41,463 nucleotides of DNA, from positions 1 through 41,463 of the forward strand of contig JAYTNQ010000335.1 of the NCBI GenBank assembly GCA_043748255.1. The letters run 5' to 3'. Each line of letters starts with the position of its first letter. The stretch's first letter is position 1. Shown here piece after piece: positions 1 through 41,463 of the stretch. Both the position numbers and the translations under genes were made by a program. This stretch comes from Bacteroidota bacterium. Lineage in GTDB: Bacteria; Bacteroidota; Bacteroidia; Flavobacteriales; Flavobacteriaceae. The notes below the pieces were generated by a model. That model searched no databases. It was not told where the DNA came from and saw only the letters and a program-made list of their open reading frames with translations.

Positions 1-3000
1 GTGTTGGTAAAATTGGATGCTAAAGGCACATTTGATAGGAGGGAAGCGTTATTTTCAAAATATTTGACTGTCAAATTTGGGTCGCTATTTGTAAAAAAAT
101 TATCGGCTTCGGCCAAATTAAAAACCACAAAACCATCTGGATTCAAACCATAATCGCATTGGGTGAGTGAGGCTGAGCTTGGAATATTTGGATTGGAAAG
201 CACGTTGATTTGTGCAGAATTTGAAAATAAACCGCACGAATTTCCATTTTTATTTAAAAAAACACGATAAAAATTATTTCCCATTGTAGGCAAAACATTA
301 TTTATTTGAAGATTTGCCATAGTCACCCCAGAAACAGTTGCAGAATTTGCCAAATCAAAAAAGTTAATATTATCCAAGCTTATTTGCCACTGATAGCTAT
401 AGCTATCGACAGGGTTTGAAGTTATTACAAAATGGGCAATACTATTTTCGCAAACAGGAATATTTAATAAAGGTGTAGTAATTAAGATTAACGCAGATGA
501 TAAATAGTTGCTCATTGGAGCAGTATAGCCATTTATTGAATTCAAAACCACTCCAAATGTATTTATTATTGGTAGTCCAATACCTAATTTTCCATCTTTG
601 TCTGGGTCTGAAAATCCAGCATCTGAAGCGTCAAAACAGTTATCGCCATCGCTATCAAGATCAATAAAATTCGCTAAATTATCTGAATCAGAATTGAGCA
701 AAATATAGTTCAAAACACCACTGTTTGCTGTGGTTTGAATACTGCTTGCTAAACCATTTGTTCCAAAATTGATACCGTCAATTATCCCATTTTGATTGGT
801 ATCAGTTGCTAAACTTCCGGATTCTAAAAGATCAAATACTCCATCATTATCTGAATCTAAATCTAAATAGTCCGCAACGCCATCCAAATCTGCATCTGAA
901 GCTAAAATTGAATTTTCATAGACATCATCCAAACCATTGAAATTAGCATCTATATTTGAAACAGGAACGAAATTTTGACTCGAAAACTCAAAATTATCCA
1001 AAATACCATCATTATCACTATCCAAATCCAATTGATCTGGAATGCCATCTGAATCAGAATCTCTTGGAATACAGGATGCTATTAATAAAAATTTTGCACG
1101 GCTGCTGCCCGTATCCGAAATATTCTTGTGTGTAAAAGTGATACTGTTTACCAAATTAGTTTTGAAACTAAAGGTACCAAATCCACCGGTCAATGGTAAG
1201 CCATTTTTGTATCTAAACCGTATTTGAAATGAAGAATAATTGGTAATTCCGGGTTCAAAAATCCCGTCATAATTGGTGTCGATATCCAATTGACCATCTG
1301 GATTGAGCACTGTAATGGTTTTGTTTGAAGCAACTTGAAGTATAAATTCGCCATCAGCATTTGCAACCGTAATTGCTTCTGCCAAATCTGCATAAGTAAT
1401 GGTCAGGCTAATTGGTTTTACGAAATTTACGGTTTGTTGAACAAAATTGTTCTTTCCAACAACTTCCGAACTAAATTTTCCATCGGCGGTGTTTATAATT
1501 CCTGTTGCAATTGGCAAAATTGTTGATGAAAATGAGTTTGTATATTTTCCGTTTTGAATATTGATTAAATGCGAGCTTGATAAAGATAAATCTATTGGCA
1601 AATCGCCAAACGATTCTGTACAATTTGAAATACCATCATTATCAAAATCCAAATCAATATTATCGTTTGCCAAATCATTGTCTAAATTTGTTGGGCAAGC
1701 ACTTACCGGAATTTCGTCGGAGCTTCGTGTCGTGCCGCATTCTGTAATTGAAGCTTCCACGTGATAAAAACCAGGTGCAGTTGGTGTATAAAAATTTTGG
1801 GTTTCTCCAATAATTTCCACATTACTGTTGAACCACTTGTATTTATCAAAAGCCGTAAGCAAATTGACAGATAACTTTACATTTGGAAAACAGCCTGCGG
1901 TTGTTGTGTTTAATTTGTCAAATGACAATTCTGGATCAAAAGTAAATCCTGAATAATAGCCACCATAAGTAGCAAAACCACTTGACCCAAAATAAGATAA
2001 ATAAACTTGCTTTGAAGAAATAACAGAGACATTGCCAGTAAGGCCTGCCAATTTATAGGTTACATAATCAGTATTTCCATCGACTGTAAACGGACCTTGT
2101 ACGTTAATATTTGAAGGCAATGTGTTTAATAAATAATTTGACCCATCAATTATTAATGATAATGTTGCCATAGCTTTTGTAACCAAACAAACAGTTCCAA
2201 TAAAAGTGTCATCATCACCAATTTTGTTAATAAATGGAATATTATTAATTATTTTTGGGGTTTCACAGCTCAAAGGTGGTACAAAACACATATTTTGATT
2301 GGCTTGATCGGTGGTGCCGCCAATTCCTTGATAAGCAAAGGCTTTTTTGGAAGTTTTGATATATAAATTACCATTTGCCGAAAAATTCACACCTGTTAAT
2401 GCCAAATACTGACCAGCATTTAATGTAATATAAGCAGTTGAACTTCCATTCAAAAATACATCGGTACCCATTTCGTTGGCCACAATTAGTGGTCTCTCGG
2501 TTTCATCTACACCATTTCCTCGAACAAAAATATAGTCTGTACCCGTTCTATCAGCAGTTACAATTTGGTCAAAACCCAAATCAAGATGGCTATCTGTACC
2601 ATTTGATCCAGCAAACGAACCGCAATTTACAACAATTGGTTTGGTCGAACTTATACCAGCACCAATCAAAGCGTCTGCATTTAAGGGATTCGTGCAACTT
2701 ACGGATAGCACATAACTTTCGCCTTTGTTCAATGTTATTGGTGTAGGATTATTGCCAACAGTAGTATTATTGGTCAATGTTGCTCCCGACTTTATATCGC
2801 TAAAACTAACTAATGTGTTGTTTTCGGTTGCCAAAATTGCTGCAAATGTATAGTGATTTTCGCCAAGCGATGGCAAAGTTGTGTTTGTAAATGCTCCAAC
2901 TCTAAACTGCGTTCCAAGCCCAGCTAATCCTTTTGAAACCAAACCACCCGCTTGATATCTGTTGGGATGCGCCGTGAGTCGAACCGTTACATAAACCAAA

Positions 3001-3326
3001 TCTTCGGCTTCAACAATAAATCCTTTGTTGTTTTTTATAAAACCAGCATCAGTTTGATTTATAATAAGTTGTGTATCATTACCCGAACCTATACTATATC
3101 GAAATGGAACATCTCTCGAAACAACTCCGTGAATTGGAGAACCGCCAATTGGTGTCAAAATAAAATTTACAGAGGTCAAACTTGGGCTAGAAACATACAA
3201 AAATTGTTCTTGCGCTAATTGAATATTTGAGCTCGATAATGGCGGAATATAATGGGTTTTACTAAATTGTGAAAAACAATTTAATGAAAAGAAAAAGAAC
3301 GCATAAAATATATATTTTTTCATCAT
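1..3326 (-). CDS. Large secreted surface protein with TSP3-like Ca-binding repeats, probable T9SS substrate; 3' end runs off the window
   Basis: Absent from the ORF track; read manually. ATGATG at 3326/3323 gives MKKYIFYAFFFFSLNCFSQFSKTHYIPP (signal peptide). Segments spot-checked down to base 3 stay in this frame. Acidic repeats DLDFDNDGISN, DSDSDGIPDQLDLDSDNDGILD, DLDGVADYLDLDSDNDGVFD, DLDSDGDNCFD. The C-terminal sorting domain is not visible. Confidence 0.85.
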   Translation of the reverse strand, partial: MMKKYIFYAFFFFSLNCFSQFSKTHYIPPLSSSNIQLAQEQFLYVSSPSLTSVNFILTPIGGSPIHGVVSRDVPFRYSIGSGNDTQLIINQTDAGFIKNNKGFIVEAEDLVYVTVRLTAHPNRYQAGGLVSKGLAGLGTQFRVGAFTNTTLPSLGENHYTFAAILATENNTLVSFSDIKSGATLTNNTTVGNNPTPITLNKGESYVLSVSCTNPLNADALIGAGISSTKPIVVNCGSFAGSNGTDSHLDLGFDQIVTADRTGTDYIFVRGNGVDETERPLIVANEMGTDVFLNGSSTAYITLNAGQYLALTGVNFSANGNLYIKTSKKAFAYQGIGGTTDQANQNMCFVPPLSCETPKIINNIPFINKIGDDDTFIGTVCLVTKAMATLSLIIDGSNYLLNTLPSNINVQGPFTVDGNTDYVTYKLAGLTGNVSVISSKQVYLSYFGSSGFATYGGYYSGFTFDPELSFDKLNTTTAGCFPNVKLSVNLLTAFDKYKWFNSNVEIIGETQNFYTPTAPGFYHVEASITECGTTRSSDEIPVSACPTNLDNDLANDNIDLDFDNDGISNCTESFGDLPIDLSLSSSHLINIQNGKYTNSFSSTILPIATGIINTADGKFSSEVVGKNNFVQQTVNFVKPISLTITYADLAEAITVANADGEFILQVASNKTITVLNPDGQLDIDTNYDGIFEPGITNYSSFQIRFRYKNGLPLTGGFGTFSFKTNLVNSITFTHKNISDTGSSRAKFLLIASCIPRDSDSDGIPDQLDLDSDNDGILDNFEFSSQNFVPVSNIDANFNGLDDVYENSILASDADLDGVADYLDLDSDNDGVFDLLESGSLATDTNQNGIIDGINFGTNGLASSIQTTANSGVLNYILLNSDSDNLANFIDLDSDGDNCFDASDAGFSDPDKDGKLGIGLPIINTFGVVLNSINGYTAPMSNYLSSALILITTPLLNIPVCENSIAHFVITSNPVDSYSYQWQISLDNINFFDLANSATVSGVTMANLQINNVLPTMGNNFYRVFLNKNGNSCGLFSNSAQINVLSNPNIPSSASLTQCDYGLNPDGFVVFNLAEADNFFTNSDPNLTVKYFENNASLLSNVPLASNFTN

Positions 3327-3339
3327 TTTTTTTAAACAA

Positions 3340-3347
3340 CAAATATA
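3340..3347 (-). promoter_or_regulatory. Bacteroidota -7 promoter box (TATATTTG)
   Basis: Matches TAnnTTTG, 13 nt upstream of the ATG at 3326. Confidence 0.65.
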
Positions 3348-3352
3348 CATTT

Positions 3353-5650
3353 TTATCTGATAAGTGTGAAATGCCCTTTCATTTTTCTGGAACCTGCAAT
3401 TTCAATAACAAACCAATAATCATCGGATGGCAAAATTGTATTATTGAATTTTCCGTTCCAGCCGTCGCCATTAGCCATAGTATTGTAAATCATTTTTCCA
3501 AATCGATCAAAAACACTCAGTGTAGCATTTGGTGTTAATTCCATAAAAGGGATGCGCCAAACATCGTTCAATCCATCATTATTTGGACTGAAAAAGCGTG
3601 GATAATCCAACACCAAAAATGTTTCGGTTGTTGGAAGACAGCCGTTTTTATCTTGAATAATGATGGTATAAATCCCATCTTTTACTGATAAAAAAAAAGG
3701 TGAATTTTGAAAATGTATGCCATCTATTGAAAATTCATAATCGCCAAAACCATCATAGTTGATTAAAACCGAATTATTAACCCCATCAAAATCATGAATT
3801 TCTATATCTTGAATTAAGGCTTGATTCGAATTTTTAACAAAAAACTTTTTTATAGCCTTGCAACCCTTTTGATTGGTAACGCTTACGCTAAAATTTCCAG
3901 CAGCATTTACAACAATATATGGATCCAAACTATGACTACTATCATTCCAAAGGTAGCTCGAAAAGCCTTGGGCAACTTCCAATTTTCGAATAGAATTGTC
4001 ACACAAATATACGGTTTCGTCATCAAAATTTGGCGGCGAAAATGTATTAATTATTAATGATATAGAAACCAAACCATAACAATCTGTCCCATTCAAAACT
4101 TTTGCCCAAATGGTTTGTTGAAACGCAATAGTGTTTTTAAAAACCGCACCCAAAGCATTAGTTTCTTTTGATGCGTCTGTGGCATTTGTATAATAATTGA
4201 CGGTCAAGCCTGTTGGCAAGTTTTGCAAGATTTGTGCAGTAATATTTGATGTTACCCCCAAATCAAACTTATAATAGCCGTCCTGATTGGCATCTTCATC
4301 ACAAATAATAATGGGATTTTGAATCGCAATAGTTTGATTTGAAATCGACAGATTAAGCGGCACAAAACTTTCGCAATTATATTCGTTTTTTACTTTTGCA
4401 AAAACTGTTTTTGGTGCTATTGTTTCAAAATTAATAGGGTTCAAAATGGCATTTAGGTCTGTTTTATTTTCAAAAAAGCTAACACCAACTACATTTGAAT
4501 CTTGTTGCAAAATTAGGTTTTCTGCTTTTTTTAAATTAAAAAAAGTCTTACTATCATTATTATCATCACAGGCAATTAGTGTAATTGGCGAAGTTACAAA
4601 AGCGGGAGAAAATTCAATTTTAACTTCACTTTTTGCAATACAAGCTGATCCTCCTAAAGCAATTTCAGATCGGTAAGTTCCAGAATCAAAAACATCCAAA
4701 GTTTCTGTAGAAATACCGTTTATCAAAAGATTGTCTTTATACCATTCATAGAAATTAACACCGGGCTGAAGGGCGTTCAATGTATATTTTTCGCCATGGC
4801 AAACTGGATTTTTTGAAGCAATTAATTTATCGACACCAATATTGGCACCAACTTTAAAACTACCACCTCCTAAAAAAATTGCCGAGTCATATTCTGGATT
4901 TTCTTGGTCTGCAATTACCAATTTGATGTGATAAGTGATACCAGGCTGAACATTGACTTTGGCAGTCATCACTACGGTTTGCCCATTGAAATTGGTTGGA
5001 GAATTAGCAACATTAAAACTCCCAAAAAAGCTCGCGTTTTCTGCACTACAAGCACCAGGAATGTCTGGGTGAACTGATGTAACTTTTACGGGTATCGAGG
5101 TGTTTGGCACCAATGCCAAGTTTTGATAAACTTCATTTGTATTTGCTTTTTTGAGCAAAAATGCGAACCCATCAGAATATCTACAGGTTGCGGTGCCATG
5201 GTATTCTTCAGAAGCAAAAATATAGTCAAAACTAATTTGATTGACTAAAGGTACAAAATCGAATTCTAAAATTGTTGCATTTGATGTATTTGAAATGCCC
5301 AAAGCCTGTTCTAAATCGAGATCCCCAACCCAATTGGATGCGTCTTCGCTCAAAATGGAGCTGTTTGGTCCTGAAGTAGATTTGGCACGACAAGTGCTCA
5401 AAACGATTCCATTTGCAAACGGAAACCCTGATGCAGCCCCATCAAAATAGCCAAAACTTTGATCTGAATTGCCAAAGTTACCTCCGCTCACAACAAAGTT
5501 TGATACCGACGCACAACTGCTATTGATTAATGTGTTTTGGATCAATTGCTGTGCTGTTTTTGTATCGTCGATTAATATGTATTGCGCCGTGCTTTTTGCA
5601 AAAAAGCAGCCGTTAAACAAAATTAGAACACACAATTTTATACTTTTCAT
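3353..5650 (-). CDS. T9SS type-B sorting-domain protein with N-terminal choice-of-anchor L-like domain
   Basis: Start moved to ATG 5650 (MKSIKLC, signal peptide). FDYIFASEEY and YDSAIFL motifs. C-terminus FSPNNDGLND..IFDRFGK-like..WNG..LPSDDYWF..KGHFTLIR is a gliding-motility CTD. Confidence 0.9.
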   Translation of the reverse strand: MKSIKLCVLILFNGCFFAKSTAQYILIDDTKTAQQLIQNTLINSSCASVSNFVVSGGNFGNSDQSFGYFDGAASGFPFANGIVLSTCRAKSTSGPNSSILSEDASNWVGDLDLEQALGISNTSNATILEFDFVPLVNQISFDYIFASEEYHGTATCRYSDGFAFLLKKANTNEVYQNLALVPNTSIPVKVTSVHPDIPGACSAENASFFGSFNVANSPTNFNGQTVVMTAKVNVQPGITYHIKLVIADQENPEYDSAIFLGGGSFKVGANIGVDKLIASKNPVCHGEKYTLNALQPGVNFYEWYKDNLLINGISTETLDVFDSGTYRSEIALGGSACIAKSEVKIEFSPAFVTSPITLIACDDNNDSKTFFNLKKAENLILQQDSNVVGVSFFENKTDLNAILNPINFETIAPKTVFAKVKNEYNCESFVPLNLSISNQTIAIQNPIIICDEDANQDGYYKFDLGVTSNITAQILQNLPTGLTVNYYTNATDASKETNALGAVFKNTIAFQQTIWAKVLNGTDCYGLVSISLIINTFSPPNFDDETVYLCDNSIRKLEVAQGFSSYLWNDSSHSLDPYIVVNAAGNFSVSVTNQKGCKAIKKFFVKNSNQALIQDIEIHDFDGVNNSVLINYDGFGDYEFSIDGIHFQNSPFFLSVKDGIYTIIIQDKNGCLPTTETFLVLDYPRFFSPNNDGLNDVWRIPFMELTPNATLSVFDRFGKMIYNTMANGDGWNGKFNNTILPSDDYWFVIEIAGSRKMKGHFTLIR

Positions 5651-5656
5651 CGATTG

Positions 5657-5664
5657 CAAATATA
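5657..5664 (-). promoter_or_regulatory. -7 promoter box (TATATTTG)
   Basis: TAnnTTTG only 6 nt upstream of ATG 5650. Confidence 0.65.
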
Positions 5665-5763
5665 CCAAAAATCTCAATTTTTTATAAAAAAAAGGAACTC
5701 AAATTAAAACCAAATTATAAAAAGGATTTTGTATGTTTGTATATTATAAAACAACCTTTTGAG

Positions 5764-7272
5764 ATGAGAAAACAGTTTTTTATTTTTTTGCTTTCGTTAC
5801 TATTAATCACAGTTTCAGTAAATATTATTTTCAAAACAGCCTACATTTGTAGCTTCATATTTGGAATTATTCTGCTAATTGGGATCTATAATGCCACACA
5901 AGAAAAACACGCCATTTTGAGAAATTTTCCTGTTTTGGGATATTTTCGTTATATGTTTGAAACTATTTCACCAGAAATACAGCAATATTTTATAGAGCGC
6001 AACACCGATGGCAAACCATTTTCGCGCAACCAACGTTCACTGGCATATCAGCGTTCAAAAAACATTGATGCTACAACTCCATTTGGCACACAATTAGATT
6101 TGAATAATACTGATTATGAAGGGATTAAACATTCTATTTTTCCTTCAAAAGTAAACGAAATACTTCCTCGCGTTATGGTTGGAGGACCAGATTGTTTGCA
6201 ACCTTATAATGCTTCAAGATTAAATATTTCGGCAATGAGTTTTGGATCATTGTCAGAAAACGCAATAATGTCATTGAACAAAGGAGCCAAAAAGGGTAAT
6301 TTTTATCACAATACCGGCGAGGGGGGCTTGACCGAATTTCATCTTCAAGGTGGAGACGTGACATGGCAAATTGGAACAGGATATTTTGGATGTAGAAATG
6401 ATGATGGTTTTTTTGACCCTGAAAAATTTTGTGAAAAAGCCAATCTTGAAGCCGTAAAAATGATCGAAATCAAACTTTCGCAAGGAGCAAAACCAGGTCA
6501 TGGAGGCGTGTTGCCTGCCCAAAAAAATACCGAACAAATTGCAAAAATTAGAGGTGTAAAGCCATTTACAACTATTTTATCTCCACCAAGTCATAGTGCT
6601 TTTTCAGACACAAAAGGTTTGATTGTTTTTATTGCACAATTACGAAAATTAGCCAAAGGCAAACCAATTGGTTTCAAACTTTGTATTGGTGACACTGCCG
6701 AATTCGAATCTCTTTGTAAAGAAATGATCCTTCAAAATTGTTTTCCAGATTTTATAACCGTTGATGGGGCAGAGGGAGGCACGGGTGCGGCACCACTCGA
6801 ATTTGCAGATGGAGTAGGGATGCCCTTTGAACCGGCTTTGATTTTTGTAAACAAAACGTTAATCAAGTTTCAAATTAGAAACAAAATTCGTGTTATTTGT
6901 AGTGGCAAAATCATTTCGGGTTATTCTATAATTCGAGCTATTGCGATGGGTGCAGACATGTGCAACTCGGCACGTGGTTTTATGTTTTCGTTGGGTTGTA
7001 TTCAAGCTTTAAAATGCAATAATAACGAGTGTCCTACAGGTGTAGCTACTCAAAACAAGATGTTGATGAAAGGATTGGTTGTGACAGACAAAGCAGAACG
7101 GGTTTTTTATTTTCATAAAAACACCTTGCATGCCGCTAACGAACTTTTGGCGGCTGCAGGAAAAAATAGCTTTGATGATGTTGATATTTCGATTTTTATG
7201 CGTGGTGATGAGTTTCAAAATCTTTCTAATTTGTATTTTACTGATAATCTAACGAGTGTAACAAACAATTGA
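5764..7272 (+). CDS. FMN-binding glutamate synthase family protein with N-terminal membrane anchor
   Basis: NISAMSFGSLS, NTGEGG, EIKLSQGAKPGHGG, DGAEGGTGAAP and CIQALKCNNNECP (3Fe-4S motif). Start taken at ATG 5764, with TATGTTTG at 5732-5739. Confidence 0.9.
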   Translation: MRKQFFIFLLSLLLITVSVNIIFKTAYICSFIFGIILLIGIYNATQEKHAILRNFPVLGYFRYMFETISPEIQQYFIERNTDGKPFSRNQRSLAYQRSKNIDATTPFGTQLDLNNTDYEGIKHSIFPSKVNEILPRVMVGGPDCLQPYNASRLNISAMSFGSLSENAIMSLNKGAKKGNFYHNTGEGGLTEFHLQGGDVTWQIGTGYFGCRNDDGFFDPEKFCEKANLEAVKMIEIKLSQGAKPGHGGVLPAQKNTEQIAKIRGVKPFTTILSPPSHSAFSDTKGLIVFIAQLRKLAKGKPIGFKLCIGDTAEFESLCKEMILQNCFPDFITVDGAEGGTGAAPLEFADGVGMPFEPALIFVNKTLIKFQIRNKIRVICSGKIISGYSIIRAIAMGADMCNSARGFMFSLGCIQALKCNNNECPTGVATQNKMLMKGLVVTDKAERVFYFHKNTLHAANELLAAAGKNSFDDVDISIFMRGDEFQNLSNLYFTDNLTSVTNN

Positions 7273-7283
7273 TTTAGAAGATT

Positions 7284-7763
7284 TTATAATTTCAATTTAT
7301 AAAAAATAGTGTCAACTTTAACCAATGGAAATAACTCTGGAAGTTCGGTTTTATTGATTTTAACAAAACCATTTTTTTCATAAAAACGATGGGCAGCAAA
7401 CATTTTTTCGGTTGTGCCAAGAAATAAATATTGAATATGATTTTGCCCTGCATGACAAATCAATTTATCCATAAGTGATTGACCAATTAAGTGGCTTGGG
7501 CCTCTAAAATCTTGATTTACAAACATTTTTCTAATTACGGCCGTTTGATTGTCGATATCAAGTAATGCAATTGTACCTATTATCTTTTTATTTTCGAGAG
7601 CAATCCAGAAATTGCCTTTATTGGTTTGATAATAACTTTCAATTTGATTCAAATCTGGTTGATCTTTTATAGAAATAGGCACTTTGAATTCATTTTGTTG
7701 AATGTTCAGAATGAGATCAATTACTTGATTTTTAAAAATTGAATCAAAGACCACAATTTCCAT
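7284..7763 (-). CDS. GNAT family N-acetyltransferase
   Basis: RKMFVNQDFRG..IGQSL (motif A) and AHRFYEKNGF (motif B). Confidence 0.85.
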   Translation of the reverse strand: MEIVVFDSIFKNQVIDLILNIQQNEFKVPISIKDQPDLNQIESYYQTNKGNFWIALENKKIIGTIALLDIDNQTAVIRKMFVNQDFRGPSHLIGQSLMDKLICHAGQNHIQYLFLGTTEKMFAAHRFYEKNGFVKINKTELPELFPLVKVDTIFYKLKL

Positions 7764-7772
7764 ATTTTCTAT

Positions 7773-8165
7773 TTATAAAACCACCATATTATCTGCCAAA
7801 GTTTCGATGAATTTTGAAATAGGCCCTTTGATCATCATGGCCATCATCGCATTAAATTCGCCTTCAAAAAAAAGCTGAACTTGCGTTTCCTCTTCCGTGA
7901 TAAACTCAATTGTAGCAATCAATACAAACGGAAGTTTGTCGCTTGCCGCGCCTAAAATTATTTTAGAATTTGGATTTTTTTCTTTAATTTTTAATTTTAT
8001 TTCTGGCATCCCTTTTAATCCAAAAATAAAAGAATCCTCTGAAGTTACTTCAAATTTTGAAGTGTTTTCTGGCATTAATTTTTCAAAATTCTGAACAACA
8101 CAAAGGGATTCAAAAACGTATTTTGCAGATTTTTTGAGGATTATTTTTTGACTTTCTAAATTCAT
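7773..8165 (-). CDS. SRPBCC/START-like family protein
   Basis: NFEKLMPE and FEGEFNAMMAMMIKGPI, recalled as a conserved flavobacterial SRPBCC protein. Confidence 0.7.
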   Translation of the reverse strand: MNLESQKIILKKSAKYVFESLCVVQNFEKLMPENTSKFEVTSEDSFIFGLKGMPEIKLKIKEKNPNSKIILGAASDKLPFVLIATIEFITEEETQVQLFFEGEFNAMMAMMIKGPISKFIETLADNMVVL

Positions 8166-8183
8166 TATTTATAGTTTTTTGGT

Positions 8184-9017
8184 TTAAAATCCCCACATAC
8201 CGCCAAAGGCAACAATACGCTCCAAAAACAAAAAATTTTGTGATGCCTTGTCTGAATTGTTGTAAGTGGTGCGAATGTCACTCATATTAATGTAGCCGCC
8301 TTTAAGCTCTGTTTGAACAAAATAATGTTTGAAAACCAAAAACTGCAACCCGGCTTTTGCTGCCATTCCATATCCTGAAACATGAAATTCATCGTGTCTT
8401 TCTTGCCCCATGAGCATGGTATTTGTTTTTGGAAATAGCAATCCAAATCCAACACCTTCTGTCAAATTGATTTGAAATTTGTCGGTATTGCTAATGCGAA
8501 ATATAGCAGAAATATCATCAAAACGGGCAATTTCAGTATTGACATAATTGAGCCCATCGGTATGTTCAAAAGTCAAAAAACCTTCGGTCATTGTTGTGGC
8601 TTGGTTGGTATAGGTGCCGTCAAAACCCATATTTGAAGCTATTGTACCTGACATATTAACAGTTTGAAATTGACGCATCACATATTTCATGTGATCTACA
8701 CCAACCGAAATATTATAATGTTGGCTAAAAAAATAACCAAATCTAAAATTGGTTTGAGGAATCGTCATTCGGGTAGGATTGATATAATCGATATGCCAAC
8801 CTTTTGGTTTGTCGTCTGCAACAACATCTTTTATCGTAAAATCATAATTATTGCCCCAAAAACGAATATCTGAGTGGCTGAAATTATCTCGATTTCCGCC
8901 CCAAAAAACGAAAAATTTGCCCTTATTGTTTGCTGTATATTTTTGAGGTATTAACGGAACTTCTTGAGAAAAAGCAAAATTTATTATTAATATAAATAGA
9001 AAGAAAATTTTTTTCAT
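8184..9017 (-). CDS. Conserved hypothetical outer-membrane beta-barrel protein
   Basis: Signal peptide, alternating amphipathic strands, terminal Phe, FEHTDGLNY motif. Confidence 0.7.
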   Translation of the reverse strand: MKKIFFLFILIINFAFSQEVPLIPQKYTANNKGKFFVFWGGNRDNFSHSDIRFWGNNYDFTIKDVVADDKPKGWHIDYINPTRMTIPQTNFRFGYFFSQHYNISVGVDHMKYVMRQFQTVNMSGTIASNMGFDGTYTNQATTMTEGFLTFEHTDGLNYVNTEIARFDDISAIFRISNTDKFQINLTEGVGFGLLFPKTNTMLMGQERHDEFHVSGYGMAAKAGLQFLVFKHYFVQTELKGGYINMSDIRTTYNNSDKASQNFLFLERIVAFGGMWGF

Positions 9018-9028
9018 GATAAAAAAGC

Positions 9029-9847
9029 TTAGAAACGATTTATTGTAGCACGAATTGCAACTAATTTGGTCATCAAATCTTCAAAATAATCCAGGTGCAA
9101 CATATTGGCACCATCACTTTTGGCATTTTCAGGGTCAAAATGGGTTTCTATAAAAATACCATCTACACCAACCGCTATGCCTGCTTTGGCAATGGTTTCA
9201 ATCATATCTGGTCTGCCACCTGTAACACCTACAATTTGATTGGGTTGTTGCAACGAGTGGGTCACATCAAGCACGGTTGTGGCAAAATGTTGCATCGTTG
9301 GAATGCCTCTAAAATCGACTACCATATCTTGATACCCAAACATACTGCCTCGATCTGTAATCATAATGTTTTGATTATCACAATCTAACACTTTTTGAAC
9401 GGCGTGTTTCATACTTTCGGGGCTCATAAATTGCCCTTTTTTGAGATTCACTATTTTGCCAGTTTTTGCGGCAGCAACCAACAAATCTGTTTGTCTTACC
9501 AAAAAAGCAGGGATTTGAAGCACATCAACATATTGTGCAGCCATTTCGGCATCTTCGTTTGTGTGAATATCTGTAACCGTTGGAATATCAAAGGTTGTAC
9601 CCACTTTTTGCAAAATCTCTAACGCTTTAATATCTCCAATTCCAGAAAAACTATCTATTCTAGAACGGTTTGCTTTTTTGAAAGAACCTTTAAAAACGAA
9701 AGGAATTTGTAATTTGTTTGAAATTTCAACCAATTTTTCAGCAATTTGCATCGCCATAGCTTCGCCTTCAATGGCACAGGGTCCAGCAAGGAGAAAAAAG
9801 TTATTGCTTTCTAAATGTTTTATTTTAGGGATATTATACAAATTCAT
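9029..9847 (-). CDS. kdsA: 3-deoxy-8-phosphooctulonate (KDO8P) synthase
   Basis: AGPCAIE, KANRS, LQIPAFLVRQTDL, KKGQF, DVTHSLQ, ETHFDP..SDG. Start moved to ATG 9847, with TATCTTTG at 9867-9874. Confidence 0.96.
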   Translation of the reverse strand: MNLYNIPKIKHLESNNFFLLAGPCAIEGEAMAMQIAEKLVEISNKLQIPFVFKGSFKKANRSRIDSFSGIGDIKALEILQKVGTTFDIPTVTDIHTNEDAEMAAQYVDVLQIPAFLVRQTDLLVAAAKTGKIVNLKKGQFMSPESMKHAVQKVLDCDNQNIMITDRGSMFGYQDMVVDFRGIPTMQHFATTVLDVTHSLQQPNQIVGVTGGRPDMIETIAKAGIAVGVDGIFIETHFDPENAKSDGANMLHLDYFEDLMTKLVAIRATINRF

Positions 9848-9922
9848 TCGCTCTTTTTTTAGGTTACAAAGATAAGCAGTTTTTAGGTTTAAATTAAAAA
9901 AAAACAAACCTTATATTTAAAA

Positions 9923-10804
9923 CTATCCCTTTTTCTTGGCTTTGATCATCGCTTCAAGCATATCCCACATTTCTTCTGGAATTGCTTCTAAAAGGTTAAA
10001 TTGTCCGGCACCTTTGAGCCATTCACCACCATCAATAACCACAACTTCACCATTAATATATGCAGAGAAATCTGACACCAAATATGCTGCCAAATTGGCT
10101 AATTCTTGATGATCACCCACACGTTTTAGCGGTACTTTTTTTGCCATGTCAAATTTCTCTGCCAAATCGCCTGGCAAAAGTCTGTCCCATGCCCCTTTTG
10201 TTGGAAAAGGTCCTGGTGCAATTGCGTTGGTACGAATGCCATATTTTGCCCATTCGACTGCCAAACTTCGTGTCATGGCCAAAACGCCTGCTTTTGCGGT
10301 GGCACTTGGCACTACATAAGCCGAGCCGGTCCAAGCATAAGTAGTTACAATATTAAGTATATTAGTATTGACTTGTTTGTTTTCTATCCAATGTTTGCCA
10401 AAGGCGAGGGTACAATTTTTGGTGCCTTTCAAAACTATATCGATGACAGTATCAAACGCATTTGCCGATAATCTTTCTGTTGGCGAGATAAAGTTTCCTG
10501 CGGCATTGTTAAGTAAAACATCAACTTTTCCAAAAGTTGAAATTACGGTTTGCAACATACTTTCTACTTGGTCATAATGACGAACATCACACTGAATCGG
10601 CAAACATCTACCCCCAGTTTCAAGCTCTAGTGCCGTTGCTGTGGTTTTTAGTTTATCAAGATCTCGTGAAGTTATGGCGACCTTGGCACCCAATTCTAGA
10701 AAATATTGGGTCATGGCTTTGCCCAATCCACTGCCGCCTCCGGTAACTACAATTACTTTGCCATCAAGGGCGCCATCGCGAAGCATTTTTGCTGAAAAAT
10801 TCAT
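9923..10804 (-). CDS. SDR oxidoreductase, 2,4-dienoyl-CoA reductase-like
   Basis: TGGGSGLG, NNAAGNF, SATAKAGV, LAVEWAKYGIRTNAIAPGP. Start moved to ATG 10804. Confidence 0.88.
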   Translation of the reverse strand: MNFSAKMLRDGALDGKVIVVTGGGSGLGKAMTQYFLELGAKVAITSRDLDKLKTTATALELETGGRCLPIQCDVRHYDQVESMLQTVISTFGKVDVLLNNAAGNFISPTERLSANAFDTVIDIVLKGTKNCTLAFGKHWIENKQVNTNILNIVTTYAWTGSAYVVPSATAKAGVLAMTRSLAVEWAKYGIRTNAIAPGPFPTKGAWDRLLPGDLAEKFDMAKKVPLKRVGDHQELANLAAYLVSDFSAYINGEVVVIDGGEWLKGAGQFNLLEAIPEEMWDMLEAMIKAKKKG

Positions 10805-10840
10805 AGTTTTTAATTTTTGTGTAAATATAAAAAAAAATAG

Positions 10841-10852
10841 TATGCGTGCATA
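10841..10852. promoter_or_regulatory. Near-perfect palindrome TATGCGTGCATA, candidate operator
   Basis: One mismatch from TATGCA/TGCATA; just upstream of a TATATTTA -7-like box (10822-10829) for the SDR gene. Confidence 0.4.
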
Positions 10853-11114
10853 ACAAATAACCAAAAAGTTATTAGTTGAAGGCTTGCTGTTGGTGTGATT
10901 TTTCGATATAAAAAACAATTTTACGAAATGCAGTGTTAAAAAACTGATTTTTCTCTCAAGGACCACAAGAGTGCAATGGCTTTGAATTATAAATTTGACG
11001 GGCAAACCAATTGTGTACGTTTTGACAACTTTCATGGTTTTCTGTAATAAAATACCCAAGTATTGTGTAAGGAACAAATAATGTCAATTTAGAATCACTT
11101 TCAAAAAGCAAATT

Positions 11115-11402
11115 TTGATCGAATGGACAAATGGTTTTGCCTTTGCCTTTATATTTTATAGCCATGATGTCGAGCGGTTTTATGATCAATTAAATGGAAC
11201 CACAAAAAACAATGATGGCAAACCAAAGACATATTCGGCAGCACTCACAACCCTTCAATTGTCTGAAGGATTGGTTTTTGAAATTGAAAATATAGGCATT
11301 CAAATGGCATATCGATTTGCCACTTTTGCAACTACAAATCCAAAACTCGATGCAAATTTTGGAACACAAAGTTTGGTTTTTGGACTTATTTATCACCAAT
11401 AA
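11115..11402 (+). pseudogene. Possible truncated gene remnant (beta-barrel-like C-terminus)
   Basis: 95-codon frame with only a TTG start and no signal peptide. Amphipathic strand-like end (IQMAYRF..SLVFGLIY). The upstream frames I read are closed by stops. Confidence 0.3.
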
Positions 11403-11520
11403 ATCTTTTGAACAAAAATTTAATATAAAATTGTGATTTAATCAGTATTTTAATTTTAAATTTGTTTAAATTAACAAAATGAAATTTAAAAGGTTCACTT
11501 AATTATTGATTCATTTATAA

Positions 11521-11550
11521 AAAAACCTTGCTTTTCAAAGTAAGGTTTTT
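11521..11550. terminator. Intrinsic terminator, probably bidirectional
   Basis: AAAAACCTTGCTTT-TC-AAAGTAAGGTTTTT hairpin 10 nt past the stop at 11560. Confidence 0.75.
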
Positions 11551-11559
11551 CTTTTAAAT

Positions 11560-12165
11560 CTATTTCCAAAAATAAAAAAGTATCAACTGTGGCATAATGC
11601 CAACCAAAAAACCAAGTGTTAGTTCTTTGCTATTGTGGGCTTTCATTTCTAATCGAGAACTTGCAACAAGACCAATACAACTCGACAAACATATTATTGT
11701 CAGCAACATTCGAATCTCAAAATACAAACTTAATTCTATAACAAAAACAACAAGAGCACTAATACCAATGAGGTGCAAACTTGCTTTATGTCCCATAAAA
11801 ATTAGAAACAAAGCCAAAAATGTGCTAAATATACTACCTATAAAAAAATAATATAATTCTGGATAATTTTCCAAATTTTGGCTCCTTTTTAATAAAATTA
11901 GCAGCAAAATAATATGAATTATAAGAGGCAAAATACGTTGACTTTTGTTGGCAATCATGATATTATCTACTTTGCCCAAACTCTTTAAAAGAAAAAAAAA
12001 TGAAATTGGAATCAAAATCGTTAAGATAACAACTTGGAATAAAAGTAAATAAAAATCATTCATTCCAAAACGACCAACATTATGAGTCCAATAGAGCAAT
12101 AATGCCATCGTTGGCACAAACAAAGGATGAAATATATATGAAAAAGAGATTAATATTTTTTTCAA
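11560..12165 (-). CDS. Conserved multi-pass membrane protein (PAP2-like C-terminal motifs)
   Basis: About 7 hydrophobic segments; SYIFHP, KASLH, SSRLEMKAH motifs. TTG start with TATTTTTG at 12193-12200. Confidence 0.75.
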   Translation of the reverse strand: MKKILISFSYIFHPLFVPTMALLLYWTHNVGRFGMNDFYLLLFQVVILTILIPISFFFLLKSLGKVDNIMIANKSQRILPLIIHIILLLILLKRSQNLENYPELYYFFIGSIFSTFLALFLIFMGHKASLHLIGISALVVFVIELSLYFEIRMLLTIICLSSCIGLVASSRLEMKAHNSKELTLGFLVGIMPQLILFYFWK

Positions 12166-12323
12166 TCTAAACTATTTTTTGGGTCTAATGCACAAAAATA
12201 ATGCTATTTTTTAGATGTAGTTCTCTAACAGACAAAATTAATGCTTATATTTTTGTTAAAATGTAATTTTTTCTCCTTTTTAGAGATTCTCCGCACACGC
12301 TTTCTCCAAATATGTCATTATGG

Positions 12324-12457
12324 TTTTTTTGTCGCACACTACCCTTCTCGCACACCACCTGACCCGCTGCACGCTATATCTTTTTGGGTTTTCTGAAAAA
12401 GAAAATCCAAAAAGGATGCCGCTGCATCGGGGCGAAATGAGACTTTTAAGTTTTCAA
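12324..12457 (+). repeat. REP/MITE-like hairpin repeat, left copy
   Basis: Core 12361-12434 GACCCGCTGCACGCTATATCTTTTTGG..CCAAAAAGGATGCCGCTGCATCGGGGCG folds into a long imperfect hairpin; its reverse complement aligns with 15110-15242. Confidence 0.85.
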
Positions 12458-12604
12458 AACTCCCAAATGTTAAAAAATATCCAAACGGTTCCGAACAAGC
12501 GGAGTTTATCTTATGGGTTATGTTTTTTGTAGGTATTCGATGATTGCAATTCATATTTACTTTTAAAGGTCAAGGAAAGGCTGGCTTTTGTAGGTAGTTT
12601 TTTT

Positions 12605-13483
12605 TTATAGTATTTTACCTGTATTAGTTAATTTAGCAGAAACATCACTCCAATTTCTAGTTAAATGAATTCTAACTTGTGAAACCAAATCTAATAAAAC
12701 ATCAGAATATATTGGTTGAATTGGTTGATTTTTTGCTCTTTTAGATTTTCTCAATACATAAATTTGGTCTATTTTAGAATAAATTGGGTCTACTTTTAAA
12801 TCAACATCATAATTTTCTGTTACTATGAAAAATAAAGAATATGGATTTCCAGACTTAACTTTTTCTGCTGTAGCAATTGAACCCTCTAACATTGTTTTAT
12901 CAATATATGTTTTGTTCTCAATTGCAACAATAGGTAAGTTAGTATTTATAGAATTTGAATCACCAATTGTAATGCTGATAGGTCTATAAATTGCAAAATC
13001 TTGGTCTTTATCATTTATTCCTATTTGTGGAGAATTCACAAATTCTTGAAAATTTGATCCTGAAAAAAATAAATTTGTATATGCTCTAGAGCTTCCAACT
13101 CTTAAATTATTATTTGAATCTTCAAGATTTACTTTCACTTCGTTTATTAAATCTTTGAAAAGAATATACATAAATTCTTCTAAAATTGTGGGTCTAAATT
13201 TACCTTGAGATGTAAAAACATTATCGTATTGATTTACATTAATGAAGTTGTAATAGTTGTTAAGTAATATTGTTCTATCTATGATGTTTTGTTCAGAATA
13301 ACCAATAATATGATTGTTTGCACTTATAAAATTAAAGTATTCATTCGCAATTATTGGAAGTGCATTTTTTTGAGCTTGACTTAAAGTTGCCCAATTTCCA
13401 AATTTTGCAATAATATTTGAAGCGTGTTTGTAAACACTTAAATCTAAAGTATTTAAAAATGCAATTAATTCTTGATTATTCAT
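12605..13483 (-). CDS. Type II restriction endonuclease, Bpu10I/DdeI family
   Basis: TILEEF, DQDFAI and AIENKTYIDKTM (PD-(D/E)xK core typical of the Bpu10I family). Overlaps the MTase stop by 8 nt. Very A+T-rich. Confidence 0.85.
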   Translation of the reverse strand: MNNQELIAFLNTLDLSVYKHASNIIAKFGNWATLSQAQKNALPIIANEYFNFISANNHIIGYSEQNIIDRTILLNNYYNFINVNQYDNVFTSQGKFRPTILEEFMYILFKDLINEVKVNLEDSNNNLRVGSSRAYTNLFFSGSNFQEFVNSPQIGINDKDQDFAIYRPISITIGDSNSINTNLPIVAIENKTYIDKTMLEGSIATAEKVKSGNPYSLFFIVTENYDVDLKVDPIYSKIDQIYVLRKSKRAKNQPIQPIYSDVLLDLVSQVRIHLTRNWSDVSAKLTNTGKIL

Positions 13484-14672
13484 TATATATTATTTCAGGT
13501 TCATTAAAAATTAAAAATTGATTTTCTTCCATTGGTTCGTCATAATTACCATTTTCAAGCACTCTTTTAAGAGTTGTAGCTATTTCAAATGCCATCAATG
13601 GCGGTACTGCATTTCCGATTTGTTGATATTGACTTAAACCTTTTTCCCAACTCATTTTAGTTCTCATTCCTTCAAAAATGAAATCATCTGGAAAAGATTG
13701 TAATCTTGCACCTTCTCTTGCAGTAAAATTTCTATCTAAAAATGGATGTATAAAATTACTTTGAAAAGATGCTGCAATTGTTGGAGCTGGCTTATTTGCA
13801 ATCAATCTCAAGTTGTTTTGACTAAATTTTACATTTGATTTTTCATTTGGATTTCCTCTTTGTACTGCTCCGTGAGTTTCCCATACATCTAGTAGGTTTT
13901 TACCTGGTTGAATTGCTCTAAATCTGTCAATCAACCTTTGAGTGTGACGCATTGCAATATGATTAAAAACTTTTTTAGAATTTTTACGCATAAATTGTTG
14001 ATAATCATTCATTGGCTTACTTGCATAATTCAATTTTTCTTCACCTTCTCCTGCATTTATTTTTGGTAAATCACTGATTGCTTCTTCCACTGTTATTTCC
14101 TTTTCATATTTTTTTGATGGAAATTCAGGAACTAATTCTAAATCTTTTCTTATTCCTATAATAATTACTCTTTCTCTTGATTGAGGAACACCGTAATCAG
14201 AAGCTTTTAGAACTTTTGTTCTTACTTCATATCCAAATTTACCCGAATTTTCAAACTCATTTTGGATTTGTTTAATTACTTGCCCTGTTTCCATAGATAA
14301 TAATCCTTTAACATTTTCCATTACAAATGATTTAGGATTGTACCAGTTTATAGTTTTAACAAATTCATAAAAAAGTTTATTTCGCGGGTCTTCTGATACT
14401 TTATTTCTTTTTTTATTAGCTAAACTAAATCCTTGACAAGGCGGACCGCCAATAATCACATCAATTTCTTTTTCTGAAATAATTTTATCAAATTCATCTT
14501 TTGTGAATTCTGATAAATCTCCACAAAGAAATGGAATTTCAGGAAAGTTTGTTGCAAAAGTTTTTTCACAATTTTCATCAATATCAGAGGCAAGTACTGA
14601 ATTAAAACCTGCCCATCCAAAGCCAAGTGTCATTCCACCACAACCTGAAAATAAATCAATTGAATTTTGCAT
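13476..14672 (-). CDS. DNA (cytosine-5)-methyltransferase, M.DdeI-like
   Basis: DLFSGCGG (I), GGPPCQGFS (IV), ENV (VI), QSRERV (VIII), REGARLQSFPD (IX), QIGNAVPP (X). The variable region resembles M.DdeI as I recall it. Confidence 0.93.
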   Translation of the reverse strand: MQNSIDLFSGCGGMTLGFGWAGFNSVLASDIDENCEKTFATNFPEIPFLCGDLSEFTKDEFDKIISEKEIDVIIGGPPCQGFSLANKKRNKVSEDPRNKLFYEFVKTINWYNPKSFVMENVKGLLSMETGQVIKQIQNEFENSGKFGYEVRTKVLKASDYGVPQSRERVIIIGIRKDLELVPEFPSKKYEKEITVEEAISDLPKINAGEGEEKLNYASKPMNDYQQFMRKNSKKVFNHIAMRHTQRLIDRFRAIQPGKNLLDVWETHGAVQRGNPNEKSNVKFSQNNLRLIANKPAPTIAASFQSNFIHPFLDRNFTAREGARLQSFPDDFIFEGMRTKMSWEKGLSQYQQIGNAVPPLMAFEIATTLKRVLENGNYDEPMEENQFLIFNEPEIIYNE

Positions 14673-14687
14673 ATATTCTTTTTATTG

Positions 14688-14695
14688 CAAATATA
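14688..14695 (-). promoter_or_regulatory. -7 promoter box for the R-M operon
   Basis: TATATTTG 15 nt upstream of the MTase ATG. Confidence 0.65.
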
Positions 14696-14881
14696 AATTT
14701 TTATTAGTTAATTCTGTTGCTTTTTTGTTTTTTAAAATTACATATAACTCATAAATACACGCAACTAAAAAAAGTTGAAATTGTATAAATCATAAATTAA
14801 CGTTGTTTTAATAAAAAACTATTTCAAAAAGCGCATTGCTTATTTGTGAATTGCTTTTTAATAATAGAAATATAAACATTT

Positions 14882-15050
14882 TTATAACGTTGTGTCTAAT
14901 GGACTAATATTTTTCGTTCTGTTTTGTCATATACTTGTGTATATAATAAGTTGGTTTTAATATCGTTATGGCCTAATAATTCTCGTATAAATCTAATGTC
15001 TGTGCCTTGCTCAAGTAAATGTGTGACAATACAAACTGTATAGCGCGTGA
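14882..15050 (-). pseudogene. C-terminal remnant of a XerD/integron-integrase-like tyrosine recombinase
   Basis: THLLEQGTDIRFIRELLGHNDIKTNLLYTQV is box II with the catalytic His and Tyr. After a frameshift it continues ISPLDTTL*. The HxLRH motif is decayed and the N-terminus is missing. Confidence 0.85.
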
Positions 15051-15109
15051 TGGTTGAAATGCTTTGGATGAAATTACATTGTTTTGACCTACCAAAAACC
15101 AACAACAAG

Positions 15110-15242
15110 TTGAAAACCCTAAAGGTCTATAATCGCCCCGATGTAGCGGTATCCTTTTTTTGGTTTTTGAAAAAAACCAAAAAAAGATATAGCGTGCAGC
15201 GGGACGGGTGGCTTGTGATAGGAGAGGTGTGCGCCAAAAAAA
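15110..15242 (-). repeat. REP/MITE-like hairpin repeat, right copy (inverted relative to left)
   Basis: Core 15134-15205 CGCCCCGATGTAGCGGTATCCTTTTTTTGG..CCAAAAAAAGATATAGCGTGCAGCGGGAC. Confidence 0.85.
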
Positions 15243-15276
15243 GAAAAAAAATCTGTTGTTTATGTGGTTTTGAAAT

Positions 15277-16959
15277 TTAAAATCCAAGGGCGGTGTCGTC
15301 GCCACGGGTGTCTGCACCACCTTCGAGGGTTCCGTTTTGAAGCTGTAGTATGGCATCGATTTTGCCAAGGATAACGGCGTTTTTTTGAATGATGTTGTAT
15401 CCTTTTTGACGTAAATCCTGGAGTAGTTTTGGGTCGAAACCTTCGGGTTCAAATACAATTTCGTCTGGTAGCCATTGGTGGTGGAATTTTGGTGCATTGA
15501 CGGCTTGTTGCATTCCCATCTTGAATTGGGTGACGTTGAGAATAGTTTGTAGTACCGATGTGATGATGGTTGAACCTCCTGGTGTGCCAACGACCATTAG
15601 GAGTTTGTTGTTTTTTTCGACAATTGTTGGGGTCATTGAGCTTAGCATTCGTTTGTGTGCTGCGATGCTATTGGCTTGTGAACCCGTGAGGCCATAGAGG
15701 TTTGGTGTGCCTGGTTTTGCCGAAAAATCGTCCATTTGGTTGTTTAAAAATATGCCAAGCTGGTCACAATATATTTTGGACCCATAGTGATCATTGAGTG
15801 TTGTAGTTGCCGATACAGCATTTCCTTCGGTGTCCACAATCGAGTAGTGTGTGGTTTGTGTGCTCTCTGATGCTTGTATTACACCTCTATTTATTTCGCT
15901 TGATTTGGTGGCTTTGTTGAACGAAAAGTTTGCCATTCGGTTTTTAAGGTATTTTTGTGAGGTGAGATTTTGGGTTGGAATGTTTACAAAATCCGGGTCG
16001 CCGAGATAAAAATTTCGGTCGGAATATGCGCGTCTTTCTGCTTCGACAATTAGTTGAATTGTTTTTTGGGTGTTGTGCCCCATTTTAGACAGCTTGTAGG
16101 GCTCGATCATTTTCATGATTTGATTCAGGCAAATGCCACCGCTGCTTGGTGGCGACATCGAAATGATTTTGAGGTCTTTGTATTGAAATGTGATGGGTTT
16201 TCGCCACTTGGCTTGGTAGGATTGTAGGTCGTTTAGGGTCATATTACCTCCTTTTTGTTTGAGAAAATCAATTAAAATTTTTGCAGTTTCTCCTCGATAA
16301 AATTCGTCTCGACCGTTTTTGGCGATTCGTTTTAAGGTTTTGGACAGCGCAAAATATTTTATGGTATCATTTTTTTTATATTCTTTTGAAAACAAACTAT
16401 TTGTGCCATTTACTTCAACAAAAATTTTGCGATACTCTGCTAATATTTTTGCATCATTTGCGGATACGACTACGCCTTTTTCGGCCAGTTTGATGATCGG
16501 TTCTAATATTTGTGAAAGTGTTAATTTGCCCATTTTGTGATGCACTTCAAATATTCCGGCTATGGTGCCGGGAACACCAATTGCTATTGCCGATTGTGTG
16601 CTCAAACCCGCAATTACGTTTCCGCTTGGGTCCAAATACATATCTTTGGTTGCTTTTTCGGGTGCTTTTTCACGATAGTCGAGGGCTCCTGTTTCTCCGT
16701 TTGCTTTTCGATATACCATAAATCCGCCTCCGCCAAGGTTGCCTGCTTGTGGATAACATACGGCAAGTGCCAGCTCTGTTGCAATCATGGCGTCAAAGGC
16801 GTTGCCACCGTTTTTGATGATTTGCAACCCAATTTCAGAGGCTTCAGAGCGTGCCGAAACAACCATAGCTTTGTGTGCAATGACACCTGTTTGTGCATGA
16901 GAGGCAATAAAAAAGAATGTTATGATAAAGTAAAAACTGTTTTGGATTAATTTTTTCAT
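15277..16959 (-). CDS. ggt: Gamma-glutamyltransferase
   Basis: GGNAFDA, GNLGGGGF, DYRE, TTHYS (nucleophile Thr), LNNQMDDF, SSMTP, GTPGGSTI. Start at ATG 16959 gives a signal peptide. Confidence 0.96.
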   Translation of the reverse strand: MKKLIQNSFYFIITFFFIASHAQTGVIAHKAMVVSARSEASEIGLQIIKNGGNAFDAMIATELALAVCYPQAGNLGGGGFMVYRKANGETGALDYREKAPEKATKDMYLDPSGNVIAGLSTQSAIAIGVPGTIAGIFEVHHKMGKLTLSQILEPIIKLAEKGVVVSANDAKILAEYRKIFVEVNGTNSLFSKEYKKNDTIKYFALSKTLKRIAKNGRDEFYRGETAKILIDFLKQKGGNMTLNDLQSYQAKWRKPITFQYKDLKIISMSPPSSGGICLNQIMKMIEPYKLSKMGHNTQKTIQLIVEAERRAYSDRNFYLGDPDFVNIPTQNLTSQKYLKNRMANFSFNKATKSSEINRGVIQASESTQTTHYSIVDTEGNAVSATTTLNDHYGSKIYCDQLGIFLNNQMDDFSAKPGTPNLYGLTGSQANSIAAHKRMLSSMTPTIVEKNNKLLMVVGTPGGSTIITSVLQTILNVTQFKMGMQQAVNAPKFHHQWLPDEIVFEPEGFDPKLLQDLRQKGYNIIQKNAVILGKIDAILQLQNGTLEGGADTRGDDTALGF

Positions 16960-17029
16960 AGTATAGTATGTTTTTAAATTTGGAGTTTGCAATCAGAATA
17001 CTTTATAAATAATAATCAGCATCTTAATT

Positions 17030-18916
17030 TCATCTTTTTAGACTAAAACTGCCTCGTTTTTCGATTTCGTTTGGAAGATTCATCACAAACCAATAATCGT
17101 CTGATGGAAGTTTTTTTCCAAATTTGGTGCCATCCCAACGTGGGTTTATTGCACTTAGCTGTGTGATCAAGACACCAAATCTATCAAATATATTTATAGT
17201 AGCGTTTTGCAAAAGCGAAAGTCCAAGCACTTCAAAATAGTCGTTGATTGCATCATTATTGGGAGTAAAAAACAGTGGAACTACAATCAAAATAAAATCT
17301 TTTTTGTCGATTCCGCATAGGTGTAGTTCTCTGATATAAGCGGTATTGAGGCCACCAGTTACGTTTTCAAAAACATTTCCATTTTGATAATTAATACCAT
17401 CAATCGAATATTCAAAATCCCCAATTTGAAGTGGGTTAATGGTTACAGTAGTTTCATTTGTTTGAACACTTACAATTTTTGGAGTGCTATGTCCTATGAC
17501 AGTAATTTTTTTGGTTGCAGAACAGTTTGCCAAATTGGTGGCAATAACGCTATAAATCCCTGGTTTTGAAACTTCAATTGTTTGAGTAGTTTCGGTAGTT
17601 GACCATTTGTAGGTTGCGTTTAGAATATCAGCATTTAATGTTATTTTGGCGCCATCGCATAGGTCAAACAGTTGATCTGTCATAATTGGTGAGGTCAAAA
17701 CCGTTAATTTCACTGGGGTTCTGGCAAAACTGATACAATTGGTGTTTGGTGGATAACTTTCGGCATAAAAGGTTCCGGCAGCAGTTGGTATATAGTTGTT
17801 TGAATTTTTTAGCAATAAATTTCCATTCAAAGGTGCGTCAAACCAACTTACATCGGTGCCAGAATTTGGCGTAACAGCAAGCGCTGGAAAGGGTTCGTTG
17901 TCACAAACAAATTTGTCACCAAGGGAGGTAGGAGGTGGGGGTTTTGGATAAACCGTAATGCTAAAAACATCTGATATTGTATAACAAAAAGGGTTTGAAA
18001 GATTTTGAATATCCTGTGCTACTTTGACACGAAAATAATCTGTTGTCATCAAATTTGAAACATTAAGTATAGCATTTGTTTGACCAATAATATCAAACCA
18101 AGTGCTATTGTCTATGCTTTCTTGCCATTGAAATACGTGAGGTTGCGTGCTTGATACATTGATGCTTAAAGGCATATTGATGGGTATATTGCTATCACAA
18201 ATATTGGCACTATTCCCTGTAATTCCGGCGGTGCTAATAGTTGCAAAATCGCCACAAGAGCGAAACATAATGTCATCTATTGCCAAATCGTTTCCGCATC
18301 CGCCAACACCGTTGTTTTTCATTTTCAAAACAATATCTGTTTGCCCAGGAAGCGTTGTAAAATTCAGAGCAAATTGAGTCCAAACCGCCGTTGGAGTTCC
18401 GTTTATCGCGCCAGTATCTCCAGATTTGAGCAAAGTAGTTTCGGTAGCATCCCAAATTTCAAATTTAATATTCACAGGTATTCCTGTGCCGGCACAAATG
18501 TTTGAAGTAGGATTATAGACATTCATGATCCATGCCGTAAATTCAAAAGTGGTATTTACGCAAAGTCCGTTTACTTTGCGTTTATAAAACTCGCCTGCCG
18601 TAAAACTTGCATTAACTAATAATGCCTTTCCGTTTGTGCCATCTACTTGATTATCTGGCGTATGATCGTCTGAATTGTGCCAAGAGTTCCAGAAAAAAGT
18701 TTTGTGAAACAAAGTATAAAAACCATCATTTGGATCGCTACCTATATAGTTGTATGAGGTTATTCCTGGAGCAAGTGCTGGACCAAAATTGGTGCCACTA
18801 CCAAAATTTTCAAAAAAAACTGGCTCGCCTTTACTACCATTACAAAAACCAAGTTGCCCATATAATAATGGTTGACACATAAAAACGGCTATTAATAAAA
18901 AATTTTTCAAGATCAA
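17030..18916 (-). CDS. T9SS type-B sorting-domain protein
   Basis: Signal peptide; GNDLAIDDI motif; C-terminal FTPNNDAIND..IFDRFG..WDG..LPSDDYWF..GSFSLKR. Confidence 0.9.
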   Translation of the reverse strand: MILKNFLLIAVFMCQPLLYGQLGFCNGSKGEPVFFENFGSGTNFGPALAPGITSYNYIGSDPNDGFYTLFHKTFFWNSWHNSDDHTPDNQVDGTNGKALLVNASFTAGEFYKRKVNGLCVNTTFEFTAWIMNVYNPTSNICAGTGIPVNIKFEIWDATETTLLKSGDTGAINGTPTAVWTQFALNFTTLPGQTDIVLKMKNNGVGGCGNDLAIDDIMFRSCGDFATISTAGITGNSANICDSNIPINMPLSINVSSTQPHVFQWQESIDNSTWFDIIGQTNAILNVSNLMTTDYFRVKVAQDIQNLSNPFCYTISDVFSITVYPKPPPPTSLGDKFVCDNEPFPALAVTPNSGTDVSWFDAPLNGNLLLKNSNNYIPTAAGTFYAESYPPNTNCISFARTPVKLTVLTSPIMTDQLFDLCDGAKITLNADILNATYKWSTTETTQTIEVSKPGIYSVIATNLANCSATKKITVIGHSTPKIVSVQTNETTVTINPLQIGDFEYSIDGINYQNGNVFENVTGGLNTAYIRELHLCGIDKKDFILIVVPLFFTPNNDAINDYFEVLGLSLLQNATINIFDRFGVLITQLSAINPRWDGTKFGKKLPSDDYWFVMNLPNEIEKRGSFSLKR

Positions 18917-18930
18917 TTTTTTGTAAATGT

Positions 18931-18960
18931 AAAAAAAAACTGCCCATAATTAGGCAGTTT
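18931..18960 (-). terminator. Intrinsic terminator of icd
   Basis: AAACTGCC-N8-GGCAGTTT stem followed on the minus strand by a T run. Confidence 0.8.
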
Positions 18961-18969
18961 AAAAATATT

Positions 18970-20193
18970 TTATGTCAATTTGTTTTCTAAATTTTCTTTG
19001 ATTGCTTCCAGAAAATTTTCTGTAGTAAGATAATCGGCTTCGGTCAAGCCAATTGGTTTGACCAACATGGCCAAATCTTTGGTCATTTTTCCGCTTTCGA
19101 CGGTATCAATGCAAACTTGCTCAAGTGTGTTACAAAAATTAATCAACTCTTGATTATTATCCAATTTTCCGCGGTGCTCCAAACCTCGAGTCCAAGCAAA
19201 TATTGATGCAATTGGGTTTGTTGAAGTTGCTTTTCCTTGTTGGTGCATGCGATAGTGACGCGTAACGGTACCGTGTGCCGCCTCGGCCTCAACGGTTTTT
19301 CCGTCGGGAGTGACCAATACAGAGGTCATCAAACCCAATGAACCAAATCCTTGTGCTACGGTATCAGATTGCACATCGCCATCATAATTTTTGCAAGCCC
19401 AAACAAATCCGCCGCTCCATTTCATGGCAGAAGCAACCATATCATCAATCAATCTGTGTTCATAAACCATACCATTTTTGTCAAATTCGGCTTTATATGT
19501 AGATTGAAAAACTTCTTCAAAAATATCTTTAAAACGACCGTCATAAGCCTTCAAAATGGTATTTTTGGTTGACAAATATAAAGGCCATTTTTTGGTAAGA
19601 GCCATTTGAAAAGACGAATGAGCAAAACCATAAATACTTTCATCAGTGTTATACATCGCCATGGCAACTCCATCACCATCAAAATCAAATACTTCCCAAG
19701 TTTGTGTTTCGCCGGCATCAGGAACAAATGTCATAGTGAGTTTTCCTTTTCCTTTTATGACAGTATCTGTTGCTTTATATTGATCGCCAAAAGCGTGACG
19801 CCCAATCACAATTGGTTTTGTCCAACCCTGAACATATCTGGGCACATTACTCATGATGATAGGTTCGCGAAAAACGGTACCGCCAACAATATTTCGAATA
19901 GTACCGTTTGGGGATTTCCACATTTTCGAAAGATTAAATTCTTTTACACGCTCTTCATCTGGAGTGATAGTTGCACATTTGATGCCAACATTGTATTTTT
20001 TTATAGCCTCTGCCGAGTCTATCGTAATTTGATCTTTGGTTGCTTCGCGGCTTTCGATACCCAAATCATAATACTTGATATCCAAATCAAGATAAGGCAA
20101 AATAAGTTTTTCTTTAATAAAAGTCCAAATTATTCTTGTCATTTCATCGCCATCAAGCTCTACCACTGGATTGGCTACTTTAATTTTTGTCAT
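18970..20193 (-). CDS. icd: NADP-dependent isocitrate dehydrogenase (type II)
   Basis: [53 protein letters not shown] at 20231-20238. Confidence 0.97.
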
Positions 20194-20315
20194 GCTATTC
20201 TAAAGTTTGTTTAAATTTAAAAATGGTTAGCAAATATAATCATTTTCAATTGGATAAAAAAATCCGTTTTTTAAAAAAAAAGTTTTTCAATGAAATGTAT
20301 TATCATAACCAATTA

Positions 20316-20358
20316 CGGGGGTTTTTCCCCGCCAAAAAAAGGGTTTTTTTCCCCTTTT
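20316..20358 (+). promoter_or_regulatory. Tandem GGG-N8-CCC boxes, candidate response-regulator sites
   Basis: CGGGGGTTTTTCCCCG and AAAAGGGTTTTTTTCCCCTTTT, 24 bp apart in very AT-rich DNA, ~50 nt upstream of ATG 20411. Confidence 0.55.
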
Positions 20359-20410
20359 ATGGCTTTTTAGGTTGCTATATTTTTACCAATTAATTTAAAC
20401 ATTTAGAGAT

Positions 20411-20800
20411 ATGAAACCCACAAATTTAATTACAACAGCATTCGCCAAAGCACTGAGTCAAAATTATATCATAAGTCGAGAAAACAGCCCAAACTTCAAC
20501 CAAGACGCTACATCGGTTTGGTTTTCGATAGAAGAAATGGAATTATATTTGGCTTATTTGAAGACTGAATCTCAAGAAAAAAATTATGAGATAAACGGAA
20601 TCCGATTTTATTTTGGGGTTTATCCAACTGATTTTATAGACCCAGAAAAAGCAGGAATGACAACCTTATTTGTTTGTCCGACTACAAACAAAGCTACCGA
20701 ACCGCAATCGTTTGATTTTGAAGATGTTGTTGAAATTTCAGCTATGAACTATGGCTCGTTTACAAAACCTCCAAAAGGTTGTTACCCAAAGAAAAAATAG
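20411..20800 (+). CDS. Small soluble hypothetical protein heading a two-component locus
   Basis: 129 aa, no signal peptide or TM. Motifs SVWFSIEEM..Y, GIRFYFGVYP, TTLFVCPT and C-terminal MNYGSFTKPP. Confidence 0.8.
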   Translation: MKPTNLITTAFAKALSQNYIISRENSPNFNQDATSVWFSIEEMELYLAYLKTESQEKNYEINGIRFYFGVYPTDFIDPEKAGMTTLFVCPTTNKATEPQSFDFEDVVEISAMNYGSFTKPPKGCYPKKK

Positions 20801-20870
20801 TAGAAATTGAATAATCATAGTGCAATTTGATAAAATTTGTGCTATTTTTGATTTCATTAAAAAAAAATAG

Positions 20871-21518
20871 ATGTTTCATTATTTAAGTGATTTTATCATT
20901 GTTTTGAACTTTGCTTCAGGGCTTGTAGGGCTATTTAATTTTAAAAAATTACCAACATTCAAATCAAAATTACCTTTGTTTTTGATTTTGATATCTTTTT
21001 TGACAGAAGCAGTTGGGCTCATTCGTCCTGATTATGATTTTTTGAAAAACAATAATTTAATGGTGTTTTATACTGTTGTTAGTTTTAGTTGTTATTTCAT
21101 TTTATTTTCAAAATTGATAAAAAATAAACTAAAATCAAATTTATCTTTGATTTCATTACTATTTTTCTGGTTTTATTTTGTTTTTGATTTTTATTTTTAC
21201 AAACATGATGACGCTACATTTTCCAATTATTTTGCATTTGGAGTAGTGCTTACTGTTGTACTATCTTGTATGTATTTTTTTGAAATCTTAAATTCCGACA
21301 AAGTCGAAAATTTTAAAAAATCTTGTTTTTTTTGGTATATTTTAGGCATAATGGTTTTTCATATTCCAATGCTTCCTTTTATGGCGAGTTTCCAATTTTT
21401 TCTCAATTTTAACAGTAGCTTTTTAGTTTTTGATTTTATTCTATTTTTATTAAATTTATTAATGCACCTTTGTTTTATAATCGGATTTATATGGAGCGAG
21501 AAGAAATACAATTATTAA
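20871..21518 (+). CDS. Stand-alone ~7-TM membrane protein, putative sensor subunit
   Basis: Seven hydrophobic segments by eye; overlaps the kinase start by 28 nt. Confidence 0.8.
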   Translation: MFHYLSDFIIVLNFASGLVGLFNFKKLPTFKSKLPLFLILISFLTEAVGLIRPDYDFLKNNNLMVFYTVVSFSCYFILFSKLIKNKLKSNLSLISLLFFWFYFVFDFYFYKHDDATFSNYFAFGVVLTVVLSCMYFFEILNSDKVENFKKSCFFWYILGIMVFHIPMLPFMASFQFFLNFNSSFLVFDFILFLLNLLMHLCFIIGFIWSEKKYNY

Positions 21519-22276
21519 TTATCTCATCAAGTGTTGTTTTTATAATTTTGATGGTTACCTTGTTTGCCTTTTTTTTCTACTTTCAGAAAAAAAAGACATC
21601 ATTTATTTTGGAAAAAATGCAGTCAAAATTACATTTTAAAAACGAACTTATCAATACACGAATCGAAATAAAAGACCAAACATTGTCTGAAATTAGCAAA
21701 GAATTGCACGACAATATTGGTCAAATTCTTACAGTTGCGCTTCTGAAAATTCATGTTTTGGAACAAAAAAAAACACCAATTTTGTCTGAAGAATTAAAAG
21801 ATATTCAAGAATGTGTTTCAAGTTCTGTGAACGAAATTAGAATTTTATCGCGCATTATTAATAAAGAAAATCTTGCAGAAACAAATTTTATAGAGGCACT
21901 AAAAAATGATATTTCGAGGGTTACAAAACTCAAAAAATTCAAATGTGTATTTGAGGTTGAAGGCGAAAAACCCGAAATTAATTTTGAACATGAATTGTTT
22001 ATTTATCGGATTTTTCAAGAAGGAATACACAATATTTTGAGGCACTCGCAGAGCACTATTTTTGATTTGAAAATTATAATTTCAGTCCAAAATATTGTTA
22101 TAAAATTGATCGATTATGGCGTCGGATTTGATCAATCTGTAAACAAAAATGGCGCCGGAATTAGAAACATGAAACTTCGTGCCAAACTAATAGGTGCCAA
22201 ACTTAACGTAACCTCAAACAAATTTGGCAGTTGCTTATTGCTCGATTATCCAATACCTACAAACCATGAAAACTGA
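21491..22276 (+). CDS. Histidine kinase, HisKA_3 (NarX/DesK class), single TM, no sensor domain
   Basis: H box EISKELHDNIGQ, N box YRIFQEGIHNILRHS, DYGVGFD, GAGIRNM. Start moved to ATG 21491. Confidence 0.92.
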   Translation: MEREEIQLLIISSSVVFIILMVTLFAFFFYFQKKKTSFILEKMQSKLHFKNELINTRIEIKDQTLSEISKELHDNIGQILTVALLKIHVLEQKKTPILSEELKDIQECVSSSVNEIRILSRIINKENLAETNFIEALKNDISRVTKLKKFKCVFEVEGEKPEINFEHELFIYRIFQEGIHNILRHSQSTIFDLKIIISVQNIVIKLIDYGVGFDQSVNKNGAGIRNMKLRAKLIGAKLNVTSNKFGSCLLLDYPIPTNHEN

Positions 22277-22916
22277 TTCCATTTATAAAATAATTCTTGT
22301 TGACGATCACACACTGTTTACACAATCACTCAAATTTTTGCTGAATAGCTTTGAAAATTTTGAAGTTGTTAACACCTTTGAGAATGGCAAGTTATTTGTT
22401 GATTTTTTAGACTCAAACCCAACATTTGAAGCAGATTTAGTGCTTTTGGATGTAAATATGCCTATTTTGGATGGAATTCAAACCATGAAATGGGTTGGGA
22501 AAAACAGACCATCACAAAAAGTTTTAGCACTTTCGCTAAACGATGATGAAGATACAATTATTAAAATGCTCAAAAATGGTGCTCGTGGCTATTTGTTAAA
22601 AGACACTTCGCCAAATATGTTTGAAGAAGCGATGACAATTGTGATTGAAAGTGGTATTTATTATACCGAATTGGTTTCGGGAATTTTGGTAAATAGATAT
22701 GATAAAATCAAAAACAAAATTCAGCTTCGTGACAAAGAAATTGAATTTGTAAAATTATGTTGTACAGAAAAAACATACAAAGAAATTGCAGAAGTCATGC
22801 ACATTAGCCCAAAAACCGTAGAAGGATACCGCGAAGAAATTTTTAGCAAATTGGAACTAAAATCACGAATTGGTTTGGTATTATATGCCATAAAAAATAA
22901 AATATATTCTGTTTAA
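22266..22916 (+). CDS. NarL/LuxR family response regulator
   Basis: LVDDH, LLDVNMP (phospho-Asp), GYLLK, HTH KTYKEIAEVMHISPKTVEGYR. Start moved to ATG 22266. Confidence 0.94.
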   Translation: MKTDSIYKIILVDDHTLFTQSLKFLLNSFENFEVVNTFENGKLFVDFLDSNPTFEADLVLLDVNMPILDGIQTMKWVGKNRPSQKVLALSLNDDEDTIIKMLKNGARGYLLKDTSPNMFEEAMTIVIESGIYYTELVSGILVNRYDKIKNKIQLRDKEIEFVKLCCTEKTYKEIAEVMHISPKTVEGYREEIFSKLELKSRIGLVLYAIKNKIYSV

Positions 22917-22975
22917 AACCACAACCAAAGCTTACTAATCTACAAAAATATATTTTAATTTGGCATAAAAATCAG

Positions 22976-22983
22976 TATATTTG
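22976..22983 (+). promoter_or_regulatory. rnpB -7 promoter box
   Basis: TATATTTG 4 nt before the P1 helix. Confidence 0.75.
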
Positions 22984-22987
22984 CCCC

Positions 22988-23288
22988 GCAGACCGCCTTA
23001 TCGCTCCAAAATTTGGGGAGGAAAGTCCGGACACCAAAGAGAAGCATAGCGGGTAACGCCCGTCGTTGTGAGCAATCACAAAAGGACAAGTGCAACAGAA
23101 AGTATGTACAGGTTAAGCTGTAGTGAAACCAGGTAAACTCTATGCGGTGAAATTTCAAGTATATCAATAGTTAAGGGCTTCTCGTCCGTTGTTGAAGGGT
23201 AGAAAGATAGATCGCAATAGCAATATTGTGGCCAGATAAATGATAAGGCACCGATTTTTTGGTGACAGAATCCGGCTTATAGGTCTGC
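22988..23288 (+). ncRNA. rnpB: RNase P RNA (type A)
   Basis: GAGGAAAGTCCGG, AGTGCAACAGAAA, GGTAAACTC, AGATAAATGAT, ACAGAATCCGGCTTA; P1 helix GCAGACC/GGTCTGC. Confidence 0.97.
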
Positions 23289-23317
23289 ATTTTTTTAAAC
23301 GAATTTTAAAAATACTG

Positions 23318-24256
23318 ATGGCTCAAATGAAAACCCGTATCGGAATTTTAGGAATAGGTGGTGTAGGAGGCTATTTTGGTGGGCTTTTGGCAAAAAAATA
23401 CCAAAATCATCAACACATAGAAATTGTTTTTATTGCTCGAGGCAAAACCCTAAGTACAATTGCTCAAAATGGATTAACCATTATTTCAGACCAATCCGAA
23501 ATGCAAGTTTTTCCTTCAATCGTGTCCGATATTCCAACTGAAATTGGTATTTTGGATTATTTAATTTGCACCACCAAAACTTATCATATCGAAAGTAGTT
23601 TGGCCGCAATAAAAGATTGTATAGCTCTAAAAACCATTATATTACCACTTTATAATGGTGTTGATGCGACCGATAGAATTCGGAAAATTTTTCCAAAAAA
23701 TGAGGTTTTACAAGCGTGTGTATATATTGTCTCAATGATTGTTTTGCCTGGAAAAATTCAAAAAACTGGCCCTTTTGAATCTTTACATTTTGGTTCACAG
23801 AATACTAAATTGGAAAATTTGATTCCTTTACAAAACCTATTTAAAAGTGCAAATATAGACAGTCATTTGGTTCAAAATATCGAAGAAACCGTCTGGGAAA
23901 AATTTGTATTTATAGCAACTTTAGCCACAGCAACCACTTTTTTGAATCAAAATATAGGTCAAATTTTGACTGAAAATTTTGCGTTTTATTCGCAACTTTT
24001 GAAAGAAATAGTAGATTTGGCAAAAGCAAAAAAAATTAAGTTACCAAAAAATATTATAGAACAAACTATTCAAAAACTACAAATTGCACCTCAAGACGCA
24101 ACATCATCAATGCACCGTGATTTTTTGAATCATCGTGCGATTGAACTGCAATCATTAACACAATATGTTGTAAATCAAGGAATTGAATTTAAAATAAAAA
24201 CTCCAAATTTTAATTTGGTTTTTGAAAAACTAAAAAAATATAAAAACGGTTATTAA
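23318..24256 (+). CDS. panE: 2-dehydropantoate 2-reductase (ketopantoate reductase family)
   Basis: GIGGVGGYFG, LYNG, WEKF, SSMHRD..E. Start moved out of rnpB to ATG 23318 (or 23327). Confidence 0.85.
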   Translation: MAQMKTRIGILGIGGVGGYFGGLLAKKYQNHQHIEIVFIARGKTLSTIAQNGLTIISDQSEMQVFPSIVSDIPTEIGILDYLICTTKTYHIESSLAAIKDCIALKTIILPLYNGVDATDRIRKIFPKNEVLQACVYIVSMIVLPGKIQKTGPFESLHFGSQNTKLENLIPLQNLFKSANIDSHLVQNIEETVWEKFVFIATLATATTFLNQNIGQILTENFAFYSQLLKEIVDLAKAKKIKLPKNIIEQTIQKLQIAPQDATSSMHRDFLNHRAIELQSLTQYVVNQGIEFKIKTPNFNLVFEKLKKYKNGY

Positions 24257-24937
24257 ATGAGAATTGACATTATTACCATCTTGCCCGAATTGCTCAAAAG
24301 CCCTTTTGAAGCTTCAATTTTGAAACGAGCCATCGATAAAGGGCATGTTGAAGTGCATTTTCATAATCTTCGAGATTATACAACAAACAAACAAAAAAGT
24401 GTTGATGATTATCAATACGGTGGTGGTGCCGGGATGGTGATGAACATTCAACCTATTGATGCCTGTATTAGTTTTTTGAAATGCCAAAGGCAGTATGACG
24501 AAATTATTTATATGACACCTGATGGAGTGACTTTAAATCAAAAAATGGCCAACAAAATGTCGATGTTAGACAATATCATCATTTTGTGCGGTCACTATAA
24601 AGGTGTAGATCAACGCGTTAGAGATCACTTTATAACCAGCGAAATTTCGATTGGCGACTACGTTTTGAGTGGTGGAGAGTTGGGAGCATTAGTTTTATCA
24701 GACGCATTGATAAGGTTGATACCCGGAGTTTTGAGTGATGAAACCTCGGCACTCACAGATAGTTTTCAAGATAATTTGTTGTCGGGACCAATTTATACTC
24801 GACCAGCGGACTATAAAGGCTGGAAGGTTCCAGAAGTTTTGACAAATGGAAATTTTGCAAAAATCGACCAATGGCGTGAACAAATGTCTCTTGAACATAC
24901 CAAAAATAGACGCCCCGATTTGTTAGAAAATGAATAA
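24257..24937 (+). CDS. trmD: tRNA (guanine37-N1)-methyltransferase
   Basis: [38 protein letters not shown]. Confidence 0.97.
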
Positions 24938-24961
24938 CTTAAATGGTAAATTTTAAAATAC

Positions 24962-25372
24962 TTATTTATTTTTATATAATAAAAAATCAGAATATTCTCT
25001 GATATAATCATTTTCATCATAAATATCTTGTGCCAAAACCAAACAGATAGAACCCTCTGAGAAATTATCTAAATCGCGCCAAATTCCTGTAACTATTTGA
25101 AAACCAATGTTTGGTTTGCTTAATGTGATGGTTTTTTTTTGAACACCGTCGTCAATCACAACATCAAAACTGCCTTTGATGGCAATCAAAATTTCATTTT
25201 GTGCAATATGGGCATGACCGCCACGCTTGGCCGACGTTGGAATGTCATATAGATAATAAATCCGTTTGAAGGCAAAAGGCATGGTGTTCTGCATAATATC
25301 AGCTCGATACAACCCATTTTTGAATTTTGTTGGAATTTCAATAAATTGAACATCATCAAGCGTAGTCGTCAT
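24962..25372 (-). CDS. FdtA/QdtA (WxcM-like) sugar 3,4-ketoisomerase, copy with catalytic histidines
   Basis: KRIYYLYD, RGGHAH, YDENDYIREY; lacks the N-terminal DxRG motif. Confidence 0.85.
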   Translation of the reverse strand: MTTTLDDVQFIEIPTKFKNGLYRADIMQNTMPFAFKRIYYLYDIPTSAKRGGHAHIAQNEILIAIKGSFDVVIDDGVQKKTITLSKPNIGFQIVTGIWRDLDNFSEGSICLVLAQDIYDENDYIREYSDFLLYKNK

Positions 25373-25391
25373 TTTTTTCTTGTAAAAATAC

Positions 25392-26942
25392 TTATTTTTC
25401 TATAAAAACCATACATTTTAATCCAATCGAGTCTAAATTTTTTCTGGCATGAATATTATATCCTTCAAATTGATAGGCTTTGAAATTTAAACTACAGGGT
25501 TTTGAAATCAAAAGCTGATAATTATTGGGTTGTCGAAATGGTTTATAAAATTGTAAATCGTCAAATGGATAAAGGTTACAAACATTTACAAAAAGTAATT
25601 TTTTGTTTGTTTTTGAAGCTATTTTAATTTTCATAGTTGCCAAATTTGGCACCTCAGACCAGCTTTTGGAATATTCAAAATAGTTGCTAAAACTACTAAA
25701 ATGATATTCATTATAGATTTGCCATGCGATATCTTTTGGATAATAAACCTGCTGATAAGGCAAGAAAACCAAACTAAATTGAATTGAAACTGCTAATAAA
25801 AAAATAGACAAATAAACTTGTTTTACCCATTTTTTCATTTTCAATAAAATCACAATTTTTTGCAAAATGACTATCAATATTAAAACCAAAAAAGGCATAA
25901 ATTGCCTGAGCAATCTTGCATAGTAAACCACTTTGTGGCCCCAATATCCTAAAGCGGCATACAAAAAATACAAAGCCAAAAGAACCAAAAACAGGATATA
26001 AATTGGTGAAACTGTTTTTGTTTTTTTAAAATCAAAAACACCAAATACTATAAATGCTATTAAGCCAAAAAGCAATAAAAACCCTGTAAAATTCTCAACT
26101 TCAGTAAGATATTTTATAAAAAACGAAAAGCACTCATCAAAACTACCCTGCGTAATTGTGGTTGAAAGAGCCATGGAATTTTGAATAAAAGATTGATCAA
26201 CTGCGCGAGAGGCCATTTCAAAAAACAGCAAACATGACACGCTTCCGATGCAATAAAAAAACATATTTGTTGTTTTTGTTGACATTTCTGCAAAACGCAA
26301 ATCGGTCAAAAAATACACTATAGGAATAGCAAAAAACAACAATATATATCCTGGATAACACAAATATCCGAAAAAAGCAATGAATCCGAAGAGTAAATAT
26401 TTGAAATTTGACCCTTTTTTTATTTTTAAATAAACCATCATTTTGTAAAAAACAAAATACAAAAGCAGTAAACTTGCATCATAGGGATCGGCATGGCGCA
26501 AGGATATATACGATATTAATAAACTTGAAAAAACAAAAACGGAGAGCAAGCTAAAAGTTTTGTTTTTTAAAAACAAATTTGAAAACAGAAAATGAATAAT
26601 TAGTAAACCAATGTATATCAAATAGTTGTATATAAAAAGCGGCCAGGCATTATCACTTTCATATATTTCGCATCCAAAAATGCGAGCTGTTGCTACTTGT
26701 CCAGACATAGGAATAATTTTTAACAAAGCATCTCCTGGACGACCTTGAGTAGCAAAAACATGAGTTATGGCATTTACGATATCGCCTTGAGCTAAACTTT
26801 TGAGCAATAATCCCGTTTCACGATACCTATTTTCATCTGGAAATGCCAAAAAACCACGACCTACTAATGAAATTTTCATGACTGAAAATAGAATAATCAA
26901 AAAGAAAATCTGTTTGTTTTTAGAAAATAAATTAGTTTTCAT
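25392..26942 (-). CDS. Polytopic membrane protein, probable GT-C-fold glycosyltransferase
   Basis: More than 10 hydrophobic segments; FPDE..Y acidic motif after the first TM; lies in a GT cluster. Start moved to ATG 26942. Confidence 0.6.
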   Translation of the reverse strand: MKTNLFSKNKQIFFLIILFSVMKISLVGRGFLAFPDENRYRETGLLLKSLAQGDIVNAITHVFATQGRPGDALLKIIPMSGQVATARIFGCEIYESDNAWPLFIYNYLIYIGLLIIHFLFSNLFLKNKTFSLLSVFVFSSLLISYISLRHADPYDASLLLLYFVFYKMMVYLKIKKGSNFKYLLFGFIAFFGYLCYPGYILLFFAIPIVYFLTDLRFAEMSTKTTNMFFYCIGSVSCLLFFEMASRAVDQSFIQNSMALSTTITQGSFDECFSFFIKYLTEVENFTGFLLLFGLIAFIVFGVFDFKKTKTVSPIYILFLVLLALYFLYAALGYWGHKVVYYARLLRQFMPFLVLILIVILQKIVILLKMKKWVKQVYLSIFLLAVSIQFSLVFLPYQQVYYPKDIAWQIYNEYHFSSFSNYFEYSKSWSEVPNLATMKIKIASKTNKKLLFVNVCNLYPFDDLQFYKPFRQPNNYQLLISKPCSLNFKAYQFEGYNIHARKNLDSIGLKCMVFIEK

Positions 26943-26955
26943 CTTAAATATTTTT

Positions 26956-28104
26956 TCAAATTGATGTTGATTCCCAAACATTCAAATAGTGTTGTGCTTG
27001 TTTGATATAATGGTGCTCTTGTTCGATAAATTGTCTTGCATTATGTGAAATAATTTCAATTTGTTCTGGGTTTTCGATCAAATAAGATAATTCATTTACC
27101 AAGTATGAAACATTTGGAAGAGCGTTAATCGCTACTTTGGTGTCTAAATTATAGTGTATTTCAAACACATTTTCGGCACCCGTAAAAACTACTTTTCCTT
27201 TTGCCATCGCTTCAAGCGCATTATACCCTTGATCCCAGCTATACACCTGATCCAAAACAATATGCGATTGATCTATATGTTTTTGAAATTCGATATAAGA
27301 GAGGTTTTCTGTCAGCAAACAAAACACTTTTTCAGGATATTTTTGTTGAATAATTTGTATTGCTTCTTCAAAAAAACAACTGCCTTTTTTGATAAAACTA
27401 TGTTTATTTTTTCCATAAAAAATGACGATTTTGTTAGAAATTATTGGAAAAACATATTGAATTTTGTCAACATTTATGGGATTTGCAATAAAATGAACCT
27501 TGGCTTTATAGCTTTCCATCGGAATTTTATAATCCAAATCTGAAACAAATACAGCATTACAATTTGTTGCTGCAAATTGATATAATTTTCTGTATGCTGG
27601 CGCAATATATTTTAAGGAATAACCATACTTTTTCTGTAATTTCGAATTTTCAAACAAGGGCGTTAATACAGAATAGGAAACATCATTTTTAAGTAATTTG
27701 TCAATTATTGGCGTATCATCACCACAAATTAGAAGAAAAAAACTTTTGTTTTGGGTTATTATTTTTTTGTAAAAACGAATAGATATCCATGGAAATGTTT
27801 CGATTGCGTCTGAATTTATTAATTGTACGACATCATAATTTTTGAATTTTGGTAATAAAAAATAAAACCGAATGGCTCTTTCTGCTTTTTGAAGATCTAT
27901 TTTGAAAAATTTAATGAAAATACGATTCAAAAAAACAAATAATTTATTGGTCGAAACAATTTTAGAACCAATAAAAATATCTGTTGGAAACTGCTTAAAA
28001 TCATCACCAGAGCTTGCTATTGTTACATCGTGACCCAAAACCTTCAAACCCTCTTTCAACGAATTGTGCAATCTACTAAACTCGCCAAGCAATAATATCT
28101 TCAT
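26956..28104 (-). CDS. GT-B (GT4-like) glycosyltransferase
   Basis: MKILLLGE, KKG, GYNALEAMAKGKVVF. Confidence 0.85.
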   Translation of the reverse strand: MKILLLGEFSRLHNSLKEGLKVLGHDVTIASSGDDFKQFPTDIFIGSKIVSTNKLFVFLNRIFIKFFKIDLQKAERAIRFYFLLPKFKNYDVVQLINSDAIETFPWISIRFYKKIITQNKSFFLLICGDDTPIIDKLLKNDVSYSVLTPLFENSKLQKKYGYSLKYIAPAYRKLYQFAATNCNAVFVSDLDYKIPMESYKAKVHFIANPINVDKIQYVFPIISNKIVIFYGKNKHSFIKKGSCFFEEAIQIIQQKYPEKVFCLLTENLSYIEFQKHIDQSHIVLDQVYSWDQGYNALEAMAKGKVVFTGAENVFEIHYNLDTKVAINALPNVSYLVNELSYLIENPEQIEIISHNARQFIEQEHHYIKQAQHYLNVWESTSI

Positions 28105-28150
28105 TTTTGTTATATTTGTTTCAAAAATAATTAAAAAGTAGGTTTAAAAA

Positions 28151-29248
28151 ATGCGTCCAACCAAAATTTGTTTGATAGGAAATAGTTTTTCTAACGGTGG
28201 ATCAGAAAAAATTCATGCGGTTTTATCTGACTTTTTTTACAAAAATAACATTGAAATCGATAATATCATTTTTGAAAATAAAATCTCTTTTCGCTTTTCT
28301 GGAAATTTATTAGCCTTAAAAAGCAGCAATAATTGGTGGTTATCAAAGCTGTATTTAATACACAATTTGCTGGTTTTAAATCACTTTTTTAAAAAACACA
28401 AATTCGATTTTATCATTGATTTTCGTTCACGAGGGCGTTATTGGCAAGAGTTTTTGTATCTTAAAACTTTTCGCAAAACACCATATATCATTACGGTTCA
28501 TAGTTATAATACCAATTGGTATTTTCCAAAAAATAATTTTTTGGCCACCAAAATTTACAAATCGGCTTTTGGAATTGTAGGTGTCTCAAAAAAAATCGCT
28601 TTAAAAATCGAAACAAATTTAGGTTATAAAAATGTAGTGACTATTTATAATCCGGTTGAAATTTCAAAAATTCAAAAAGCAATAAATTCCGATAAAATAT
28701 TTGATTTTGAATATGTTATAAGTGGTGGGCGGATGGTTTTGGACAATAATAAACAGTTTGACAAATTGATAGAAATGTATTCTAAATCGGTTTTGCCACA
28801 ACAAAACATAAAATTAGTTTTATTGGGAGACGGTCCACAAAAACCATTTTTGAAAGAAATTGCTATTCAATTGAATATTGCCGATATGGTGGTTTTTGTA
28901 GGCTTTCAAACCAATCCGTTTGGCTATTTGAATCAGGCAAAATGCACTTTGCTGTGTAGTAAATTTGAGGGTTTTCCAAATATTATTGCCGAATCTTTAG
29001 CTTGTGATACGCCAGTTATTTCATTTGATTGTTTATCTGGACCAAGTGAAATTATTGAAAATCAAGTAAATGGGATTTTAGTTATTGATCAAAAATTTGA
29101 TGAATTTCAATTTGCGCTTGATCAGATGTTTACAAGCAAAAAACTTTATAATAAATGCAAATTAAATTCAAAATCAAGTGTTTCTCATTTGGATATTCAA
29201 AATATTGGTACACAATGGCTTGATTATTTACAATTAAAAATAAATTAA
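28151..29248 (+). CDS. GT4 glycosyltransferase (PglJ/WabH-like)
   Basis: GGSEK, IYNPV, LGDGP, SKFEGFPNIIAESLAC (EX7E). TATATTTG at 28111-28118. Confidence 0.9.
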   Translation: MRPTKICLIGNSFSNGGSEKIHAVLSDFFYKNNIEIDNIIFENKISFRFSGNLLALKSSNNWWLSKLYLIHNLLVLNHFFKKHKFDFIIDFRSRGRYWQEFLYLKTFRKTPYIITVHSYNTNWYFPKNNFLATKIYKSAFGIVGVSKKIALKIETNLGYKNVVTIYNPVEISKIQKAINSDKIFDFEYVISGGRMVLDNNKQFDKLIEMYSKSVLPQQNIKLVLLGDGPQKPFLKEIAIQLNIADMVVFVGFQTNPFGYLNQAKCTLLCSKFEGFPNIIAESLACDTPVISFDCLSGPSEIIENQVNGILVIDQKFDEFQFALDQMFTSKKLYNKCKLNSKSSVSHLDIQNIGTQWLDYLQLKIN

Positions 29249-29650
29249 ATGCGTATAAATAGAATTCAAATTCCAAAAATAGAAGATTATAGAGGCAATA
29301 TTGCAGTGCTTGAAAATCAGGTTGTGCCCTTTGAAATCAAGAATATGTATTATCTTTTTGAAGTGCCATTGAACCACATTATTGCCGGGCAAGCCCAAAA
29401 AAAAATGCAAAAATTATTGATTCCAATATCCGGAAGTTTTGATGTTATATTGAATGATTGTCAAACTTTGCAAACTATTTCGCTAAACAAACCAGACAAA
29501 GGCTTGCTAATCGATTCTGGTGTATGGCACGAATTAAAAAATTTTTCAGCGGGAGTAGTTTGCCTTGTTTTGACTTCAGAAATAGACGAAATTGAAAATA
29601 CAATAGCTGATTTTGAGACTTTTGTAGATTTTGTAAAGCATATAAAATAA
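29249..29650 (+). CDS. FdtA/QdtA-like cupin, catalytically degenerate copy
   Basis: IEDYRGNI and WHELKNFS retained; RGxHAH replaced by AGQAQ. Confidence 0.8.
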   Translation: MRINRIQIPKIEDYRGNIAVLENQVVPFEIKNMYYLFEVPLNHIIAGQAQKKMQKLLIPISGSFDVILNDCQTLQTISLNKPDKGLLIDSGVWHELKNFSAGVVCLVLTSEIDEIENTIADFETFVDFVKHIK

Positions 29651-29662
29651 AGAATTTTAGAT

Positions 29663-30613
29663 TTATTTTTGCGAATAAATTGAAAAAAATATACGATTAT
29701 GCGCTAACACTTTTTTTATTTTGAACAAAAATATTAAAATAATTCTGGGGCAAAACATCACTATTTTTGCTATGAAAGAAACGTTTTTTGAGTCAATTTG
29801 TTTTTTATATTCATTGTAGATGCTATAATCTCCTGATAATTTGTGCTTGATTGCAAATTCTGTTCTATATAAATCTAAAAATTTCTTCAGCCAAAAATTA
29901 CTATTTTCCTCAACTTGAAACTGATTCAGTTTTGCAAATTTTCGATAGGATGTTGGCGTGAGAGACATTCTATTTTCTGCACTCAAGTTGTGTTGCGCCG
30001 TGACATTATTGTTGAAAACTACTGGATATTGAAGTGCAATTCTAACCCATAAATCTGTATCTTCTCCTGCACCAAGTGTTATTTCTGGACAAAAAAAACC
30101 TACGTGGTCTATAACTTTTTTGGGCACAGCAACGGCCGAGGTCCAAGCAATTCTATTGACATAACTCGATTTGAAAAAATCTGGAACTATACCACACCAA
30201 TCGGTTTTTGGAATATCTAAAAAATAGGTTTTTTGAATACATTTTTGATTATAAAAAAGTTCATAATTGTTTGCCAATAATCCAGCCGTAGGAAATTGTT
30301 CAAACATTTGATTGAGTTGTGCCAAATGATTAGGAAACCAATAGTCATCGGCATCAAGAAATGCTAATATAGTGCCAATCGAATGTTGAATGGCAAAGTT
30401 ACGAGCTTGAGAAACGCCTTGATTTTCAGTTTCAAAATAACGAACTCGTGGGTCTTCAAAATCAATAATTTGTGCTCCGCTTGAATCTGTAGAGCCGTCG
30501 TTAACGATTACAATTTCAAAATCGGTAAAAGTTTGGCACAACGCACTTTTTAGCGTATTTGCTATGCTTTTCTCTTTATTAAAAACGGGAATTATAATCG
30601 AAAAAAGCGGCAT
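29663..30613 (-). CDS. GT2 glycosyltransferase
   Basis: SIIIPVFN, NDGSTD, ARN, FLDADD, GED. Confidence 0.9.
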   Translation of the reverse strand: MPLFSIIIPVFNKEKSIANTLKSALCQTFTDFEIVIVNDGSTDSSGAQIIDFEDPRVRYFETENQGVSQARNFAIQHSIGTILAFLDADDYWFPNHLAQLNQMFEQFPTAGLLANNYELFYNQKCIQKTYFLDIPKTDWCGIVPDFFKSSYVNRIAWTSAVAVPKKVIDHVGFFCPEITLGAGEDTDLWVRIALQYPVVFNNNVTAQHNLSAENRMSLTPTSYRKFAKLNQFQVEENSNFWLKKFLDLYRTEFAIKHKLSGDYSIYNEYKKQIDSKNVSFIAKIVMFCPRIILIFLFKIKKVLAHNRIFFSIYSQK

Positions 30614-30616
30614 TTT

Positions 30617-31504
30617 TTAGTTTTTAAAATGATTACAAAGATAGCCCAAACGATATAAATCAAACACAAAAAGTGAGGGTTGATTGCTTTGAAGTTGTCG
30701 CAAAAATAACGGTTTTGCACCAATATACAGGAGCGAAAATATATATGTAAGATGGTATTTTTTTAACCAAAAATACAATTTTGACAGTTTAACATATTGT
30801 TTATCTATAAGTTGATTTTCACACAAAAACATCAAGTTATCTAAAGATTCTTTGGATTTTTGAATAAAAAAAAGGCTGTTTTCAATTCCATTGTGAATAA
30901 CGGGATTTTCAATATGACTGATTTTTATTTTTTTTTGTTTCAAATTGTATGAAAATAAGGTATCTTCATGCCTTAAATTTGGCATATTTTCGTTGAATGA
31001 AATCTTATCAAAAATTGCTTTAGAAATCATAAAATTTAAGGTCAAAAACGTCAGATATTGATTTTTTTGACGGTCAATCACAGACAATGCTTCCCGCTTT
31101 TGACCATAAACCCAGCGTAAAAGTTGGTTTTTTTGAGGTTTTTGGTTCTGATACACGATGCCACCATACACCACTTTTTGGTCATTATTGATTTGATTGA
31201 TATAATTTTTTATAAAATCAGACTGTTCAGGATAAGTGTCAGCGTCTAAAAACAAAAGGTTTTCAAATTTTGCTTTTTTTGCTAATAAATTTCTAATAGC
31301 ACTTCGGCCAATATTATGATGTAAAATTTCAAAAGTACAATTATCAAATTGATTAATATATTGATTTTCAGTCATATATAATTCAGAAGAATCATCTAAA
31401 ACAATTATTTCAAAATCAAAATTGAGTTTTACTGTTTGTTTTTGTAATTCCAATACAAGAGGAAAAATGTTGTAATTATATGTAGGAATTAAAATTGACA
31501 GCAT
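30617..31504 (-). CDS. GT2 glycosyltransferase
   Basis: SILIPTYN, GRSAIRN, FLDAD, HED. Confidence 0.9.
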   Translation of the reverse strand: MLSILIPTYNYNIFPLVLELQKQTVKLNFDFEIIVLDDSSELYMTENQYINQFDNCTFEILHHNIGRSAIRNLLAKKAKFENLLFLDADTYPEQSDFIKNYINQINNDQKVVYGGIVYQNQKPQKNQLLRWVYGQKREALSVIDRQKNQYLTFLTLNFMISKAIFDKISFNENMPNLRHEDTLFSYNLKQKKIKISHIENPVIHNGIENSLFFIQKSKESLDNLMFLCENQLIDKQYVKLSKLYFWLKKYHLTYIFSLLYIGAKPLFLRQLQSNQPSLFVFDLYRLGYLCNHFKN

Positions 31505-31505
31505 T

Positions 31506-32222
31506 TTATAGTTTTAAAAATCCATATTTAAAAATGCAATAAATAGCACGAATCCCATCTTTCCAGTTGATTTTTTTGCCTTCATTATAGGTTCGCCCAT
31601 AATAGGAAATACCAACTTCATAGATGCGTATGTTTGGAATTCTTGAAACTTTTGCAGTCACTTCAGGTTCAAATCCAAAACGCTTTTCAGAAAGCGATAT
31701 TGATTGTAATTTATTGGTTTCAAACATTTTATAACAAGTTTCCATATCTGTTAAATTCAAATTGGAAAAAACATTTGACAATGTTGTCAAAAATTTGTTT
31801 CCAATTGTATGCCAAAAAAATAACACACGATGCGGATTTCCGCCCATAAATCGAGAGCCAAAAACCACGTCTGCATGACCTTCAATCATTGGTTTGAGCA
31901 ATGTATTGTATTCTTGTGGGTCATATTCTAAATCGGCATCTTGAATAATCGTAAATTTTCCGGTGGCAGCGGCAATTCCTGTATGTAAAGCGGCTCCTTT
32001 TCCTAAATTTTTTTGATGTTCAAAATATCGAATATTTAGGTCTAAATTTTTATCAACAAATAATTTAATTGAATTGCCTGAATTATCTGTAGAACAGTCA
32101 TTTACAATTATAATTTCTTTAAAAAAACCATGAATCAAAGTTGTTGTTTTTATTTTTTCTAAAATAAAACAAACGGTTTTTTCTTCGTTGAAAACAGGAA
32201 TAATGATTGAAAGTGTGTTCAT
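31506..32222 (-). CDS. GT2, polyprenol-phosphate glycosyltransferase (DPM1/ArnC-like)
   Basis: IPVFNE, NDCSTD, NLGKGAA, QDADLEYDP, VFGSRF, TDMETCYK. Start moved to ATG 32222. Confidence 0.9.
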   Translation of the reverse strand: MNTLSIIIPVFNEEKTVCFILEKIKTTTLIHGFFKEIIIVNDCSTDNSGNSIKLFVDKNLDLNIRYFEHQKNLGKGAALHTGIAAATGKFTIIQDADLEYDPQEYNTLLKPMIEGHADVVFGSRFMGGNPHRVLFFWHTIGNKFLTTLSNVFSNLNLTDMETCYKMFETNKLQSISLSEKRFGFEPEVTAKVSRIPNIRIYEVGISYYGRTYNEGKKINWKDGIRAIYCIFKYGFLKL

Positions 32223-32232
32223 TTTTTGATGA

Positions 32233-32916
32233 TTATACAACCCGTTGAACGACTTCAAAAATAGTGCCTTCTTCGCATTTTAATGTTTTTGATGGGAATT
32301 TCATAAGCAAGGCATAATCATGTGTAGCCATGATCACGGTTTTTCCGTTTTCGTTAATTTTTCTTAATACAGCCAATACTTCAACACTAGTTTGCGGATC
32401 CAAATTTCCTGTAGGTTCATCTGCAAGTATCAATTCGGGATCATTGAGAAGGGCACGGGCGATGGCAACACATTGCTGCTCACCACCCGAAAGTTGATGC
32501 GGCATTTTATTGGCAAGTGCTTTCATATCAACCTTTTCGAGAACTTCTTCAATTTTTTCTTGCATTTTTTCGATATCTGTCCAGCCAGTTGCTTTAAGTA
32601 CAAATAGCATATTTCCGTGCACACTTCGGTCGGGGAGGAGCTTGAAATCTTGAAAAACGATACCTATCTTTCGTCTCAAATACGGAATATCATCTTCTAT
32701 TAGCGATGCCAAATCAAAACCAACAATATTGGCTTCGCCTTCCGTTAAGGTCAAATCGGCATAGAGCGTTTTCATAAAACTGCTTTTTCCAGAACCAGTT
32801 TTTCCAATGATGTAAATAAATTCGCCATGATTAACCATAAGATTTACATTGGTCAATATTGCTTTTTTTTCTTGATAAATGTTTACGTTTTTGAGAAATA
32901 GCACTTGTTCTGACAT
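32233..32916 (-). CDS. ftsE: Cell-division ABC ATPase FtsE-like
   Basis: [47 protein letters not shown]. Confidence 0.85.
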
Positions 32917-33007
32917 GATTTTTGTTTTATTTTTGGTAAAAGTAGTATTATGTTTTTTGCTTTCAAAATATATTTTGAAAGATCAATATAATTGAAAAAA
33001 CAGATTT

Positions 33008-33778
33008 TTAATTGGTATTTAATTTCCTTAATTTGATAGCGGTCAGCACTTTTTTGGTGTATAGTGGAAAATCGGCATTTTGAATCCAATTAAAATAGCT
33101 TGGTTCTGTTTCCAAAATTTTAGCTACTTTTTGACCTTTGTGTTTGCCAAAAGAAAAAATTTCTTGATTGTCTTTATCAAAAGAGATCATTCCGGCAAAA
33201 TCGACAATTTTTTTGCGTGTCGAAAATTCAGACAATTCCTTCATGTCGTTCATCAAATCTGGATAGCGCTCAAGCTGGGCTTTCAAAATTTCATAGGTTG
33301 CAATGGTATCTGCCTCGGCAGTATGTGCGTTTTCGAGTGTTTTGTTACAATAGAATTTATAAGCTGCGCCAAGGGTTCGCTCTTCTTTTTTATGAAAAAT
33401 TGTTTGCACATCGACAGAAACTTTACCTTTCATATCAAAGTCAACACCTGCACGCAAAAGCTCTTCAGCAAGTAAAGGGATGTCAAATCGGTCTGAATTA
33501 AACCCGCCCAAATCTGAATCTTTTATCATATTATGAATCAAAGGAGCAAGCATTGCAAAAGTAGGCTCATTGGCAACTTTTTCGTTAGAAATTCCATGTA
33601 TAGCTGTGGTTTCTGGTGGGATTGCGATTGTTGGATTTACCAACCAAGTTTTGCTTTCTTTATTTCCGTTTGGAAATACTTTGAATATACAAATTTCTAC
33701 TATTCGGTCTTTGCCGATATCTGTTCCTGTTGTTTCGAGGTCAAAAAAACAGATTGGTTTTGAAAGATTAAGTTCCAT
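33008..33778 (-). CDS. DEDDh 3'-5' exonuclease (DNA polymerase III epsilon-like)
   Basis: FFDLETTG, FNSDRFD, HTAEAD, C-terminal FGKHKG. TATATTTG at 33813-33820. Confidence 0.9.
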   Translation of the reverse strand: MELNLSKPICFFDLETTGTDIGKDRIVEICIFKVFPNGNKESKTWLVNPTIAIPPETTAIHGISNEKVANEPTFAMLAPLIHNMIKDSDLGGFNSDRFDIPLLAEELLRAGVDFDMKGKVSVDVQTIFHKKEERTLGAAYKFYCNKTLENAHTAEADTIATYEILKAQLERYPDLMNDMKELSEFSTRKKIVDFAGMISFDKDNQEIFSFGKHKGQKVAKILETEPSYFNWIQNADFPLYTKKVLTAIKLRKLNTN

Positions 33779-33994
33779 TTTGTTATTTTCGTTTTTGTTT
33801 TACGAAGTGGCACAAATATAAAGTTTTTAAGCCAATTTTTTGAATTTTAAAAGATCAATTATGAATTAAAAATTTTGAAGTTTTTTATAAAAAATGACTC
33901 CTGCTTTTAAAGCAATAAATTTCGCTTCTAAATTCATGAGAATTTTCAAAAAATATTTATTTCCCAATTTAATTTAAAATAACAAAAAAGGAAA

Positions 33995-34408
33995 TCACAA
34001 AAATTTATGTTGCATTTCGGCACTCATAATTGGGCATTTGCTTTGTTTTCCAAACCAAGCATAGCGGTTTTTTGCTACATAATCATAGACCAAATTGGCC
34101 ATTTGTGTTGGAATTAATTTAAAAATAGTGCCTACATGAAATAGACCGCCTAAATTTTTTGCGATCATCAAAGCAGCTTGTGATTTGTAATAATAGGCAA
34201 TACCGGGCTCTAGTAAAACGATGCTATCAATGTTTGAATTATCAATTCCAATGTGATTCAAAATTGATTTCCCTAATGGAGATTCTAATGATACGAATCT
34301 AAAAACATCTTTTTTGTCATTTTTGACAACAAATTGAACCAAAGAATGACAAAGATTACAAACGCCGTCAAAGAGAATAATTTTTTTATTTTCTGGAAAA
34401 TTTATCAT
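33995..34408 (-). CDS. DCC1-like thiol-disulfide oxidoreductase (DUF393)
   Basis: LFDGVCNLC, YDYVAKNRYAWFG. Confidence 0.9.
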   Translation of the reverse strand: MINFPENKKIILFDGVCNLCHSLVQFVVKNDKKDVFRFVSLESPLGKSILNHIGIDNSNIDSIVLLEPGIAYYYKSQAALMIAKNLGGLFHVGTIFKLIPTQMANLVYDYVAKNRYAWFGKQSKCPIMSAEMQHKFL

Positions 34409-34572
34409 TTTAATTGATATAATTTAATTTTAGATTTGAATATATAAAATGGATTTAATCATTTGAAAACCAGATTTATACCAAATAGAGCAATAACTTT
34501 TATTATTATAATTAGGCAAATATAGTTTTTATTTATAAAGTTATTTCTATTTTTGATTTTAAAAAACCAAAC

Positions 34573-35067
34573 ATGAGTTTCAAAATCAGACCATATAATA
34601 TATCGGATTGCGTAGAAATTTTAGAAATAATCAATTATAATATATTGAATTCTACGGCTTTATATGACTATAATATTCGAAAATTAGAACATCAGCAGCA
34701 AATATTTGATGATAAAATCACTAAAAAATATCCCGTTATTGTGGCCGAATCAAACGGACTTATTGTAGGTTTTGCGATGTATAGTGAATTTCGATTCAGA
34801 GATGCGTATCTATTTACCGTGGAACATTCTGTTTATGTTTCAACAGATTTTCAGGGACAAGGTTTTGGAAAATTGCTTTTGGAGGAACTGATTTTGCTTG
34901 CCAAAGCTCAAAAAATGCACACTATGATTGGAGTTATTGATTCAGAAAACAAACACAGTATAGCTTTTCACGAACAATTTGGCTTCAAAATTGTTGGGAT
35001 CATTCCAGAAACGGGCTTTAAGTTTGACCGATGGTTGAATTCTGTTTTTATGCAATTGATTTTATAA
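34573..35067 (+). CDS. GNAT acetyltransferase, YncA/phosphinothricin acetyltransferase-like
   Basis: TVEHSVYV..QGQGFG, SIAFHEQFGF, GFKFDRWL. Confidence 0.88.
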   Translation: MSFKIRPYNISDCVEILEIINYNILNSTALYDYNIRKLEHQQQIFDDKITKKYPVIVAESNGLIVGFAMYSEFRFRDAYLFTVEHSVYVSTDFQGQGFGKLLLEELILLAKAQKMHTMIGVIDSENKHSIAFHEQFGFKIVGIIPETGFKFDRWLNSVFMQLIL

Positions 35068-35080
35068 TTTGTTTTTTGAA

Positions 35081-35482
35081 TTATTGCCAATGAAACGAAA
35101 TTACTTTATGTATATCTGTATTCAGGCTTAACAAAACTGGACAATTGAGCGCAGTTCTTTCCAAAATAGTTTTGTTTTTTGCATCGACCTTGACACACAT
35201 ATTCATAACAATTTCAATTTGAGCTATTTTTCTTGGCTCGGCTTGCATAGTCTTTGTAATTTCTACGGTCGAACCTTTCAAATCAAGATTCAAATCACGT
35301 GCTTTTATGGCCATTATTGTCATCATACAATTTCCTAAAGACGTGGCTAAAAGATCTGTTGGCGAAAATGCTTCACCCTTTCCATTGTTGTCCGTTGGGG
35401 CATCGGTCAGAATTATAGATCCTGATTGCAAATGTTCAGACGAGGTTCGCAAATCGCCAAGATAGGTTACTTTTGAAGTCAT
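35081..35482 (-). CDS. OsmC family protein
   Basis: DAPTDNNGKGEAFSPTDL..C..CPV. Confidence 0.9.
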   Translation of the reverse strand: MTSKVTYLGDLRTSSEHLQSGSIILTDAPTDNNGKGEAFSPTDLLATSLGNCMMTIMAIKARDLNLDLKGSTVEITKTMQAEPRKIAQIEIVMNMCVKVDAKNKTILERTALNCPVLLSLNTDIHKVISFHWQ

Positions 35483-35486
35483 TTTT

Positions 35487-37484
35487 TTAAATTTTAATTT
35501 CTTTTATTGTCAAATCGGAATCATAAAAAAACAAATAGGCTCCTTTGTTTACAAAGGTTCCAGAACTTTGAAGATGGTATTCAAATTTGTTTTCTACCTG
35601 CTCTGAACCAATTTTTTTGAGTGTTTCCACATAATTTTTATCTTGTGCAAGTCGCATTAAGGTGTCAAATGTGAGATCAAAACCACGTACTGCAAAATAA
35701 TTGGGATATATTTTATTTTTTTCTTTAAATTTTTTTTCAAATAATGTATTTTCTAATGTTGAAAAATCTTTGGTAAGTGATGGATATACCATTTTGAGTT
35801 TTGCAATTTTTGCAATTGAAATTTCATCAAAATCTAACGCGTCATTTTTTTCTAAAACTACCAATTGAATGTCATATTCATTTTGCAAAACACTCAAAAA
35901 ATTGATGATTTTAGTAATTGTACCCGTTTTATCGGTGTCTAAAATAACAAAATTCAAACGGTTTTTATCCAAAACAATGGCGATACTATCTTTTACAAAT
36001 TCGTTTTTTTCGTTTACAGAAACTTCTACAACCTGTTTTTCTTTTTGACGAATATAATTTTTAATAGCTGGTTTTTTTGTGTCGTAAATAGCAATAATAT
36101 TGGCAGATTTTGAGTTTAAATAGCTGAAAGCTAATGGCTTCATACAATCAGATGATGGGGTTGATAGGATCAAATTTCTATAAAAAGTGTTGCTTTCTTT
36201 AGACAATGGCGAAATTACCGGCACGTTGTCTTGCATCAATATCGATGCCGTTTGTTCGACATTTGCCTGATAAAATGGTCCTAAAACAACATCTGCATTT
36301 GCTATATCATTTTGTGCAATCAAATTTTCAACATTTGAGGTAGTTTTAGTTTCTTGCGAGTCCAAAATGGTGATGTCAACATTTATGCCCAACGATTTTG
36401 CAGAATCAATTGCCATCATAGCGCCTGAATAAAAATCCAAAGTCATGTTCAAAAACTTGTCTTTTTTGATTTTATTTTTATAAGTAGTAGTAGTGTCTTT
36501 TTCTACTTTTTCAAGATTGAAAGGCAACAACATAAACATTTTTTTGGATGATGACGAAAAGTTTTTTGACAATCCATTGTTTACTTTCTCAAAATCATCT
36601 TTTGCGGTGGCATTTGCTGGAATTTTCAATAACATTCCAATTTGAAGCCCGTCTTGAACATTTGGATTTAGCTCTAATATTTCGGCTTGAGATAGGTCAA
36701 ATTTTTTGGACAAGCTGTATAATGTTTCTTTTGGCTTGACTTCATAATCTAATATTCCAACAGTTTTTATTGTAGATTTAGTGGAAGTGTTATTTGAAGT
36801 TTTAGTTTCAGTATTAGTCGATTGACTATTTATTTTCAATGACATACCAACTTGAAGTCCGTCAATGATTTCAGGATTTTCGGTTTCTAAATTCCCTATC
36901 GTAATTCCATATTTTTTTGCAATTGAAAACACTGTATCGCCATCCACAACCTGATGTCTTATTTGTTTTGCAACACTTTTTACTACAACTTCTAAGGGTT
37001 GGTTTTTTTTATTTTTTTGTTTTTCGTCTTCTGTTTTTGGTGTTTTTGGATCCCCATTCTCGTCTAACTCTTCGTCTTCTTTTTGTGCTATTTTGTCATT
37101 TTTTTGACGAGGAATGATTAATTTTTGTCCATTTTTTAGACCAACATCTTTAATAGACGGGTTTGATTTTCTTAAATCTTCGACTGAGACGCCATATTTT
37201 TTTGACAATGAAAAAGGCGTATCCGTATTTCCTATAATATGGGTTGTTGCCAATAATTCAGTTTTTGTTCGGGTTGTCATTGGAATTTTAAGAATGCCAT
37301 TTACTTTAAAAATCTTTTTAAAATTGGGGTTGATTTTTAAAATATCATAAGGGGTTACTTTAGATTCTTCTGCAATTTTATCGAGTGTTTCTTCTTCTGC
37401 TATAACGTGATTTTTATATTTTTCTTGCGAAAACGCAATTAAATTCATCAAAAACATCATCAAAATTATTACATTTTTTTTCAT
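35487..37484 (-). CDS. Four-LysM peptidoglycan-binding protein with C-terminal periplasmic-binding-protein-like domain
   Basis: Signal peptide; four LysM-like repeats ending in NP; LLPF..DFYSG..LGP..PVISPLS. Confidence 0.88.
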   Translation of the reverse strand: MKKNVIILMMFLMNLIAFSQEKYKNHVIAEEETLDKIAEESKVTPYDILKINPNFKKIFKVNGILKIPMTTRTKTELLATTHIIGNTDTPFSLSKKYGVSVEDLRKSNPSIKDVGLKNGQKLIIPRQKNDKIAQKEDEELDENGDPKTPKTEDEKQKNKKNQPLEVVVKSVAKQIRHQVVDGDTVFSIAKKYGITIGNLETENPEIIDGLQVGMSLKINSQSTNTETKTSNNTSTKSTIKTVGILDYEVKPKETLYSLSKKFDLSQAEILELNPNVQDGLQIGMLLKIPANATAKDDFEKVNNGLSKNFSSSSKKMFMLLPFNLEKVEKDTTTTYKNKIKKDKFLNMTLDFYSGAMMAIDSAKSLGINVDITILDSQETKTTSNVENLIAQNDIANADVVLGPFYQANVEQTASILMQDNVPVISPLSKESNTFYRNLILSTPSSDCMKPLAFSYLNSKSANIIAIYDTKKPAIKNYIRQKEKQVVEVSVNEKNEFVKDSIAIVLDKNRLNFVILDTDKTGTITKIINFLSVLQNEYDIQLVVLEKNDALDFDEISIAKIAKLKMVYPSLTKDFSTLENTLFEKKFKEKNKIYPNYFAVRGFDLTFDTLMRLAQDKNYVETLKKIGSEQVENKFEYHLQSSGTFVNKGAYLFFYDSDLTIKEIKI

Positions 37485-37516
37485 TTTTATAAGCTAAATT
37501 ATTAAAAATTAATTAG

Positions 37517-39046
37517 TTACTCCCATTCAATTGTTGCAGGTGGTTTTGAACTAATATCATAAACCACACGATTAACCCCTTTTACTTTGTTGATTATATC
37601 GTTAGAAACTTTCATCAAAAACGGGTAGGGCAGGTGTACCCAATCTGCTGTCATTCCATCTGTAGATTCAACAGCTCGAAGGGCAACCACTTTTTCATAA
37701 GTGCGCTCGTCTCCCATCACTCCAACACTATTTACGGGTAGCAAAATGGCACCAGCCTGCCATACTTTGTCATACAAATCCCACTCTTTGAGTGCATCTA
37801 TAAATACGGCATCAACATCTTGCAAAATTGTAACTTTTTCTGGAGTGATATCGCCCAATATTCTGATGGACAAACCTGGTCCCGGAAAAGGATGCCGTGC
37901 TAATAAAGCGGCATCAATTTGAAGTGATGCTCCAACTCTACGTACTTCATCTTTAAAAAGCATTCGCAATGGTTCAACAATTTTTAATTTCATATAATCG
38001 GGTAATCCACCCACATTATGATGCGATTTGATAGTTGCTGAAGGTCCTTTGACCGAAACGGACTCAATCACATCAGGATATATAGTGCCTTGCGCCAACC
38101 ATTTTACGTTATCAATTATTTTTGATTCGTCATCAAAAACTTCTATAAAAACACGTCCAATTGTTTTTCTTTTGGTTTCTGGGTCTGAAATACCAGCGAG
38201 TTCGTTCAAAAAACGTGCCGAAGCATCTACACCTTTTACATTCAAACCCATTCCTTTATATTGTAGCAACACGTTTTCAAACTCGTTTTTACGCAATAGA
38301 CCATTATTGACAAAAATGCAATATAGATTTTTCCCGATGGCTTTGTGCAACAAAACGGCAGCCACAGTAGAATCGACTCCGCCTGATAGCCCAAGCACCA
38401 CTTTGTCATCTTGCAATTTTGATTTTAATTCCAAAATCATATCATCAACAAAGGCATTTGGTGTAAAATTTTGGGGCACTTCTGCAATTTTTACTAAAAA
38501 ATTTTCTAATATTAATTTACCATCGGTAGAATGAAAAACTTCGGGATGAAATTGTATTGCAAACGTAATTTCGCCGTCAATTCTATAAGCCGCATTATCT
38601 ACATCATGAGTGCTGGCAAGCTTTATTCCGTTTTTTGGTAAAGTTTTTATGGTATCGCTATGCGACATCCAAACCTGAGAAAACAAATTAACGCCATCAA
38701 AAAAAGTTTCGTTTTCTTTGATAAAATTCAAATTGGCACGACCATATTCACGAGTATTTGACGCTGCAACTTCGCCACCAGAAAAGTGTGCCAAATATTG
38801 TGCTCCATAACAAACGGCAAGTAATGGTAATTTGCCTCTAATCATCGACAAATCAGGGTGTAACGCATCAGCTGACCTAACAGAAAACGGACTTCCGGAC
38901 ATAATAACAGCCTTGAATGAAGACAAATCTTTTGGGATTTTGTTGTAAGGAAAAATCTCACAAAAAATATTCAATTCACGAACTCTACGAGCAATTAATT
39001 GGGTGTATTGTGACCCAAAATCTAATATTAAAACATTCTGTTGCAT
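37517..39046 (-). CDS. guaA: GMP synthase (glutamine-hydrolysing)
   Basis: [45 protein letters not shown]. Confidence 0.98.
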
Positions 39047-39121
39047 TTTGCAAAATTAACTTTTATTATCTAATTTTTGAAGTTTTATAAACAAAAAAAG
39101 TGCTTTTTTGAAATAAAATTT

Positions 39122-39790
39122 TCAAACTATCCAATTAATTTTTGTTTTTCCAAAAAGTTTCAGATAATGATTTGTTTGTTCAAAATGTCTATTGCCAAAC
39201 CACTTTCCTTGATTGGCACTCATGGGCGAGGGATGCCCAGAGATCAATATTTTATGTTTTGTGCTGTCTATGAATCTTGCTTTTTGTTGTGCAAAATTTC
39301 CCCATAACAAAAACACGATACCTACTTTTTTTTCAGAAATTTGGTTAATAATGGCATCCGTAAAAGTACTCCAATTCAAATGCTTATGGCTATGAGGTTT
39401 GTTTTTTTCGACTGATAATGAACTGTTTAAAAGCAATACACCCTGATTTGCCCAAGAAGTTAAATTGCCAGATGTTGGCATGAATACACGGTCGTAATTT
39501 TGATTTATTTCTTTAAAAATATTTCGTAAAGACGGGGGAATTTTGACACCTTCATTTACAGAAAAGCTTAATCCGTTTGCTTCTCCTTGCCCATGATATG
39601 GATCTTGTCCAATAATAACAACTTTCAAATCTTGCCAATTACAAAGCTCAAAGGCTTGAAAAACAAGCTCTTTTGGCGGATAACACTCGTGGTTTTGGTA
39701 TTCGTTTTCCCATTTTTCAAACAGTTGAATTGCATAGGTTTTGTTTAATTCGGGCTCGATAATCTCTTTCCATGAGTTGTTTATGGTCAT
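39122..39790 (-). CDS. ung: Uracil-DNA glycosylase, family 1
   Basis: GQDPYH, PPSLRNI, GVLLLN, HPSP. Confidence 0.96.
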   Translation of the reverse strand: MTINNSWKEIIEPELNKTYAIQLFEKWENEYQNHECYPPKELVFQAFELCNWQDLKVVIIGQDPYHGQGEANGLSFSVNEGVKIPPSLRNIFKEINQNYDRVFMPTSGNLTSWANQGVLLLNSSLSVEKNKPHSHKHLNWSTFTDAIINQISEKKVGIVFLLWGNFAQQKARFIDSTKHKILISGHPSPMSANQGKWFGNRHFEQTNHYLKLFGKTKINWIV

Positions 39791-39899
39791 TTTGAATGAT
39801 TTAAAAAAATAGCGTTGTAAATGTAATTGATTTTATTTTTTAATAAAAATTATAAGTAAACTTAACGTAAATTTGTAATTTGAAAACCAATTTTAAAAC

Positions 39900-41463
39900 A
39901 TGATTGCAATTACCGAAAAAACCCTTCAAGACCTACAATTTACAACCATATTAGATTCATTATCATTAGCTTGCAATACCGAAATTGGAAAGCAAAAAGC
40001 ATTGGATATCAAGCCGTTTGAAACTAAAAACGAATTAATAACGGCACTGTTGCAAACTTCAGAATATAGAGCCTCTTTTGACAATAACAATGCCATTCCG
40101 AACCACGGTTTTGAATCTATTGCTCACGAAATCAAGTTTTTGGGTATTGAAAATAGTTTTCTCGAAGTAGCGGGTTTTAGAAAAATTAGTGCCATTTCTT
40201 CAACAACAAATACCTTATTATTGTATTTTAAAAAATTTGATGATTATTATCCAAAACTGCATTTTAAAGCAAGTCAAATTAAATTCACAAAAGAAATTAT
40301 CGAGGAGATTGATTATATCATCGACAAATATGGAGAAATCAAAGATAATGCTTCGCCCGATTTGCTTCATATAAGACGAGAGATCAATTCGGTTCGTGGC
40401 AAAGTAAATCAAAGTTTTGGAGTGGCTTTGACTCAGTGTAATGCGATGGGATATTTGGATGACATCAAAGAAAGTTTTGTAAATAACCGACGGGTTTTGG
40501 CAGTTTTGTCAATGTATCGCAAAAAAGTGAAAGGTGCCATTATGGGAAGTTCAAAAACCGGTAGTATTGCCTATATCGAACCCGAAACCACCTTGCAATA
40601 CTCTCGTGAATTAAGCAATTTAGAATACGAAGAGAAGGAAGAGGTAATGCGAATTTTAAAAAATTTGACCAATCAAATTAGACCATTTTTAGGGCTAATT
40701 CAAGATTATCAATCTTTTTTGAGTGATATTGACGTGATTGCCTCAAAAGCAAAATATGCTCGAAAAACAAACTCAATTTTGCCCACGATTTCAGAAAACA
40801 GAAGGTTGTATTTTAAAAATGCCTACCATCCAATTTTGTATTTGACCAATAAATCAAAGGACGAAATTACGCATCCACAATCTATTGAATTAGATCAAAA
40901 AAATAGAATTATTGTGATTTCTGGTCCCAATGCAGGTGGCAAAACCATCTCGCTCAAAACCGTGGGTTTGTTGCAATTGATGTTGCAATCTGGCATGCTA
41001 ATTCCGGTTGCAGAGGGTAGCGAAACTTTTTTGTTTGACAGGATTTTGACAGATATTGGTGACAACCAATCTATTGAAAATCATTTGAGTACCTACAGTT
41101 ACCGCCTCAAAAACATGAATTACTTTTTGAGAAAGTGCAATGCCAAAACCTTATTTTTGATTGATGAGTTTGGCACAGGCTCCGACCCTGATTTGGGTGG
41201 TGCATTGGCCGAAATTTTTCTCGAAGAGTTTTACCATCGTGAAGCTTTTGGAATCATTACGACGCACTATTCTAATCTTAAAATTTTGGCAAATGAGCTT
41301 CCCTTTGCGATGAATGCCAATATGCTTTTTGACGAAAAAACCTTGGAACCAATGTATAAATTGGTTTTGGGTCAGGCGGGAAGTTCGTTTACGTTTGAGG
41401 TTGCCCAAAAAAATGGTATTCCGTTTGGGTTGATCAACAGGGCGAAGAAGAAAATTGAAACTG
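39900..41463 (+). CDS. mutS2: MutS2 family protein; 3' end runs off the window
   Basis: Absent from the ORF track. ATG 39900 gives MIAITEKTLQDLQF. In-frame ISGPNAGGKT at ~40917, then DIGDNQSIENHLSTYS, LIDEFGTGSDP, TTHY. TAAATTTG at 39868-39875. Confidence 0.95.
   Translation, partial: MIAITEKTLQDLQFTTILDSLSLACNTEIGKQKALDIKPFETKNELITALLQTSEYRASFDNNNAIPNHGFESIAHEIKFLGIENSFLEVAGFRKISAISSTTNTLLLYFKKFDDYYPKLHFKASQIKFTKEIIEEIDYIIDKYGEIKDNASPDLLHIRREINSVRGKVNQSFGVALTQCNAMGYLDDIKESFVNNRRVLAVLSMYRKKVKGAIMGSSKTGSIAYIEPETTLQYSRELSNLEYEEKEEVMRILKNLTNQIRPFLGLIQDYQSFLSDIDVIASKAKYARKTNSILPTISENRRLYFKNAYHPILYLTNKSKDEITHPQSIELDQKNRIIVISGPNAGGKTISLKTVGLLQLMLQSGMLIPVAEGSETFLFDRILTDIGDNQSIENHLSTYSYRLKNMNYFLRKCNAKTLFLIDEFGTGSDPDLGGALAEIFLEEFYHREAFGIITTHYSNLKILANELPFAMNANMLFDEKTLEPMYKLVLGQAGSSFTFEVAQKNGIPFGLINRAKKKIET

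Follow-up and report, generated by a model that had tools for sequence, protein, structure and literature searches.

A conserved gene quartet of Bacteroidota, apparently an undescribed signalling unit with candidates for a polypeptide ligand and its stand-alone 7TM receptor

In the agr (AgrBDCA) and ComQXPA systems, the genes for a signal, a membrane receptor, a kinase and a regulator share one autoregulated locus, and ligand and receptor covary into groups. Sensory rhodopsins are stand-alone seven-transmembrane (7TM) proteins encoded next to the gene of a membrane-anchored transducer, and adhesion GPCRs use a tethered agonist (GAIN-Stachel mechanism). Bacterial 7TM folds are noted in PMC13581589. 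In Pseudomonas aeruginosa, danger from the lysis of kin is sensed through Gac/Rsm (PARA), as outlined in PMC4348357. According to PMC8213781, lysis sets particles of contractile injection systems (eCIS) free, and 25.8% of eCIS loci have GerE regulators next to them, with signals that are given there as not known.

The locus analysed here lies in a window of 41,463 nucleotides of contig JAYTNQ010000335.1 (assembly GCA_043748255.1, Flavobacteriaceae), the whole stretch of DNA under study. An earlier reading made from the letters alone (the sequence-only reading) had listed four co-oriented genes, and all four open reading frames are present on the plus strand: a small-protein gene (20411..20800; 129 aa), a gene for a stand-alone 7TM protein (20871..21518; 215 aa), a histidine kinase gene (21491..22276; 261 aa counted from the ATG) and a gene for a response regulator of the NarL/LuxR family (22266..22916; 216 aa). 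The kinase start overlaps the end of the 7TM gene by 28 nt, the same value as reported before and the commonest spacing among relatives, and the regulator gene overlaps the kinase gene by 11 nt. Domain scans agreed with the earlier description of a kinase with a single N-terminal TM helix and no input or sensor domain, since they returned only HisKA_3 (His73) and, below cut-off, HATPase_c; the regulator combines Response_reg with a GerE helix-turn-helix domain. With a conserved His and an ATPase domain in one protein and receiver plus GerE in the other, the two form a HisKA_3/NarL two-component pair.

As in agr and ComQXPA, genes for a candidate ligand and receptor thus share one locus with those for kinase and regulator, and the two covary into specificity groups. 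In contrast to these systems, the gene of the candidate ligand encodes a folded domain of 110-260 aa instead of a short precursor, no AgrB/ComQ-like gene is found at the quartet, the putative receptor stands as a 7TM protein of its own and not as the N-terminus of the kinase, and the host is Gram-negative, with many ligands being lipoproteins and others carrying no export signal. Membership in the agr/ComX group was rejected because the processing genes are missing.

The AlphaFold model of the 7TM protein (pLDDT 91) shows seven long helices, in line with the earlier count of about seven TM helices. The predicted topology is N-out/C-in with positive-inside loops, i.e. the seven-helix N-out bundle of the type-1 rhodopsin and GPCR folds. 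The top structural matches of the model were GPCRs and rhodopsins (Z 10-12, rmsd ~4.3 over ~200 residues), among them ADGRF1 (Z 10.8, rmsd 4.3, 192 aligned residues), tied with rhodopsins and other GPCRs; as Z values of 10-12 fall within the general range of helical bundles, this likeness is one of topology, not descent. Foldseek gave no row at E<=0.001 for the model, and profile scans with Pfam and NCBIfam yielded scattered weak matches only and no family. HisKA_7TM (PF16927) matched 0 of 129 7TM homologues and 7TMR-DISM_7TM (PF07695) matched 2 of 129, weakly (best E 0.0014); the name 'Histidine kinase N-terminal 7TM region', which UniRef gives to some homologues, found no Pfam support here. 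TM7 (residues 183-208) holds no Lys in this copy and no conserved Lys in the 129 homologues. This agrees with the earlier view that the protein is no retinal-binding rhodopsin, and a type-1 microbial rhodopsin was rejected. The polar intramembrane residues pointed out before (E46, N60-62/Y67, H164, N195 and H199) are all present, but the family conserves E/D46, N60, P169 and N195, while W/Y and Y dominate at positions 164 and 199, so that no particular function of H164 and H199 was borne out; a His-based catalytic (CREST-like) reading was rejected because these residues are not conserved. The predicted pocket comprises E46 (codon at 21006), T68 (21072; outer TM3) and F121 (21231; TM5), on the plus strand, residues 68 and 121 being placed in the outer half by the N-out topology. 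Like a sensory rhodopsin, this stand-alone 7TM protein of similar topology adjoins the gene of a membrane-anchored partner; it differs in having no retinal Lys, in that the partner is the kinase itself, and in an input that is likely to be a polypeptide.

The 129-aa small protein, which has an acidic linker and a tail as first described, was modelled as a folded alpha/beta domain (pLDDT 88) and not as an unstructured precursor. Its core carries the conserved polar residues D32, R34, R65, Y67, T85 and T91. No Pfam or NCBIfam family was found, alignment scans giving scattered weak matches only, and an automatic Atlas label attached to otherwise unnamed Bacteroidota clusters ('phage terminase small subunit') was rejected for want of Pfam support. 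Fold searches with the model gave no clear match (Foldseek, no row at E<=0.001; VIA, best Z 3.3), which is not proof of a new fold, and searches of PDB sequences with the small-protein and 7TM profiles gave nothing significant. An exhaustive search recovered 269 homologues at 50% clustering, and a word-index search only 2. The tail, N113-K129 (20747..20797, plus strand), reads N-Y-G-x-x-x-x-P-P and is conserved at N113 (86%), G115 (82%) and P120 (84%); position 113 is N or D in most homologues and E or Q in few, which gives a superfamily motif [NDEQ]-x5-6-P. N113 couples to Y71 and F38 of the core, and specificity probably lies in residue 114, which would contact the receptor pocket. In this copy the tail ends in ...KGCYPKKK, with a Cys that is not conserved; some short tails stop at the conserved Pro (DLGNLRP-stop).

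The sequence-only reading had stressed that the small protein has no signal peptide. This holds for the present copy and for all 80 close Flavobacterium orthologues (the best 80 of 215) but not in general, since among 149 diverse homologues our own heuristic classed the N-terminus of 101 as lipoprotein-like (73) or hydrophobic, and 48 have no export signal. In this clade, the small protein is made without a signal peptide although the predicted pocket faces outward. The lipoprotein-bearing homologues invite comparison with SaePQRS and RcsF-IgaA-RcsC/D/B, in which a lipoprotein and an accessory membrane protein likewise accompany a sensor-poor kinase and a regulator. The sequences are unrelated, however, the quartet has a residue-level partner code, and in this clade the first component is not an envelope lipoprotein.

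Across Bacteroidota, the small gene and the 7TM gene are almost always adjacent, a linkage far beyond chance. The full quartet travels together in all of the best 80 of 215 Flavobacterium loci, and in other genera, where loci were chosen by their small gene, a 7TM gene adjoined it in 90 of 90. All four genes are present in F. johnsoniae CI04 (L082), and for strain ATCC 17061 the records ABQ05993.1 and ABQ05994.1 are orthologues of kinase and regulator. These counts answer the neighbourhood check that had been suggested for the small protein in the sequence-only reading, which also mentioned similar quartets in Flavobacteriaceae. At distant 7TM loci the upstream gene encoded the tail motif in 20 of 20 cases (8 recognized by HMM, 12 by motif plus alignment); in metagenomes the small gene was found at 38 of 50 loci, the other 12 being truncated, and at held-out loci 68 of 70 small genes were linked. 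Mirror-tree correlations (0.69 for small protein and 7TM protein, 0.80 for 7TM protein and kinase) are compatible with mere co-inheritance. Receptor and kinase were separate open reading frames in all loci read.

A natural fusion of small protein and 7TM protein was seen in one genome only (G540; loci L036/L216), where a 516-aa open reading frame composed of a signal peptide, small-protein domain(s), a CPPxC tail and the 7TM part stands before kinase and regulator; a further sequence of the same cluster lies on other contigs. A search for longer 7TM forms returned none, though it also missed this known fusion. The arrangement, with a folded domain and tail directly before TM1, recalls adhesion GPCRs, as do the N-out 7TM bundle and a predicted ligand site among TM3-TM6, which peptide GPCRs share. 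The 7TM protein has no sequence homology to GPCRs, however, and its gene neighbours suggest that it feeds into a histidine kinase instead of a G protein; unlike in adhesion GPCRs, ligand and 7TM protein are encoded by separate genes in this copy, the tethered form being confined to L036.

Covariation between tail and receptor, which the sequence-only reading had proposed to look for, was found at the level of single residues. The two top inter-protein pairs by mutual information were 114-121 and 114-68 (tail versus receptor). For 114/68, a column pair picked post hoc, charges were opposite in 37 and alike in 1 of 266 protein pairs, in which kin are not independent, and no other of the 2585 column pairs had a correlation as negative (r=-0.62). 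Independent tree contrasts gave 18 opposite, 2 same and 20 unchanged of 40, and in the reverse direction 16, 2 and 6 of 24; among all receptor columns, 68 ranked first and 121 second. The rule was replicated in 48 held-out pairs (21 opposite, 0 alike), counted without tree correction in related genera, including 14 new genomes of one genus. Against the summed charge of residues 68 and 121, residue 114 was opposite in 52 cases to 1, and in 25 to 1. Reversal occurred in both directions, in 17 and 10 separate clades, proteins without a signal peptide followed the same rule (6 to 0), and an aromatic 114 was paired with an aromatic 121 in 127 of 142 cases. In loci with tandem pairs, each member matched its own partner (L152, D-K and K-D; L194, E-K and Q-D; L132, M-I and R-D); tree-distance tests on these pairs did not distinguish cognate from swapped partners. 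The code can be seen only where a clade carries charged residues, and the present copy, with Y114/T68/F121, would inherit the predicted tail-pocket contact from such clades. Other analyses were less clear: enrichment of tail-by-outer-pocket pairs in the top 100 (16) equalled the fine-clade shuffle null (16; coarse nulls 11-12), mean-field DCA across both proteins was noisy at Neff 177 with implausible top pairs, and a complex prediction from paired alignments scored 0.00, which counts neither way. In a marine clade, a one-residue insertion beside receptor position 68 could bias the alignment. Near-invariant linkage, one natural fusion and the charge code speak for the original proposal of a 7TM protein as detached sensor with the tail as its ligand.

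Upstream of the quartet lies a predicted operator of the NarL-type regulator (AARGGG-N7-CCCYTT; 20338..20356; PWM score 21.9), with a weaker palindrome copy of the GGG-N-CCC type (20315..20332) ~21-23 nt ahead of it. Position 20316, at which the stretch discussed in the sequence-only reading begins, falls inside this repeat, which that reading left undescribed. A predicted Bacteroidota sigma-A -7 box (20378..20385, plus strand), with one mismatch to the consensus TAnnTTTG (PMC9723704), follows 23 nt past the last C of the operator. The window holds 1 operator match versus 0.03 expected. The operator was present in 80 of 80 Flavobacterium loci (the best 80 of 215), and elsewhere in 31 of 44 loci that have the regulator gene versus 0 of 29 that lack it; these 29 loci, with neither linked regulator nor operator, indicate that the output differs among clades. 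The gap of 23 nt recurred in all 80 relatives (best 80 of 215), with 79 perfect boxes, and at muramidase and patatin targets. An exact match occurred in 27 of 36 genomes with a close-clade receptor versus 7 of 114 others. In this genome the operator also precedes a peptidoglycan muramidase gene on a separate contig (C289), in the same tandem layout as at the operon. A regular expression for a second, degenerate site before the divergent muramidase cluster matched no more than 27 of the best 80 of 215 loci. Among relatives, the operator stands before the eCIS gene Pvc16 in 12 of 15 module-bearing genomes versus 0 of 11 others, with a gap of 24 nt at 9 of 12 eCIS promoters, and the G338 operon is a full eCIS; the remaining 3 of 15, and second Pvc16 copies in four genomes, have no operator. 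Searching this genome (78% complete) by tblastn, we found no eCIS structural genes, so that its visible regulon is limited to the operon and the muramidase, plus a single weaker site. Co-occurrence and spacing make it highly likely that the palindrome is the regulator's site, and probable that it sits in an activator position; the 79 perfect boxes in 80 relatives (best 80 of 215) mean that the promoter may be strong alone and that the site could repress. As for autoinduction, the operator follows the presence of the regulator gene and the promoter spacing, and binding is a prediction. Contigs from 4 of 17 RNA runs cover only small shares of a relative's locus and can show neither starts nor levels of expression.

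On balance we lean towards the view that the quartet is a conserved signalling unit, leading from tail to 7TM protein, kinase and regulator and on to the operon, the muramidase and the eCIS of relatives, and that it serves as an alarm released by lysis. The charge covariation suggests that tail residue 114 very probably contacts residue 68 in TM3 and residue 121 in TM5. Linkage, gene overlap and the missing sensor let us expect with good confidence that the 7TM protein signals via the single TM helix of the kinase. Tail binding would probably activate rather than inhibit, covariation being unable to give the sign. At the weakest step, which we hold to be an even call, the signal-less protein would leave by lysis, helped by the co-regulated muramidase, and so create positive feedback: it would be set free when kin cells burst, and the outputs would be muramidase and the toxin-injecting particles of relatives. 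Of the two release routes offered originally, lysis gains support because the predicted regulon holds muramidase and eCIS operons. Lysis cannot be the trigger throughout the family, about two thirds of whose diverse members are exported or anchored; homologues with a lipoprotein or TM anchor would get to this pocket from their place in the envelope with no need of lysis. The proposed logic, in which a signal from lysed kin acts through a two-component pathway on antibacterial weaponry, resembles that of PARA as outlined in PMC4348357; it differs in that the operon encodes a candidate ligand and a dedicated receptor, that the output would be eCIS and muramidase, and that the proteins are unrelated. 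For GerE/LuxR regulators beside eCIS, control by a GerE-type regulator and a kinase has likewise been proposed (PMC8213781), whereas the quartet would act in trans, from a distant locus, through a predicted operator and with a candidate signal and receptor.

A bolder version, which we regard as doubtful, has the domain cleave itself after Asn113. The freed tail, starting with Tyr-Gly in this copy, would dock by its first residue in the pocket of TM3 and TM5, close to the invariant acid of TM2, lysis would spread a self-amplifying eCIS/lysin wave among kin sharing the charge code, akin to DAMP signalling, and the G540 fusion would be a tethered-agonist receptor like an adhesion GPCR.

Alternatively, the tail could be an inhibitory plug or feedback damper in the same pocket, whose removal by envelope damage or proteolysis turns the kinase on. 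SaeP, CpxP and LiaF are precedents, and the contact data fit equally, as does a small gene in first place of a (predicted) autoregulated operon; the many lipoprotein- or TM-anchored homologues and the one receptor fusion would suit action in cis. We nevertheless consider it unlikely, since the copies with no export signal (80 of 80 in Flavobacterium, best 80 of 215, and 48 of 149 diverse homologues) could not occupy an outward pocket of an intact cell, and since the charge code has switched again and again, also inside a single genus or locus, which suits private signals better than a housekeeping plug. Rather improbable is density-dependent peptide quorum sensing independent of lysis, in which an unlinked protease and transporter would cut and export the tail as in agr or ComX, even though a cognate specificity code, predicted autoregulation, the short tails ending at Pro and a regulon of weaponry, such as quorum systems typically control, would all be expected of it. 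No processing or export gene is conserved beside the quartet in the best 80 of 215 loci (6-kb flanks), the start of the tail is modelled as packing onto the conserved folded core, and within Flavobacterium the tail is nearly invariant (92% identical versus 73% for the core); the near-invariant tail and the missing processing and export genes also went against an agr/ComX-type short precursor with variable pherotypes. It is very improbable that the small protein, as an accessory inherited along with the others or as an enzyme making a small-molecule signal, does not touch the receptor and that the covariation is a phylogenetic or alignment artefact: the core polar residues could be catalytic, the overall tail enrichment did not exceed the fine-clade null and the marine insertion could skew the alignment, but the charge reverses both ways over many clades, contrasts and new pairs agree, and the adjacent pocket residue obeys the same rule.

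A full-text search, with most subscription papers and supplements (which may list the genes) outside its scope, found no published description of the quartet, which is apparently a widespread, undescribed bacterial signalling unit. Neither the ligand nor the receptor nor the architecture belongs to any family tested, although the logic would resemble peptide quorum sensing. The module is common, its ligand family occurring in 140 of 200 genomes of the host's family and its receptor family in 78 of 150 genomes of the genus. If our reading is correct, Gram-negative bacteria would use a polypeptide as ligand of a stand-alone receptor of GPCR shape, the two being matched by a two-residue specificity code. 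The quartet would supply a candidate signal, receptor and operator for the control of eCIS, whose signals are called unknown in PMC8213781, and, for the sensing of danger from kin lysis, a candidate pair of molecules. It would also be a bacterial system in which one could readily study how 7TM bundles acquired the reading of peptides.

Re-reading of the window sequence returned four open reading frames at the positions assigned to them by the sequence-only reading: a small gene (20411-20800, 129 aa), a 7TM gene (20871-21518), a kinase gene (21491-22276) and a NarL regulator gene (22266-22916), all on the forward strand. Family scans bore out its description of the kinase (single TM, HisKA_3, ATPase domain, no sensor domain) and of the regulator (receiver and GerE domains). 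The small protein and the 7TM protein, scanned as single sequences and as alignments, matched no Pfam or NCBIfam family. The operon is flanked by a divergent gene (18970-20193), which by recognition we take to be isocitrate dehydrogenase, and, directly 3' of the regulator gene, by a class A RNase P RNA (22985-23295, forward strand; Rfam RF00010, 182.8 bits). Those close relatives that bear names are Flavobacterium. Elsewhere in the window, a C-5 cytosine methylase and a Bpu10I-type restriction endonuclease (12605-14672, reverse strand, GC 27-30%) likely represent an acquired restriction-modification island. No Pfam match at 1e-5 was obtained for three further reverse-strand ORFs, at 7773-8165 (130 aa), 11560-12165 (201 aa) and 25392-26981 (a 529-aa membrane protein inside a glycosyltransferase-like cluster).

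The ligand-receptor-kinase-regulator unit is real, widespread and apparently undescribed; full-text literature searches yielded no paper on it. Among 50%-identity representatives, 269 homologues of the small protein were found, and 140 out of 200 family genomes encode it. The 7TM protein was matched in 31 of 400 phylum genomes by a narrow profile and in 78 of 150 genus genomes by a broader one. Linkage of the small gene to 7TM, kinase and regulator genes, a premise of the sequence-only reading, was found: the complete quartet occurred in this order in 80/80 loci (the best 80 of 215 found via the 7TM protein), and in the reverse search a 7TM gene lay directly 3' of a small gene in 90/90 loci (the 30 best plus 60 picked among 150 places listed by the family search). 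In all 20 distant 7TM loci the upstream gene ended in a related tail, and 38 of 50 metagenome loci had a small gene, the remaining 12 being incomplete at the contig; one phylum-level locus (L032) had no upstream gene of small-gene type. Variants included tandem small-7TM pairs or several 7TM genes ahead of one kinase; in 29 loci no regulator was linked. In genome G540, a single 516-aa ORF joins a signal peptide, small-protein domain(s), a CPPxC tail and the 7TM protein, and this fusion cluster has a second member on other contigs. Single loci carried three extra lipoprotein ligand-like genes 3' of one 7TM gene (L392, genome G842), three small genes ahead of one 7TM gene (L206, G821) or three 7TM genes behind a single small gene (L396, G971). 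In five loci (L028, L030, L031, L188, L199) small-7TM pairs precede other transducers: a protein of 519 aa, a short TM protein, or a gene without a match that lies ahead of a 250-aa regulator. The pair is thus a portable input module. The source genome holds a second, distant 7TM-kinase-regulator copy on contig C38 (L003:3565-5625, reverse strand), where the contig end falls inside the 7TM gene and the small-gene position lies beyond it.

In the model of the small protein (pLDDT 88), two helices lie on a beta-sheet; a tail follows (N113-K129), whose motif over the superfamily is [NDEQ]-x5-6-P, in forms such as NYGxxGxPP, NHGxLxPP, DFTxPCP and DLGNLRP-stop. Tail conservation exceeds core conservation within Flavobacterium (92% versus 73%). 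N113 couples to core residues Y71 and F38, so the beginning of the tail packs against the core. By an in-house heuristic, the N-termini of 149 diverse homologues were lipoprotein-like in 73, hydrophobic in 28 and neither in 48; the same heuristic agreed with the proposed lack of a signal peptide for the window copy and 80/80 close orthologues, and an in-frame stop just upstream of the window copy excludes a missed leader.

The 7TM protein was modelled with seven TM helices (pLDDT 91). GPCRs, rhodopsins and LYCHOS led the structural search (Z 10-12, about 200 residues aligned at an rmsd of about 4.3) with no single match standing out among the leading rows, so the model's matches indicate common topology only. 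Mean K+R content was higher in loops 1, 3 and 5 and the C-terminus (3.3, 3.6, 2.4 and 2.1) than in loops 2, 4 and 6 (1.7, 0.7 and 1.0), which places the N-terminus outside, as the G540 fusion likewise implies. E/D46 (94%), N60, N/T65, N195 and Y199 are conserved polar residues, and the family has no conserved Lys in TM7, in line with its absence as read from the window copy.

Covariation between tail and receptor, the check suggested at the outset, was found between tail residue 114 and receptor residues 68 (TM3) and 121 (TM5), both in the outer half of the receptor. Among 266 paired sequences, 114-121 and 114-68 were the top two inter-protein pairs by mutual information, and 68 and 121 were coupled to each other; overall tail enrichment among inter-protein pairs was not above a fine-clade null. 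Given that mutual information is blind to charge sign, sign was tested separately. For 114/68, a pair found post hoc, charges were opposite in 37 sequence pairs, alike in 1, present at one position in 40 and at neither in 188 (r=-0.62, the lowest value among 2585 column pairs). The acid-base state arose in 17 separate clades and base-acid in 10, and independent contrasts (18 opposite, 2 same, 20 unchanged) ranked 68 first and 121 second among receptor columns. A hold-out of 48 new pairs from freshly fetched loci, kin of the discovery set, gave 21 opposite, 0 alike, 13 with one charge and 14 with none. With the charges of 68 and 121 summed, opposite outnumbered alike by 52 to 1 (discovery) and 25 to 1 (hold-out). 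The opposite-charge pattern also held among signal-less small proteins (6 to 0). Tandem pairs fit their own partner, e.g. D-K and K-D inside one locus. The window copy is uncharged at these positions (Y114, T68, F121). On the tree, 114 also co-changed with receptor residues 164, 105 and 109, which more weakly outlines a pocket among TM3-TM6. Tail and receptor are thus very probably in direct contact.

Upstream of the small gene, 80/80 close loci carry a palindrome, AARGGG-N7-CCCYTT (20338-20356 in the window), with a TAnnTTTG element, described as the -7 box in PMC9723704, exactly 23 nt downstream in all 80. The palindrome was present in 31 of 44 other loci with a regulator gene (including 6 close orthologues and the window) versus 0 of 29 without, 37 loci being unclassifiable. 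Across 150 genus genomes the exact palindrome occurred in 27/36 with a close-clade receptor versus 7/114 others. The two top sites in the source genome were the operon's own and one on contig C289, 44 nt 5' of a PG-binding/N-acetylmuramidase gene; shuffled sequence gave 0-1 sites at scores of at least 22 and 0-2 at at least 20.

In relatives, the muramidase ortholog is the module's divergent neighbour in 22/80 loci and lies within 6 kb in 40/80. Of 53 palindrome sites read, 22 preceded the small gene, 7 the contractile injection system (eCIS) gene Pvc16, 4 a patatin gene and 3 a TonB-dependent receptor/93-aa pair; 4 lay within ORFs, and the others were singletons or had no clear target. The Pvc16 operon of genome G338 encodes sheath, tubes, spike, baseplate, tape measure, ATPase and eCIS_core. 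Sites scoring at least 15 preceded Pvc16 in 12/15 genomes with the close-clade module versus 0/11 without, three of the latter having the same Pvc16 clade; 30 of 31 matches were read. The genomes are kin, so that Fisher values are overstated. No eCIS structural genes were found in the source assembly (78% complete). A weaker double operator-like site (G000:C459:821-863, L212; scores 17.3 and 14.9), flanked by a 97-aa ORF and a divergent GH3 gene, is a possible third target there. Single cases hint at defence genes in the regulon of some strains: exact operators with the 23-nt -7 spacing precede a Cas9-like gene (L265, G857) and a C-5 DNA methylase (L267, G974), and a caspase-domain gene is divergent from the module in L253 (G874). 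Two alternative unannotated divergent clusters replace or precede the muramidase, a 671 + 721 aa pair (L045:3288-5300, L077:1029-3191; 18/80 loci) and six genes including an S8 peptidase and a PG-binding protein (L041:4421-5296 cluster; about 20/80); most genes of both had no Pfam match. In L232, L247, L251 and L285 the operator lies between a TonB-dependent receptor-like gene and a divergent gene for a 93-aa membrane peptide, N-terminally rich in W/C/P, possibly a bacteriocin or RiPP-like unit.

Linkage, fusion, covariation and motif distribution are observed; the mechanism we propose goes further. The tail would dock in the outer 7TM pocket, the 7TM protein would turn the kinase on via its single TM, and the regulator would activate from the palindromic operator. 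Agr, ComQXPA, Sae, Rcs, rhodopsin-transducer and GAIN-Stachel mechanisms offer comparisons. The main rival to such activation is an inhibitory plug, with the small protein holding the receptor off. The tail may act as part of the folded protein or after being cut off: the position of residue 114 beside the core-packed N113 favours release, but the E or Q that some members have at 113 speaks against self-cleavage at Asn.

We propose a lysis loop because the ligand of this clade lacks an export signal, the receptor site faces outward, and the operator is shared with the muramidase and, in relatives, with eCIS. Particles of the latter leave cells by lysis according to PMC8213781, and the loop resembles PARA of Pseudomonas (PMC4348357). 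The complete lysis-alarm model is somewhat better than an even prospect. In the simplest loop, cell lysis would free the ligand and neighbours would make more ligand, lysin and weapons. For anchored homologues, the proposed signalling is from the envelope or by contact.
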